A DNA stretch of 64,000 nt from positions 416,001 to 480,000 of the forward strand of contig CAWFQB010000004.1 of NCBI GenBank assembly GCA_963817895.1, given 5' to 3'. The notes under the pieces are model-generated. The model made no database searches. It was not told the origin of the DNA and was given only the letters and a program-made list of their open reading frames with translations. This document shows positions 1 through 64,000 of the stretch, in pieces (the first letter of the stretch is position 1; each line of letters starts with the position of its first letter). This DNA comes from an uncultured Chthonomonadaceae bacterium (GTDB lineage Bacteria > Armatimonadota > Chthonomonadetes > Chthonomonadales > Chthonomonadaceae). The position numbers were made by a program, and so were the translations under genes.

Positions 1-25
1 TCCTCACTGTCTTTCTGGACAACCT

Positions 26-113
26 CCGGGGAAGGGGTAAGGTGTAAGGGATAAGGGATAAGTAAAATGCTTTCTGCTTACCACTTATCCCTTACACCTT
101 ACCCCTTCCCCGG
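26..113. repeat. Inverted repeat whose arms are tandem 7-mers (GG(G/A)TAAG-type / CTTA(T/C)CC-type)
   Basis: CCGGGGAAGGGGTAAGGTGTAAGGGATAAG (26-55) is the reverse complement of CTTATCCCTTACACCTTACCCCTTCCCCGG (84-113). Confidence 0.9.
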
Positions 114-178
114 CACTATTATGCCCGTCAGCGCGTAGAAAGGGGAGAGTAAATTATTAATTTGTATGTCGTAAGGTC

Positions 179-3100
179 GTGATAATGGTTGTGACGATGG
201 ATGGAACATCCCGCCAACGGGAGCCGATAGAAGATGCCGTGATGGAGGCCGCAATGGATGCCATTGTGATTATGGATCACGAGGGCCGCGTGGCGCGCTG
301 GAACCCGGCAGCCGAACAAATATTCGGCTACACCCGCGAAGAAGCGGTGGGGCATGAAATGGCTTCGCTTATCATTCCGCCCGATCTGCGCGACAGCCAC
401 CGCAACGGGCTTGTCCGCTATCTGGAAACCGGGGAAAATGTGGTTGTCGGCGAGCGGTTCGAGATTACCGCTGTGAGGCGCAACGGCGAAGAGTTTCCCA
501 TTGAACTCTCCATTTCGCGTCTGGAACAGCCCGGAAATCCTCTGTTTGTCGGCTATTTGCGCGACCTGACCGACACCCGGCGCGTACAAACCGAACGGGC
601 GCAGCTTGCGCTCAACAACGACCTGTTGCTCAATTCCACCGTAGAGGGCATTTATGGCGTGGATTCGAACGGCAACTGCACCTTTATCAACAAGGCGGGA
701 GCGCGGCTGCTCGGCTATTGTCCCGACGACCTTATCGGTAAAAATATCCACGAGCTTTCCCACCATCACCGGCTGGATGGCTCGCCCTATCCCGCCGAAA
801 AATGCCCCATATATCAGGCGTTCCGCACCGGTAAATCCTGTCGCCGCGATGATGAGGTTTTCTGGCGGCGCGACGGCAGCAGTTTCCCCGTAGAATACTC
901 GTCCGCGCCCATTATCGTCAGCGGCGAGATTCAGGGCGCGGGCGTGACTTTTACCGATGTCACCAAGCGCAAAAAGGCCGAAGACGACCTGCGCCACAGC
1001 GAAGAGCGTTTCCGTTCCCTGATTGAAGCGACCTCGCAGATCGTCTGGACCAACACGGCGCAGGGCGAAATGCGCGGCGATCAGCCGGACTGGGGCCGGT
1101 ATACCGGCCAGAGATACGCGGAGTATCAGGGCTTTGGCTGGGCGGAGGCCGTTCACCCGGATGACCGCGAACGCTCCATTGCCGAATGGAAGAAGGCGGT
1201 CGAAAGCCGCTCCATCTATCATAATGAGATGCGGGTTCGGCGCAAGGATAGCGCGTATCGCCAGTTCCTCGTGCGCGGCGTACCCGTTCTGGAAACGGAT
1301 GGCAGTATCCGCGAATGGGTCGGGGTTCACATTGACATCACGGAGCGCAAGGCGAGCGAAGAGGAACTGCTGCGGGCCAAAGACGCGGCGGAAGCCGCCA
1401 CACGGGCCAAAAGCGAGTTTCTGGCGACCATGAGCCACGAGATACGCACACCCATGAATGCGGTTATCGGCATGACCGGGCTGCTGCTTGATACCAGCAT
1501 GTCCCCGGAGCAGCAGGAGTACGCCAATATCATACGCGACAGCGGCGATGCCCTGCTGACGATCATCAACGACATTCTGGACTATTCCAAAATTGAAGCC
1601 GGACAACTGGAAGTGGAGCATCGTCCGTTCGATGTGCGCGAGTGCATCGAAACCGCGATGGATCTGCTTGCCACGCGGGCGGCGGAAAAGGGGCTGGAAC
1701 TGGCGTATGTGATCGCGCCGGACGTGCCGACAACTGTTGTGGGCGATGTTACGCGCGTCCGGCAAATTCTGGTCAACCTGCTCAGTAACGCGGTGAAATT
1801 TACGGCAGTCGGCGAAGTGGTTCTCAGATTGTCAGCCAAATCTCTGGATGGATTGCGAAGCGAATTTGAGTTTGCCGTACGGGATACCGGGATCGGCATC
1901 CCCCCCGCGCGCATGGATCGCCTGTTCCGCTCGTTCAGTCAGGTGGACGCTTCCACGACCCGCAAGTACGGCGGAACCGGGCTTGGCCTTGTAATCTGCA
2001 AGCGATTGAGCGAAATGATGAACGGGCATATTCGGGTGGAAAGCGTTCTGGGAGAAGGCTCGACGTTTTTTGTCACCTTGCCCTTCGAGGTATCCTCCGT
2101 AGATGTGAAAACGCCTCTCGAACCCTCGCCGCTTGTGCTGCGGGGCTGCCATGCCCTGATCGTGGACGACAATCAGACCAACCGGCAGATACTGCTGTTA
2201 CAGGCGCAAAGCTGGGGCATGGAAACAACCGAGTGCGCGAGCGGGCGGGAAGCGCTGGAACACATTCGCCGTCAGGAACGCTTCGACCTCGCCATTCTGG
2301 ACATTCAAATGCCGGACATGGATGGCATCACGCTGGCAAAGGAGATACGCCGCGCAGAGGGCGCGGAACTGTTGCCATTAGTCGGGCTGAGTTCGGTGGG
2401 GCCGCGCTTTGCCGAAATCGAGGAGGGCGGTTTCGCGGCCATGCTGACCAAGCCCGTGAAGCAGTCGCAATTGTACAACGTGCTGGCAAATATCCTGTCC
2501 GCGCAGCCTCGCTTGGTTTTGCATCACGAAGCGCCCCTGTATGACCGCGCGCTGGCGCAAAAGTTGCCCCTGCGGATTCTGATGGCCGAAGACCTTGCCG
2601 TGAATCAGAAACTGATGTCGAGTTTGCTGGGCAAGTACGGGTATCGCGCCGACGCGGCGGGGAACGGATTGGAGGTGCTGGCCGCGCTGGAGCGACAATC
2701 CTACGACGTGATTTTAATGGATGTGCAGATGCCCGAAATGGACGGGCTGGAAGCGTCGCGCCTGATCAATCTGCATTACGATGAGGCGAACCGCCCGCGC
2801 ATTGTGGCCCTGACCGCAAACGCGATGCGAGAAGACCAACAAAAGTGCATTGACGCGGGCATGGACGATTACCTTTCCAAGCCGGTGAACCCTGCCGCGC
2901 TACAGGCCGCCCTGACCCGGTGCGGACAGTGGGCGCAGACGCGCAGGGCCGAACGAATGGAAAAAGCAAATGCTTCTCCCGACTCATCCGCCGCCCCTTC
3001 CGATGCTACCGCCGAACCCGGCGCAGACGAAACCATTCTGGCTCCGTCAGACAGCGCGGACGCTTCCGCGCAAATAAATAATGAACCCGTCGCGCCCCCT

Positions 3101-3565
3101 TCGGCAACACCGCCTGATGTGAAATCAATGGAGGAACCCGCCGTGCAAACAGATGCCAGCGTAAGTAACTTAACAGCGAATGTTGCCGTAACGGAGAGTT
3201 CAAACGATAACAACGTTGTTGTGGCAGAGGTGATTGATCCGGCGTTTCTGGAAGATTTGCGCCTGATGCGCGACCTGTTGCCTGAACTGCTGGAAACCCT
3301 CCGCGCCGACGTTATTCCGCGTCTGGAAGCCATGAAGCAGGCTGAAATAGACAACAATCCCGCCGCGCTGGCTTCTGCCGCGCATGGCGTCAAGGGCGTA
3401 TCGGCCAATCTAGGAGGGCGCAAACTGTCAGGATTGTGCGCGGAGCTGGAGAAAAAGGGGCGTTCGGGAGTGGTGGACGGAACCGCCGCCCTGATGCCGC
3501 AGATTGAGGCGGAGTTCGAAAAGTTGTGCCGCGCGCTGCTGATCGTCGCGGAAGAGCCGGAATGA
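179..3565 (+). CDS. Hybrid sensor histidine kinase: 3x PAS - HisKA - HATPase - 2x REC - Hpt
   Basis: PAS repeats; [15 protein letters not shown]-box; [23 protein letters not shown]; two receiver domains ([20 protein letters not shown]); Hpt [12 protein letters not shown]. The true start may be ATG 185 or 197. Confidence 0.95.
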
Positions 3566-4830
3566 GCGATACGATGCCCGATGAAAGCGATTTGACGTTT
3601 GCGGCAAGCGCGGAGGGTTCTTCCGTGCCGGTTCCTTTATCCACGTCCCTGCCGACGGTTACGCCCCGCAGCGGTCTGGGATTGCCGGCGCGGGCAAGCC
3701 ATGTCCTGATTGTAGACGACCTTGCCACGATTCGGCTGATGCTGGCGCGGCAGGTGCGCGAACTGGGGCATCAGGTGACGATGGTAGGGGATGGCCGCGC
3801 CGCGCTGGAACAGCTACAGGCGCAATCGTTCGATCTGGTCTTGCTGGACATGATGATGCCGGAAATGGACGGGTACGCCGTTCTGGAGCAGATCAAGCAG
3901 AACCCGTGTATGCGCGAAATTCCTGTTGTGATGATTTCCGGCGTGGATGATTTGAAACTGGTTACGCGCTGCATCGAAATCGGGGCCGAAGACTATTTGA
4001 CCAAGCCGTTCGAGCCGGCCCTGCTGCGGGCGCGTATCCGCGCCTGTCTGGACAAAAAGCAGCTGTGGGACGAGCTGGAAAGCCGTTATTCGCAACTGAA
4101 AGAGCTGGAGCAGCTGCGCGACAGTCTGACGTACATGATCGTGCATGACCTGCGCACTCCGCTGACCTCGCTGCTCACCGGCCTGCAAACGCTGGAAGCG
4201 GTTAGCGACGATATGGACGCGATGCAGGCCGAACTGCTGGAAATGAGCGTGGAGGGCGGCAATACCCTGCTCGGCATGATCAACGACCTGCTGGATGTGA
4301 GCAAAATGGAGGATGGTTCGCTCACGCTGGAACAGAGCGAAATCGCGCCGGACGCGCTGATACAGGAAGCATTGAAGCAGGTGAAGGCGCTGGTGCAGCT
4401 GAAACATCTCCACATTCATCAGGAAATCGCGCCCGGTCTGCCGATTTTACGGGCCGATGCGGAAAAACTGCGCCGCGTTCTGGTCAATCTCGTCAGCAAC
4501 GCCATCAAGTTCACGCCCGAAGGCGGGGACGTGACGCTTTCCGTTCGGCTGGAAGCGGGCGGAAACGGCCTGCTGTTTACCGTGCGGGATACGGGCGAAG
4601 GGATTCCCCGGGAAGCGTTCGGGCGCATTTTTGAAAAATTCGGGCAGGTGGAATCCCGCAAGGCCGGACGCAAAATGTCAACAGGGCTGGGCCTGACGTT
4701 CTGCAAAATGGTCGTGGAAGCGCACGGCGGCAGAATATGGGTGGAAAGCGAACTTGGGCAGGGCAGCGAGTTCCTGTTCACCATTCCCGCCCGAAGCGCC
4801 ATTGCGCATGTTCAGGCGCTTGCGGCCTGA
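3562..4830 (+). CDS. REC-HisKA-HATPase hybrid response regulator/kinase
   Basis: ATGA overlap with upstream stop; LDMMMPEMDG receiver, VHDLRTPL H-box, NAIKFT, STGLGL. Confidence 0.92.
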   Translation: MSDTMPDESDLTFAASAEGSSVPVPLSTSLPTVTPRSGLGLPARASHVLIVDDLATIRLMLARQVRELGHQVTMVGDGRAALEQLQAQSFDLVLLDMMMPEMDGYAVLEQIKQNPCMREIPVVMISGVDDLKLVTRCIEIGAEDYLTKPFEPALLRARIRACLDKKQLWDELESRYSQLKELEQLRDSLTYMIVHDLRTPLTSLLTGLQTLEAVSDDMDAMQAELLEMSVEGGNTLLGMINDLLDVSKMEDGSLTLEQSEIAPDALIQEALKQVKALVQLKHLHIHQEIAPGLPILRADAEKLRRVLVNLVSNAIKFTPEGGDVTLSVRLEAGGNGLLFTVRDTGEGIPREAFGRIFEKFGQVESRKAGRKMSTGLGLTFCKMVVEAHGGRIWVESELGQGSEFLFTIPARSAIAHVQALAA

Positions 4831-4865
4831 ACTGCATCGCCCAACCTTTGCCCCTGTGCAGGGTT

Positions 4866-4891
4866 GGGCAAACACAGGGGTTTGCCCCTGC
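4866..4891. repeat. REP-like palindrome GGGCAAACACAGGGGTTTGCCCCT(G/A)C
   Basis: Hairpin between convergent genes; near-identical copy at 33602-33627. Confidence 0.75.
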
Positions 4892-4899
4892 TCGAATCC

Positions 4900-5793
4900 T
4901 TATATGTCGCAAATTTGAATGGCCTGCCGCAGCGAGGTCATGGGGTCGCGCGTTGGCAGAAACTCATGGGCCACAATGCCGCGATACCCGCTCTCGGCAA
5001 TGGTTCGGCACACGCGGGCGTAATTCAATTCCTGCGTTTCGTCTATCTCGTGCCGCCCCGGAACGCCGCCCGTATGGAAATGCCCGATAAAAGCGATGTT
5101 GTCGCGAATCGTCGCGCACACATCCCCGTCCATGATCTGCGCATGGTAGATGTCGTACAGCAGTTTGACCCGTTCTGAACCCACACGTTTGCACATCTCC
5201 ACGCCCCAGGCCGTGTGGTCACACTGGTAATCCTTATGGTCATGCCTGCTGTTAAGCAGTTCCAGGCAGACGGTTACGTGGTTCTGTTCAGCGGTTTTGG
5301 CGATGCGTTTCAGCCCCGCCACGCAGTTTTGTAATCCCTGCTCATCGGAAATGCCTTTGCGGTTGCCGGAAAAAGTAATCACGTTATTCCAGCCGGCCCC
5401 GGCCACTTTGGGAATGATCTGCTCCGCTTCCGCAACCAGACGGTCATGGTTTTCCACTCGGTTCCAGCCGTCCGGGATGCTACCGATACCATAGGCCATG
5501 CTGCAAATGAGGCCATGACTTTTCACCGTTTCCCACTCGTTCTCATGCAGCAGGTCAATGCCGACCAATCCCATTACTTTGGCCTGTCGGCATAGCTCGT
5601 CGAGCGGCATTTTTCCATAGCACCAGCGGCAGACGGATTGCCGGATACGCCCTTTGAGCGGTTTGGCGGGTTCTGCCGCAGGGTTTGCCTGCCCCGCCTG
5701 TACGCCACTCGTTATCAGCGTTCCCACCGCGCCCATTGCCAGCGAAATCGCCGCGCGGCGACTCATAGCGGTTTTGTCATTTTTCTGATTCAT
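4900..5793 (-). CDS. Hydroxypyruvate isomerase-like (Hyi/AP-endonuclease-2 TIM barrel) protein with Tat-like signal
   Basis: N-terminal SRRAAI; ELLNS..DH..Y, KLLYDIYHAQIMDG, HFHTGGVPGRHE motifs. Confidence 0.85.
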   Translation of the reverse strand: MNQKNDKTAMSRRAAISLAMGAVGTLITSGVQAGQANPAAEPAKPLKGRIRQSVCRWCYGKMPLDELCRQAKVMGLVGIDLLHENEWETVKSHGLICSMAYGIGSIPDGWNRVENHDRLVAEAEQIIPKVAGAGWNNVITFSGNRKGISDEQGLQNCVAGLKRIAKTAEQNHVTVCLELLNSRHDHKDYQCDHTAWGVEMCKRVGSERVKLLYDIYHAQIMDGDVCATIRDNIAFIGHFHTGGVPGRHEIDETQELNYARVCRTIAESGYRGIVAHEFLPTRDPMTSLRQAIQICDI

Positions 5794-7328
5794 ATTTGTT
5801 CTCCTGCCGGTTGGCTTGCTGCGGGAAGGTGGACGTAAAACGCGGTTCCCACTCCGGGTTCGCTTTCAACCGTGATGGTTCCGCCGTGCGCCTGCGCGAT
5901 GGCCTGCGCGATTGCCAGTCCCAGCCCCGCGCCGCCCGAAGCGCGGGTTCGAGAAAGGTCCGCGCGATAAAACCGATGGAAAATACGGGCGGCATCGTCG
6001 GGCGATAGCCCCGGTCCATGATCGCGCGCTTCCAACCGGCACTCCTGCCCCTGCCGCCGCGTGGCGATTTCTACGGTGGACCCGGCAGGCGCGTATTTGA
6101 GGGCGTTGTCCAGCAGATTGTCAATGACCTGCCGCAGCCGGTCCGTGTCGCCGTAAATGGGAGTCGGGTGGGGCGTGGAAATCTGAATCTCGACGCCGTT
6201 TTGCTCGGCGCGGACGCGATACGCCTGCGCGGAAGCGCGCGCAATCCCGCCTAAATCAGCCGCCTGCCGATTCAGGGGAAACTGCCCCGCATCCGCCCGC
6301 GACAGGGTCAGCAAATCTTCCACCAGGCGCGACAGGCGTTGAATTTCGGAAAGCGCGACCGACAGGGTTTCGCGGTAATCTTCCGGGGCGCGCGGGCGGC
6401 GAAGCGCGACCTCGACGGTTCCATATAAATTCGACAGGGGCGAACGCAGTTCATGGGAGGCGTCCGCCGCAAACCGTTGCTGCGCGATAACAAACGCCTG
6501 CTGCTGCGTAAACGCGGTTTCCAGACGCGCCAGCATCTCATTCAGCACTTCGGTCACGTCGCGCAGTTCGGCATCCTGCGACACTTCGGGGATGCGCGCG
6601 TGAAGATTGCCTTCGCCGACGTTGTGGGCGAAGGCGGCAATTTCGGCAAGCGGGCGGGTCAGACGCACCGACAGGCGGAACGAAGCAATGGCAAAGCCCA
6701 TCCCGCCAATCGCCAGCGAACCGCACAACAGCGCGGTGAGCGAACGCAGACTGCCGACAATCGGCTCTTCCGAAACGGCGACAATTGCTACCATGCGCAA
6801 ATGGCGCGAATTCACGAAAGGATAATACAGGCAGCGTACCGGCTTCGCGCCGGGTAACACGTCCTCAAAAAAGAGAGTGTCCGTCTGCTTTCGCGCTTTT
6901 CGCAGTTTGTCCGGGTTCCAGAACGGCGGGCGCGGCAGGTTTGCCGTATGCGCGAGAACCCGCCCCTGAGCATCCATGATGGTGGCGTAGGTGTCCAGCG
7001 TGGAACCGGGCGGCATGGGAAACAGGAGCCTACTGCCGCCCGGCGTGGGCAGAATGTCGCCGACCGTGCTGGCTACCGACGCGGCTTCGGCCTGCGCGAT
7101 GCTCCGTAAAGCGGCGTCCAGATTGTTCTGAAACATGCTGCGCCGCCCCAAAAACACGATCACATCCACCAGCGCCAGTATCGTCAGCGCCAGCAGGGTC
7201 ATGACCAGGGTGATACGCGCCCGAAACGTGGCGGGGCGCAGCCGTCCCAATCCCTGCGCCTGTCCTGCCATTGCGCTGTTGTCGCGTGAGTTCCGGTTCA
7301 TGCTGCCCTTGCTCAATTTAGGGTTCAT
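5790..7328 (-). CDS. Two-component sensor histidine kinase (2 TM, HAMP)
   Basis: FAADASHELRSPL, NLLDNALKY, GGAGLGL; start uncertain. Confidence 0.92.
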   Translation of the reverse strand: MNPKLSKGSMNRNSRDNSAMAGQAQGLGRLRPATFRARITLVMTLLALTILALVDVIVFLGRRSMFQNNLDAALRSIAQAEAASVASTVGDILPTPGGSRLLFPMPPGSTLDTYATIMDAQGRVLAHTANLPRPPFWNPDKLRKARKQTDTLFFEDVLPGAKPVRCLYYPFVNSRHLRMVAIVAVSEEPIVGSLRSLTALLCGSLAIGGMGFAIASFRLSVRLTRPLAEIAAFAHNVGEGNLHARIPEVSQDAELRDVTEVLNEMLARLETAFTQQQAFVIAQQRFAADASHELRSPLSNLYGTVEVALRRPRAPEDYRETLSVALSEIQRLSRLVEDLLTLSRADAGQFPLNRQAADLGGIARASAQAYRVRAEQNGVEIQISTPHPTPIYGDTDRLRQVIDNLLDNALKYAPAGSTVEIATRRQGQECRLEARDHGPGLSPDDAARIFHRFYRADLSRTRASGGAGLGLAIAQAIAQAHGGTITVESEPGVGTAFYVHLPAASQPAGEQI

Positions 7329-8016
7329 CCACTTTACTTTCCGGCGCGTTCGGCGCGTTCAGCATGTACCCGGCCCCGCGCACGGTTTCGATGATGGTGG
7401 GCGAACGTCCCAGTTTGTTGCGCAGGTAGCGCACGTACACATCTACCACATTGGAATCCGGCTCTTCATCCCCGTTCCAAACATGCGCCCATATATCGGC
7501 GCGGGTGACGACCTTGCCGGCATTGAGCGCGAAGTATTCCAGCAGGCGGTACTCCCGCGCCGTGAAGGGAACCACTTCACCGCCCCGCGTCACGCGCCGC
7601 CGTTCCGTGTCGAGTTCAAGATCGGCGGCGCGCAGGCGGGTATGGGGCGTGGGAGAGCCGCCCCGCCGCAGCACGGCGTGAACGCGGGCCAGCAGTTCGT
7701 CAAAGGCGAACGGCTTTACCAGATAGTCGTCGCCGCCCAGATTCAGGCCGTGAACGCGGTCGGTAATACTATCAAGGGCGGTCAAAAACAGAATCGGCGT
7801 GGTAATCCCACTGTTGCGCCAGCGCAGGCAAAGGTCAAAGCCACTGCCCCCCGGCAGCATCACATCAAGCAGTATCACATCGTAACAGGCCATCTCTACA
7901 GCCTCTTCAGCGGCGGGAATACTGGCTGCGACATCAACGGCAAAGCCCTCTTCGCTCATCCCAAGCCGCAGATACGCAGCCGTGGGCGCTTCATCCTCCA
8001 CAATCAACAATTTCAT
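7318..8016 (-). CDS. OmpR/PhoB-family response regulator
   Basis: MKLLIVEDE, LDVMLPG, DDYLVKPF, SNVVDVYVRYLRNKL, ETVRGAGY. Confidence 0.95.
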   Translation of the reverse strand: MKLLIVEDEAPTAAYLRLGMSEEGFAVDVAASIPAAEEAVEMACYDVILLDVMLPGGSGFDLCLRWRNSGITTPILFLTALDSITDRVHGLNLGGDDYLVKPFAFDELLARVHAVLRRGGSPTPHTRLRAADLELDTERRRVTRGGEVVPFTAREYRLLEYFALNAGKVVTRADIWAHVWNGDEEPDSNVVDVYVRYLRNKLGRSPTIIETVRGAGYMLNAPNAPESKVDEP

Positions 8017-8179
8017 GAGTATGGCTTCCTGGCAATAGATATTTCAAATGCAGAACCATGTTCAAGCAAAGGCCTGTTGCTTCCTCCTGCAAACGCGAGA
8101 ATAAATGCGCTCAGTCTTTTTTCAGGCAGGAAGTGGAGGCGTCAACGGTTAAATAGCCCTTCACAGGAGAACATAGACA

Positions 8180-9245
8180 ATGCGATTACATTTTGCGCCC
8201 TTTGTGGCGTTGTTTGGATTGGTGGCGTTATCGGGGTGCGGCAAGGAGCAGACGGAAACCACCACTGCCGCAACCGCGCCGAAAACGACGGCTGCCGCTC
8301 CCAATTCTAACGGACAGAATGGCGAGGCCGCTAAACCCGCCGCGCAGGCGATTTCTACAGAGGAACTGGACGGGGTGACGAGCGCGAAAGACCCGTATAA
8401 GATTGTGCTGATCGTGAAAACGCGCAACAATCCGTTTTTCAAGCCGATGATTGCCGCGTTTGAGGAGGCGGCGACGAAGTCTGGGCGTAAAGGGGGAAGT
8501 GCAGGCCGCTTCCGATGAAACCAGCGTGGAGCAGCAGGTAAGCCTGGTGCAAACGGAAGTGAACAACGGCGTCAAAGCGATTCTGATTACTCCGGCGGAC
8601 AGCAAAGCGCTCGTCCCCGCCCTGAAAGCCGCGCAGGACAAGGGCGTTCTCATCATCAACCTTGACAACCGGCTCGACCCCGAAACCGCAAAGGCGCAGG
8701 GATTAGAAACGGGCGGCTATGTGGGCGCGGACAACGAGGAGGGCGGCAAACTGGCCGGCGAGGAGATGCTGGCGGCAACGGGCGGCAAAGGGAAAATCGC
8801 CATTCTGGAGGGCATCCGGGGCGTGGACAACGCCGAGGCCCGCAAGCGCGGCTTTCTGGGCGCGATCACGTCCAACATGGATATGAAGGTGGTGGCGACG
8901 GAAACCGCGAACTGGAAGACCGAAGAGGCGTATGCCAAAACGCAAACCATCCTGAAAACCGATCCCGATCTGGCGGGCATCTTCTGCGCCAACGACAACA
9001 TGGCTATCGGCGCGCTGAAAGCTATTTCTGAAGCGGGCAAAAAGGGACAAATCAAAGTCGTTGGCTACGACAACATTCCCGACGTGAAAGACGCGCTGGC
9101 ATCCGGCGACATGACGGCCACGGTTGAGCAGCATCCCGATTTGATGGGCCGGTACGGCCTGAAACTCGCGGTGGGCATCCTCAATGGCGCGGTTCAAAAG
9201 GGCGGCGACCTGCTTGTGCATCTGGACACAGTGAAGCAGCCGTGA
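8180..9245 (+). CDS. RbsB-like sugar ABC transporter substrate-binding lipoprotein; one frameshift near 8478 (probable sequencing error)
   Basis: Lipobox LSGC and KTRNNPFF in frame 8180; remainder (VGADNEEGG, IFCANDNMAIGA, VVGYD) in frame 8451. Confidence 0.85.
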
Positions 9246-9275
9246 GGAAGATAGTAGATAGTAGATATTAGATAT

Positions 9276-10341
9276 TAGATACTCCGACAAATAGTATATA
9301 GGCTGTTTTGAGGCAGGCTAGCGCTCAGGTGGAGCAGACACACTCCACCCGTCGAAAACCCTTTTTCCGCGTTTACTTTTCCCGGCTTACGCGCCTTGCG
9401 GCTCGCGTGTCAGCGCGATCAATTGCACCAGACCCACCACACAGAAGCAAGTGCGACGGAACAATCCCGTCGCCAGACGATATTCATCACGCACCATCCG
9501 AAACGCTTTGACGCGCCGGATACTATGTTCGACACGCACACGCCCTGAGGAAAAGGCGCGGTTCTCTTCTTTCTGCACAGCGCTCAACGCGCCTCCGCGT
9601 GGCTTCTTGTGCGGCACTTCGCTGTGGGGTAAGCCTTGATAGGCCAGATCGCCTTTGACCGTCGCATGGGGAAACTGCTTGGCAACCGTACTCTGCTCAT
9701 GCACTTTCTTGTCCGACTTCGGGCCGCGATAGCCCGCATCCACATCAAGAATGTCGCCATTGCGGTTGGTGATGACCTCGGTCTTGAGCGTGTGGTCTTT
9801 CTTCTTGCCCGAGTAGAAGGCGCGTTGCTTGGGTTCAATCGAGGGACGCGGAACCGGCGTCTCGAAACTATCCACAATCACCTGATCCACCTCCTCGGGC
9901 TTCCAGGAGGGTTCTTTCTTGGTCCAGCGTTTCTCCGCTTCCCAGCGGTTGGCCGGACACACGTCTTTGAGGACGCCGACAATCTCATGGAAGGTGTTCT
10001 CCGCCACATCGGCGCTGACGCCAAACAGCATGCCCACCACAGAGAAGGCGACGTTGTGGCGCAGGTACAGCAGCGTCAGCAACACTTCCTGGTAGGGCTT
10101 GAGCAGGCGTTTGCGGCCGCCTCCCACCTTGCGGCGGCGCGTGGGCTTGTTGGCCTGTTCTTGTTGGCGACGGCGCTCGATTTCGGGAAGCGCTGCCAGG
10201 AAGAGTTCAGCTAAGGCGGCGTGGGGTAGTCCGAAGAGCGAACGGACTTTGTTTTCGGGATAGCGGCCAAGTTCGTGAAGGTTCATACGTCTATTCTACC
10301 CGCGCCAAGAATAAATCCAAACTTATTTGTCGGAGTATCTA
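9276..10341 (-). mobile_element. IS5-family-like insertion sequence
   Basis: Perfect 18-bp terminal IR TAGATACTCCGACAAATA (9276-9293) / TATTTGTCGGAGTATCTA (10324-10341) around a transposase; the outer TA may be the target duplication. Confidence 0.9.
9387..10286 (-). CDS. Transposase (HTH + DDE_Tnp_4-like, IS5 family)
   Basis: GGGRK..L, LLYLRH, IVDSFE, YSGKKKDHTLK, GDLAYQG, RVRVEHSI. Confidence 0.9.
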   Translation of the reverse strand: MNLHELGRYPENKVRSLFGLPHAALAELFLAALPEIERRRQQEQANKPTRRRKVGGGRKRLLKPYQEVLLTLLYLRHNVAFSVVGMLFGVSADVAENTFHEIVGVLKDVCPANRWEAEKRWTKKEPSWKPEEVDQVIVDSFETPVPRPSIEPKQRAFYSGKKKDHTLKTEVITNRNGDILDVDAGYRGPKSDKKVHEQSTVAKQFPHATVKGDLAYQGLPHSEVPHKKPRGGALSAVQKEENRAFSSGRVRVEHSIRRVKAFRMVRDEYRLATGLFRRTCFCVVGLVQLIALTREPQGA

Positions 10342-10362
10342 TTAGGATGGAAGGAGAAAAAT

Positions 10363-10390
10363 CCCCTGCTTTCCCTTGAAAAAGCAGGGG
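10363..10390. terminator. Hairpin, possible terminator
   Basis: CCCCTGCTTT...AAAGCAGGGG stem with an adjacent A-run (U-tail on the minus strand). Confidence 0.5.
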
Positions 10391-10504
10391 CGCAAGGATT
10401 TTGCTTCTATGTCGTTTTGTTGTTTTCAGTATACTACAAAATAGTTGGTCAATAGCCAATGTGACATGAAATTTGCCTGTTTATATTGAACGGCGATGTA
10501 TTGA

Positions 10505-10536
10505 ACGGCCTGCGGTCTTTGAAGACCGCAGGCCGT
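10505..10536. terminator. Strong hairpin downstream of the PEP-CTERM gene
   Basis: ACGGCCTGCGGTCTT-TG-AAGACCGCAGGCCGT perfect 15-bp stem. Confidence 0.6.
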
Positions 10537-10614
10537 CAGCATTGGCAGGTTTATTCTCTCTGTATTCTGTGAAAGGTAGCGGCAAGTGGAACAGGAGAAT
10601 AGCGGATAGCCTGA

Positions 10615-11493
10615 CTACAAGGACTGCTGCGCGAACTTACGGCGACGCAGGAAAGCGGCTCCGGTAACGCTCATGCCGACCAGAAGCGCGATGCTGCCCG
10701 GCTCGGGAACGGCGGCAGAGGCGGTGCTGAATACCCCGATTGTGTGCAGGTCGAACCCGATTTGGGGGGGGAATGTAGCGCCTCCCCCGGTAACAGTAAA
10801 GCGATTAGAGTCGACTAAATCATATTGGAAACTATGGCCGGCTGAAAGCGTGTTGGCGGCGATGGTGACGCCAGGCGTAGCAAAGGGGAGGAATCCCGCG
10901 TTGTAAACGAGAGTTCCCGATGTGGTATCGAAGATGGTGAAGAATTCATCTTGCTCGGCGGCGGAAGCATTGGCGGCGAAGGGGCTGAAATGTACCGTGA
11001 TGGGGGCGCTGGCGGAAACGTTTTGTAAATCCGTGTAATCCGTGCCGGTGAGATACGGCTGCGCGGTCGGATAGCCGTCTGCCGTATAGTCCAGCGTCGC
11101 TGTTGCCGGTCCCGCGCTGCCGCCCGTAGCCGAATAGGTGTAGGTTCCCATTGGGAAAGCGGTGTCCATGTCTGCCTGTGTCGCGAAGAACGGGGTTTGA
11201 TAGCTGAAGGCGGTGGGCGCGCTCTGGGTAAGCGTTACCGGGCTGGCGGGACCGGAATAGGCGAGCGACCCGCCCGTGAAATCCCCGGCATGTTGTGAAA
11301 ACAGGGTCGCCGAGAAATAGTAGCCTTGAAGCGCCAGCGTGTTGCCATTGCCCGTTTGCAGGGCGGTATCCGAACGGAACATGTTTACGAACGAGACCTG
11401 CGCCCGGACGCGACCGGCAGGAATTGCCGCGAGCAGGCATGCGGTTACAGTGGCGATGGCGCGTACAGAAAAACGTGGTATGGAAATCAACAT
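10615..11493 (-). CDS. PEP-CTERM surface protein
   Basis: Signal peptide (..VRA-Q); C-terminal VPEPGSIALLVGMSVTGAAFLRRRK. Confidence 0.92.
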   Translation of the reverse strand: MLISIPRFSVRAIATVTACLLAAIPAGRVRAQVSFVNMFRSDTALQTGNGNTLALQGYYFSATLFSQHAGDFTGGSLAYSGPASPVTLTQSAPTAFSYQTPFFATQADMDTAFPMGTYTYSATGGSAGPATATLDYTADGYPTAQPYLTGTDYTDLQNVSASAPITVHFSPFAANASAAEQDEFFTIFDTTSGTLVYNAGFLPFATPGVTIAANTLSAGHSFQYDLVDSNRFTVTGGGATFPPQIGFDLHTIGVFSTASAAVPEPGSIALLVGMSVTGAAFLRRRKFAQQSL

Positions 11494-11573
11494 TGCGAGG
11501 CTCCTTGTCCTGATCCCTCAAGAGAAACGGCGAACGTGAAGTCACCTGATGGAATAGCTTTTACACTATCCAT

Positions 11574-11590
11574 TGCATAATTCATGCCAA
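11574..11590 (-). promoter_or_regulatory. Sigma-54 (-24/-12) promoter
   Basis: Minus strand TTGGCATGAATTATGCA about 80 bp upstream of the PEP-CTERM gene; twin at 49029-49045. Confidence 0.75.
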
Positions 11591-11660
11591 ATTGCCGTTT
11601 TTGAACACAACGTCAAAAATTTGTAGGATTTTCAAGAAAATCAAATAAATCGGCGCGAAA

Positions 11661-13315
11661 TCATTCCGCGTCGGCGTCGAAGAGTTGGGGATGGGCGAGG
11701 GTTTCGGTGACGGTTCGGGCGGATTTGAGAACTTCCAGGCTCATGGGAATGTCCAGACGCGAACCGGCTTCAAGCATTTCGGCAATGGTGACAATGAGGA
11801 TGCGGGGATAGGTTTTGCCCATCAGCGGGTGCGCGTAAAAGCCCGCCGCGCTCGCCTCGTCGCGCATTCCTCTGGTGGCGTCTTGCAGCGTAAGGAACAC
11901 GGCGAGTTCGGCCCCTACACGCTGCCGGTCATTGTTGAGTTTGGCAATGTCGCCCCGTCCCACGTTCCCGCTTTTCACCTGAAACACGATTTTGGCGTTG
12001 TCGTCCTTGCCCGTGAGGAAATAGGCCATGCCGTCAATGCCGCCATCCCCGCCCTTTTTGTCGTTGATAAGCGCGCGGTTGTGCGAATACGTGAGGACGG
12101 CCCACTTCTCGAACTCTTTGCGAACGCGGTCATCCTTTTTGTGGGCAAGCGCGTTGGCCGCTTCCATATCGCGGGGAACGCCGTTGAGCGTGAGCGTGTC
12201 CAGAACGCCCTTGCCGTACTGCGCTTCCAATCGGCGCAAAATCAGGGCAATGCTCTGGTAGGTAATGTCTATGCCGATCCATTTGCGTTTGAGGCGTTCG
12301 GCAACCGCGACCGTAGTTCCGCACCCGCAGTAAGCGTCCAGAACCACATCGCCCTCGTTGGAAGACGCGGCAATAATTCTTTCGAGAAGCGATTCCGGCT
12401 TTTGTGTTGGGTAGCCAAGACGTTCTGATGCCGTATTTCCAATGCGTTCAATATCTGCCCACACGCTGCCGATGGGCTTCCCTTGCTTCTCGTCAAGAAA
12501 CACTTTGCGCCCGTCAAGGCGCGGAGTGCCGTCTTGTTTCGTTAAAATCAAGCCCTGTTCCCATAACGCTTCCAGTTGTTCTTCGGAAAAGCCCCAACCT
12601 CTGTGCGGCGGCGGAGTCGATCCACGCCATGTAAAATTACGGTGCGCGTTGCCGGTCATTGTCAAATCCTGCCCCGTGACCATGCGCCCCGTAGCCGCGT
12701 CAAGACTGTAGCGCTTCAATTGTTGCGGCGCGAAATCGGTGTACTGAGGATTCCATGTATACCTGTCCGATTTGGTATAGAAGAAAATTGTATCCTGAAC
12801 GCGGGCAAAGTATTTTGACGCGACATTATGGGAGTTTGTGCGCGTCCAGACAATCTCGTTTTTGAAGTCACCGCCATTGGATACGAAAATCGTGTCCAGA
12901 ACAAGTTTGAGATAATGTGACGCGGTGGGGTCGCAATGCAGGTAGAAACTGCCGGTGGGTTTGAGGACGCGGTGAATTTCGGTTATGCGCAGGGCCATGC
13001 TGACGAGATAGGCGAGCAGGCTGCCCTTTTTCAGCACGGGCGCGAGTCCTTTGAGCAGGTCTACAGTTTGGGACGCGAACCGGGCGTGGTCGTTGGCGAG
13101 GATTTCCGCGAAGCCCGCGTCCGCCTGCGCGTCCCACACCCATGTATCCACAAACGCCTGCGCCTGCGCCCGGTCTTCGCTCCCGACGTTGTTATAAATC
13201 TGGTTGTAATTTCGTTTGGATTGAAAGGGGGATCAGAGTAGCAAAGGTCAATGGTTTCATCCCGGACGTATTTGCGCAGAACTTCCAGATTATCGCCGTA
13301 GTAGAGTGTGTTCAC
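11661..13315 (-). CDS. N4/N6 DNA methyltransferase (beta class) fused to a C-terminal Mrr-like endonuclease domain; 1-nt frameshift near 13220
   Basis: LYYGDNL..DPPFN, FYLHCDPTASHY, YPTQKPESLLERII, DAYCGCGTT; C-terminal DGGIDG..QVKSG. Adding one base after AAT restores NSKRNYNQIY. Confidence 0.88.
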
Positions 13316-13380
13316 CCAATCCCCCGATTTCCTGTCCTGCCGCGTTCGCCGCGCAGGAGAGGGGCAGACAGTTTGCTGAT

Positions 13381-13764
13381 CTATTTGTTGGAAGGCGTCG
13401 GAGTTGTTAAAGGCCGGGAGGATTGTCTGTTGGCGCTGCGCGACTGTTTCGGAGTCGTGACAGTACCTGAAGAGGTCGGATTTGCCCGAACGATGCTTTC
13501 CAAATCAGAAACCGTGCAGCTATAACCGATGTTTGTTAGCTGCTGAACAGGATTCCAATCTAATGGTTCCGGTCGTCCCTGCTTGCCCCATGCCCAACGC
13601 GCCCCGCGTGAAATCCAGTCCTCACGCAGTTCCGCAACCGTCCAATCTACGTCGTTAACGTAGAAGGCAAAGAAACAGCAGGGGCAAAGGGCGTCCACTT
13701 CCGGCGCAAAGTCGAGTTCGTAACCACACACCGGGCAATTGCTGCCATATTTTACATTGTTCAT
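13381..13764 (-). CDS. CPCC-type cysteine-rich protein, putative immunity protein/antitoxin
   Basis: CPVCG....CPCC motifs; ATGA overlap with the upstream toxin-like gene. Confidence 0.65.
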   Translation of the reverse strand: MNNVKYGSNCPVCGYELDFAPEVDALCPCCFFAFYVNDVDWTVAELREDWISRGARWAWGKQGRPEPLDWNPVQQLTNIGYSCTVSDLESIVRANPTSSGTVTTPKQSRSANRQSSRPLTTPTPSNK

Positions 13765-14108
13765 CTTGCACACTCATCCAAAAAATACTGGTAGTTGCTG
13801 GTACGCTTATGCGTCTTGTCGCGTGGCGTACCGGGAGGCGCAGCGCTGTACATCATCGGCTTGAAGTACGTCTTGATAATGCCGTTGGCGCGTACAACAG
13901 CAAACTCATTGGTGTTCTTGTCGTAGCGAACCGTCTCTCCATTGGAGCGGGTACATTCTTCAATATCTCCACCCGAAACAAGGGGTTTGTTCAAGAAATC
14001 GCGCGCCTGACTCTCATAGTCGTAGGCATCAATCACACTGAAGTCACTGCCATGGTTTCCATAATGGTCAAGACGGAAGAGTGGGTCAAAGTTGGTAGCG
14101 ACTGGCAC
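13761..14108 (-). CDS. Stand-alone colicin-D-like (BECR-fold) RNase toxin domain
   Basis: DHYGNHGSDF..Y..A..F...R.NGETVRYDKNTNEFAVVRANGIIKTYFKP pattern typical of polymorphic-toxin C-termini; GTG start with AGAGGT RBS. Confidence 0.6.
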   Translation of the reverse strand: MPVATNFDPLFRLDHYGNHGSDFSVIDAYDYESQARDFLNKPLVSGGDIEECTRSNGETVRYDKNTNEFAVVRANGIIKTYFKPMMYSAAPPGTPRDKTHKRTSNYQYFLDECAR

Positions 14109-14153
14109 TATACGTAACCTCTGTTTAGATTATACCATTCAAACAGAAATAGA

Positions 14154-14681
14154 TTATACCACGACGCGGCAACCGCAGGCGAAGGTCAGTTGAACGGGTG
14201 AATCGTGTTCCTCCGTCTGTCCGTCGTGATAGTGGGAAACGCGATTGCTTGCCGGATCAAAGAGTACAATGTCGGGAATGGCTTGCGCGAGATAGAACGG
14301 CAGGCTGATTTCTGTATCCTTCTTCTCGTAGCCCGCGCTGATGATTTCAATCACGGCTTCGGGCAGGGCGGTAATGGCTCTGTCCTGATTCGCAGGCTCG
14401 GCACAGTAGACGGCAATATCGGGGCGTTTGAGGGAACCATCGGGAAACAGAATCGTTACATCGGCGACGGGAATACAGGCGTAGCCGTCGTGACCGGCGT
14501 TGGAAAGCAGCGATACCTGCATATCAAGCGTTTTCTTCTGGTGGCGATACACGGGCATCGCTTCCCATACCGGAATCCCATTGACGTATTCCAGTTTGAC
14601 GCCCGCCTGCCCCGGCCCGGTTTCCATCGCGTCCGTTATCAGCGTGAAAAGTTCGTCCGCGCCCGGCGTTCTCGTTGCCAA
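14154..14681 (-). CDS. Uma2-family (PD-(D/E)xK) endonuclease-like protein
   Basis: LEYVNG, KRPDIAV, PEAVIEIIS..YEKKD. Confidence 0.85.
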   Translation of the reverse strand: MATRTPGADELFTLITDAMETGPGQAGVKLEYVNGIPVWEAMPVYRHQKKTLDMQVSLLSNAGHDGYACIPVADVTILFPDGSLKRPDIAVYCAEPANQDRAITALPEAVIEIISAGYEKKDTEISLPFYLAQAIPDIVLFDPASNRVSHYHDGQTEEHDSPVQLTFACGCRVVV

Positions 14682-14889
14682 CAGCCTGCCCCCGCTTTCT
14701 CATCGTGACACGTAAAATGGAGTTCCACAACAGCAGAACCCCCGGCAAAACTATGTCCGGATTTTCGACGCGCAGGCGGAAGATTCCTGCGCGGGAGGCT
14801 ACTTGCCCACCGACTTCAAGCAGGAAATGCTTCTCCCCCTGGCGAACATCCGCTCAAAATAGATAGCAGAAGAAAGCAGGAGGCAGAGC

Positions 14890-15888
14890 ATGTCGGATAC
14901 CTTGAAGATTTTTGTCGGGACGGCGGGGCAGGCGGTTTGGCGCAGCATGGACGGCGGCGAGACGTTTCGGCTGGCATGTGGCGACATGTTTATCGAAGCG
15001 GAAGTTCGCGTCCTCGCGGTTCATCCAACGGAACCGAATGTGCTTTATGCGGGTACGGACGCGGGTTTGTACCGTTCTGACAACGGCGGTGAACAGTGGG
15101 CGCGATTGGAAACGCCCTGGGACGAGGGGCAGGGCTGGCAGGCGGGAACGCTTGTCTGGTCCCTGCTCGTCCATCCGCAGAATCCGCAGCAACTTTATGC
15201 GGGTACGTGTCCGGGCGCGTTGTACCGTTCGCGGGACGCGGGCAAGTCGTGGCAGAAATTAAATGCGCCCATTAGCCCGACCTGCAACTACATCCGCTAC
15301 ACGCGGGTAACGTGCTTTTGCGCCGACCCGTCCGACGCCAACGTTGTCTGGGCAGGCGTGGAGATTGATGGCCTGTGGCGCAGCGGGGATGGCGGCGAAA
15401 CCTGGGAACGGCGCGACACAGGCATGAGTTCGCCCGACATTCATTCCCTCACCATCCTGCCTTCTACGGATACGCGCCCGCAAACCATTATCGCCAGCAC
15501 CAATAATGACCTGAACATCAGCGTGGATGGGGGCCAAACCTGGCAGCCGCAGAACGTCGCGTCCCATTTTCCGCACCGCTACTGCCGGGGCATTGTCCAC
15601 AAAGCCGACGATCCGCAAACCCTCTTTGTCGGTAATGGCAGTGGCCCTCCCGGCAACACCGGCAACCTGCAAATATCACGCGACGGCGGACGTTCGTGGC
15701 AGCAGGCCGAACTCGCCCCCACGCCCAACAGCACACTTTGGACATTCGCCACCCATCCCGCCCTGCCCGACACCATTGTTGCCGCCTGCATTTTGGGTTA
15801 CGTCTATATCAGTGAAAATGGCGGAACCGCGTGGCGCAAACTGTCCCATGAGTTTGGAGAAATCCGTTCCCTCGCGCTCACCCCCTGA
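14890..15888 (+). CDS. BNR/Asp-box beta-propeller (VPS10/glycosyl hydrolase-like) protein
   Basis: Repeated S.DGG.(T/S)W Asp-boxes. Confidence 0.85.
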   Translation: MSDTLKIFVGTAGQAVWRSMDGGETFRLACGDMFIEAEVRVLAVHPTEPNVLYAGTDAGLYRSDNGGEQWARLETPWDEGQGWQAGTLVWSLLVHPQNPQQLYAGTCPGALYRSRDAGKSWQKLNAPISPTCNYIRYTRVTCFCADPSDANVVWAGVEIDGLWRSGDGGETWERRDTGMSSPDIHSLTILPSTDTRPQTIIASTNNDLNISVDGGQTWQPQNVASHFPHRYCRGIVHKADDPQTLFVGNGSGPPGNTGNLQISRDGGRSWQQAELAPTPNSTLWTFATHPALPDTIVAACILGYVYISENGGTAWRKLSHEFGEIRSLALTP

Positions 15889-16056
15889 CATTTTCCTGCG
15901 GTTGAATTTACGCTGTAAATGATGCAACCTGAAAAGCGTTACGCCTGTCATAGCGATAGGCGTTCGTTTCCACGTCATAAGCCTTGTTCAGTGTGACATC
16001 AGGGAGAGGAACGCTTTTCAGAAGGATGCCCAACAAGAAACAACGAATATATCGCC

Positions 16057-17139
16057 ATGCTGAACACTACGCCGATTACGCCCGGAAAACTGTACGATTG
16101 CCTGCACACGCTGTACCAATTGCGCCTGCCCGCCTATCTTGCCGGCCCGCCCGGTATCGGCAAATCGGCCGTGATACGCAAGTACGCGCAGGAGAACGGC
16201 CTGCAATTGGTTACGCTCATGCTGTCGCAGATTGAGCCTTCCGATGTGCGCGGCCTGCCGTTTCTGGATAAGGAGGCGGGGCGAACCCGCTGGCTGATTC
16301 CCGAATTCTACCCGGACAGCGACTCCGACTCGCGGGGCATCCTGTTTCTGGATGAACTGGCGAACGCCGAACCCCGCGTACAGGTGGCCGCGTATCAACT
16401 GCTGCTGGATCGCAAGGTGGGCGAGTATGAATTGCCGCCGGGTTGGGTGTGCTTTGCGGCGGGAAACCGGCTGGAAGACAACGCCAACGTGTACGAAATG
16501 TCGTCCGCGCTGGCCGACCGGCTGGTTTTCTTCAACGTTTCGTGCGAACCCCGCGACTGGCTGAAATGGGCGCGCGACAACGACATCGCGCCTGAAGTTC
16601 TCGCCTTTATTCAGGTGAAGCCGGACTTTCTCAACGGCAACCAGATGCAGCAGGCGGCGGATCAGATTATTGTGCCGACGCCGCGCAGTTGGGAGCGCGT
16701 GTCGCAAATCGTGAAGGCGGAAAAGAACGCCGAAGTGCGTCAGTTTCTGCTGTCGGGCATCATCGGGGAGGGCGCGAGCGTGGAGTTCTTTCATGTGTTG
16801 GAGGAGATACGCGAACTGCCGCCGATGGAAACCCTGTTCCGCCTGTCCCCGGAAGAGGCGCGGCGCGTGTTTCCTAAAAGCGTGGCGGGCCTGTACGGAC
16901 TGGCGTACAGCGTCACCGCGTACTGCAATGACCTGGAAACCTTCCGCAGGGGCGTGTTGATTTTCAACGAACTGGATCAGGTCGGCCGCAATCTCCCCGG
17001 CGCGGAAATCCAGACGCTGGCAATGGAAATCCTGAATGACAAAGCCGGCAAAATGGGCCTGTGGCAGAAACTGGCCCTGTCGCCGGAGTATGGCATCTAC
17101 CGCAAAAAAGGGCAGCAGGTCTCCCATGTTGGATTGTAA
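16057..17139 (+). CDS. MoxR-like AAA+ ATPase
   Basis: Walker A GPPGIGKS, Walker B ILFLDE, AAGN sensor, ALADRL, PTPRSW. Confidence 0.92.
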   Translation: MLNTTPITPGKLYDCLHTLYQLRLPAYLAGPPGIGKSAVIRKYAQENGLQLVTLMLSQIEPSDVRGLPFLDKEAGRTRWLIPEFYPDSDSDSRGILFLDELANAEPRVQVAAYQLLLDRKVGEYELPPGWVCFAAGNRLEDNANVYEMSSALADRLVFFNVSCEPRDWLKWARDNDIAPEVLAFIQVKPDFLNGNQMQQAADQIIVPTPRSWERVSQIVKAEKNAEVRQFLLSGIIGEGASVEFFHVLEEIRELPPMETLFRLSPEEARRVFPKSVAGLYGLAYSVTAYCNDLETFRRGVLIFNELDQVGRNLPGAEIQTLAMEILNDKAGKMGLWQKLALSPEYGIYRKKGQQVSHVGL

Positions 17140-17150
17140 AAGGCAAACGT

Positions 17151-18401
17151 ATGGAAACTCCTGACAACGCTAACCAACAGACAGCGGCCAGTCACAATAT
17201 AGAGCAGGAAGACGCGGTAAAACGGGCCATGCGCTACGCGGTTACGCAAAGTCCCGGCTTTGCCGCGATTGCGCTCTGGTGTCCCTGGAAAATAGACAAC
17301 AAAGCGGAGTGGGTGGCCTGCACGGACGGCAAAACCATTCGCTTCGGACAGCGATTTTTCACCAATTACACGCCCCTGGAGCAGACAGCCATTCTGACGC
17401 ATGAGATCATGCACGTCGCGCTGCGCCATATTCCGCGCCTGAAAAAAGGCCGTTTCGACCCGCTTGTGTGGAACATCGCTACAGATGCGATCATCAATGA
17501 GGCTGTGGGCAAAATGGCCTGGCTGAACCTGCCCGAAGACGGCGTTCGACTGAATAAATTGCTGACCGCGCAGGAGTTGCAGGATACGCCCGCGCATGAG
17601 TGGACGAGCGAAAGTTTGTACGCGCATCTGCTTAAAAACAAGTCGCATCTGTTGAGACTGCTGAAAGATTTTTTTGGCGACCTGATTCTGGTTCCCGGTG
17701 GAAGCGGCATCTTCGGTGAGGGTGATCTGGCAGACACGACGGACCTGCCGCTGGAAGAGAAAATCTGGAAGGAGCGGCTGATGCGGGCGCAGGCGGGCGA
17801 CCGTCCGGGCGGCCTGATGCGCGCCATGAGCCACGATTTTCCCGAGGACAAAGTGGAATGGGAGAAACTGTTGCGCCGTTTGATGACGCAGCCACTCCTG
17901 CCGCAAACCAAACTCAACTGGAATCGTCCAAGCCGTCGGACACTGGCGCTTGGCGGCGATTACTGGGAACCCGGCAACCGCCCGCGCGATGGCCTGCCAA
18001 CGGCGGGCGTTGTCGTGGATACGTCCGGCAGTATTGATGATGCTCTGCTGACGCGATTCGCGACGGAAATTCAGGGCATACAGCAGCGTGTCGGCTGCCA
18101 CATCTATCTCCTCAGCGCGGACGCCGAAGTGCAATCGGAACAGGTCATCCGCAACGACGGCAAATCGTTCAAGGAAAAAGTGAGGCAGGGCGCGGTACAA
18201 TTCAAGGGGGGCGGCGGCACAGACTTTTACCCGGCCTTGCAGCGCATGAAGGAAAAGAGAGTGCGCGTCTGCGTGTACCTGACCGACCTGTACGGCAACT
18301 TCGGTGAGGAAACCAAATATCCGTTTCCCATTATCTGGGCCAGCATCACGAAAGACCTGCAAGCGCCCTTCGGCAAAACCATTTATATTGGCGAGGATTA
18401 A
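17151..18401 (+). CDS. DUF2201-type putative metallopeptidase (HEXXH) + vWA domain protein
   Basis: HEIMH, WNIATDAIIN; MIDAS DTSGS, GGGGTDF, YLTDLYG. Confidence 0.9.
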   Translation: METPDNANQQTAASHNIEQEDAVKRAMRYAVTQSPGFAAIALWCPWKIDNKAEWVACTDGKTIRFGQRFFTNYTPLEQTAILTHEIMHVALRHIPRLKKGRFDPLVWNIATDAIINEAVGKMAWLNLPEDGVRLNKLLTAQELQDTPAHEWTSESLYAHLLKNKSHLLRLLKDFFGDLILVPGGSGIFGEGDLADTTDLPLEEKIWKERLMRAQAGDRPGGLMRAMSHDFPEDKVEWEKLLRRLMTQPLLPQTKLNWNRPSRRTLALGGDYWEPGNRPRDGLPTAGVVVDTSGSIDDALLTRFATEIQGIQQRVGCHIYLLSADAEVQSEQVIRNDGKSFKEKVRQGAVQFKGGGGTDFYPALQRMKEKRVRVCVYLTDLYGNFGEETKYPFPIIWASITKDLQAPFGKTIYIGED

Positions 18402-18406
18402 GCGAG

Positions 18407-19528
18407 ATGCGAAACAAACATTCGATGCCTCTATCTGAAACCAACGCATTGCCGCCCAGTAATCCGACATTGTATTTTTCGGGATGGGGCTACGATGAGC
18501 GCAATGACCAATCAAGTCAGGATAAAGGGGCGAACGTTCAGGTTGTAACAACAGCCGGGCAATCGTTTGTGTTGCGCAAAATTCGAGACTACATATTTTT
18601 CCGTCGTTGTGGCGAAACAGACGAGCGCGTCAGTTGGTTTCTGCTGGAACACTGCGCGGATGCGTGTAAGTACAAAATTAAGATGTTTCTACAGGAACCC
18701 GCCCCTGATGATTGGAAGGACGATATCAGGGAGTTTCCACAGGAGAAATTTGCAGAAGCGTATGCGCGTCAGGCGTATGGCCGCTGCCTGCTGCATGTTT
18801 CTCCTTCCGCGCAAAAGGGCGAAAGTGGGATGGTGTGCCTGTCACCCGACAACTGCGATTCCTTTGTCCTGAACCGGTCAGGATGTCTCATGGTGCGCTT
18901 CGACTTTCAAAGCGTGATGGAAATGTCCTGGGAGGAACTGCTGTCTGCCGACCTTGAAGCATTGCGCCCCCGGTGTCAATTGTTGCTTAAGATGGCAGCA
19001 CTGAGAGAAAAGGGACTTCATTCGACATCCATACCGTGGATCACACGCGAGTTTGTCAGCGGTTCTGAAGTGGAACTGCGCCGCCTGACGACCATCATTG
19101 CCCAGACCGAGCCGGAACTGTTTGAGAAGAGCGCAGAACCGGTGACAGTGATATATCAGGCGGAAACGGCTGTTAAGCTGGCCCACATAATGCAGATACA
19201 GCGTCGCGGCGCCGGTGGCTACATGGAGGAGTATACCGCTCCTCTGAAAAGATTACGGTATTTATGCGCTCTCGCCCTCCATCAAAACACTTTCATCGGC
19301 GAGGATTGCAGAACGCGCTTCGACTACGGGCAGCAGTGTGGGAGAGTTGTTTACTTTGCGGCTTGGTACGGCGGATTCGACAAAGTTGTGGCGAAGGTGG
19401 AAATTACTGTGCATCCTCCTTCCAACCATGAGCGCGCTGAGTCGCTTTTGAGCCTGTCTGACTGGCTGGAAGGCAAAGTGTCTTCGCCAAAACGCCTGCG
19501 CCTGCTGGGGCTGGACGAGAAAAGATAG
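18407..19528 (+). CDS. Unknown-family protein, tandem paralog 1 of 5
   Basis: Shares LYFSGWGYDER, YGRCLL, SGSE.ELRRLT, LC.LAL..NTF.G, PPS.HERAESLL.L.DWLEGKV..KRLRLLG with neighbours. Confidence 0.85.
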   Translation: MRNKHSMPLSETNALPPSNPTLYFSGWGYDERNDQSSQDKGANVQVVTTAGQSFVLRKIRDYIFFRRCGETDERVSWFLLEHCADACKYKIKMFLQEPAPDDWKDDIREFPQEKFAEAYARQAYGRCLLHVSPSAQKGESGMVCLSPDNCDSFVLNRSGCLMVRFDFQSVMEMSWEELLSADLEALRPRCQLLLKMAALREKGLHSTSIPWITREFVSGSEVELRRLTTIIAQTEPELFEKSAEPVTVIYQAETAVKLAHIMQIQRRGAGGYMEEYTAPLKRLRYLCALALHQNTFIGEDCRTRFDYGQQCGRVVYFAAWYGGFDKVVAKVEITVHPPSNHERAESLLSLSDWLEGKVSSPKRLRLLGLDEKR

Positions 19529-19620
19529 CAGGACAACAACGCAGAGGCGCAAGAGCAAAAGCCATGAGCATCGAAACGTAAGAAGAAAATCATAAAAGTA
19601 GAGCCGTAAGGACACAAGCT

Positions 19621-20637
19621 ATGGATACAGAGGAAGAAATGCAGACCGGACTCTTCTTTTCCTGCGGGTATTATGACAGCCGCGAGGCGGAACAGTATGA
19701 GCGCGAAGAGGGTCTGGATGCCGTCGCCGTGAAAATCGGCAGGCGCATATTCGCCGCGAGAACGATGGCCGGGTACGCCCTGTTCCGGGATGTGGAAGAC
19801 GAAGATGAGCGAGCGGCTTTGTTTATCGCGCAGCCCTATGTGGCAAGCGAATCCGATCCGCGCTATTTCAACAGGCAGTGGTTTGTTCAACAATGGAAAC
19901 AGGGCGCGTTCGGACGCTGCTTAATCTTCGTTGCCCCCTATATGACGCAGTGGCAGTGCGCCCATATTCTGTTTCGGCCCGACGGCACAGGGCTTGCGGC
20001 AGACACCTTTGAAAATCCCTTGTTGGAGTTTGTGTGGAGGGAAGCGACGCCGCTGTCATGGCCGGAACTGCTACAGGCCGACCCGGACGATTTGCAGCCG
20101 CTTTGCAAAACCATTTTCGAGACACAGGTGAATACGCGCATTGTCAACGCCTACCTTGCGCCGCTTGGCATAACGCCCGAAGATTTTGTGGACGTGCCGC
20201 CCCGGTTCGAGTGTGGTTCCGAGCAGGAATTGCGCCGACTTACCGTTGCCATTCTCCATTCGCACCCCGGCTTGTTTGAAGATAACGCGAAGACGATTAC
20301 CATCAAGTATCGCGCCAGAACCGCGAACAAGCGGGCGTTTATGGCACTGATAGATCGGTATGACGCGGAACCCATGCCGCATCTGGGACGGCTGCAATCC
20401 CTGTGCGATCTGGCCCTGCGCCTGAATACCTTTGTGGGCGAAACCTGGACACACTGGATGGACACGCCCACCCGCAAGGGTGACTTCGACAAACAGATGC
20501 ACAAAATATTTGTGGAAGCGCAGCCGCCCTCCGCCCACGAACGCGCCGAGTCCCTCCTGCTGCTTAACGATTGGCTCATGAATAAAGTTCGCCCGGAAAA
20601 ACGCCTGCGCCTGCTCGGTATTGACGCGGAAGAATAG
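19621..20637 (+). CDS. Unknown-family protein, tandem paralog 2 of 5
   Basis: Same motif series (FGRCLI, PDGTG, CGSEQELRRLT, LCDLALRLNTF, PPSAHERAESLL). Confidence 0.85.
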   Translation: MDTEEEMQTGLFFSCGYYDSREAEQYEREEGLDAVAVKIGRRIFAARTMAGYALFRDVEDEDERAALFIAQPYVASESDPRYFNRQWFVQQWKQGAFGRCLIFVAPYMTQWQCAHILFRPDGTGLAADTFENPLLEFVWREATPLSWPELLQADPDDLQPLCKTIFETQVNTRIVNAYLAPLGITPEDFVDVPPRFECGSEQELRRLTVAILHSHPGLFEDNAKTITIKYRARTANKRAFMALIDRYDAEPMPHLGRLQSLCDLALRLNTFVGETWTHWMDTPTRKGDFDKQMHKIFVEAQPPSAHERAESLLLLNDWLMNKVRPEKRLRLLGIDAEE

Positions 20638-20665
20638 AATTACACCACATGAAAGAGCCAACGAG

Positions 20666-21718
20666 ATGAATTGGTTTCGTAAGCGCGGGGAGACCACCCC
20701 GAAGATAGCCACCCTGCATTTTGCCGGGTGGGGCTACGATGATCGCGAGGACGCCAACGTTTATCGTGAGGAGGGTGCGAATGTTCTCGTCGTGGAAACG
20801 GGCAAACAGGCGTTTATTCTGCGTGAAATGACTAATTATGTGTTCTTCCGGCGTCGGGACGAATCCGATGAACGCGCCTCCTGGTTCCTGCTGGAAGATT
20901 ACAAACATGGCTTTCTAAATGGTGGCTGGCGGGGCGATATAAAGAGATTTCCGCCGCAGACGTTTATTGAAGATCACGCGAAACAGGCATATGGCCGTTG
21001 CCTGCTGTATGTGGCCGACTTTATGAAGGAGCATCAGTGCGCGTTTCTGTGCTTTGCCCCCGATGGAACCGGCTTTGCCATTGACTACACCGAGGAACGA
21101 TTGGTGGATTTTCGCTGGCAGGACATAACGCGAATGGAGTGGCCGGAACTGCGCGAAGCCGACCCGGAGAGTTTGCGCCCCCTCTGTCGGGCCGTGTTCG
21201 ATTCGCTGGTACATCCGCGCCTGACCAATCCTTACATTAACCCCAACAGCCTGAAAGACATTCCGCATGAGTTTATCAGCGGCTCCGAGCAGGAACTCCG
21301 CCGCCTGACAACGATTATTGTTCAAACGCAGCCGGGATTATTTGACGAGGAGTTGAAACCCGTTACCGTCGTTTATCGGGCGCAGACGCCCACAAAGCGG
21401 GCGTATATGGTGCGGGTAATGCGCGGAGGGGAGAATGACTATGCGGAAAGCGTCACCGAACGATTGGGACGGCTGCAATCTCTGTGCGACCTTGCTTTGC
21501 GCCTGAACACCTTTACGGGCGTGAAATGGGAGGAATGGGACGAAAATCCGAATCGCCTGGGGCATTTCATAAAAGAGGTTCGGCAAGCGCGTATCGAAGT
21601 GCAGCCCCCCACCGCCCACGAACGCGCCGAGTCGCTGTTGAGCCTTGCCGACTGGCTGCAAGGCAAAGTGCGCGAGGAGAAAAGGCTGCGACTGCTCGGC
21701 GTGGAAAATGATTCATGA
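20666..21718 (+). CDS. Unknown-family protein, tandem paralog 3 of 5
   Basis: Same motif series; ATG at 20666 chosen. Confidence 0.85.
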   Translation: MNWFRKRGETTPKIATLHFAGWGYDDREDANVYREEGANVLVVETGKQAFILREMTNYVFFRRRDESDERASWFLLEDYKHGFLNGGWRGDIKRFPPQTFIEDHAKQAYGRCLLYVADFMKEHQCAFLCFAPDGTGFAIDYTEERLVDFRWQDITRMEWPELREADPESLRPLCRAVFDSLVHPRLTNPYINPNSLKDIPHEFISGSEQELRRLTTIIVQTQPGLFDEELKPVTVVYRAQTPTKRAYMVRVMRGGENDYAESVTERLGRLQSLCDLALRLNTFTGVKWEEWDENPNRLGHFIKEVRQARIEVQPPTAHERAESLLSLADWLQGKVREEKRLRLLGVENDS

Positions 21719-22881
21719 AACTATGGAAACAGATAAAAGCGCTATGGAGCGGGCCAACGCCTGAACGCGCAGACTCGCCCCATAACGACCTGACGGAAAC
21801 GCTGCCGGATGCGGCCATTACGCCGCGTCCGCTCGTGGATACGGCAGGCTGGCAGAAAAAGCCAATCCTGCCTCCACTTGCCAAACCAACGCTGTACTTT
21901 TCAGGATGGGGGTTTGATGAGCGCGCGGGACACTGGAGTAGCAAAGACCGGGGCAAACAGACGGTGGACTTGGAAGCGGCGGGGCGGCGCTACATTATAC
22001 GGCGCGACAGCAGGCATTTGCTGTTTCGCGAACGCGGCGACAGTGATGAACGCGCGTCCCTGTATTTGACCCGACTGCTGGAAAATGCCTGGTCGTTCAA
22101 TCTCTCGAGCTATTCGGCGCGCTCTTTTGCCGAACAGATTGAACACGGAAAGTACGGGCGTTGGCTGTTGTACGTTGCCGACAACATGAAACCGGATCAG
22201 TGCGCGTTTCTGGCCTTTGATCCGAACGGCAGCGGATTTGCGATAGATGAACGCCTGACCGAACTGGCGGTTTTCCACTGGCAGGCGGCCACGCGGCTGT
22301 CCTGGCGGGAACTGCTGTCCGCAGACCCGGAAACCCTGCGCCCCCTGTGCGCCGACCTGTTTGCCACGCAGATTAATCCTGCCAGCAGTAACCCGTACAT
22401 TGACCCGGCAAACCTGGAAACCATTCCACACCGTTTTTTGTCGGGTTCGGAGGAAGAGTTGCGCCGCCTTACCCTTGCCATCGCGCACACCGAACCCGGA
22501 CTGTTCGACAGCAGTCTGGAACCGGTTACGATCACGTACCGGGCGCAAACGCCGCGCAAACGGGCGGGCATGACGCGGGCGCAGCAGGGGAAAGCTCAAC
22601 TCACACGGGGGCGGGTGACTTCGCTGTGCGATCTGGCCCTGCGCCTGAATACCTTTGTTGGCATCGAGTGGGAACCGAACCAACCCGAACCGAAGCGGCT
22701 GGGACATTTTGAGAAGCGCGTCCACAAAGTCAGCGTGACCGCGCATCCCCCATCCGCGCACGAACGCGCCGAATCCCTGCTGATACTGGCGGACTGGCTG
22801 GAAGGCAAAGTGCGGGAGGAGAAACGTCTGCGCCTGCTGGGAATAGAGGAGTACACGAATGACTGTGGAAAGCGCGTATGA
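21715..22881 (+). CDS. Unknown-family protein, tandem paralog 4 of 5
   Basis: Same motif series; ATGA overlap with paralog 3. Confidence 0.85.
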   Translation: MKLWKQIKALWSGPTPERADSPHNDLTETLPDAAITPRPLVDTAGWQKKPILPPLAKPTLYFSGWGFDERAGHWSSKDRGKQTVDLEAAGRRYIIRRDSRHLLFRERGDSDERASLYLTRLLENAWSFNLSSYSARSFAEQIEHGKYGRWLLYVADNMKPDQCAFLAFDPNGSGFAIDERLTELAVFHWQAATRLSWRELLSADPETLRPLCADLFATQINPASSNPYIDPANLETIPHRFLSGSEEELRRLTLAIAHTEPGLFDSSLEPVTITYRAQTPRKRAGMTRAQQGKAQLTRGRVTSLCDLALRLNTFVGIEWEPNQPEPKRLGHFEKRVHKVSVTAHPPSAHERAESLLILADWLEGKVREEKRLRLLGIEEYTNDCGKRV

Positions 22882-23935
22882 TTTTCCGCTGCCGGGGTTC
22901 TGGTCGGATCGCGCGGTCGCGGAGCAGGTATGTGATATTGACGGCACACGCTATCTGCTACGGCAACTGGATGAACATGTGCTTTACCGCGTAAGTGACC
23001 GCAACTGCGTGGAACATACGTTCTTCGTGCCTTATCGTACTGCCTCGGGGCGAAAGAGAAGCGGTTCCCGACAGCCAGCGGAAACAAATACTCGGACGAG
23101 CAGGCATAGGTATAATGCCCTTGCCGCTCGGATTAGAAAACCGCCGCGTATGTACTCTCAAAGCGTTTTTACGAAACAAATCTCAAAAGGTGAAAACGGG
23201 CGTGTAACGTTATACTGCTGCCCGGATGCGAGGGACTGCAATACAATTCTTTTCTTCCGGCAAGATGGCACAGGCTATTTTTTGGACTTTCACACCGCGA
23301 ACGGTTATAGTAGACATGAGCCGACGGAACAGGTAGATTTTGTGTGGGACGGAACTCGTTACGACATTGCCGGAGGCGCAGGAATTTTGACGGCGAAATG
23401 GGCGCAGTTGGAACCGCTGTGTCACGAGGTTTTTACAAAACAAGTATGGCGGCGTATGAAAAACCCGTTCGTTCGCTACAAAAAGACGCCAGATGCGCCA
23501 CTTGTCTGGCAGCGCGGCTCACAGGAAGAGTTGTTCCGTATCTCGCATTGCATTTTCCATACGCAACCCGGCGATTGGTCGGAACTGGAACTACAGGCGC
23601 CTGATAAGTGGACGATTGAAAACCATTGTTTTGGCTTGATCTATGTGGCCGAAATGGAAGCAAGCGCTGGTGGGGCCTCAAAGGACTGGCCGGAGCGGAT
23701 ACGCGCCCTGTGCGATCTCGCCTTTCAGCACAACACGTTTACAGGTTATCAATGGGTGTACAGTCGCTACAACAAATCACGCCGCAAAAGTTATACGATG
23801 CAGCCCTTGACACTAACGTGCCGCATCGCGCCGCCCTCCGCCCACGAACGCGCTGAAGCCTTGCTCACGCTCTGGGACTGGCTGGAAGACAAAGTTTCAG
23901 AGGCAGAGCGGCGGGCCTACTGTGGAGTAGATTAA
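22859..23935 (+). CDS. Unknown-family protein, tandem paralog 5 of 5 (most divergent)
   Basis: GRVTLY, QDGTG, RGSQEELFR, LCDLAFQHNTF.G, PPSAHERAEALL.L.DWLEDKV. Confidence 0.8.
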   Translation: MTVESAYDFPLPGFWSDRAVAEQVCDIDGTRYLLRQLDEHVLYRVSDRNCVEHTFFVPYRTASGRKRSGSRQPAETNTRTSRHRYNALAARIRKPPRMYSQSVFTKQISKGENGRVTLYCCPDARDCNTILFFRQDGTGYFLDFHTANGYSRHEPTEQVDFVWDGTRYDIAGGAGILTAKWAQLEPLCHEVFTKQVWRRMKNPFVRYKKTPDAPLVWQRGSQEELFRISHCIFHTQPGDWSELELQAPDKWTIENHCFGLIYVAEMEASAGGASKDWPERIRALCDLAFQHNTFTGYQWVYSRYNKSRRKSYTMQPLTLTCRIAPPSAHERAEALLTLWDWLEDKVSEAERRAYCGVD

Positions 23936-24315
23936 CAGTGTGAAGCAACCCTATTTGTGTGCTGAAAGTTTGCGCTCCAGATTGGATGTGTATCGCAGGA
24001 GACCGGTCGGGCAAGGTACAATTATTCCATGAACATTAATTCCGTATCTGAAGATGAAACAACCGCTTACATGCTAAGGCTGTCCGAAAAACAGTTTGCG
24101 ACGCCGGAAGATTTGGCTATGTATCAAGTGTTGGATGGACAGCATGTAATTCAGGTCGAAGGAATGGCTTTTCGTCTGGAAGCGGATAACGTGCCGGACA
24201 AACTCGACGCGAAAGAACAGGAAGAAGCCAGCAGCCACATTCCTCATTGGAATGACGAAACGAACCAACCTGATCTTGAGGAATGTGCAGATGTAGTTGA
24301 CCGTACTTCATTGCA

Positions 24316-25570
24316 GGTAGCACCGCATTAAACGGTGAAAAGTAGGGTTGCGGCGCAACAGGGTGGGTGAATGCGCAAGTGGGTTCGGCTGCTTCGTAGA
24401 GTTGGTTACCACACCAAAACTCACGGAGGTCGCCATGAACCCACACCCCCTATTCTGCCTTAATCTGGCCTGTTCGTCAAGAGGCTTGCAAAATGCAGGC
24501 AACATCATCGTTCACGACAGTCTGCGCGACCGCTTTCGCTGCAAGACCTGCGGACACACCTTTAGCGCCAGCAAAGGAACCCTGTTCTACCGGCTGCGCA
24601 CCGACCCCAAGATCGTCATCTGTGTGCTGACACTTCTCGCCTGTGGGTGTCCGCTTCCTGCCATTGTCCGCGCTTTCGGCTTTGACGAGCGAACCGTCAC
24701 GAACTGGCAGCACAAAGCGGGGCAACATTGTGAAGCCGTCCACACGCATCTGGTGACAGGACACGCGCGCGACTTGCAGCAGGTGCAAGCCGATGAGGTT
24801 CGCGTCAAGCTGCAAGCGCGTCTGGTGATCTGGATGGCGATGGCAATCTGCGTTCCCTCGCGCTTGTGGCTGGGCGGGGTTCTCTCGCCGCACCGAGACA
24901 AACGCCTGATTGTCCGTCTGGTCGCTGTGGTCAAAGCCTGTGCGCAACACGCGCCCTTGCTGCTGATGAGCGATGGCTTGAGCAGTTATGTTCCGGCCTG
25001 GTGCCACGCCTTCCGCGAGGCGGTTCGTACCGGCAAGGTAGGTCGCCCGCGTTTACAGACGTGGCCGCATCTGGTAATCGGGCAAGTGGTCAAGCAGTAC
25101 GAACGTGGGCGCGTGATTGGCGTCGCGCAACGTCTGATACACGGCACGGTGGATCAACTGCAAGGCTTGCAGCCCGACGAACACAAACTCAACACGGCCT
25201 ATATCGAACGGCTCAATGCGACCTTCCGGCAACGGCTGTGTTGCTTGACACGGCGCGGTCGGTGTTTAGTTCGCCACGAAGCCACATTGCAGGCGGGCAT
25301 GTACTTGCTCGGTTGCGTGTACAACTTCTGTACGTTTCACAAGAGCCTGCGCCAGGAGCAGGGCAAAGGTTCGGGCAAGTGGCAACAGCGTACTCCGGCG
25401 ATGGCCGCGGGGATCACGCAAGAGTGCTGGAGCGTGACCGATTTGTTCGCCTACCGAGTACCGCCTGCGCCGTTTGTTGCCAGAAAGCGGCGGGGCCGCC
25501 CACCGGGAAGCGGCAAGAAAACGGCGCAAACGAGCGCACAAGCATAATCACACTTAACTGTGGGGCTACC
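24316..25570 (+). mobile_element. IS1-family insertion sequence with 9-bp target site duplication
   Basis: Ends GGTAGCACCGCATTAAA / TTAACTGTGGGGCTACC (imperfect IR); TTCATTGCA duplicated at 24307-24315 and 25571-25579. Confidence 0.92.
24435..25547 (+). CDS. IS1-family transposase (Zn ribbon + HTH + DDE, single ORF)
   Basis: GGAGGT RBS; C....C / FRCKTCGHTF; QADE; SDGLSSY; NTAYIERLNATFRQ; YNF; RTPAMAAG. Confidence 0.88.
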   Translation: MNPHPLFCLNLACSSRGLQNAGNIIVHDSLRDRFRCKTCGHTFSASKGTLFYRLRTDPKIVICVLTLLACGCPLPAIVRAFGFDERTVTNWQHKAGQHCEAVHTHLVTGHARDLQQVQADEVRVKLQARLVIWMAMAICVPSRLWLGGVLSPHRDKRLIVRLVAVVKACAQHAPLLLMSDGLSSYVPAWCHAFREAVRTGKVGRPRLQTWPHLVIGQVVKQYERGRVIGVAQRLIHGTVDQLQGLQPDEHKLNTAYIERLNATFRQRLCCLTRRGRCLVRHEATLQAGMYLLGCVYNFCTFHKSLRQEQGKGSGKWQQRTPAMAAGITQECWSVTDLFAYRVPPAPFVARKRRGRPPGSGKKTAQTSAQA

Positions 25571-26300
25571 TTCATTGCAAACTCCCGTAAGAAATCAAGA
25601 GGATCGCGGAACATGTGTCTGTTTTGCGTCCTTAGCCAACCTCGAAGTTCCATTGAAAGCGCAACTACAGGAAGATGTTGATCTTTCCGAACAGTATGCT
25701 AACTGGCTCTACATGGACATTGCAGGAAATGATTGGTGTAAGGATGGCCTGAAAACCACGCTGACGGCTCAGTATCTCACGCAATACGGGGTTTGTATGG
25801 AGGGGCTTTGCGCCTCTGAGGACGCCTCTGCTATTGCAGCGCATTGCAGCGATAAACCTTCTATCAAAGCGCGGCAGGAAGCAAAGTATGGAATAGGGGA
25901 GTATGCTCTTATTGACAATTTAGGCATACTCGGACCAAGCATTGCCAATCCAAGTTATTTAGAGGCAATTTTATGTCACGGGCATGATATTGTTTTCGGA
26001 GTACATGTGGCCTGGGGCAAAACCCCTGATACAAATGGCGTCTTTGACATAATTTTAGATAAGCATGGCATGTCCGCTTCAGTCCAGAGGCGGACATGCC
26101 ATGCTTATAGTAGGCTATAACCGGAGCGCGCCGATACCGTACATCATTTGCAAGAACAGTTGGGGAACTTCGGTTGGCGTAAGCGGGTACTACAACTTAT
26201 CCTTTGATTATATTCGGCAGTATGCGCGTTACAGCTACATCGTTCAGAAATTTCGGCTGGATATGCTGTCACATCCCTAAAAGAGAGTTGGAGTTGTTTA

Positions 26301-26642
26301 ATGGATACTGCGAAGATAAACGAAATGCTTCACAGAGATAACATTCAGCAGCGTTATTGCATCCATGTCGGAAGTGATATTGTAGTTGCAGGGCCGCGCA
26401 TACCGATGACTCGTTATACAGAGTTCGTTTCCGTCGAGCCTGAGAAGCAAGGTGATATAAGTAGTTTTCGCGTTTATACGAGTACCTCAGATGAAGGTGA
26501 AGGCCACCTGGCACTGCAAAATGTCGGAGTGCAATCTATAAGCCCCGGCACGTTGCATCTGAGTTTTGTCGCTAAAGACAGTTTGACAGGGGAAGCTATT
26601 GCAGGCGTAGAACCGGTGAACGTTACTATCGAGGCGGCATAG
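26301..26642 (+). CDS. Hypothetical protein
   Basis: 113-aa ORF with GGAG RBS directly after the peptidase; no recognised motif. Confidence 0.55.
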   Translation: MDTAKINEMLHRDNIQQRYCIHVGSDIVVAGPRIPMTRYTEFVSVEPEKQGDISSFRVYTSTSDEGEGHLALQNVGVQSISPGTLHLSFVAKDSLTGEAIAGVEPVNVTIEAA

Positions 26643-26683
26643 AGTGCCAACAAGGTTTCTATGGGCAATGCAGTTGCATAATC

Positions 26684-26713
26684 TTGACAAAAGCAGCTTC
26701 GGCTTGCTATACT
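26684..26713 (+). promoter_or_regulatory. Sigma-70 promoter of the tRNA
   Basis: TTGACA-18 bp-TATACT with an extended TG. Confidence 0.75.
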
Positions 26714-26727
26714 ATATTCGTTTCCCT

Positions 26728-26800
26728 GCCGACATGGCTCAGTGGTAGAGCAGCTGTTTCGTAAACAGCAGGTCAGCGGTTCGAAATCCGCTTGTCGGCT
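26728..26800 (+). tRNA. tRNA-Thr (anticodon CGT), CCA not encoded
   Basis: Acceptor GCCGACA/TGTCGGC, D-arm GCTCAGTGGTAGAGC, anticodon arm GCTGT-TTCGTAA-ACAGC, T-arm GGTTCGAAATCC (one extra A in the loop). Confidence 0.93.
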
Positions 26801-26834
26801 TTGTCTGTTTCTCTAACTTGACTGCACATGTAAA

Positions 26835-26871
26835 AGCCGCCGCAATTTGTTATCAGCAAATTGCGGCGGCT
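26835..26871. terminator. Bidirectional intrinsic terminator between the tRNA and the peroxiredoxin
   Basis: AGCCGCCGCAATTTG...CAAATTGCGGCGGCT stem flanked by A/T-rich runs. Confidence 0.75.
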
Positions 26872-26916
26872 CTGTTTGTACTCCCGTACGGTGAGTTGGG
26901 GTTGACGAACAAAGGG

Positions 26917-27549
26917 TCAGCTGGTGGGCTGCGGGGTGGTGCGCAGGTAGGGCTTGATCTCTTTATAGTCGGGGAACAGGGTTTTGGCGTCCTCATTGGA
27001 CACGGCTGCCGTGATAATCACATCGTCGCCCTGCTTCCAGTCGGACGGGGTTGCCACTTTGTGTTTGGCCGTCAATTGCAGGCTGTCAATCACGCGCAGG
27101 ATTTCCTGAAAGTTGCGTCCCGTGCTGGCCGGGTAGGTGAGCGTCAGTTTCACCTTTTTGTCGGGGCCGATGATGAAAACGGAACGCACGGTCATGGTAT
27201 CGCTGGCGTTGGGATGGATCATGCCGTACAAATCCGACACTTTGCGATCCGTATCCGCAATCAGGGGGAAATTGAGCGCGGCTCCCTGCGTCTCCTCAAT
27301 GTCTTTGCTCCAGCCCGCGTGATTGGTCAGTTGATCCACGCTCAGGCCGACAACTTTGACATTGCGCTTGTCGAATTCCGGCTTCAATCTTGCCACCGCG
27401 CCCAGTTCCGTCGTGCAAACGGGCGTAAAGTCTTTGGGGTGCGAGAACAGCACGACCCAGCTATCTCCCGCCCACTCGTACAGATGAAGCGGGCCTTCCG
27501 TCGATTCCTGCGTAAAATCCGGGGCGACATCCCCAAGCTGAACAGCCAT
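26917..27549 (-). CDS. 1-Cys peroxiredoxin (Prx6 family)
   Basis: FSHPKDFTPVCTTELG, YPASTGRNF.EILRVIDSLQ. Confidence 0.95.
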   Translation of the reverse strand: MAVQLGDVAPDFTQESTEGPLHLYEWAGDSWVVLFSHPKDFTPVCTTELGAVARLKPEFDKRNVKVVGLSVDQLTNHAGWSKDIEETQGAALNFPLIADTDRKVSDLYGMIHPNASDTMTVRSVFIIGPDKKVKLTLTYPASTGRNFQEILRVIDSLQLTAKHKVATPSDWKQGDDVIITAAVSNEDAKTLFPDYKEIKPYLRTTPQPTS

Positions 27550-27713
27550 TGTAATGCTCCTTCGCGTCCTGTCAACATTCGGCAAGCGGCGGCTATGCCG
27601 CTTGCCGTTGTGAATGGTTACTTAATCTATCAGGTTTGTAGAGTATCTCTATTTTGACACACGCGCAGCCATCCTGTCAACCGGAATTGTCGCTTCCATC
27701 AATCAACGATATG

Positions 27714-28358
27714 TCATTTACGGTACGCCACAATCATGCCGTCGCGCAGGGGTACGAGCGTGGAGATGAATTCCGGGTCGGTTGTCAGCATCCGCGTCAC
27801 TTCCATCACGCCCTCATTGTCCGGCGTGTGGTCGTTCGGATCGAAAATGGCCCCGTGCCACAGCATATTGTCAATCACCAATGCCCCGCCGGGTTTCAAC
27901 GTCTGCTTGATGATTGGCATGGAGGCCGGGTACATGTGCTTGTCAATGTCGTTGAACAGGATGTCGTAGGTTCCGCCCGTTTGGGTCAAGGCTTCCGTAG
28001 CCTCCCCGACGTGGTACTGGATAATGTCATCGTAGCCCAACCGTCCGAGATAGCCGCACGCTTTCGCGGACAGGTCGTTATCCCAGACGACGTGATGCAC
28101 CGTTCCGCCGCCGTTTTCCCGAACGGCTTTGGCGAACCATGCGGTCGAGTAACCGTAGCCCGAACCGAGTTCAAAAATCTGGGTGGCTTTCAGCATTCGG
28201 GCGAGTTGGTAGAGATAATAGCCGCCGGGGATGCCGATAATGGGAAAGCGGACTTCCCGCGCGTAGGCTTCCATTTCCAGCATGATCGGGTCACGCGGCG
28301 GCACAAGGCTCTCCAGATAGGCGGGCAAGTCCGGGTGGTACATTTGGGGTTCGGGCAT
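27714..28358 (-). CDS. SAM-dependent O-methyltransferase (CCoAOMT-like)
   Basis: FELGSGYGYST, DIDK..YP, LKPGGALVIDNMLWHG, PLRDG. Confidence 0.88.
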   Translation of the reverse strand: MPEPQMYHPDLPAYLESLVPPRDPIMLEMEAYAREVRFPIIGIPGGYYLYQLARMLKATQIFELGSGYGYSTAWFAKAVRENGGGTVHHVVWDNDLSAKACGYLGRLGYDDIIQYHVGEATEALTQTGGTYDILFNDIDKHMYPASMPIIKQTLKPGGALVIDNMLWHGAIFDPNDHTPDNEGVMEVTRMLTTDPEFISTLVPLRDGMIVAYRK

Positions 28359-28494
28359 GGTTTTCTCCTGAAACGTTATTGGGTGTTCGGTGTTCGGTAT
28401 TGGGACAGCCTGTATTTCCTGCTTAAACTGAATACGCCTGCTGTCAACAAAATGTTGACAGCAGGCGTAAGGAATGTGATTTCGGCGTGGCAGG

Positions 28495-29124
28495 TTACTT
28501 GCCGGATTTGGCGGGTTCTTTGATCTCGTTGCTGCCGTTGGAAAGGATTTTCTGCGCCAGCTGCGGCTCTTGTACCAGAACGTCTTTGTGCGCGTCTCTG
28601 GTATCCGCCGCCAGTTCGTCCGGCTCAATGAAGAAATGCAGTTCGTGGCAGAACTTTTCGCGTTCGCCGATAAAGTTCTCAATCTGGCTCGCGTCGAACA
28701 CGTCTTTGATCTCATCGGTCAACTCGTGCGTTTCGCGGAGCTTATGCAAACTCGTGACTGTGCCGACAATATCATTGGCAAGCATTTCCTTCAAGTCGAA
28801 CAGGTCGTCACCCTCCGGTTTGACAGGCGAAATCTTTTCAAACTCGCTCATCGTGGAGATGGGAATGCCGCCAAAGTAGGTGATGCGCTCGGCAAAGAAA
28901 TCGGCCTGTTCCAACAGTTGACCGGCAACCTCATCCAGCAGCAGATGAATGTCGTGCCACTGTGGGCCGCGCACCAACCAGTGATGCTTCTTCACCTGAA
29001 AATACAGCACATAAGTCAGGCTCAGATGTTCGTTGAACGCTTTGACGATCTTTTCGGCGTCTTCCTGTTTGTACCCAATCGGGTTGGGCAATACGTCCTT
29101 CACGCGCTGATAAGCGGTAGGCAT
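28495..29124 (-). CDS. dps: DNA starvation/stationary phase protection protein (Dps, ferritin-like)
   Basis: KKHHWLVRGPQWHDIHLLLDE, D..AERI...GG.P. Confidence 0.9.
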   Translation of the reverse strand: MPTAYQRVKDVLPNPIGYKQEDAEKIVKAFNEHLSLTYVLYFQVKKHHWLVRGPQWHDIHLLLDEVAGQLLEQADFFAERITYFGGIPISTMSEFEKISPVKPEGDDLFDLKEMLANDIVGTVTSLHKLRETHELTDEIKDVFDASQIENFIGEREKFCHELHFFIEPDELAADTRDAHKDVLVQEPQLAQKILSNGSNEIKEPAKSGK

Positions 29125-29361
29125 TACAGTATCTCCTGTGACAATCACTAAATGGCAATCAATGGCAATTCTATGTTCGCCCCGGCCTGTCATAAGCGCA
29201 GCCCTGAAGCGGGGGCTTGCAGGGCTACATTCGCAAACGTTGACGTGGGGGCGTCCGGTAAACAGACGCACCATTCGCCCCTCCTGTTCCCCGTTCTAAA
29301 TTGGGTATACTGTCGGGTTAGGTGGTTGATGGTTGATATACATCATAGATGGAGCAGGCGA

Positions 29362-29577
29362 ATGGATAAACTGATTGTGAACTCGACGGTGATTTACGCG
29401 GTCGGATATGACGCTAAACGGGGCGATCTGGAGATTGAGTTCAAAGAGGGCGGCGTGTACCTGTATCTCGGCGTACCGGCCCCGCTCTACCTTGAACTGA
29501 TGAACGCTGAAAGCACAGGCGCGTATTTCGACGATAAAATCAAAAACCAGTTTGTGTTTCGCAAACTGGATAAATAA
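29362..29577 (+). CDS. KTSC domain protein
   Basis: S.VIYAVGYD....LEIEF..G.VY.Y.GVP...Y..LM.A.S.G.YF...I. Confidence 0.9.
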   Translation: MDKLIVNSTVIYAVGYDAKRGDLEIEFKEGGVYLYLGVPAPLYLELMNAESTGAYFDDKIKNQFVFRKLDK

Positions 29578-29580
29578 CCC

Positions 29581-29659
29581 GTAGGGACACAACTTGTTGT
29601 GTCCTCCTTCTACGGCGTTTTCTGCGTTAAATGGGCGCGGACACATGTTGTGTCCCTAC
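29581..29659. repeat. GTAG-type REP doublet
   Basis: GTAGGGACACAACTTGTTGTGTCC ... GGACACATGTTGTGTCCCTAC inverted pair; single copy at 45775-45798. Confidence 0.8.
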
Positions 29660-29725
29660 GGGACTGCTTTTGCAGCAGATTAGCTTTGCTTGAACAATAT
29701 TGTGTAGATGCTGAGTGGAGAGTGA

Positions 29726-30430
29726 ATGAACGAAGTGAGCAATACGAAACCTACAGAAACGTTTTCGGGGGAGTGTATTTCAGAGCCTGAAGACGGCAGG
29801 GCGTGGATTGGCTACGTCGCGCCGATGGCGCTGTTTATGGTTCTTTCGATGTTTGAGGGCGACACAAACAGATATGTCTGGATTTACATTCTGAAAGTGG
29901 TGGTTGTCAGCCTGAGTCTGATCGTGTTTCGCAAGACCCTGCGCGACTACCGCTTTGAATGGCGCGTCCTGCTGCCTGCACTGCTTGTCGGTCTGTTTGT
30001 TTTTGTGGAATGGATTTGGATTGACCCGCACACGCCGCATCTGGCGTTCGGGAAGCGTATCGCTTTCGATCCGCTTGCCCTGAGCGAACCGCAGCGTACC
30101 CTGTTCCTGACCTTCCGCCTGTTCGGGCTGGCGGTCATGGTTCCCATCATGGAGGAACTGTTCTGGCGCTCGTTCCTCATCCGTTACATCACGACGGAAA
30201 AATTCCAGTCTATCCCGCCGTATGCGTTTTCATGGGGCGCGTTCGCCGCAGTTACGGGAGCCTTTGCCCTTGCGCACCCGGAATGGCTGGCCGCTATCAT
30301 CTGCGCTGTCGCGTATGGCCTGCTTCTGCGCCAAACCAAAAGCCTCTTCGCCTGCTGCATCGCCCACGCCGTTACCAACTTAACCCTCGGCATTTACGTT
30401 CTCACCACGCACAACTGGCTGTACTGGTGA
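29726..30430 (+). CDS. CAAX prenyl protease-related membrane protein (type often found with PEP-CTERM/exosortase systems)
   Basis: VPIMEELFWRSFL, FALAH, AHAVTN; multiple TM segments. Confidence 0.85.
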   Translation: MNEVSNTKPTETFSGECISEPEDGRAWIGYVAPMALFMVLSMFEGDTNRYVWIYILKVVVVSLSLIVFRKTLRDYRFEWRVLLPALLVGLFVFVEWIWIDPHTPHLAFGKRIAFDPLALSEPQRTLFLTFRLFGLAVMVPIMEELFWRSFLIRYITTEKFQSIPPYAFSWGAFAAVTGAFALAHPEWLAAIICAVAYGLLLRQTKSLFACCIAHAVTNLTLGIYVLTTHNWLYW

Positions 30431-30433
30431 CGG

Positions 30434-30535
30434 AGGAGAAAAGGAGAAAAGGAGAAAAGGAGAAAAGGAGAAGAGGAGAAGAGGAGAGGGCGAGAATCTG
30501 TTTCTTCTCTCCTCTTCTCCTTTTCTCCTTTTCTT
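30434..30535. repeat. Inverted repeat built from tandem 8-mers GGAGAAAA / TTTTCTCC
   Basis: Six to seven GGAGAA(A/G)A units followed by complementary units, between convergent genes. Confidence 0.85.
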
Positions 30536-30540
30536 TGCAA

Positions 30541-30888
30541 CTACCAGCCTTGCGGCAGTTGAATCCAGTTGCGGGTGACGTAATCGCCCAGAGTGCCGAA
30601 CATCAGCAGGAACCAGACGAAGCCGATGCTGGCCCATACCCATGTCAGGCGCGTGCCGTGTTTCACGCCCATGAAGAACAGCACGACAAGCACCGCTTTG
30701 ACGACGGCGATAATCAGTGCAAGGATGACATTCATCGCCTCGAAAGGCAGTTTCCAGTACGACGCCCAAATGGTAAGCCCCATGAGAAGCATCAGCGCGA
30801 GATAGACGAGGCCGTACTCTTTAATCGGTCGGATGTGATGCGATAGATCGTGCGTGTCTTCGGAATGGTGTTCGGTGTGCGCGGTCAT
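30541..30888 (-). CDS. coxD: Cytochrome c oxidase subunit IV
   Basis: Three TM segments, IAVVKAVLVVLFFMGVK; last gene of the cox operon. Confidence 0.88.
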   Translation of the reverse strand: MTAHTEHHSEDTHDLSHHIRPIKEYGLVYLALMLLMGLTIWASYWKLPFEAMNVILALIIAVVKAVLVVLFFMGVKHGTRLTWVWASIGFVWFLLMFGTLGDYVTRNWIQLPQGW

Positions 30889-30890
30889 GT

Positions 30891-31740
30891 TTACGGATGC
30901 CCTCCTACCAGATAGAGGATGGGGAACAGGAATATCCAGACAATATCAACGAAATGCCAGTACAGGCCGGTCATTTCCAGCGTCATGTAGTCTTCTACGT
31001 TGGGATGCCGGAAAAGGTACATTGATCCACAGTATGCCCATCACGAGGATGCCGATAATAATGTGGATGGCGTGAAGCCCCGTCATAATGAAGTACAGGC
31101 AGAAAAACAACTGCTTGCCGTCTTCCGCCAGTCCTTTTTGATTGGTTTCAGCAGTGTTCGCCCCCGTCTCCGAACTTACGGACGAGTTGGGCAAATCACC
31201 GGCGGAGCGGACTATCGGGCCGCGCTCGTGGTACGCGCCGGGGCCTTCGCCAAGCGAAGTGCGCTGACGAGATTCCGCCGATGTTTCATTGGGATTGCTT
31301 TCGGCCCCGACAGATTCGTAGTGGAACGTAGGGCCGGGTATCAGGTGGTGATCCCACTTCTCTTTGTATTCGACGGTCTTTACGCCTAAAAAGATGAACG
31401 CGCCGATCAGGGTAAGTCCCAAAAAGGCAAGCGTTCCGCGGCGACTTGCCAGCATTGCGCAACGCACAGCGAGTACCATTGAGAAACTGCTGCTCAGGAG
31501 AACGACCGTATTGAAGCTGCCCCAAAATGTGTTGAGGTGCTTGTGCGCGTCGTCAAAGTCCGTGACGTGGATAGAGCGATATATCGTCAGCGCAAGGAAC
31601 AACGCGCCGAAAAACATAATCTCGGTGACGAGAAACGTCCACATGCCGACGATATACGCCTCGTTCTGCTGTTCGATGTCCTCGAACTGGTGCGACACAT
31701 GCTGATGCGCGTATTCCTGATGTCTGGCCTCAACACTCAT
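30891..31740 (-). CDS. coxC: Cytochrome c oxidase subunit III; frameshift near 31015 (probable error)
   Basis: [32 protein letters not shown]-terminus [20 protein letters not shown] in the shifted frame. Confidence 0.9.
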
Positions 31741-31785
31741 GTAATCAACTCCGGGCAACCCTGCTATATCGCAAAGGTGTCTGAC

Positions 31786-33549
31786 TTATAGCTCTTCGCT
31801 GCTGCGCCCTTTTTGTGGCGTGTTGTTATTGGTCATGTGTTCGTCGTTGTATGCCTCTTCTTCGACGGCGCCAGACAGACCGGGCATAATCTCGCGGTCA
31901 TGCCGCGCCTGCTCTTCCATCTCCTCATCGTAGGCATACGCTTCAAAGGTGACAATCGGCGTCTCATCGAAGTTGTGCGAGGGCGGCGGGGAGGGGATAC
32001 TCCACTCCAGACCGCGCGCGTCCCACGGATTCGGGCCGGCAATCGCGCCGTATTTCAGCGACCAGATCAGATAGAACAGGGGCAGGGCGTAGCCAACACC
32101 TAAGACGGAAGAGCCTGCGGATGACAGCACATGCCATACCTGAAATTCCGGCGCGTAGTAGTGATACCGGCGCGGCATCCCCATGTAGCCGACAATGAAC
32201 TGCGGGAAGAACGTCAGGTTGAAGCCGACGAACGTAATCGCAGCGGCCAGTTTTGCCCAGTTTTCCGGGTACATGCGCCCCGTCATTTTCGGCCACCAGT
32301 AGTGTATGCCGCCGAGATACGCCATGATCGCGCCGCCCACCATGACATAGTGGAAGTGCGCCACGACAAAGTACGTCTGGTTCAGGTGAACGTCAACCGC
32401 GAGCGCGGCAAGGAACAGACCGGTCAATCCGCCAAGCGTGAACAGTCCCATGAAGCCGAGCGCGTAGCAGAACGGAGCCGTAAACGAAACCTGTCCTTTG
32501 TAAATCGTCGCCGTCCAGTTGAAGATTTTGATGGCGGTCGGCACGGCGATCATGAAGCTGATGATGGAGAACACCATGCTTGAATACATGGACTGCCCCG
32601 TCACAAACATGTGATGGCCCCACACCAGAAAGCCGAGAACGGCAATCGCCATACTGGAAAAAGCGACAAAGCTGTATCCGAAGATGCGCCGCCGGGTAAA
32701 CGCCGCCATCAGTTCGCTGATAACGCCGAAACCGGGCAAGATCATAATGTACACAGCCGGGTGCGAGTAGAACCAGAACATGTGCTGGAACAGAATCGGG
32801 TCGCCGCCATTGGCCGGGTCGAAAATGCCTAAATGCAGGGTGCGCTCGGCAATCACGAGCAGCAGGGTAATGGCGACAACGGGCGTCCCCAAAATCTGAA
32901 TCACGCTTGTGGCGTACATAGACCAGCAGAACAGGGGCATACGGAACCACGTCATACCCGGCGCGCGCATTTTATGGATCGTAACGATGAAGTTGATACC
33001 CGTAAAGATGGACGAGAACCCCGCTAAAAACGCCGCCACTATAGTTAGAACCACGTTGGTATTGCTGTACATCGAACTGTACGGCGTGTAGAACGTCCAG
33101 CCGGTATCTACGCCGCCCGCCACAATGGACGCGACCGCGAACAACCCGGCGACTGTGTACACATACCAACTAAGCAGGTTCAGGCGCGGAAAGGCGAGAT
33201 CGCGCGCTCCGATCATCAGCGGTATCAGGAAGTTTCCTAATACGGCGGGAATGGACGGTATCAAGAAAAAGAAGATCATCACGACGCCGTGAATCGTGAA
33301 AAGCTTGTTGTACGTTTCCGACTGAAACCATGTGTCGTGCGGCGTTGTGAGGGCAATGCGAATCATGCCCGCCGCGATGCCGCCAATACCGAAGAAGAAG
33401 GTAATGGACACAAGGTACAGAATAGCGATACGCTTATGGTCAACCGTGAGCAGCCACGAACTGATCGTGTGCTTCACGTTGAGGTAGTTTTCGCGCATCA
33501 CTTCGCGCTCTCCCGGCAATTCGTTTGGCTGAATAGAATATCCACTCAT
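31786..33549 (-). CDS. coxA: Cytochrome c oxidase subunit I (heme-copper A type)
   Basis: [43 protein letters not shown]. Confidence 0.97.
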
Positions 33550-33601
33550 AGTGTTTTCCTGCTATTGTTCAACGCTGATTAGCGATCTATCTTAGTTGTT
33601 C

Positions 33602-33627
33602 GGGCAAACACAGGGGTTTGCCCCTAC
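33602..33627. repeat. GTAG-type REP palindrome
   Basis: Minus strand GTAGGGGCAAACCCCTGTGTTTGCCC; copy at 4866. Confidence 0.75.
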
Positions 33628-33670
33628 ATCTATTCGGAAACTCAATCTTTTACGGCTGCTTTGCGTTGCG

Positions 33671-34852
33671 CTATGGGGCGCTCGGCGCGCCCGACGGCAC
33701 ACCCGACGTACTGGCTGCCGAAGCGGCGGGAATGGCGACCCGACCCGGCTGTAATGCCGGACTGCCGGCAGGCGGCGCGGACGCATTGCCATTCGGCTTT
33801 TCGGGCGAACCAGTGTCCGTCGGTTTTGGCGCAGCATTGTTTGTCGTCGTGTTTGTCGCTGCCGGCGCGTTTGTTGTCGTCGGGCTTGTCGTCGTTGCAA
33901 CGCCGAGTGTCTTGATGTACGCGACGAGAGAAAGCACCTGCTCTTCCGTCAACTGTCCCTGCTGCGGGCCGACCGGATACGCGGGCATTCCCCACGAGGA
34001 GTAGCCTTTCACGACCTGCGCTGTCGGGTTGACAATGGATGTGCGCAGATAGTTGTCGTCCGCAATCGCCGTGCTGCCGTTCGTGAACTGGCGCACCTTG
34101 TTGTAAATCCCGTACAGGGTGGGGCCGTGAACATTGTTTTGCGCCGCGTGGCAGTTCGCGCATCCCAGCGTATTATACAGGCTTTCGCCCTGCGTGGTGA
34201 TGGTTTCATGCGCCTGCGTGTCTCGCGTTCCGCCTGTGTCCGTCCACACCTGATAATCGGCGGGGTCCATCACGTACACCCATCCGGTCATTTCCGAATG
34301 GTTCGTGCCGCAATACTCCGAGCAGAACAGGTGGTACTTGCCCGGACGAGTGGGCAGGAACCAGCAGGTATTGTACCGACCCGGCAGCACATCGCGCTTT
34401 ACCCGGAAGGCGGGGACGAAAAAGCCGTGAATCACGTCCTGCGAAATCATCGTCAATTTGATGGGCTTGCCGACAGGGATATGCAGTTCGTTGTTTTCGC
34501 GTATCCCGTTGGCGTGTTGTACGTGCCACATCCAGCGTTTGCCGATAACGAATATCTCTGTGGCGTCCGCGGGTGGGCGATACACCTCCGTAAACGGTTT
34601 CGCCGCCCACAGAAACACGCCGAGCGCGAGAAACAGCGGCCCGATAGACCACGACAATTCCAGAATGATATGCTCATCTACAGCACCCTTGCGCGAGTAC
34701 CGCGACCCGCGCCGGTAGCGAATGGCGAGAAACATCATAATGGACGGCACTACGAGCGTGAAAAACAGCGTCAGCAGGCACAGGACAATAAAGATGTTAT
34801 CTACGTCTACGGCAAACGTCGAAGCCTGTTCGGGGGCTATGGGAAAGTTCAT
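33671..34852 (-). CDS. coxB: Cytochrome c oxidase subunit II with fused cytochrome c (caa3 type)
   Basis: DVIHGF, CuA CSEYCGTNHSEM, heme CANCH, P/T/A-rich tail. Confidence 0.95.
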   Translation of the reverse strand: MNFPIAPEQASTFAVDVDNIFIVLCLLTLFFTLVVPSIMMFLAIRYRRGSRYSRKGAVDEHIILELSWSIGPLFLALGVFLWAAKPFTEVYRPPADATEIFVIGKRWMWHVQHANGIRENNELHIPVGKPIKLTMISQDVIHGFFVPAFRVKRDVLPGRYNTCWFLPTRPGKYHLFCSEYCGTNHSEMTGWVYVMDPADYQVWTDTGGTRDTQAHETITTQGESLYNTLGCANCHAAQNNVHGPTLYGIYNKVRQFTNGSTAIADDNYLRTSIVNPTAQVVKGYSSWGMPAYPVGPQQGQLTEEQVLSLVAYIKTLGVATTTSPTTTNAPAATNTTTNNAAPKPTDTGSPEKPNGNASAPPAGSPALQPGRVAIPAASAASTSGVPSGAPSAP

Positions 34853-34862
34853 ATCTGCCCAT

Positions 34863-35777
34863 CTACCTTTCTACCATCCAGCAGTATCTGCTTTTTCTCC
34901 GCCGAAGCATCAGGCCGATGCTGCATCCGAGTATCAGCACGGTCGCGATGCCCAAAACCTGACTGATGCGGGTTACGAACAGGCCGTACTTGCCGGTCGT
35001 CGGGTCGTAATGGTAGCACAGGATGAGAATCTGGTCTATTTTTGAGCCGATTTTGTTTTCGCCGGCTTCGGTCAGCGCCAGTTTCATATCGCGGGCAATG
35101 TAATCGCTGCCATAAAAGTAGCGGAATGTTTTGCCTGTTGGGGATAGCACGACAAAGCCGGTGGCGTGTCCGAACTGCTGCGTTTGCAGGTTTTTAACGT
35201 AGTGGAAGCCGATAGTTTCCGCCAGTTTGGAAATATTCGCGTCCGTGCCGGTCAGATAGTGGATACCCTGCGCCGAGTCTTTGTTCGTCAGTGTGGACGT
35301 GTATTCTGTTTTCCTCGCTTTGGAAATTGCCGGTGTTTCAGCGGGATTGATGCTGACCATGATTACCTGAAAGTCGCGTCCCGGCTGATACTTCATGTTG
35401 TTGAACGCGCTCATCAAGCCGGCCTGTTCCGTGTTGCAGGCTCCGGCGCATTTGTAGAAGGGCATCATCAGAATGGAGGGTTGTTTGCCGTTGATGTAAT
35501 CGCGCAGCATCACGTTTTTGCCGTCTTCGTCCACGAACGACAGGTCAACCGGCACATCCGTATTCACCTTCTGATCGAAATGCACATCCGGCGTAGCGGT
35601 CAGAACGGATTGTCCCTGCGCCAGTCCGACATCGGGCTTCTGTGTCTGCGCCGACACGCCGGATTGCGCGAACGCGGCAAGGCAAGCCGCCACACCCAAA
35701 TTCAACGCCTGTGCGCCCCATGAAAACCGGGTTGTTCGTACCATGCGTTCATCCAACTTTCTACTCTCATCAACCAT
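34863..35777 (-). CDS. SCO-family copper chaperone
   Basis: CAGAC (CxxxC), VSINP.E, FGHATG, CYHYDPTTGKY; the extreme C-terminus may be frameshifted. Confidence 0.88.
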   Translation of the reverse strand: MVDESRKLDERMVRTTRFSWGAQALNLGVAACLAAFAQSGVSAQTQKPDVGLAQGQSVLTATPDVHFDQKVNTDVPVDLSFVDEDGKNVMLRDYINGKQPSILMMPFYKCAGACNTEQAGLMSAFNNMKYQPGRDFQVIMVSINPAETPAISKARKTEYTSTLTNKDSAQGIHYLTGTDANISKLAETIGFHYVKNLQTQQFGHATGFVVLSPTGKTFRYFYGSDYIARDMKLALTEAGENKIGSKIDQILILCYHYDPTTGKYGLFVTRISQVLGIATVLILGCSIGLMLRRRKSRYCWMVER

Positions 35778-35887
35778 CTTAAAAGCGTTAACCGGTACAT
35801 CTCTGTACAGTTATTTTTACAATTCAGGAACGCGGAACATTGCGTTTGTACCGGCTTACGAAATGCCGGTTTGCCGCAGGATAGGCT

Positions 35888-36571
35888 CTAATGCGACCCT
35901 GTAGAATTGGGATCAGACAGGGGCAAAGGCAGGCCGCCGCCGCTGTTGGTTCCATTCCCATTTGTTGGGGAGGGCGTGGAAACACCGGGCGCGTTGGGCG
36001 TCGGCTTTGTGCCGCGCTCCGAATTCACGCCACCCTGTCCCACATAGCCGCCGTTCCCGCTCCCGTCCATTGTGCCGGAGGTTGGCGGCACACCGGAACC
36101 GGCATCTTTGCCGTCCATAATCGGGGGCGAATACGGCTGTGTCGTTGCCCGCATGTCCACCGGCCCCGCGCCCGGACGGATGGGCAGTTCCGGCAATACC
36201 AGCGTCATTGCGCGGTCAATGGGAATATGAATCGCGCCCGTGCGCGGATCGCGTCCGTATCCATTGATGGCGGCGAATTCGTTCTGGCGGTAATCTTTAA
36301 TGTCCTGCACGGCATTGGCTTGCAGGCGCGGACCGGGCGGCAGTTGGCGCGAATACGTCAGCGGGAACTGCGATTTCTCCTCGCCTCCCGGCACATACAC
36401 AAACCGGAACAGCACCCACGTCACGGACGCCGCGCCTGCCACGAACACGAACAGGAAGGCGACCCATTTGGCGATGGCGCTGAGAGATACGTCCCGCGTT
36501 TCGTACAATCGTCCCGTGTCGGGTATGGGAGTCGGGTTGTCATGCCCGTGAGAATCGTTGTTATTACGCAT
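35888..36571 (-). CDS. Single-TM ACIII-associated protein (ActG-like position)
   Basis: YETRDV, one TM, PPGPRLQ, IPIDRAM; located between actF and sco. Confidence 0.7.
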   Translation of the reverse strand: MRNNNDSHGHDNPTPIPDTGRLYETRDVSLSAIAKWVAFLFVFVAGAASVTWVLFRFVYVPGGEEKSQFPLTYSRQLPPGPRLQANAVQDIKDYRQNEFAAINGYGRDPRTGAIHIPIDRAMTLVLPELPIRPGAGPVDMRATTQPYSPPIMDGKDAGSGVPPTSGTMDGSGNGGYVGQGGVNSERGTKPTPNAPGVSTPSPTNGNGTNSGGGLPLPLSDPNSTGSH

Positions 36572-37805
36572 GAGCCTCCTCCACGTAATTCAGGTCTGCC
36601 GCGTCTTCAATAGTGACTAAGGAGTTGCGGCGGGCGAACCAGAAGAAGCCGAACATCCACACGCCGCCAATACCGATAACCGCCAGCGGATACGCGAAAT
36701 TAAACTGCGTGACCAGTTCCGTGTACAGGTTTTTCTGGTAAAACGGCACAATGTTCCAGAACGATTCCAGTATGCGGATACCGAATATCCACATTGCCAC
36801 GTTGCGCAGCAGCATCGGACTGCGCTTGGTCTTGCCGGACAGCAGGCACAAGAACGGCCCGAAGAACATGGCAAAGACGAGAAACGTTGTCACATACGCT
36901 GTCGTGCCGTTGTTGCGCTGTATGTAGTAGGTAATCTCTTCCGGCAGGTTGCCCGACCATGTAATGATGAACTGCGATACCGAGAAGTACGCCCACACCA
37001 TGCACAGGGTCAACATCAGGTTGCCCCAATCCTTGAGGGGCTTGGCGGTGACAACTCTGGTATAAATCGCGTCTCCACGCATCCGCAGCGTGGTAGCCAT
37101 AATGGTTGTAAACGCCAGCGCGGTCAGCGCGGAACCGGCCATATACCACGCGGCATAAATGGTCGAATACCAGTGCCGATCCAGCGACATTACCCAATGC
37201 ACATACGCGAACGTGCCTGAGAGCATAAAAGCGCAGAAACTAAGGGCGGCATAGTCTACGCGAGTCTGAATGATTCTGGCGTCACGGGTGCGATCCTGAT
37301 CGGCAGACAGACGTGTTTGCATGGCTGTAATCAGCGTCCAGAGGCCGAAGTAAGTAACTGTGCCGATAGTCCAGGCAGTCGGGTTCATAAACAGATAACG
37401 GTGCGCCATTTTCTCGTCGGCGTGAGCAACGGCGTAGTCACCCCACGGATAAATGCTGCGCGCGCCCATCCAGACATTGGCAATGATGGGCAGAAACAGC
37501 ACGAACATCCATGGGAACATCTTCGCGCCCGCTTCCCATAAGCGCAGAACGGGAAAACCCCACGTTCCCCGCGTGATATTGGTCAGCAGCATGAGCGCGA
37601 AGCAGCCGAGCGTGACGGACATCCAGAATATCCAGCCGTACAGCCATGCCTGATAAAATATAGTTTCCGTGCCGCCGCCAAGATGCAGCAGAAAGCATCC
37701 CAATACAAGTCCGACAAGCGCGGCAATGCCCACAATGCCCGCTTTTTGTCCGAACGGCTCCCAATCGGCGGGGAACAGCCTTGTATTATCTGTTGCCTGT
37801 GCCAT
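36564..37805 (-). CDS. actF: Alternative complex III subunit F
   Basis: Polytopic; WVMSLDRHWYSTIY, WAYFSVSQFIITWSGNLPEE. Confidence 0.9.
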   Translation of the reverse strand: MAQATDNTRLFPADWEPFGQKAGIVGIAALVGLVLGCFLLHLGGGTETIFYQAWLYGWIFWMSVTLGCFALMLLTNITRGTWGFPVLRLWEAGAKMFPWMFVLFLPIIANVWMGARSIYPWGDYAVAHADEKMAHRYLFMNPTAWTIGTVTYFGLWTLITAMQTRLSADQDRTRDARIIQTRVDYAALSFCAFMLSGTFAYVHWVMSLDRHWYSTIYAAWYMAGSALTALAFTTIMATTLRMRGDAIYTRVVTAKPLKDWGNLMLTLCMVWAYFSVSQFIITWSGNLPEEITYYIQRNNGTTAYVTTFLVFAMFFGPFLCLLSGKTKRSPMLLRNVAMWIFGIRILESFWNIVPFYQKNLYTELVTQFNFAYPLAVIGIGGVWMFGFFWFARRNSLVTIEDAADLNYVEEAHA

Positions 37806-38850
37806 TTGTCCCCCCCATCGGCGGCGTCGCAGTACCTGCGGACGGCGGCCTTGCGCCACTCTGGTTATCGTGTTCCGGCACTTCCGGCGCGTGGCGAATC
37901 GTCCCCGAACCTGTTCTGCCGGACGGCATAGTATTTGTCGGCGCTCCGGGCGCGTTGCCTGTTGCGGGAGTTCCCGGCGCGTTTCCACTTTGGGGCGTAC
38001 CCGGCCCGTTTGTGGTTGCCTGCGGTGGTGTGCCGGGGGCGGGCTGCCGATTGCCGTTTTCGGGCGTGTTCGGAACCGGGGTATCCGCAAGCGGCGCGTG
38101 GTCTGTTACCGAACCCGTGCCATTTGCGCCCGGCGTATTATTGTTTCCCGGCTGCGGAACAAAATTGTCAATCTGCGCTTTGGCGGCGGGCGATATTTTG
38201 GTATCGTCTACATCGCCGCGACCCGCGTTCTGGCTGCGCTGAAGGGCGCGAATGTAGGCCACAATCCGCCATCGGTCATCCGGCTCAACACGCGACGCAT
38301 AAGAGTACATCGTGCCGTAGCCGTTGGTAATCACGTCGTAGAAGTGACCGACGGGCGCGTTACGCAGGCGCTCCTCGTGGTAGTTACCCGGCGGGCGGCG
38401 CAGGGCAAAGCCGCGCTGCGCGATCATCCCCTGCCCGTTGCCCAATGCGCCGTGACAGGGCGAACAGTAGATGCTGAATCGCTCCTGTCCCCGCGCCATA
38501 TCCTGTGAGGTAATTTTGAACGGGAACGTGGTCGCCACCTGAAGATGGTTGTCAAAGCCGGTATAACGCGCCGAATCCGTCCAGTATTGGCCCCGCGCGA
38601 CGGTATTGTTGATCGGCTTGCGCTGCGCCTGCTGATCCGGGAAAAAGTCGCTCGGATACTGCGGCTTCACTTTGGGTTGTATCCACATATCGGTGTGGCA
38701 GCCGGACAACCCGACGAGCAGCAATAGGCCGGAGTACCTCACCCCAACCCCTCTCCTTGCCGCTCCTGCGTCGCCAGGAGAGGGGCTATTTGAGGTGGCG
38801 GCTGTGCCAGTGGTTATATTATTGCGTTGTATGCGGAAGGGAACTCGCAT
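37786..38850 (-). CDS. actE: Alternative complex III subunit E (monoheme cytochrome c lipoprotein)
   Basis: Lipobox LSGC, M..QPK, CSPCH, DRWRIVAYIRALQ; long P/G/T tail. Confidence 0.9.
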   Translation of the reverse strand: MRVPFRIQRNNITTGTAATSNSPSPGDAGAARRGVGVRYSGLLLLVGLSGCHTDMWIQPKVKPQYPSDFFPDQQAQRKPINNTVARGQYWTDSARYTGFDNHLQVATTFPFKITSQDMARGQERFSIYCSPCHGALGNGQGMIAQRGFALRRPPGNYHEERLRNAPVGHFYDVITNGYGTMYSYASRVEPDDRWRIVAYIRALQRSQNAGRGDVDDTKISPAAKAQIDNFVPQPGNNNTPGANGTGSVTDHAPLADTPVPNTPENGNRQPAPGTPPQATTNGPGTPQSGNAPGTPATGNAPGAPTNTMPSGRTGSGTIRHAPEVPEHDNQSGARPPSAGTATPPMGGTNGTGNR

Positions 38851-38867
38851 GTTCACTTTCCTAAACC

Positions 38868-39422
38868 TCAATTCTCGACTTCTGACACCTGTAGCGGGTT
38901 CAGGCCAAGCAGGAAATCTTCGGTTTCTTCGCGGTCGAATTTCGGGTCTTTCGACTCGATGCACAGGAAAAAGCGCGTTTGCGACGCCAGTTCAAAGCGC
39001 GGCGCGTTGAAAATGGGATGGTGCGGGCGCGGCAGGCCGTTGAAAGCGAGCATCGCACCGGCAGCCGTCAGCGCAGCCAGCAAAATGGTACATTCAAATG
39101 TGACCGGAATAAACTGCGGCCAACTGAACGCGGGTTTGCCGCCCACATTCCAGGGATAGTCGCAAACGCTGGTATACCATTGCAGCCCCATGCCGCCCGC
39201 CGCCCCGGACAACCCGGCCAGAAACACAGCCCACGGAATACGCCAGTCGTTTAGGTCGAGCGCGTCTTCCTCATACAGACCCGCGACCGGAAACGGCGTA
39301 TACGCATCCATGACCCGGTAGCCCGCCGCTTTCGCCGCTTTGACCGCCGTGATCAGATCTTCGGGCGTATCAAACTCCGCCGTCATGCCGTATAAGCGGG
39401 GTAATGTCGTCTCGTGTAACAC
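38868..39422 (-). CDS. actD: Alternative complex III subunit D (DUF3341)
   Basis: AEFDTP, DAYTPFPV, GGKP.FSWP.FIPVTFE, NGLP. Confidence 0.92.
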   Translation of the reverse strand: MLHETTLPRLYGMTAEFDTPEDLITAVKAAKAAGYRVMDAYTPFPVAGLYEEDALDLNDWRIPWAVFLAGLSGAAGGMGLQWYTSVCDYPWNVGGKPAFSWPQFIPVTFECTILLAALTAAGAMLAFNGLPRPHHPIFNAPRFELASQTRFFLCIESKDPKFDREETEDFLLGLNPLQVSEVEN

Positions 39423-39433
39423 GTTCGTTCCTC

Positions 39434-39555
39434 AGGCATCAGGCATCAGGCATTAGGCATTAGGAAAATCCTGCTGTTATCCAATATGCGCAATTTTAAG
39501 TATCATAGCATCAGTCAAGTTCTTCCTAATGCCTAATGCCTGATGCCTGATGCCT
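39434..39555. repeat. Inverted repeat of tandem 7-mers AGGCAT(C/T) between actC and actD
   Basis: 4x AGGCATY, AT-rich spacer, 4x complementary units. Confidence 0.9.
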
Positions 39556-41053
39556 CTATTCGTGCTTAAGTCCCGCAGGACTGGTAATCGCGTTGGCTTG
39601 TTCGCCGCCCGGACTGACATGGCCGTGATGACCGTCCGTGCCGTGTTCGCCACCATGCGTGTGGTTTTCGTGGTGCAGCAGTTCGCGCATTTCAAAGATC
39701 GAAATCATCGGCAGGAACCGGATGAACAGGAACATCAGGAAAATGAACTGCCCGATGGTTCCCAAAAACATCGTATAGTCGAACGGGCGCGGCACATAGT
39801 AGTTCCAGCTTGACGGCAAATAGTCGCGGTGCAGGCTGACCGGAATAATCACGAACCGCTCGAACCACATCCCGATACTGACCGACTGGCACACAAGGAA
39901 CAGCACTTTCAGGTTGGTACGGAACTTCTTAAACCACATCAGTTGCGGAATCAGGATGTTTGTGCAAATCAGCACCCAGTACGACCAGCCATACGCGGGG
40001 CTGAAAATGCGGAACCGCAGCATGTCCATCTCGTACTTGTCGCCGCCGTACCAGCCGAAGAATACTTCCATCAGGTAGCCGTAAGCGACAATCAGGCCCG
40101 TCGTGAGCATGATTTTCGCCATCCAGTCAAGATGCTTCATCGTAATGAAGTCTTCCAGATGGTACCATCTTACGAAGGGGAATGGCGAACGTGATAACCA
40201 TCGCGAACCCGGCGAAAACCGCGCCCGCGACAAAGTACGGCGGGAAAATCGTCGTATGCCAGCCCGGGACGATTCCAACGGAGAAGTCGAAACTCACGAT
40301 GGAGTGGACCGAAAGCACCAGCGGCGTCGAAAGTCCGGCAAGTATCAGGTACGCGCTCTCATACCGCTGCCAGTGCGAGGCGGAACCGCGCCATCCCAAC
40401 GCGCCCGCGCCGAACAGCACTTTGGCGTACACGTTCGTCGCCCTGTCGCGCAGACTGGCAAGGTCGGGTATCAGGCCGATAAACCAGAACACCGCTGATA
40501 CCGTCGCATACGTGGAAACCGCGAACACGTCCCAGATAAGCGGGCTGCGGAACTGCGGCCACATCGCCAGAATGCTCGGATACGGGAACATCCAGTACGC
40601 GCACCAGGGTCGCCCCGTATGCAGCAGTGGGAACAGACCGGCGCACGAAACCGCGAACAGCGTCATGGCTTCCGCAAAGCGGTTGATACTGGTGCGCCAC
40701 TGCTGTCTGAGCAGCAGCAGAATGGCCGAAATCAGGGTTCCCGCGTGGCCGATACCGATCCACCACACGAAGTTGATGATGTCGAAGCCCCACGCGGACG
40801 GCTCATTGATGCCCCAGATACCAACACCCATCCACAGCAGATAGACGATGGTGTACATCAGCAGGTTGAGCAGCAGAAATCCGATGCCCACCATGACGTA
40901 CCAGGGCATCGGGTGTCCGGCCTGATTCAGCACGATCCGCCCGATACGATCCGTGATCGTTTCGTAGGTGTTTCTGCCGCCAATCAGGCGGTTTCCGGTC
41001 GGTTCTGTATTTTCTCCCGGCGCAGGGGTCGGGGTCGGGTAAACGTCAGCCAA
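39556..41053 (-). CDS. actC: Alternative complex III subunit C (NrfD family); frameshift near 40168 (probable error)
   Basis: [58 protein letters not shown] in the second frame. Confidence 0.93.
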
Positions 41054-41073
41054 CGGGTTACTCCGTGAGGAGA

Positions 41074-41199
<126 letters not shown>

Positions 41200-41201
<2 letters not shown>

Positions 41202-44200
41202 ATCCTCCTAGCTCTGGATTCGGATTATGCACGCGCCCTAGATAGGACGTGCGGGGGCGCGTGTTCAGGTCGGCAAGCACGCCGTAGTTGTGCGGCTCGG
41301 CTTTCAGTTTCGAGACTTCGCTGTTCGGGTCGTTGATGTTGCCGAACACGATGGCGTTGGTCGGGCACGTCTGCTGGCAGGCGGTTTTTATTTCGCCGTC
41401 CGCCAGGTCGCGCTCCTGCATTTTGGCGGTCTGCCGCGCGATATTGATGCGCTGGACGCAGAACGAGCATTTTTCCATCACGCCGCGCCCGCGCACGGTT
41501 ACTTCCGGGTTGTTGCGCATCTTCACTACAGGAATCTCGAAGAAGTTGGCGTAGTTCAGGAAGTTGAAGCGGCGCACTTTGTACGGGCAGTTGTTGGAAC
41601 AGTATTTGGTTCCGATGCACCGATTGTAAATCATCTGATTCAGGCCCTCGTGGCTGTGAATCGTGGCGGCAACCGGGCAGACGGGTTCGCACGGAGCCTG
41701 TTCGCAATGCTGGCACATCATGGGCTGGAAGTACGTGCCCGGATTGTTGACGTAATCCTCGTGATGCTCCGGGTTCGCTTCGTAATACGTGTCAATGCGA
41801 ATCCAGTTCATGTGCCGCCCGATGAGAACCTGCTGCTTGCCGACAATCGGAATATTGTTTTCGGCCTGACACGCCACCATACAGGCGTTACAGCCGATAC
41901 ACGCGGTTTGGTCTACCACCATGCCCCAGGCGTACGCGCCATACTGCGTGTCACCGGGCTGCGGCCATTTCCACTCTGCCGAGGGGTACATGTTGGGCTG
42001 ATCTTCAGCGCTTTGCCGCCGTTTTCGTTTTTGATGGCGAGGTTTTCTTCGCGGTTGGGCGTTTCGGTGTTTGTCCGCGCCCTTTTCGCCAACCTGTCCC
42101 TCACCCTCTTCGGGCGCGAGGCTTGGGCGGCGCTTGAATTCCGCGATGCTGCCCACGCGCACAATGTCGCGCCCGTACATCGTCTGATGGTGCGTGGTCA
42201 CGGCAAGCGGGTAGGTATCGGATAGCTTCTGCACGTCGGCGGCGAAGTGCCAGGGCGCGGACGTGGTAAACAGATTATAAGCGTTGTAGCCGATGTCGTT
42301 GCCGATACTGCCTGCCCGCGTCCGTCCATACCCTAAAAACAGGTTGATGGTATCGTCAGGTACTCCCGGCTGAATGATGACCGGCACTTTTTCCGTTCGG
42401 GACGTACCGTTGGCATCTTTGAACGATACCTCAATAATGTCGGACGGGTGCGCGTAATCGGTATCTAACTGAATATGCAGTTTGTTGGCCGTGTTGATGT
42501 TGATGTACGCGGCGTTGTCCCACGTCACTTTCACGAACGGCTTGGGCAGTTCTTGCAGCCAGCCGTTGTTGCTGTGCCGTCCGTCCCATATATGCGGGTC
42601 GGGGCGCATGGTGATTTCAAAGCCATTGCCGGACGCGGGCGCAGCAGGCAGGGCGGCAATCGCGCCCGCCGCAACCGTAACGGTTCGCGGCGCGGCAGCC
42701 GTGTTCAGGATCACGCCGTCGTGCAGCAGTTTGTTGAAATCGAAGGTTCCGGTCGTGTTCTGGCTTGCCCAATGCTCCTGCACAAGCGCGTAACCGTCGC
42801 GCGGTTCGCCAATCAGCCCGGAAAGAACTTCATGCGCGGACTTGTTGCCGTAAAGTGGTTCGATGAGCGGCTGAATGATGGACGCGGTTCCGTCATAAGC
42901 GCGAATGTCGCTCCACGCTTCCAGAAAATGGGTTTCCGGCAGATGCCACTGGCACAACTCGGAAGTCTCGTCCTCGTACAATCCTAAATGCGCGCGGAAA
43001 GCGGGCTTGCGTATTTGTTCGCGCAGTCCCAAATCTTTCGGCGCGTTGTAAACCGGGTTGCCGCCCAGAATCAGCAGCACATCCACTTTGCCTGCGCGCA
43101 GGTCGCTCGTCAACTGCACAAGGTCCGCGAACTGGTTGGTCGGCGCGGCTTCTACCGGGTCGGTATGGGTTACGGATACGCCCGCGCTGCCCAATGCTTC
43201 GTTAATGGCATGGGCGAGAACGTGTACAGCGGGAGATTGGAAATCGCCGGGAATAACCACGCTGGAACCATGCGGCGCGGATTGCAGGTCTTTCACCGCC
43301 GCTGCGACAAACTTTTGCGTACCCGCGTCCAACGCGCCTGCCGTCATGCCCGCCACGCCCAAGCCTGCGGCAATCGCGCGGGCAATGGGTTCAATCTGGC
43401 TCGGCTTCATGGGCAATTTATGGTCTGCCATTGCCCCGGTAATGCTCGGCGAACACTCCACAACGTACAGGCGGCTCATGTCCCCTTCCGAAGTGGCGCT
43501 GCGAACGCGCCGCCCGTTGATGAAGTCGCGGGCATAGCGGACGCTTCCGGGCATGGACATCAAAAAGTCGGCGTCCAGCGACAGAATACGCTTGGCTTTA
43601 TCCAGATTGTAAATCGTGTTGACGGGAGTTCCGAACGCCAGCCGCGCGCCCTCTCGAACGTTGTCGCGCCCCGCCGGTTCGTACTGTACCCAACGGGCAT
43701 TAGGATACTGCGCCAGCAGGTTTGTCATCTGCGCGGCAAGGGTGGGGGATGTAATAGTTTCCGTCAGAATACGGATACCCGCGCCGCCCGAAGCCCGCTG
43801 CAAAGCGAACGCGCCCCGCGCTTTGTCAAAGAACTCTTTCCACGAACTCACTTCATCCTGACTGGTGACAACCTGCGAACGGTCAGGGTCGTACAGCGGC
43901 AGAATGGAAGCCTGTCCAAGCGCGTCCAATCGTCCCAGACTTGCCGGATGGTCGGGATTGCCCTCCATCTTGATCGGGCGGCCTTCCCGTGACGTGACAA
44001 GCGAACCCACGCCGTACCCGCCGATGCTCGGAATGGCGGTGGCATACACCATTGGGATGCCTTCGATGACCTCTTCGGGCTTGCGCACGTAGGGGACGAG
44101 TTTCTTCTGTTCCTTGTAGCGGCAGCCGCTCAAACCCGCGAGGGCCAGCGACGCCCCGGCAAGCGTCAGGAACTGGCGGCGATCCATGTGCATACCCGCC

Positions 44201-44353
44201 ATGCGCGTGGTTTGCGGAATCTCGTCGGCCAGAAACTCCTGCGTGTCCTGCGTTGCCCAGCAGTTCGCCCAACGTGCGCCAGTACTGCTTGCCCCGCGCG
44301 CCCGATAGCCGCGCCCGGATAGCGTCCATATTTAAGGGGTTGTTGTTGTTCAT
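41200..44353 (-). CDS. actB: Alternative complex III subunit B (Tat-exported molybdopterin-oxidoreductase-like + Fe-S domain); frameshift near 44258
   Basis: YWRTLGEL N-terminus, DRRQFL, EGRPIKMEGNPDHP, CIGCNAC..AC, CQHCEQAPCEPVCP, CIGTKYCSNNCPY, KCSFC. Confidence 0.93.
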
Positions 44354-44366
44354 GGTTGGCTCAGGA

Positions 44367-44504
44367 GTAGATAGGTAGATGGGTAGATGGGTAGATGGGT
44401 AGATGACATGACTGGACTCTACCTTTCTGCCGCTATTCGCCTGCATCCACATAACGCAAGCGCATTTTCTACCTATCTACCTGCCTACCTATCTACCTAT
44501 CTAC
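44367..44504. repeat. Inverted repeat of tandem 8-mers GTAGAT(A/G)G / CTACCTAT between actA and actB
   Basis: About 5 units in each arm with a spacer of about 65 bp. Confidence 0.88.
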
Positions 44505-44505
44505 C

Positions 44506-45276
44506 TTACCGGTGGCATATCCAACAGTCGGCAAGTTGCTGCTTCTTGACGCGGTATTTCGGGATCAGTTGCTGCGCGGTTTCGGTTTCGGCGTCGTTGT
44601 TCATGTACGATCCGCCTTCGGCGAGCGCGTACTGGCGCGGCGTCAAACCCTCCCGTTTGGGGTCGTTCTCGTCCTTGCCGCTGGAATCAACCGCGTAGCC
44701 GAAGCGCTGAATGTCCTGATACAGTTTGAAGACGTTTTCGCGGGGCTGAATGAACTTCTCCGGCTGGCGGTGGCAGTTTAAGCACCACACCATAAAGAAG
44801 GTTTTGCCCTTGTACACCATCATCATCTTCTGAATGGGGCCGTGACAGTAGTTGCACGAAACGCCCCGGTTGATGTGAATGTTGTGCGGGAAGTAGACAA
44901 AATCGGGAACGGCGTTCACGTTGTTCCAAAGCAGGGGCTTGCCCTCGGCGTAGCTTTTGCGCGCGGGATCGAGCAGGGGGCTGTCGGTCCAGATTTGCGA
45001 GTGGCATGACATGCACACTTCCGTTGCGGGCAGGGGAGAGTACGAAGACTTCTCCACGCCGCCGTGACAATAGCGGCAGTCAATGCCCAGTTCGACGGCA
45101 TGATGCTCGTGGCTGAAGGGAATCGGCTGCGGCAGGGGAACGCCCACTTTGGTATTCAGGGGCAACCTCGACACGCCGGTCGCGATCAGCAGCGTCGCGC
45201 CGGGGCCGAGGACGCCGAAAACCAGCAGGCTTAATCGCGCAAGCACATTGGTTGCGGGGTGAAAAATTTGAGCCAT
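44506..45276 (-). CDS. actA: Alternative complex III subunit A (pentaheme cytochrome c)
   Basis: Five CxxCH (CRYCH, CMSCH, CNYCH, CLNCH, CWICH), QPIPFSH. Confidence 0.95.
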   Translation of the reverse strand: MAQIFHPATNVLARLSLLVFGVLGPGATLLIATGVSRLPLNTKVGVPLPQPIPFSHEHHAVELGIDCRYCHGGVEKSSYSPLPATEVCMSCHSQIWTDSPLLDPARKSYAEGKPLLWNNVNAVPDFVYFPHNIHINRGVSCNYCHGPIQKMMMVYKGKTFFMVWCLNCHRQPEKFIQPRENVFKLYQDIQRFGYAVDSSGKDENDPKREGLTPRQYALAEGGSYMNNDAETETAQQLIPKYRVKKQQLADCWICHR

Positions 45277-45774
45277 CAATACGCTCCGGGCTGCCATGCG
45301 CGGTCAACACGGCGTCACGCGACGCTTGTTACCGGCACGGGGAATTCAGTTCTGAATGAACACGCGCAACAGGCGCTTCAACGAATTGGACGGCACACGT
45401 CTAACTTACTTAATCGGGGCAGGTTTGGCAGCAATTACGCGCTGTACGCGGGATGGTTCCCCGTCTTAGCCTGCCAATTCCGGGCTAACCTTTTATCATC
45501 ATTGGTATTTTTACGAGCGGCTTGCAGATTCCTGCCGCATTTCAGGGACTTTCAGCAAAAGTTTGTGTTTTTTTTCACGATGCCTGCGCTACCAGTCTGC
45601 TCTTGAGCCTTGTTCGCGAGTTGAAGCCCGCGAAAAGTATTTCTGCTGTCATCAACAAGATTGGGAATTGCGCGATTGTGGAGCGGGTCAGGCAGGTTCA
45701 GTATGTAAACTGTGTCCGCAGTATACCCTCTCCCTCTTGTCTTTGTCTAGGGCTATGCCGCTCAAAGAATGTTC

Positions 45775-45798
45775 GTAGGGACACAACATGTTGTGTCC
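45775..45798. repeat. GTAG-type REP palindrome
   Basis: GTAGGGACACAACATGTTGTGTCC, near-identical to 29581. Confidence 0.75.
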
Positions 45799-45814
45799 TC
45801 TGCTGTACGCCACG

Positions 45815-46834
45815 TCAAGGTGTCAGTACATTATGATCAATCGCCATCACGAGAAATAGCGCGGCCAGATAGATCATCGAATAGTGAAACAGGTGCGACG
45901 CCTGCGGGCGTTCCGGCTTGTGATACAGTTTTATCGTATAGGATACTAGAAACACGTTCAGAAGTCCCGCGCCCGCAAGGTACAGATAACTCGCCTGATG
46001 CTGCGCGAACGGCAGCAGGGTCACGGCAATGGTCATCGCCGTGTAGTAACTGATTTGTCGAACCGTGACGCGCTCGCCGCGCACGGACGGCAGCATCGGA
46101 ATGCCCGCTTTGGTGTAATCCTCTTTGAGCAGGATCGCCAGCGCCCAGAAGTGTACGGGCGTCCAGACAAAGATGATGGCGAACAGCGTCCATGCCAGCG
46201 GGTGCATCGCGTGCGTTACCGCTGTCCACCCGACAAGCGGCGGGAACGAGCCTGCCGCGCCGCCCCACACGATGTTTTGCCACGTCCGGCGTTTCAAAAT
46301 CAGCGTGTACACCACCACATAAAAGGCCAGTCCCGCAAACGCGAACAGGGCGGATTGCAGGCAGCCGAAATGCCACAACAGGCCAAAGGATAAAACCGCA
46401 AGCGTCAGCGCGAACAGCAGGGCATTGCGCGACGTGATAAACTGCGTGACGGTCGGGCGTTTGGCGGTTCGCGCCATGCGCCCGTCAATATCGCGGTCAA
46501 TCACCATGTTGATCGCGTTTGCCGCGCCTGCCATCATGTAACCGCCGATAGCAACCGCCATAAACAGCGCGAAACCGACCGGATGCCGCGCGTCATTGGC
46601 GATATACATGGCTGCAAGCGTGGTGAACAGCAGCAGGCTGATAATGCGCGGCTTGGTCAGCGCGATATAGGCGTTGATGGTTCCACGCAGGGACGGCGGC
46701 GCGAGAACATGCGGAACCGTCACTTCCGGCGTCATGCAGGGCGTGGTTTCACTTGCGACAACGGCTTCGCGCAGTGGCGAACCGGCAGTGGCAAGCGTGT
46801 CTTTGGTCAGGGTGTCAACGGTCGAAATCTTCAC
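45815..46834 (-). CDS. ctaB: Protoheme IX farnesyltransferase (heme O synthase)
   Basis: LTKPRI, DRDIDGRMARTAKRP, LKRRTWQNIVWGG, WTPVHFWALA. Confidence 0.95.
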   Translation of the reverse strand: MKISTVDTLTKDTLATAGSPLREAVVASETTPCMTPEVTVPHVLAPPSLRGTINAYIALTKPRIISLLLFTTLAAMYIANDARHPVGFALFMAVAIGGYMMAGAANAINMVIDRDIDGRMARTAKRPTVTQFITSRNALLFALTLAVLSFGLLWHFGCLQSALFAFAGLAFYVVVYTLILKRRTWQNIVWGGAAGSFPPLVGWTAVTHAMHPLAWTLFAIIFVWTPVHFWALAILLKEDYTKAGIPMLPSVRGERVTVRQISYYTAMTIAVTLLPFAQHQASYLYLAGAGLLNVFLVSYTIKLYHKPERPQASHLFHYSMIYLAALFLVMAIDHNVLTP

Positions 46835-47780
46835 TCGGGTAAAACCTTTGCGCCAGCGTGGAGGCGCTTAACAGAACCATGACAATCCACAGTAAATCTG
46901 CGAGCAGGAGATGCAGCAACTGCATTCCAATGGGCGTGAGCGTGACAACGTTGAGAAATCCCACCGCGATGTTGATGCCAAATAGTATTACGACATATCG
47001 GGCAAATCGCTGCGTATCTACCGTCGGGCGAAGGCGGACAGCGGCGCGGGCAACGAACAGGGAATAGATGCCGACCGCAATGGCAATGGGCGGATGCAGC
47101 AATCTCAGGCGAATAATCAGATGCGCGCCGGGGTTCAAGTCCTGCTGTAACGCGGCATAGAGATTATTGGCGGGGTACAGCGTGTCGCTCAGGGCGGTAA
47201 TCGCGCCCGTCACCGCCAGAAACAGCGTTGCAATCAGGCCGATGCCAAGCGCGAGGCCGAGCGTTCCCGAATGGCGAAAGGAGAAGCGGGGCCGGCCGCC
47301 GCTCCACCAGGCGGTGAGCGCGAGACACATCAGCAGCACAAAGGTATTGACAAGGTGCAGTGACATCATCACGACGCGGGCGGCGGATTCGTTCCCGGCC
47401 ACCAGTCCGAACAGCACCAGAATTGCGCCGAACGCGGCTTCCGTGAGCGTGAACAGCAGGGACAGGTTGACGCCGAGCCGAACGGGATGGAAACGGGGAA
47501 ACACGCGGTACGCCCACACAACCAACAGTCCGATGAGCGGCAAAATCAGTCCGGTTGAAACGCGATGGGAAAACTCGACAAGGGTGGCAAGCCGCTGAAA
47601 CGCGGGAATCAGATGCCCGCCACAGAACGGCCAGTGCTTGCCGCAGCCGTCGCCCGATCCCGAAGCGCGAACGACAGCGCCCCACACGACGACAAACAGC
47701 ATGTACACCAACACGCCCCACGCATACTGCGGAAACCGAATTCTGGCAAGTGTCTTGACACGCAACAGGTATGCCCCCAC
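46815..47780 (-). CDS. ctaA: Heme A synthase (COX15/CtaA family)
   Basis: GAVVRASGSGDGC..WP.C, EFSHR, conserved His residues in TM helices. Confidence 0.9.
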   Translation of the reverse strand: MGAYLLRVKTLARIRFPQYAWGVLVYMLFVVVWGAVVRASGSGDGCGKHWPFCGGHLIPAFQRLATLVEFSHRVSTGLILPLIGLLVVWAYRVFPRFHPVRLGVNLSLLFTLTEAAFGAILVLFGLVAGNESAARVVMMSLHLVNTFVLLMCLALTAWWSGGRPRFSFRHSGTLGLALGIGLIATLFLAVTGAITALSDTLYPANNLYAALQQDLNPGAHLIIRLRLLHPPIAIAVGIYSLFVARAAVRLRPTVDTQRFARYVVILFGINIAVGFLNVVTLTPIGMQLLHLLLADLLWIVMVLLSASTLAQRFYPSEDFDR

Positions 47781-47888
47781 TCAAAGGACAGAAGTTAAAG
47801 AAGGATAAACACTTATCCCTTTCCCCTTACCTCTTATCCCTTCCATTGTACCCCGCATTTTCGCTGTTGCCTAGTCTACGAACGAAGG

Positions 47889-47906
47889 TTGTGAAAAATT
47901 GCACAA
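47889..47906. promoter_or_regulatory. Rex-like operator upstream of ctaA
   Basis: TTGTGAA-AAAT-TGCACAA vs consensus TTGTGAA-N4-TTCACAA (1 mismatch). Confidence 0.6.
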
Positions 47907-47994
47907 ACAAAGGAAAGGAAAAAGGAGAAAGGGAAAAGGAAAAAGAAACGAAAGGCTACTGTGTCCCTGTCTCCCTGTCTCCTCTTCTCCTTTT

Positions 47995-48954
47995 CTACTT
48001 CTTGTTCTTGCGGCGGCGCAGGAATGCCGCGCCGGTTACGAACAGGCCGGATAGGAAGGCAACGCTGGAGGGTTCCGGCACGGGGGGAGCAGCGGGCGCA
48101 ATGAAGCCCTGTACCACGAGGACTCGGTTTCCTCCGCCGAACGTGGAAAATACAAAATCGCCTGTCAGCGGATCAATCACGGCGCCTTCCGCTCCGCCAA
48201 GGCCGGTAATAAAGTCTCGGCGTGACGCGACATTCAAATCGCCTGTGGCCGTGACGTCATAGGCTCCAACAGTGCCGGAGCCGTACTCTGACAGCAAGGC
48301 GCTGTCGCCTGCGAAATCCGCGTTGCCGCCTGCGACAAAGGCGATACCTTCCGGCCCACGATTGGGCTGGCTTTGCAGCGTGGCTCCGGTAATGTCGTAA
48401 GTGCCGGTTCCATCCGACGACAGCGTGGCGCTATACTGGCCGCCCCCGCTGTAGGAGAGGATTTTGAACCCGCCTGCGCCTCCGAATCCCGCAGGCACGA
48501 AGTTCAGCGAGCCGACCGAGGAGGTCACGCCGGACAGAGAGACGATTTTGTCCGGGCTGCTGCTGCCCGGTTTGATCTCGCCGATTTGATTGTTTGGAAA
48601 GGCCGTGTAAAATAACACGCCGCCCGGACCATACGCCAATCCGCCATCAATGTTGGGCGCAGTGGAAAACAGCGTGGCGCTGCCGGAAAAACCTGTGATG
48701 TGGTTGCCACTGCCGCGCACGACGTTCACGGAATAGATGCTCCCGGAACCATTGTTGGCATTTCCCCCGATGAGGAGGCTATTGGTATTGCCCGCCTGAA
48801 AGACAAGGCCGCCATAAGGCCCCGGCAGTCCTGAAACCGAGCCAACATTTGTCAGTGTGTAATCGCTTGCGAAGGGTGCCGAAAGCGTTTGCGCGTGAGA
48901 CGTAGCGGCAGTCATCAAGAGCAACACTGCCAATCCGAGTGTACGATGACGCAT
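47995..48954 (-). CDS. PEP-CTERM surface protein
   Basis: Signal peptide (SHA-Q); VPEPSSVAFLSGLFVTGAAFLRRRKNKK. Confidence 0.93.
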   Translation of the reverse strand: MRHRTLGLAVLLLMTAATSHAQTLSAPFASDYTLTNVGSVSGLPGPYGGLVFQAGNTNSLLIGGNANNGSGSIYSVNVVRGSGNHITGFSGSATLFSTAPNIDGGLAYGPGGVLFYTAFPNNQIGEIKPGSSSPDKIVSLSGVTSSVGSLNFVPAGFGGAGGFKILSYSGGGQYSATLSSDGTGTYDITGATLQSQPNRGPEGIAFVAGGNADFAGDSALLSEYGSGTVGAYDVTATGDLNVASRRDFITGLGGAEGAVIDPLTGDFVFSTFGGGNRVLVVQGFIAPAAPPVPEPSSVAFLSGLFVTGAAFLRRRKNKK

Positions 48955-49028
48955 GATGAAACTCTCCTTTGTGAGATCATGAGTTCAAGAAACAACGATA
49001 TTCAACAGACTACCATTAAAATATGTAT

Positions 49029-49045
49029 TGCAAGATTCATGCCAA
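49029..49045 (-). promoter_or_regulatory. Sigma-54 (-24/-12) promoter
   Basis: Minus strand TTGGCATGAATCTTGCA about 75 bp upstream of the PEP-CTERM gene. Confidence 0.78.
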
Positions 49046-49225
49046 TCTGCTACTTGTGCGCTTTGTGACGTAAAATATACCGACTTTTTTTCGATACCGG
49101 TAAAATTGACGGGACATTATCGTTGTTTCGTCTGCTGTCTGGGCTGTGGATGGCGGTTTGGGAGGAAACCTCCGGTGCAATGACGAACGCACAGGCATCT
49201 TACAAGATTGGGAGAAACGAACTCT

Positions 49226-49392
49226 GTGGATGTGTTAAAACCGCTTTGTGAAACCTATCTGCGCGAACTGCGGGATCAGCGCAATCAATCCAACAGCACG
49301 GACGAACTCTCGTACCGGGACTATCCGGGCAAGTTCCTGCAGGGGGTGAAAGACGCGCCTAGCAAACCGGCGGATTTCACCGGCGAAGCCAA
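49226..49392 (+). pseudogene. Possible N-terminal remnant of a type IIG/ISP-like restriction-modification enzyme
   Basis: YLREL....STDELSYR...KFL resembles the start of such enzymes; the ORF then runs into antisense of the next gene. Confidence 0.4.
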
Positions 49393-49884
49393 TCAGGGTT
49401 CTTCGGTTTCGGACTGCTCTTCCAGCATAGCTTCCAGTTCCGCCAGTGCTTCAAGGTCTTTGGGACGCCCGACCGCCCGCTTCACAAAGATAAGTCGATC
49501 CAGTCCGAGACAATGGCAACGCACTCCAAAAACGTCGAGAACAACACTGTACGCCAGCAAATCTTCGTACCCGCCGCCTGCCGTGATCTCGCCCAACAGG
49601 TCAATTTCACCAAGCGTGGTGGTCAGTGTGAAATTCAGCCCGTTGCGAATCGTTTGCCCCTCCAGATGAAACGGCAGACCCGGCGGCATTCCGCGCAAAT
49701 AGGGTTCATAGGGGGCAAGCGCGGCAGCCAGGCGATTGGCGTTTTCCGAGTCCCGACGGTACACAATATCAAGATCAAGTGTCAGTTGGCTGGCTCCATG
49801 CGCGGTTGCCGCCGCGCCGCCAATGATAATGTACTCGACACCGCCCTCCGTCAGCGCCTGTAAAAGAGCGCGAAAGTTGGTCAT
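49393..49884 (-). CDS. Nucleotidyltransferase-fold protein
   Basis: YIIIGGAAATAHG...TLDLDI, LI.VKRAVGRPKD..A. Confidence 0.8.
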   Translation of the reverse strand: MTNFRALLQALTEGGVEYIIIGGAAATAHGASQLTLDLDIVYRRDSENANRLAAALAPYEPYLRGMPPGLPFHLEGQTIRNGLNFTLTTTLGEIDLLGEITAGGGYEDLLAYSVVLDVFGVRCHCLGLDRLIFVKRAVGRPKDLEALAELEAMLEEQSETEEP

Positions 49885-50069
49885 GGTCGCCGCCGCGCTT
49901 CGCGTCCGGCGCGTTGTAGCTCTTCCGCAAAACGTTGGAGTTCCATCAGACGCTCGAAACGCTCTTCAACCGTGCGCTTCATATTTTCTCGAATCAGCGT
50001 TCGGTCTATGTCCTTCTTGTAGGCTTCGATGACGGGATCAGGGGGAAAGGGAAACGGTTGTTTTGCCAT
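49881..50069 (-). CDS. Small helical protein coupled to the nucleotidyltransferase (putative TA partner)
   Basis: 62 aa, DIDRTLIRENMKRTVEER; ATGA overlap. Confidence 0.7.
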   Translation of the reverse strand: MAKQPFPFPPDPVIEAYKKDIDRTLIRENMKRTVEERFERLMELQRFAEELQRAGREARRRP

Positions 50070-50241
50070 GCGCTTTGTTCTCTTTTCCTGCGGTTCTTTG
50101 TCCGCAATGAAGTAACGGCAATATACCCGACTCCGGGCTAAAGTTCGACTCTAGTTCAATAATCCTGTTCCATCCTGAAAATCCTGTTAATCCTGTCTAT
50201 TTCCCTTTGCCTTATTTTGGCACAACAGCAAAGCAAAATTG

Positions 50242-51036
50242 TTACTGTTTAGCCCCGGCTTGCCGGAGCAATTGTTTGATTTTGCGCCGAATGACGGGAT
50301 TGTCTATCCTATCCGCGTGAGTCCATGCAGTGTTGTTGGGAGCCGGATTATTGACATCCACTTTGTGGGCGATAAGCAGGGCCACCATAGCCGGATCATT
50401 GGCGCCAATGGCATACGTCAGGGGTATTCCACCCTGCCGATTGCTGTGATTGACATCGGCTCCGCGTTCGAGCAGCAGGCGGGCTATCTCTAAATTTCCC
50501 GCGCCACACGCTTGCGTGAAAGGCGTGTCGCCCGCTCCATCACTGGTGTCCACCCACGCGCCCGCGTCCAGCAAAGCCCGCGCTATTTCGACGTTGTGGG
50601 AGATCACCGGCCCCATCAGCAGCGGATCATCTATGCCGGAACTTAGCAGTAGATTGTTGGGGTTTGCTCCGCGCTGTAACAGCGCTTTGACAAGCCGGAT
50701 GTTGTCGTGATCCACTGCCAGCGGCAGAAGCGGCTCGTCCATATAAGGAGTTTGCGGCTGTCGAAACTGCTCCCACCGCCATCTGAGCCATGCTCCCATC
50801 GCGTGTGGCGGTTCGGGGGAGTAGAAGGGCAACGCGACAGTCATTTTCGCGTCGCCCCCCTCTTGCAGCGCAAGCAGAGCCGCTTCCGTGTTATTGTTTG
50901 TGACCGCTTCCAGCAGCGCGCTGTTGCGTTGTTCTTGTTTGCGATCTCGCCACATCTGCGCGGCAGGCATGGCGGCCAATGCCGCCAAAAGGCCGCAGAC
51001 GAGGAGAACACTACGGGAGGGCCAGAAGCGTCTCAT
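50242..51036 (-). CDS. Ankyrin repeat protein with N-terminal hydrophobic segment
   Basis: Repeats LLQRGANPN, LLDAGAWVD, GDTPF..A, LLERGADVN. Confidence 0.88.
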   Translation of the reverse strand: MRRFWPSRSVLLVCGLLAALAAMPAAQMWRDRKQEQRNSALLEAVTNNNTEAALLALQEGGDAKMTVALPFYSPEPPHAMGAWLRWRWEQFRQPQTPYMDEPLLPLAVDHDNIRLVKALLQRGANPNNLLLSSGIDDPLLMGPVISHNVEIARALLDAGAWVDTSDGAGDTPFTQACGAGNLEIARLLLERGADVNHSNRQGGIPLTYAIGANDPAMVALLIAHKVDVNNPAPNNTAWTHADRIDNPVIRRKIKQLLRQAGAKQ

Positions 51037-51071
51037 TATAAAGCAAGTCTCCTTTTCTCGTCTTTTCCGGC

Positions 51072-53600
51072 TTAATCCTCATCTTTGTCGCTTGTTTTGC
51101 GGGTCACGCCCACGACGCTGCGCACGGGCGCGGGGTAGGGAACCTTTTCGCCCTTCACGCTGGCCCACAGGACGCGGTTCAGTTTGTTCTCATCCGCGCG
51201 GTCATAATCGGAGAAGTCCAGTTTGCGGGATGTGGCCGCGCCAACCGCGTTGTTGCCGTTTTTCGCGGCAAGGTCAATGCGCGGCGGAATGAGCGTGTAC
51301 CCGGACATATCGGCGTTGCGGGTGAAACTGGCGAACATGGGCGGCGCGGACGCATCGTACTGCGTCATCGGGTTCAGTCCGAGTATCAGTTCCATCGTGC
51401 GCAGCATGGACGCTTGCGAGTACATGGAACTGTCCACGTAGTTGCGCTTGGTATACGGGCTGACGACGAGCGCGACGGTGCGGTGCGAATCAACGTGATC
51501 CGGGCCGTTCTGCGCGTCATCCTCCACGATGAAAATAGCCGTATCCTTCCATGACGCGGAATGGGAAATGCCATCCACGATTTTGCCGATGGCCTGATCG
51601 TTGGAAGCCACTGCCGCTTTGGGCGTGAACGCGCCCGGTGTCGTTCCCCGCGTGTGGTCTTCGCCAAGCGACATCACCATGAAGTTCGGCAGGGCGTTTT
51701 TCTGCTCGAAATCCTTCCACTCCGACAAGAAACATATCGGCCTTGTCGGTATCCCGGAACGGTTTGCCCTTCGGCCAGCCCACGCCCACGAACCTCGCGC
51801 TGCCATGCCCGATAAGGCTGGTGGTTGCGGCTTCGACGGGTTCGGGTTCGGTCGCGCTGGTTGTCGCCTTGAACAACTCGCCATACGAGCGGAACGACAA
51901 ACCCTTCGCTTTGCAGGCGTCCCAAATATAACCGGATTGCGGCTCACTCACGCTCGGCGACTCGCGCAGGCTGCCCTTGCCGGAATAGGAATATACCCAC
52001 GCCCGCTGCATGAACTCCGTGACAATCCCCGCGTCGCACCACTGATGCCCGTCAACCGACACTTCGCCATTGCAGTAGAAATTGTCCAGAAGGACAAACT
52101 GTTCGGCAAGCGCATGGTGATTGGGCGTTACGTCGCGCCCGAACAGGGTTAAATCCGGGTCGCCGTTGCCTTTGGGAATGTCGCCGAATACCTGATCGTA
52201 AGTGCGGTTCTCTTTGATGATGTAAACGATATGCTTGATGGGTGAGGGTTCGCCTACATTGCGTCGGCACGGCAGTTCCTTCGCTCAACTGCGCGGTTTT
52301 GATGATGGCTCCGGGCGTGTTGGCATACACCTGCTGCGAGTATTTTTGCAGTTGCGGGTCATCCGGCACATCCACGAAACTCAAAAAGCCGTTCAGCTGC
52401 GCCCCGATGTACTGGAACTTATAATCGGCGGGCGCGACCGGCGCGGCGGGCTTCACTTTGCCGGGGTTGGGATGCGAACCAACGCCTTTGCCGCTGCCGA
52501 CAATCAGTTTCTTCCCGTCCGGGCTGATGTGAATCGAAGTGGGATACCAGCCGGTCGGAATAAAGCCTTTTACTTTGCTTTCGCCGGGTTTGGAAACATC
52601 AATCACGCATACGTCGTTGTTGTCGGCATTGGCGACGTACAGGGTTTTGTCGTCCGGGGAAAGCGCAACCGCAACGGGCGTGCTGCCGGTCGGGTCTTTG
52701 GGCAGAAGCGTAGTGCGGATTTTCTCCGACAGTTTGCCGTCCGCAAGGGTATAAGCGTAAACGGCATCCGCGTTGCCGCACGATACGAAGATGCGCCCAT
52801 CTCTGGAAAACGCGAATTCGTTGGGATGTTCGCCCGTTTCCACTTTGCCCGCGACTTTCGGGTTCATCGGATCGTGAACGTCCACCGCCGCGCCGGATTT
52901 GCCGCCCAAGCAGGTGACGGACAAGATGGTTCCGTTTGCCACCAACTGACATGCGTAGGGATGATCGCCGACTTCCACGCTGGATTTGGCGTCGCCCGTA
53001 TTGGCGTCCAGAATGTAGAGTTTGTTGTCCGAGTTGTTTAGCGCGTACAGGATTTTGCCGTCCGGGGAAAGCGCGATTCCCGCCACGCAGGTTGTTTTCG
53101 CGCCGTTGCCCGTGAGTTTGAGGATTTTGCCCTCCGCCCATTTGCCGCCCGTATTCTCAATCGTGTAAATGTCGTTGCCTGCTGTGGAAACGCCGCCGCC
53201 GACATAGATTTTCGTGCCGTCCGGCGACCATGCAAGGCCATTCCACGTATGCGGAATGGCGAATTTTGGCAACCTCTTTTTCACCGGCAATGTCCACAAT
53301 ATGCAGCGCGTGTTTGGCGTAGCCAGCGTTGCAAATGGCAAGCAATTTCCCATCAGGGCTGATGGCCCCGCCGAGCAGCATATCTCCTGTGGGGATTGCC
53401 GGACGACCTGCCGGCGTAATTTTCCAGCCGTTGAAAAGCAGCGTGGCGTCGTTGTCTTTGCCGGGAACCGTGAGCGGCTGCCCGGTATGGGGGTGGGTAG
53501 TGTGGGCCTCCAGCAGCCGGGGCAATCGCGCCGCCGCGCCCAATCCAATCGCAACAATGCCTGCGCCGACAAGCGCGGCAGTGGAAGCGCGTACTCGCAT
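51072..53600 (-). CDS. YVTN/YncE beta-propeller + alkaline-phosphatase-like phosphoesterase; three frameshifts (~53262, ~52258, ~51730)
   Basis: Signal peptide; SPDGK propeller repeats, IPTGWYP; ENRTYDQVFGD, DNFY..GEVSVDGHQW; EDDAQNGPDHVDSHR, MLRTMELILGL across successive frames. Confidence 0.85.
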
Positions 53601-53792
53601 AATAACAACTCCTTTGCTCAGACAGCAGAACAATTCTAACGATCAACTCTATTCAAGCATAGCCGCGAATGAACGCGAATAAACGCGAATGGCTTCGACG
53701 TTTTGATGCGCAGAGCGTTCTGCTGCGTATGGCAGATCGCTTTGAAGGTAATGCGCGATTGTAGCATATCCGCGTTAAGGTAATGTTAAACT

Positions 53793-54020
53793 TTAGCTGC
53801 CAAGCGGAATCCCGCAATGGGGGCAGATGGAGTACGCCTGCGACATGGAGGAATCGCAGTGGCGGCAATAGGCGTGGTTGCGGGGCGCGGCGGTGGGCGC
53901 GTCCTCTTCCGGTTCCAGCGGACGCGATTTTTCCCGTTCCTCCACAACGCGCAGTTGATTCAGGTCATAGCGGTTCCGGTTTCGCCACTTGCGCCACGCT
54001 TCCAAAAGCGGAAAGGCCAT
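53793..54020 (-). CDS. Small zinc-ribbon protein
   Basis: CRHC...CPHC at the C-terminus; directly follows the GNAT gene. Confidence 0.6.
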   Translation of the reverse strand: MAFPLLEAWRKWRNRNRYDLNQLRVVEEREKSRPLEPEEDAPTAAPRNHAYCRHCDSSMSQAYSICPHCGIPLGS

Positions 54021-54021
54021 T

Positions 54022-54615
54022 TTAATCTCCTCTGACAGCTTCCCTGAAACCCTGATGCGGAAACCGAGCGTAGATCAACGTATCGCGCAGCGCGCCATCC
54101 GGCGCGACCCTCTCGTTGACGAGCGTGGCTTCCAGAGCATAGCCCGCGCGCTCCGCTACCCTGCGGCTTCGCAGATTGCGCGCGTCGCAGCGTATCTCGA
54201 TGCGACGCGCGCCGAACACCTCAAAACCGATGCGCGTCAGCGCTTGTACCGTTTCCGTGACATACCCCTGTCCCTGACAGGTGGCGCGACACCAGTAACC
54301 GATCTCGAATGAGGGAACCTGCCAGTGTAATGGGTGCAATCCCGCGCATAGCGCCAACGCGCCGGTTGTTTTCAGATACGCCCGGACGTTGAAATCTTCG
54401 CCCGCGAGGAACTGCACCCGCGCGCCCGCCTGTCGCTGTTCGGTCTCCTCCACTTCCGGCATATAGCTGGCCCACTCCATCCAGGTATGCAGGTCGGCGT
54501 ATGTTTCGCGGATGGCGGCATTTATTTCGCTTCCATCGCCTTCGCGCGGCGCGCGGATCAGCAGTCGCGCCGTCTCGATCTGCTCAGGGAATACAGGCCG
54601 TTCCCGGGCTGCCAT
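54022..54615 (-). CDS. RimJ/RimL-type GNAT N-acetyltransferase
   Basis: IETARLLIR, FEIGYW....QGQGY.TE, N.RSRRVAERAGY..E. Confidence 0.9.
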   Translation of the reverse strand: MAARERPVFPEQIETARLLIRAPREGDGSEINAAIRETYADLHTWMEWASYMPEVEETEQRQAGARVQFLAGEDFNVRAYLKTTGALALCAGLHPLHWQVPSFEIGYWCRATCQGQGYVTETVQALTRIGFEVFGARRIEIRCDARNLRSRRVAERAGYALEATLVNERVAPDGALRDTLIYARFPHQGFREAVRGD

Positions 54616-55376
54616 CAGCGTCTATCCTCTTGCTCAGGAAGCGGCGGTAACAGGTTTGCGACATTAATTGAGGTTTGCGGCAATGCCAACGGCGCAACGC
54701 TGTCAGTTTCGGTGTAAACGGTCAATGTCTGGTAGGCGAACACTGAAGGCTGGTTGGGCAGGGGCGCGGGGTCGCGGCGCACTTGCAAGGTTCGGTTGTT
54801 GACATTGAGCAGCCAGTAATCGGCAAGCCCCGCTTCGGCGTACAACGCGGCTTTTTGGTTCTGGTCGTAGCGCAACGTCGTGTCCGAGATTTCAATCAGC
54901 AGTACCACGTCCGCCTGCGTTGGATGCTGTATATAATCTTCCCACGAGCCGGGTACAACCAGAATATCGGGTTCCGGTTCGCCATCCGTTGACAGCAGAA
55001 GCGGCAACTGCTGGCGCACATCAAATCCCGGCCCGAATACTCGCGTTGTGGTTTGTGATGAAGCGCGTAACGCAAGCGTATGCGGCGGATTTTGCGGCAT
55101 TTTGATGTACACTTTTCCTTTAATGAGTTCCACGCGCTGACCATCAAACCAGCCCAACTCCGCAGCCTGCTCGTACTCCCTGCGCGTCCAACGCCATTCC
55201 TCCCCGAGATATTTGTAATAGACAGTGCCGCCGAGAAGTTCGACCTTTTCATCACCATTGAACCAGCCAAGTTCTCCTGCCTGATAGTACAAGCGGCGCG
55301 TCATCTGCCATTTGTGTACGCCTTCCTCTTTTACAAACTCATTCAGTTCTTCATTTTCGATTTCGAGAACGCTCAT
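54615..55376 (-). CDS. Uma2-family endonuclease-like protein with duplicated N-terminal module
   Basis: EPEPDILV, LLIEISDTTLRYD...KAALYA.AG..DYW; two copies of TRR.Y.QA.ELGWF.G..VEL..G. Confidence 0.88.
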   Translation of the reverse strand: MSVLEIENEELNEFVKEEGVHKWQMTRRLYYQAGELGWFNGDEKVELLGGTVYYKYLGEEWRWTRREYEQAAELGWFDGQRVELIKGKVYIKMPQNPPHTLALRASSQTTTRVFGPGFDVRQQLPLLLSTDGEPEPDILVVPGSWEDYIQHPTQADVVLLIEISDTTLRYDQNQKAALYAEAGLADYWLLNVNNRTLQVRRDPAPLPNQPSVFAYQTLTVYTETDSVAPLALPQTSINVANLLPPLPEQEDRR

Positions 55377-55386
55377 GATATTGTCC

Positions 55387-55917
55387 TCATGGATTAGCGC
55401 AAAATCGCTTCCAGTAGTTTTCCCACGCCTGATACGCCACTCTTGCGTCCGCAAACCCTTCCTGTTCTGTCGCCATAAACGTCAGGAACGCGCAAATTGC
55501 AGCAGATTGTTCCAGTGTGAACAGACGGAATTTCTCCATGCAATGCTCCCGCAGGCGCGGAGTAAAGTTCAGGGCATAGATGGTGTTATCAACAGACGTT
55601 GAACCGGAATGTTCGTAGTTTTGCAGCGTCCACACCATATAAGCAGGCAGGTAGTACCGAAAGCCTATTGGGTCCAGGAACGACAATATCGAGTAATAAT
55701 TTTCGATGTCTGAGGCGGGAACATCTTCCCATCGTCGTTCCGTGTCCAGTTTACGGGCGCGAACACGTTGTTTGTCGGAGGCGCAGCAATCTATCAGCCA
55801 CGCCTCATGCAGTGTGACGCCGCCTTCCCGCTTGACGCCTTTGAAAGCGGCGTGTATTTGCGCAATCAGCGTTGATTTGTGCTGCTCAAGATTCATATGG
55901 ATTTCATCCATTATCAA
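55387..55917 (-). CDS. Conserved hypothetical protein (DUF6714-like)
   Basis: I.AAF.GV....G..L.EA, LSFLD..GFRYYLPAYM. Confidence 0.65.
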   Translation of the reverse strand: MIMDEIHMNLEQHKSTLIAQIHAAFKGVKREGGVTLHEAWLIDCCASDKQRVRARKLDTERRWEDVPASDIENYYSILSFLDPIGFRYYLPAYMVWTLQNYEHSGSTSVDNTIYALNFTPRLREHCMEKFRLFTLEQSAAICAFLTFMATEQEGFADARVAYQAWENYWKRFCANP

Positions 55918-55929
55918 TCTGAAAGCCCC

Positions 55930-56961
55930 TCAACCAGCCACCGGCACATCTACCACGCGATTCTCTTCCCAACTGGTTTTGGCGGCTTCGATGATCTCCT
56001 GCACCGCAAGGCCGTCCTCGCCGCTTGCTTCGATCTCTTCACGCGGAACTTTGGCGTCAATCTGCTCCAGCCAGCGGGCGATGCGCTTGTCGAACGTTTG
56101 GCCGAAACTGGTCATTCCGCCCATGATGCTGTTGCGCGTGACGGTCAATTCCTGACTGCGGCGCGGAAACAGCGTCAGTTCCTCGTACAAATTGTCCAGC
56201 ACAAAGCGGCCTTCGCTTCCCATCAGTTCGCAACGCTCCAGGTTGTGCGCGGGGTTGGCGTCGTAACTGCCCGTCAAATGCCCGACTACGCCGTTCTGAA
56301 ACAGAATGTTGACCTGCGCGTTCGACCAGCACACGCGCTTGCCGTCCGGCCCATCTTCGCGGGGGGCGCGGTTGAAGAACGCCTGCACCTTTTGGGCGTT
56401 GCCGCAAAAATAGCGCATGATGTCCAGACTGTGCGGATGCAGGGCGCGAATGTGGAACCAGGGCGAAGTTTCGTTCGGGTTGCCGATCCACATGGTCATG
56501 TTCATCAGCAGGGGCGTTCCCAATTTGCCTTCGGTCAGCCATTCTTTGGCTTTGGCGGTCGGCGGCGTGAAGCGGTGGTTGAGATTGATGCCGTAGTACA
56601 CGCCTTTCGCTTTGGCCGTCGCCACCATTTCCCGCGCGTGTTCGATATTGTTGCTGATGGGTTTTTCGCCCAGTACGTGCAATCCCGCGTTTAGGCACTC
56701 CATTGTGGGCGGATAGTGGTCGCCTCCATTATCCGCGCCCGCCGAGCAGACCGAAACCGCGTCCAGTTCGCTCCCCACGTCGGAAAGCATCTCCTGAACG
56801 CTGTACCACTTTTTCACGCCGTCGCGCGCCGCCGACTTATCCGCCCGCTCCTGATTGATGTCGCAGTAGCCGAGCAGTTCGGAAAGCGGATGCTTCAAAT
56901 AAATAGGCCCGTGCGTGTTGCCGATGCCGCCACAGCCGATTACGGCCACTTTCAACGCCAT
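55930..56961 (-). CDS. Gfo/Idh/MocA oxidoreductase
   Basis: VAVIGCGGIG, HVLGEKP, NHRF, HSLD. Confidence 0.92.
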   Translation of the reverse strand: MALKVAVIGCGGIGNTHGPIYLKHPLSELLGYCDINQERADKSAARDGVKKWYSVQEMLSDVGSELDAVSVCSAGADNGGDHYPPTMECLNAGLHVLGEKPISNNIEHAREMVATAKAKGVYYGINLNHRFTPPTAKAKEWLTEGKLGTPLLMNMTMWIGNPNETSPWFHIRALHPHSLDIMRYFCGNAQKVQAFFNRAPREDGPDGKRVCWSNAQVNILFQNGVVGHLTGSYDANPAHNLERCELMGSEGRFVLDNLYEELTLFPRRSQELTVTRNSIMGGMTSFGQTFDKRIARWLEQIDAKVPREEIEASGEDGLAVQEIIEAAKTSWEENRVVDVPVAG

Positions 56962-57079
56962 TGTAGTTTGTCTCCTTGGAAGTATGTTGATTACAACAAA
57001 GGTAGGTTCGTTATGGAACAGGCGCGTACCTGCCTGATTTTGAACTCCGCCCTGCTAAATCAAGAGGCGTATAGAGAAA

Positions 57080-57898
57080 TCAATAGCTTCGTCCGGCATG
57101 ATGAAGCAGAACGGGGGATACCGCTTTGAGGCCATCCTCGTCCGCGAGATCGGATAGTATCTGCCACATTGCCTGCCATAATTCACATTCGCGTTCTAAG
57201 ATGGCGCGTTCCCGGGGTTCCAGATCGCCGATTTCTTTGCGCCGCGCAAGCTCATGGCGGGCATGATACCAATGCGATTGCGTCAGCCAGAAATCCGGTT
57301 CCTCGACAAACCCGAAACGCGCATGCCAGGCCGTACTCGCCTCATTTGCCGGATGGTAGCTGCTGCTTATATGGGAATAGCCCTGAGTGTACAGCGCGTT
57401 CATCGCGTCGGATACAAGCGCGGATGCCAGTCCCTGACGCTGCCAGGCCGGACGAACGTACAGCAGGTCCAGAAATGGCCCAAGAGGATCGCGCACAACC
57501 AGCGCCGCGCCTGCAATCTGTGACGGCTCCTGATCCGTCGCAGCTGTCACCGCCACGCGCGACACCTCCAGACGTTCTCCTCGCCGCCCCCGATACCAGC
57601 CTCCCACGCATCTTTCCGCCGAGCCGAGAAACTTCTCTTCCGACCAATCGCAATACTCCACGCTGTCATGAAAACATTCCAGAAACGCTTCGCATAACTC
57701 CGGTTCGTCTTCGGGCAGCGCGGGGCGCAATGTCAGACCGCCGCGAACCTCGCGCAAAGTCACAGGCACACGCGCGTAAACCGCCCATTCGCGGGGCTGA
57801 ATATGCGCTTCCCCGTCCCAATATTCATACTTCCAGCCAAATTTACGTGGTATCCGATGATACTCTTCAATGGACATAGGAATAATTCGCGTTTGCAT
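57080..57898 (-). CDS. GNAT N-acetyltransferase
   Basis: LYVRPAWQRQGLASAL, NEAS..WH.RFGF. Confidence 0.8.
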   Translation of the reverse strand: MQTRIIPMSIEEYHRIPRKFGWKYEYWDGEAHIQPREWAVYARVPVTLREVRGGLTLRPALPEDEPELCEAFLECFHDSVEYCDWSEEKFLGSAERCVGGWYRGRRGERLEVSRVAVTAATDQEPSQIAGAALVVRDPLGPFLDLLYVRPAWQRQGLASALVSDAMNALYTQGYSHISSSYHPANEASTAWHARFGFVEEPDFWLTQSHWYHARHELARRKEIGDLEPRERAILERECELWQAMWQILSDLADEDGLKAVSPVLLHHAGRSY

Positions 57899-58032
57899 CG
57901 TTTTATAGGATTTCAAGGACGGTTTCCTTTTCGCAACGGCAGGGAAACAGGCTTGCCGAGTCGAACGTAAGCATAAGAAGATTTTACCCTCTTGAAAACC
58001 GATACTAAATAGAACGGGAGAATAGAGTTTCA

Positions 58033-59046
58033 ATGCTGCGCGCGTGTGTTATCGGGCTAGGGCCTATCGGCAATCTTCATGCCGACATTTATCAATCTAT
58101 TCAGCGTACCGAACAATTGGCGGAACTGGCGGGCGTATGCGACACGAACCCGGAACGCGCCCGCAAAGCCGGAGAACGCCTGAAGGTTCCCTTTTATACG
58201 AATACGGCGGAGATGCTGAAAGCGGAAACGCCGGACGTTTGCAGCGTGGCGACGGGCGGTTATGAGTATTCCAGCGACCACCACGCGCCAACCCTTCAGG
58301 CATTGCGGGCGGGCTGCCATGTGCTGTGCGAAAAACCCATCAGCAACGAAATCGCCCACGCCGAAGAGATGGTTCAGGTAGCCCGCGAACTGGGCCGTTG
58401 TTTCGGCATTGACTTCAACCACCGCTTTACGCCTGCCGCCCGCCTTGCGAAACAGTGGCTTGATGAGGGCAGATTGGGCGACCTGCTGTTTGTCAATGTG
58501 GCGCTGTGGATCGGCAGGCCCGAACCGTTCGAGTCGCCATACTACCATCTCAAAGCCCTCAATCCGCACTCCATTGATCTGATACGACGCTTTTGCGGAG
58601 ATATTGAAAAGGTACAGTGTTTTGCGATGCAGGCTCCGGGCCGTAATATCTGGTCTACCGCGTCCTTCAACTTCCAACTGGCGAACGGCATGGTGGGGCA
58701 TTTAACGAGCAGTTACGACATTGCGCGCGGGCATCCCATGGAACGGTGCGAAGTGGCAGGAACAGGTGGTCGGTTCGTGATTGACGATATGTGGCGCGAA
58801 GCCACGCTGTACCCGGCAGGCGATTCCACCAAATCCGTTTACACGAACCCGGTATTCGGCGGCTATCGGGATTTCAACGATACCTTTCGCGCCCGCATCC
58901 TCGGCTTTGTCCAACAGGTGGCGGACGGAACCGCTCCCGAATCTATTGACGGTTCGGGCGCGGACGGACTGGCCGCGCAAAAAGTGATACAGGCCGCCAT
59001 CGAATCGCTGAATACGGGACAAATCGTTGCCGTCAGCAGCCTCTAA
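58033..59046 (+). CDS. Gfo/Idh/MocA oxidoreductase (paralog of 55930..56961)
   Basis: CVIGLGPIG, HVLCEKPISN, NHRFTP, GHLTSSYD. Confidence 0.92.
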   Translation: MLRACVIGLGPIGNLHADIYQSIQRTEQLAELAGVCDTNPERARKAGERLKVPFYTNTAEMLKAETPDVCSVATGGYEYSSDHHAPTLQALRAGCHVLCEKPISNEIAHAEEMVQVARELGRCFGIDFNHRFTPAARLAKQWLDEGRLGDLLFVNVALWIGRPEPFESPYYHLKALNPHSIDLIRRFCGDIEKVQCFAMQAPGRNIWSTASFNFQLANGMVGHLTSSYDIARGHPMERCEVAGTGGRFVIDDMWREATLYPAGDSTKSVYTNPVFGGYRDFNDTFRARILGFVQQVADGTAPESIDGSGADGLAAQKVIQAAIESLNTGQIVAVSSL

Positions 59047-59269
59047 AATGGAGAGTGGAGAGTGAAGAGTGGAGAGATAGGTGACTGCGAACTTTCCGAA
59101 TACCAATTGGCTCTAATTTCCCTGAACGCTTCCCGCGAAATTCCCCTGAATTGTACGGTAAATGCCGCCGATAATGAGACAGGATACTCCAGCCAGCAGA
59201 ATTTTACTCCCCTTTCCCGGCTATCCCTGTTGTCATCATCCTGTCCCATTCTCGCGGAGGCCGTTTGCA

Positions 59270-60946
59270 ATGCAGATCAAAGAATATGAGGCGTATACGC
59301 TGAAAGAGTGCCTCCAACAGGTGCGCGACGACCTCGGCCCCGAAGCGGTGATTCTGGAAACGCGCAAAATCCGCAAGGGCGGCGTGTTGGGAATGGGCTC
59401 GCGGGATGCGGTCTGCATTGTGGCGGCCATCGGCATCAGCGTGAAAGAGGATCTGGCGTCACGGCGCAGTGCCGCTCCTGCCGCAGCCACGCGCGGACAA
59501 GCAAGCGCCCCGACGCGGGCTGCCAAAGCGGAAAACGACATGGTTGCGCGCGCCAAATCTGTGATTGCGGCGGACAGAAGTAGCGGCAGCGCGAGGCAGG
59601 AACCGGATGTGGAACCGCGCGGCAGCCGCCCCGCCCCGCGCAACACTTCCCCCGCCTTGAATTCACCCGATTTCCCCGCCACCGAAGTGCCCGCCCGAAC
59701 TGCGCCCACCACAGGGCAAAATTCCGCCGTCGCCGCCGCCCGCAACGCTTATGCCCGTTCCAATGGCGGTTCGGCTGCGAAAAACGTTCCGGCTTCCAAT
59801 GCCCCCACGTCCCGCGCCGCCGCGTCCCAGCCCGTTTCGCAAACGGCGCAGGAACGCCGGCCCGCCCCGGCCTACGAGTTACGCATGGACGAAGTTGAGG
59901 AAGAGGAAGAAAAGGAGACGCAATCCTCAATCGGCAACCGGCAATCCACAATCGTCAATCGCCAATCGTCAATCGCCAATCTAGCGGAGGAGGCGCGTTT
60001 TGCTATTCTGGAACAGGCGATGCGCGAAATTCGCGAGGGTCTGTCGGCTTTGCAGCGCGAACAGAAGACGAGCCATGAACGGACGGTTTCCGCTGTTGTT
60101 TCCGCTGTCACGCCTGCCATTAACGCCGCCACCCATACCGCTCAGTTGACTTCGCTGGCGGACGCGAACACGCCGCGCTTTCCCGAAATCCATGCCCGTT
60201 TGGTAGAAACCGGCGTATCTTCCGCCCTTGCGCACGAACTGCTGGACGAACTGCCGGATTTCAGCGCGTGGAGCGAGGAGGCGCAGGAACCTCTGGCTAT
60301 TTCCGGCTTGCGGGACCTGATTGCGCGCCGCGTGTGCAGCGCAGGCCCTATTGACCTGACGCCGGGGCAACTGAAAGCGGTTGCCTTAATCGGGCCGACG
60401 GGCGTAGGTAAAACTACCACGATTGCCAAACTCGCCGCGCATTTCGCGCTTGTGGAAAAGAAAAAAGTGGCACTGCTGACGATGGACACGTATCGTATCG
60501 CCGCGGTCGAGCAGTTAAAGATTTACAGCCAGATTTTGGACATTCCGGTTGGCGTAGCGTACAGTCAGGCGGAACTCGCGCCGGTCATCGCGCAGTTTGT
60601 GGATTTCGATCTGCTGCTCATTGATACCGCCGGACGCAGCCAGAAGAACATCATGCAGGTCGGGGAGTTGAAATCGCTGCTGGAAGCGGTCGGCTGCGAA
60701 ACGCATCTGGTTTTATCTTCGCAAACCAAAGAGCAGGATATGCTGGAATCCATACAGCGGTTCGCCGCCGCCCGCGTGGATCGCCTGATTTTCAGCAAGC
60801 TGGACGAGACCGACAGTTACGGCACACTGCTCAACGTGGCGTACCGAACCGGTCTTCCGCTTTCTTATCTGACAACCGGGCAGAAAGTGCCGGAAGATTT
60901 AGAACTGGCCGATGGCGGCAAACTGGCTGGCCTGCTGCTTGCCTGA
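59270..60946 (+). CDS. flhF: Flagellar biosynthesis SRP-family GTPase FlhF
   Basis: N-terminal VRDDLGPEAVILETR; GPTGVGKTTTIAKLAA, DTYRIAAVEQL, DTAGRS, SKLDET, GQKVPEDL. Confidence 0.95.
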   Translation: MQIKEYEAYTLKECLQQVRDDLGPEAVILETRKIRKGGVLGMGSRDAVCIVAAIGISVKEDLASRRSAAPAAATRGQASAPTRAAKAENDMVARAKSVIAADRSSGSARQEPDVEPRGSRPAPRNTSPALNSPDFPATEVPARTAPTTGQNSAVAAARNAYARSNGGSAAKNVPASNAPTSRAAASQPVSQTAQERRPAPAYELRMDEVEEEEEKETQSSIGNRQSTIVNRQSSIANLAEEARFAILEQAMREIREGLSALQREQKTSHERTVSAVVSAVTPAINAATHTAQLTSLADANTPRFPEIHARLVETGVSSALAHELLDELPDFSAWSEEAQEPLAISGLRDLIARRVCSAGPIDLTPGQLKAVALIGPTGVGKTTTIAKLAAHFALVEKKKVALLTMDTYRIAAVEQLKIYSQILDIPVGVAYSQAELAPVIAQFVDFDLLLIDTAGRSQKNIMQVGELKSLLEAVGCETHLVLSSQTKEQDMLESIQRFAAARVDRLIFSKLDETDSYGTLLNVAYRTGLPLSYLTTGQKVPEDLELADGGKLAGLLLA

Positions 60947-61173
60947 CCCATTTCCTGAACTTCCGCAAAAGCGGAATACGATGTAGAAGCCAACCGAAAA
61001 CTTCACAAATTTTCAACTCCTGCCCTTCAATGTCTGTCAGACCTCGAAGGGCAGGGGTGTTTTTGCTGTACGACTGCCCGGCTTTTAGTGTTGACGGCAA
61101 TATAAAAATTTCCGTATAATAGCAAGTATGGACGTAGGCGGAACAAGAAGCGCGTCTCAAAGGAAGAAACAAC

Positions 61174-61389
61174 ATGGAACGCTACTTCTGTCTTTTTCCC
61201 ATTGTGGGAGGTATTCTTATCCTGCTATACCCTTCTCAGGCGAGAGAAGTTTATGCGGCTCTCAGCGCGTCCAAATGGCAGCGCGATTTCACGCTGCGTT
61301 GCAGTGACTTTGCCTTTCGCGTGTTGGGCGTAGGGATCATTGCGTTTGGTATCTTCTTTCTGTGTCTGTTACAAACAACCCCTCATTAA
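61174..61389 (+). CDS. Small two-TM membrane protein
   Basis: 71 aa, two hydrophobic segments, AGGAAG RBS. Confidence 0.45.
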   Translation: MERYFCLFPIVGGILILLYPSQAREVYAALSASKWQRDFTLRCSDFAFRVLGVGIIAFGIFFLCLLQTTPH

Positions 61390-61422
61390 GTTATTTCGCG
61401 GCATTTCAGAACGGACAATTTC

Positions 61423-61866
61423 ATGCCATCTCCCACTTACCAAATGTGTCCAAAATGCAGGCAACAAGTCTACACCGTTGAGCCGTTTTGTGGACGCTGT
61501 GGGAACCAGTATCCACCCGTCTCGTCAGGAATGTACGCTTCCGCAACGCCGCCTTCAACTCCCCTGCCCACGTCTCCCCCAATCGCGGCTTCAGAGCCGG
61601 GAAGCGCGCTTCAAGAGAACGCGCCTTTGCGATGGCGCGATTTGTCCGATCAACTGAAATACAGTATCTGGCTGATGTGGGGAGGGAGTGTGGTGAGTTC
61701 CTTATGGGCCGTAGATTTTGGATTGAATGGACACATGGAGCCTTTCCCAAGAGCGGCGATTGGGGCTATCGTGGGCATTTTTGTTGCCTGTAGCCTACAA
61801 AATGAGCCTGCTAAGATCGCAAAGATGCATGGTCGCGCCGCGCTTGGCGCTTTATCACGCCATTAA
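61423..61866 (+). CDS. Zinc-ribbon membrane protein
   Basis: CPKC...CGRC, Pro-rich linker, two hydrophobic segments. Confidence 0.55.
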   Translation: MPSPTYQMCPKCRQQVYTVEPFCGRCGNQYPPVSSGMYASATPPSTPLPTSPPIAASEPGSALQENAPLRWRDLSDQLKYSIWLMWGGSVVSSLWAVDFGLNGHMEPFPRAAIGAIVGIFVACSLQNEPAKIAKMHGRAALGALSRH

Positions 61867-61935
61867 GAGAATATTCAAAGCCCAAAATCCGGGTGGTTGA
61901 TAAAGAACGTACCCGCAGAGGCAGGAGGCGCAGGG

Positions 61936-62526
61936 ATGGAACCGAAGACGGGTAAGCGCATTGTGAGCAAGGGCAGATATATCAAGTTAATGGGTATGAG
62001 ACTCTAGTCTTCTTGCCTGCGGAGCCGTTTGCATGCTGTGTGTGTTTGTGCTGTCGCCGCCATATTGGGGGTAATGGAAGGCGTGAATGATGTTATCAGA
62101 GGCTCTGTGGGAACAAACTTTTCGTTGCCTTCTGCTAACGGATTTTACGCTACTTGTCTGGTCTGTTTTCTCGTTGGAGTATGTTGTGTATTTCTCGGTG
62201 AAAAGGTGAAAGAAGATGTCATTCCCCTCATCCGCGCCAACATCGCCAACCTTCCTGCTCCCGATAGTCTGGTACGCGCTAGTTCAGAGCCGATACAGGC
62301 GCAAGAGGCCGTGTTACTGAGAGCCGCCGTAAAGGGACAGGAAACGCCGCCTGAGAAATTGGTGCGGGCATCCGGCGCGGAGGTTGATTACTATGACTAT
62401 TTATATCCCCAACCTGCATGCCTTGCCAGAGCATCAACTGTCCCGCCTCGCGCCGGATGCGCGTTTCTCCGTGATGCGGGCGAATGGCGTCGTCTCTGCT
62501 TACGTTTACGAGTGGAGCTGACATGA
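61936..62526 (+). pseudogene. Membrane protein with C-terminal LVRAS/LLRAA repeats, interrupted by an in-frame TAG at 62005
   Basis: AGGAGG RBS + ATG 61936 in frame with ORF 62029; SLVRASS..VLLRAA..KLVRAS motifs. Confidence 0.5.
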
Positions 62527-63059
62527 AGATTGTTATACACGCAGTGCCATGCGCCGTAAGTGGCAACAAGGCTCACCTTGAGGGGTTTATCGGCTGGTCT
62601 CAATCCGTTGCGGGCAGGCGCAGGGCCGAGTTGTGGATGAGGCCCTTCTGCGGCGGATCAGGGCGACTTCAATCATCTGGCTTCGGGGCGGAGGGTACGA
62701 CGAACCGGGATGTGTGGCACAACCGTGTTCAGGACCTAATCGAGCGATGATTTTGCTATAGAAATACCGGGGCACTTATTCTTCTCGGAGGGCAAATCAA
62801 TTTCTTTGAACAGATGAATTGCCAGCAACTCCTGCCTGAAATTGCCTGACGCCAATCAGCAACCTCTCCCACGCGAATGACAGAAAAATCTATCATATCT
62901 AAAGCCAAACGGAAAAAGCGTAATTTTGGCTTTGGACTTTGAAACGCAAAGTTCTTTGATTACGTAACCTATTTGTGTAGCCGTTAAGTTCTTATGCGGT
63001 TCTTTCTGTTTGCTGCCGAAAATAGACTAGAGCGGCGCGAAATTGAGGAGAAATACGTT

Positions 63060-63995
63060 ATGACTGGAAATAGCATCTGTGTCCCGATGATGCCCCATAC
63101 CCGGCGCATTGTGGTTGCGGAAGTGGCCGGGTTTTGCTTTGGCGTGAAGCGGGCGGTAGACATGGCGACGCAGGCGCGGCAGGAGCGGGGCGGCAAAATG
63201 ACCGTTCTCGGCCCCATCGTGCATAATGAGCAGGTGATTGCCCGCCTCAAATCGCAGGGTATAGATACGCTGCCTGTTCTGGATGCCATTCGGGAAGGAA
63301 CGGTAGTGCTGTCCGCGCATGGCGTTGCACCGGACGTTGTCGCGCAGGCGAAAACACAGGGACTGAACATTCTGGATGTCACCTGTCCCTTCGTCACCAA
63401 AGTGCATCGAACCGCCAAACATCTATACGATCAGGGCTATCAGGTTCTGCTTGTGGGCGATCAGGGGCATACGGAAGTGAAGGGAATCGTCGGGGCTGTG
63501 GAAGAATTGGGCGGCGAAGTCACGGTCGTATCGTGTGTGGAAGACGTTCGGGCGTTGTTTCTGGAAGCGAAATTGGGCAAAAAGGTCGGCATTGTCAGTC
63601 AGACGACGCAGCGTAGCGCGGACTTCGGCGCTATTGTGGGCGAGGTCGCCAAAACCGCAACCGATATACGCGCCGTCAACACCATCTGCTACGCGACGGA
63701 TGAGTTGCAGGAAGCGGCGATTCGACTGGCCCGACAGGTGGATGTCGCCCTCGTCATCGGCGGCAAGAAAAGCGCGAACACGCGACGCCTGCGCCAGTTG
63801 TGCGAGGAGCAGGGCATCCCCGCCTACCATATCGAAACTCCCGAAGAGATCAACCCGGACTGGCTGGACGGCAAGGATACGATTGGCCTGACGGCAGGCG
63901 CGTCCACGCCCGATTGGATTATCGAAGACGTGGCCCGCGCCCTCAACAACGGCCAACTCCCCGCAGACTGGCAACTGCGCCACCCGGAAGTGTAG
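63060..63995 (+). CDS. ispH: 4-hydroxy-3-methylbut-2-enyl diphosphate reductase
   Basis: AGFCFGVKRAV, IVHN, SAHG, DVTCPFV.KVH, QTT, NTICYAT, SANT, TAGASTP. Confidence 0.97.
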   Translation: MTGNSICVPMMPHTRRIVVAEVAGFCFGVKRAVDMATQARQERGGKMTVLGPIVHNEQVIARLKSQGIDTLPVLDAIREGTVVLSAHGVAPDVVAQAKTQGLNILDVTCPFVTKVHRTAKHLYDQGYQVLLVGDQGHTEVKGIVGAVEELGGEVTVVSCVEDVRALFLEAKLGKKVGIVSQTTQRSADFGAIVGEVAKTATDIRAVNTICYATDELQEAAIRLARQVDVALVIGGKKSANTRRLRQLCEEQGIPAYHIETPEEINPDWLDGKDTIGLTAGASTPDWIIEDVARALNNGQLPADWQLRHPEV

Positions 63996-64000
63996 ATGCG

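Follow-up and report, generated by a model that had tools for sequence, protein, structure and literature searches.

In a 64,000-nucleotide stretch of DNA from an uncultured Chthonomonadaceae bacterium (the window), a MoxR-like AAA+ ATPase gene and a metallopeptidase-vWA gene are followed by five paralogs of an unnamed family, which we call FAM as a working name. The link of FAM to this AAA/DUF2201 subclade is real, and it is not obligatory. The locus is best read as a single core machine with several adaptors, a variation on known MoxR-vWA ternary systems. We tentatively favor, at somewhat less than an even chance, a scheme in which the AAA ATPase and the zincin-vWA protein would be one ATP-driven remodelling-and-cutting machine, and the FAM paralogs its interchangeable cytoplasmic adaptors.

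The locus consists of seven genes.
16057-17139, + strand: AAA, a MoxR-like AAA+ ATPase (AAA_5, PHROG 1297), 360 aa, by Pfam and PHROG (E 9e-79).
17151-18401, + strand: DUF2201 protein with an N-terminal HExxH zincin-like metallopeptidase domain and a C-terminal vWA domain, 416 aa, by Pfam and PHROG 1314.
18407-19528, + strand: FAM paralog 1 (p1), 373 aa, the most divergent in the p1-p4 group, by ORF and BLASTP.
19621-20637, + strand: FAM paralog 2 (p2), 338 aa, by ORF and BLASTP.
20666-21718, + strand: FAM paralog 3 (p3), 350 aa, by ORF, BLASTP and an AF2 model.
21715-22881, + strand: FAM paralog 4 (p4), 388 aa, by ORF and BLASTP.
22859-23935, + strand: FAM paralog 5 (p5), 358 aa, a separate old subfamily, by ORF, BLASTP and tree.

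As the initial annotation had it, these ORFs are co-oriented at these coordinates and tightly packed, with gaps of 11, 5, 92 and 28 bp followed by overlaps of 4 and 23 bp, as read from the sequence. A promoter and terminator scan of the locus stayed at chance level (5 vs 4.4 and 12 vs 13.1, respectively), so the operon status of the window genes is a matter of spacing alone.

The first two genes are what they had been taken for. AAA matches Pfam AAA_5 at 32.2 bits (cut-off 22), and gene 2 matches DUF2201_N at 121.7 bits (residues 21-160) and DUF2201 at 88.3 bits (residues 287-413). Catalytic motifs are intact; 14 AAA orthologs show no change in the Walker A/B or other motor residues, and 15 vWA orthologs none in the HExxH residues H84/E85/H88 and the MIDAS residues D290/S292/S294/T357/D379. 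By sequence, an ATPase with intact Walker A/B next to a HExxH and vWA/MIDAS protein is an AAA_5 + DUF2201 pair. The vWA domain runs to residue 413 of the 416-residue protein, with no fused effector. The C-terminal extension of the window AAA is common to the FAM-linked AAA subclade, and a second AAA of the same genome matches it within residues 7-201 only. At E ≤ 1e-20, 570 phage records and 81 plasmid records contain a homolog of the window AAA. In the literature searched, no tested partner or substrate of the pair was found.

BLASTP places the five downstream genes as paralogs far beyond chance, with pairwise identity of 22.5-50.9% over 276-364 residues (E 1e-14 to 1e-116). The ordered motifs by which they had been grouped are less uniform than annotated; GWGYD is not in p5, and PDG.G as written is not in p1, p4 or p5. 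The sequence between motifs is not variable as had been stated, since p1-p4 align over their whole length at 32-51%. Likewise, the conserved unit is not a C-terminal helix but a whole domain of ~165 residues, which is also found alone. FAM proteins range from 160 to 500 aa. The paralogs contain no 19-residue hydrophobic stretch above 1.2, in agreement with the annotated lack of TM segments and signal peptides, and hydropathy rules out a membrane or secreted role.

FAM is indeed an unrecognized family. Pfam gives no usable match for 48 members or for 29 distant members, nor do NCBIfam, PHROGs and PADLOC; a PDB sequence search reached E 1.4 at best, and ESM Atlas returned no usable match to one paralog as query. 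In the AF2 model of p3 (pLDDT 88.6, pTM 0.79), a beta-meander N-terminal half is predicted to precede a conserved alpha/beta C-terminal domain. Foldseek found nothing in the PDB at E ≤ 0.001 for either FAM model, and fold comparison by VIA-align gave best Z of 5.4 and 3.8 for the two models, although a missing fold match is no proof of a new fold. A match in a viral structure library at E 7.5e-4 was discarded (TM 0.14, rmsd 24). A predicted complex of AAA, vWA and the p3 C-domain (score 0.00, controls not folded) says nothing either way on binding.

Co-occurrence was surveyed in 401 Armatimonadota genomes. Fourteen of them, all with FAM, carry the close DUF2201 subclade (identity of 44-81% at E ≤ 7e-83, against 3e-31 for the next best). 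FAM matches were obtained in 17 genomes including 13 of these 14, while the 14th (G152) was recovered by a local profile (E 7e-8). No FAM match appeared in the 36 genomes with distant DUF2201 alone, where absence means 'not found' because the phylum-wide searches scored five candidates per genome and missed G152. Four of the 17 FAM-positive genomes are without the close vWA, and two of these, G066 and G112 (96% complete), are without the AAA as well. Short copies consisting of the C-domain alone lie in unrelated neighborhoods; among 193 distant FAM clusters, genome context was read for a minority.

Gene order is AAA-vWA-FAM in three genomes (G000, G389 and G261) and vWA-FAM in another (G405). 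In genus g84, distant from the window's genus, FAM lies directly beside AAA in all 11 genomes where it was located, even where the vWA gene has relocated, and the layouts are co-oriented upstream, downstream and divergent. These AAA-adjacent FAMs occupy at least five different positions in the FAM tree; all 11 belong to a single genus and are not independent cases. FAM tracks this AAA/DUF2201 subclade and adjoins the ATPase across genera. Neither of two results that the initial annotation had set against its own proposal, membership of a characterized family and mostly unlinked homologs, occurred. Copy number also varies: each genome has one close core pair but anywhere between 1 and at least 36 FAM matches, with 36 reached in g84, and arrays of 11, 8 and 9 genes were found.

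Conceivably, the linkage is only historical, a phage-derived cassette having been captured once and FAM having then duplicated alone, so that it no longer works with the pair. The abundance of AAA homologs in phages and a full cassette on a phage contig (see below) are in line with this, as are the dispersal of most g84 FAM copies away from the core and the persistence of FAM in G066 and G112, which have no core. On the other hand, AAA adjacency is kept in all of the rearranged g84 loci and with different FAM lineages, G107 (93% complete) lacks FAM together with the close versions of both core genes, and the core catalytic residues are invariant. We consider a merely historical linkage quite improbable.

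The paralogs are old. The nearest ortholog of p1 (P0012) is 49% identical, and orthologs are found at 71-87% for p2, 65-88% for p3 and 54-84% for p4. In a quick tree built from 76 chosen rows and limited to their last 235 residues, each paralog is closest to its own ortholog in other genomes, and p5-type is the sole FAM type in the sister genome G261. Inter-paralog DNA matches are at 66-81%, except for two pieces below 30 bp, and every paralog has a closer relative in its ortholog elsewhere than in the array, which rules out recent tandem duplication or gene conversion. A repertoire in rapid turnover is not supported; these are old, stable orthologous subfamilies, not a hypervariable array. 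Between the window and G389, identity is 89% for AAA, 80.5% for vWA, 68% for p3, 54-62% for p4 and 56-66% for p5. Between the window and G261, it is 77% for AAA, 66% for vWA, 67.5% for the flanking BNR gene and 43% for p5. Judged by these identities, FAM diverges faster than the core.

Such conserved subfamilies, together with an array order retained between G096 and G170, would fit a fixed division of labor better than an arms race. They also suit another explanation, in which the FAM proteins would be clients of the machine, folded, assembled or trimmed into a hetero-oligomer as fixed subunits with a cellular, non-defense job. Orthologs of p2-p5 recur on many contigs, MoxR-vWA pairs often mature one client according to the part of PMC9976466 used here, and the peptidase-fused pair has been proposed to assemble and process proteins in jumbo phages in the relevant part of PMC7824862. 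However, fixed subunits are hard to reconcile with a FAM copy number spanning 1-2 to 36, with a different FAM lineage as the AAA neighbor in different species, and with divergence faster than that of the ordinary flanking gene. We regard this client role as rather unlikely.

Elsewhere, the module has a fourth member, DUF6915, which the initial annotation overlooked. A metagenome contig (L007) carries the four genes in the order AAA-vWA-DUF6915-FAM. A viral contig (L055), the only one with FAM in viral contig scans, reads FAM-orf-AAA-vWA-DUF6915; here FAM and DUF6915 are two genes apart. Phage and plasmid collections gave no FAM match with three queries. In 9/9 loci, three of them in genomes without the core, FAM immediately follows a member of the DUF6915 subclade nearest to the phage copy; in G066 and G112, FAM is kept behind DUF6915. 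This adjacency was thus seen in nine other genomes and L007, not in the window's genus, which is without both DUF6915 and the YND motif otherwise common in FAM. DUF6915 was not found in the literature searched.

These observations raise a further possibility, that FAM is an antitoxin or immunity protein against DUF6915-type enzymes, the ATPase-peptidase being a chaperone or a trigger that removes the antitoxin and window-type arrays being orphan immunity stocks against foreign DUF6915. Apart from the 9/9 adjacency, DUF6915 homologs are present in phage (127) and plasmid (216) records. Also, DUF6878 (PF21798) is the annotated neighbor of DUF6915 (PF21866) in four of eight records fetched; DUF6915 adjoins FAM as it does DUF6878 elsewhere, and both FAM and DUF6878 have a helix-GW..NDG.Y-strand stretch. 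When the FAM YND region was compared by hhalign with a profile of four annotated, trimmed DUF6878 sequences, the probability was 17-30% (P 5e-4 to 1.5e-3) vs 0.1 and 0.3% for controls, and it was below 3% with a mixed set that included three non-DUF6878 and five only DUF6878-like proteins. This similarity is weak, below any family threshold; FAM has no Pfam match to PF21798, and it adds an N-terminal half and terminal helices.

Tandem paralog arrays are also known for esaG. In one fold search, the immunity protein EsaG was the top match of the modeled FAM C-domain, a weak likeness (Z 5.4, rmsd 5.4, 85 aligned), which drops with the single-domain FAM model to a value within the range for common arrangements (Z 3.2, rmsd 4.7, 84 aligned). 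EsaG/BH3703-type immunity proteins are thus the best if weak fold likeness, at an rmsd of about 5; FAM has no sequence match to them, and no secreted toxin lies beside the window array. Moreover, the toxicity of DUF6915 is only presumed. Because the window's genus keeps the core although it lacks YND and DUF6915, the FAM copies of the window appear to go with the ATPase rather than with DUF6915. An immunity function is, in our view, unlikely.

Among known systems, MoxR-vWA ternary systems (Kaur et al. 2020, PMC7159879) have a conserved third component and a proposed conflict role. In the portion of that study considered here, their general definition is a MoxR and vWA pair with a conserved linked third gene, which FAM is in the present locus, and the third component is more variable than the ATPase, as here. 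Unlike the systems in that portion, FAM is not VMAP, iSTAND, FtsH or beta-propeller, the window vWA has a zincin at its N terminus and lacks a C-terminal effector, and gene order varies; they also comprise several complete cognate sets, whereas here one core is accompanied by many third-component paralogs. A variable effector, either joined to the vWA or carried as an extra gene, also belongs to the general definition; DUF6915, which is not known to have any activity, could be such an extra component elsewhere, but it is absent from the window. A VMAP system was rejected because 48 FAM members have no such Pfam match and the order is not strictly VMAP-MoxR-vWA. Rejected likewise were iSTAND, FtsH and beta-propeller systems, with no Pfam/NCBIfam match and a different architecture in the FAM models, and bpMoxR, for which the window AAA scores 22.1 bits (cut-off 27).

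Group 2.2 jumbo phages (Iyer et al. 2021, PMC7824862) have a MoxR and metallopeptidase-vWA pair, with a proposed role in virion assembly. As far as that account is drawn on here, the two-gene architecture is identical (AAA_5 + DUF2201; PHROG 1297 + 1314), and the description contains no third partner. In NorQ-NorD, with which CbbQ-CbbO and RavA-ViaA are named (PMC9976466), the part of the paper on mechanism offers a model: a hexameric MoxR ATPase, a vWA adaptor, and a MIDAS that grips the client by an acidic residue of the latter. Unlike the window, NorQ-NorD as presented there has a single defined enzyme as its client and neither a peptidase domain nor a paralog repertoire.

The neighborhood had been taken to suggest defense, which the evidence does not bear out. 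The upstream MTase-Mrr gene is present but frameshifted near its start, and the 'toxin pair' is without a Pfam, NCBIfam or PADLOC match. The IS is an IS1-like transposase with six near-identical copies in the genome, and the tRNA is tRNA-Thr; MTase, IS and tRNA show no defense island. The upstream BNR gene is kept in G261, and with the flank so conserved there is no recent island. PADLOC (2023 library) matched 0/7 window genes. The defense-island argument is thus weak. A conflict role, with action on foreign proteins such as those of phages, would be the likeliest purpose of the module.

In the adaptor scheme that we favor, the ATPase and the zincin-vWA protein would join as one ATP-driven machine, on which the shared FAM C-terminal domain would dock while the divergent halves pick different targets. 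FAM would supply or present a client gripped at the MIDAS, the ATPase would loosen it, and the HExxH site would cut it. The ancestral module may have had DUF6915 as a fourth gene, judging from one phage contig and one metagenome contig, with FAM holding it via the YND hairpin; the window's genus would have lost DUF6915 and YND and retained the core and adaptors. A fuller version, targeted proteolysis by one core with up to dozens of adaptors, arising from a four-gene AAA-DUF2201-DUF6915-FAM conflict cassette also in phages, is possible but doubtful. Such an arrangement would be like cullin substrate receptors, but without ubiquitin.

At the least, FAM is a new, heavily expanded domain family, whose model fits no solved fold well. 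Phages, plasmids and bacteria commonly carry the AAA + DUF2201 pair, for which FAM and DUF6915 are now candidate partners. The four-gene L007 and seven-gene window putative operons open the question to direct test. If FAM copies are adaptors, the machine would amount to a bacterial protease that can be programmed through a large set of natural receptors.

The seven co-oriented genes first reported here lie as described; successive genes are separated by 11, 5, 92 and 28 bp and then overlap by 4 and 23 bp. The first (16057-17139, + strand) is an AAA_5 ATPase in Pfam and PHROG 1297, and the second (17151-18401, + strand) carries DUF2201_N and DUF2201 in Pfam and falls in PHROG 1314. Walker A/B residues are invariant across 14 orthologs of the ATPase (AAA), and HExxH and MIDAS residues across 15 orthologs of the second protein (vWA). 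Here 'core' refers to this pair, and 'FAM' to the unnamed family of the next five genes (18407-23935, + strand), whose products are paralogs of one another, as proposed, at 22.5-50.9% pairwise identity, and soluble by hydropathy. Paralog 5 lacks the N-terminal GWGYD motif that was ascribed to all five. With a sixth, short copy of the C-terminal domain alone elsewhere on the contig, two profiles give a genome total of six.

FAM was rightly called unrecognised, since no usable match was found in Pfam, NCBIfam, PHROGs, PADLOC, PDB sequences or the ESM Atlas. The five-paralog profile matched 193 clusters (E ≤ 0.001) among 1.84 billion representatives. The common core of the family is a C-terminal domain of ~165 residues, best conserved at G-S-x-x-E-L, N-x-x-x-G and P-S-x-H-E-x-x-E-A-x-x-x-L-x-x-W-L. 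Distant members have an additional hairpin motif, W-E-Y-N-D-G ('YND'), which is absent from all five window paralogs; YNDG is invariant in a 23-row alignment (A5), and a relaxed form occurs in 50 of 114 rows of another (A4). Models of paralog 3 (pLDDT 88.6) and of a stand-alone domain (pLDDT 88.1) were both confident, and Foldseek found nothing for them in the PDB. With VIA-align, the best hits were EsaG (Z 5.4, rmsd 5.4, 85 aligned) and, for the single domain, one at Z 3.8, both under the tool's meaningful level. FAM also occurs as two complete units fused head to tail (699 and 726 aa) and with a repeated N-terminal unit (P0042, P0044, P0132), which shows a modular build. Incidentally, short C-domain-only copies (L001:7514-8173, L005:9908-10459, L006:9920-10498 and 13167-13754) lie away from the ATPase; the small genes around them belong to a different unnamed paralog family, which shares the N-terminal motif MEPK.GKRIVS.

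Co-occurrence was examined in 401 genomes of the phylum (Armatimonadota). The DUF2201 protein was matched at E ≤ 1e-10 in 50 genomes, of which 14 stand sharply apart as a close group (≥ 44% identity, E ≤ 7e-83; next match 3e-31). FAM was found in 17 genomes, 13 of them in this group; the fourteenth member, G152, has a FAM copy adjoining its ATPase by a local profile, and the 36 other genomes with DUF2201 are all missing from the FAM list. The suggested association holds for the close AAA/DUF2201 subclade. Four FAM genomes have no close vWA: G066 and G112 (96% complete), which lack AAA too, G374 (86% complete, partial copy) and G213 (80% complete). Around vWA the link is looser: the regions read in G134, G188 and G205 showed no FAM, the last two being cut by contig ends.

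FAM was matched in 5 of 42 genomes of the window's family, with the orders AAA-vWA-FAM x5 (window genome), x3 with frameshifts (G389) and x2 (G261), and vWA-FAM (G405). In g84, a genus belonging to a different family, FAM was matched in 11 of the 13 genomes, with a copy number varying from 1 to 36 matches; G107 lacks FAM, close vWA and close AAA. FAM directly adjoins AAA in all 11 g84 genomes with AAA located, whether upstream, downstream or divergent, and even with vWA elsewhere. The adjoining FAM genes occupy at least five places in a quick tree. Chance adjacency was estimated at no more than a few percent per genome (tens of copies, several thousand genes), but the g84 genomes are kin. A purely historical FAM-core linkage is improbable.

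Other pairs were also seen. A distant AAA + DUF2201-like pair with no FAM adjoining, both ORFs apparently split, lies on contig C2 of the window's own genome (L002:8555-11569), and similar pairs occur in G107, G205, G188 and G084. In G266 and G152, a 530-570 aa gene separates AAA from vWA (L048:3380-5080, L049:7885-9471), that of G152 weakly matching CHAT (caspase-like).

The initial annotation found the neighbourhood, from its MTase-Mrr, toxin pair, IS and tRNA, to fit a defence or conflict role. It reads:
11661-13315, - strand, DNA methyltransferase-Mrr fusion gene, frameshifted near its start, with the DPPF-containing N-terminus in another frame
13381-14108, - strand, 115-aa and 130-aa ORFs, the latter with two CxxC-like motifs
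24348-25547, + strand, IS1-like transposase, six near-identical copies in the genome
25560-26120, + strand, papain-like fragment (Peptidase_C1, below cut-off) directly downstream of the transposase
26728-26800, tRNA-Thr

It gives no evidence for defence, because the junction of AAA with the flanking BNR gene is kept in G261, the methyltransferase-Mrr gene is frameshifted (a broken gene or an assembly error) and the IS is present in six copies. The IS may have interrupted the papain-like gene. The two small ORFs, resembling the orphan tip of a polymorphic toxin and the Cys-rich gene for immunity to it, had no match in Pfam, NCBIfam or PADLOC.

Comparison with G261 gave 67.5% for BNR, 77% for AAA, 66% for vWA and 43% for paralog 5, and with G389 89% for AAA, 80.5% for vWA and 54-68% for the paralogs; FAM evolves apart faster than the core and BNR. 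The idea of a diversified repertoire is upheld to that extent, but not as fast turnover. FAM homologs fall into the types of paralogs 1-5 at up to 88%, and in the quick tree each window paralog pairs with its ortholog within a clade of 29 rows (SH-aLRT 95). The paralogs are old subfamilies, and the repertoire, once diversified, has been retained; this argues against a rapid arms race.

At some other loci FAM is accompanied by DUF6915. A pattern scan of viral contigs returned one locus, L055, with a YND-type FAM gene, a 157-aa ORF, AAA, DUF2201 and DUF6915 in a row; the ORF has a FAM-like terminal motif, yet is unmatched by FAM profiles. This 121-kb contig has a second MoxR + vWA pair (L055:3838-6430, bpMoxR above cut-off) 2.5 kb upstream of the cassette. 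A metagenome locus (L007, with identical matches from L008) reads AAA-vWA-DUF6915-FAM. DUF6915 occurs in 19 of the 401 genomes at 24 places; it is directly upstream of FAM at all nine nearest the phage copy (53-62%), and FAM lies within 1.5 kb at none of the other 15. In G096 and G170 it stands at the head of FAM arrays (11 and 8 genes, respectively) whose order largely agrees, and a further array, of 9 genes, is present in G188. That FAM proteins are antitoxins or immunity proteins against DUF6915, with the core as trigger, is unlikely.

DUF6915 was not found in the window genome (81% complete), G261 (97%) or G389. Because the window's genus is without both DUF6915 and YND, this one lineage suggests that the YND hairpin would serve DUF6915 and the remaining FAM domain the core. 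DUF6878 is annotated adjoining or fused to DUF6915 in 4 of 8 records fetched, and its helix-NDG-strand stretch aligns with FAM at a probability of 17-30% (controls 0.1-0.3%); a possible relationship is a lead, not a result. DUF6878 and DUF6915 are naturally fused on a plasmid from Phaeobacter (L092:2701-3450), although a frameshift may account for this. Upstream of further DUF6915 genes (L072-L076, L095:3573-3998) comes an unnamed small protein of a third type, seen in several Armatimonadota genomes as well as a Ralstonia phage; it starts like YLVQ..WEYND..Y, so with a YND-like motif of its own, and ends in YEVIEVEL. A literature search returned no paper on DUF6915 or DUF6878.

In NorQ-NorD, a vWA protein is the adaptor of a hexameric MoxR ATPase and takes hold of the client by an acidic residue bound at its MIDAS (PMC9976466). 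Since the window's vWA adaptor, unlike that one, carries a zincin, cutting and remodelling are probably coupled, an idea already put forward for this AAA + DUF2201 pair in jumbo phages (PMC7824862). That many FAM genes, with a constant C-domain and a variable N-half, stand beside a single close core pair per genome tentatively favours FAM proteins as adaptors that would deliver different targets to a single core machine; that they are instead client subunits of the core is unlikely.

With a MoxR-vWA gene pair and a conserved, linked third gene, the locus comes under the broad definition of MoxR-vWA ternary systems, yet it lacks the features of VMAP and other named subsystems, as far as the available text of PMC7159879 describes them. 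The module is real and conserved, and apparently undescribed in the accessible literature on DUF2201, MoxR-vWA-metallopeptidase conflict, N4-like vWA/ATPase/gp25 and Armatimonad MoxR, though supplements of PMC7159879 and PMC7824862 could carry an internal name for FAM. Judged from gene content, DUF6915 is a fourth module gene lost in the window's genus. What is known is the ATPase-peptidase pair; what is new is the strongly expanded third family, FAM.
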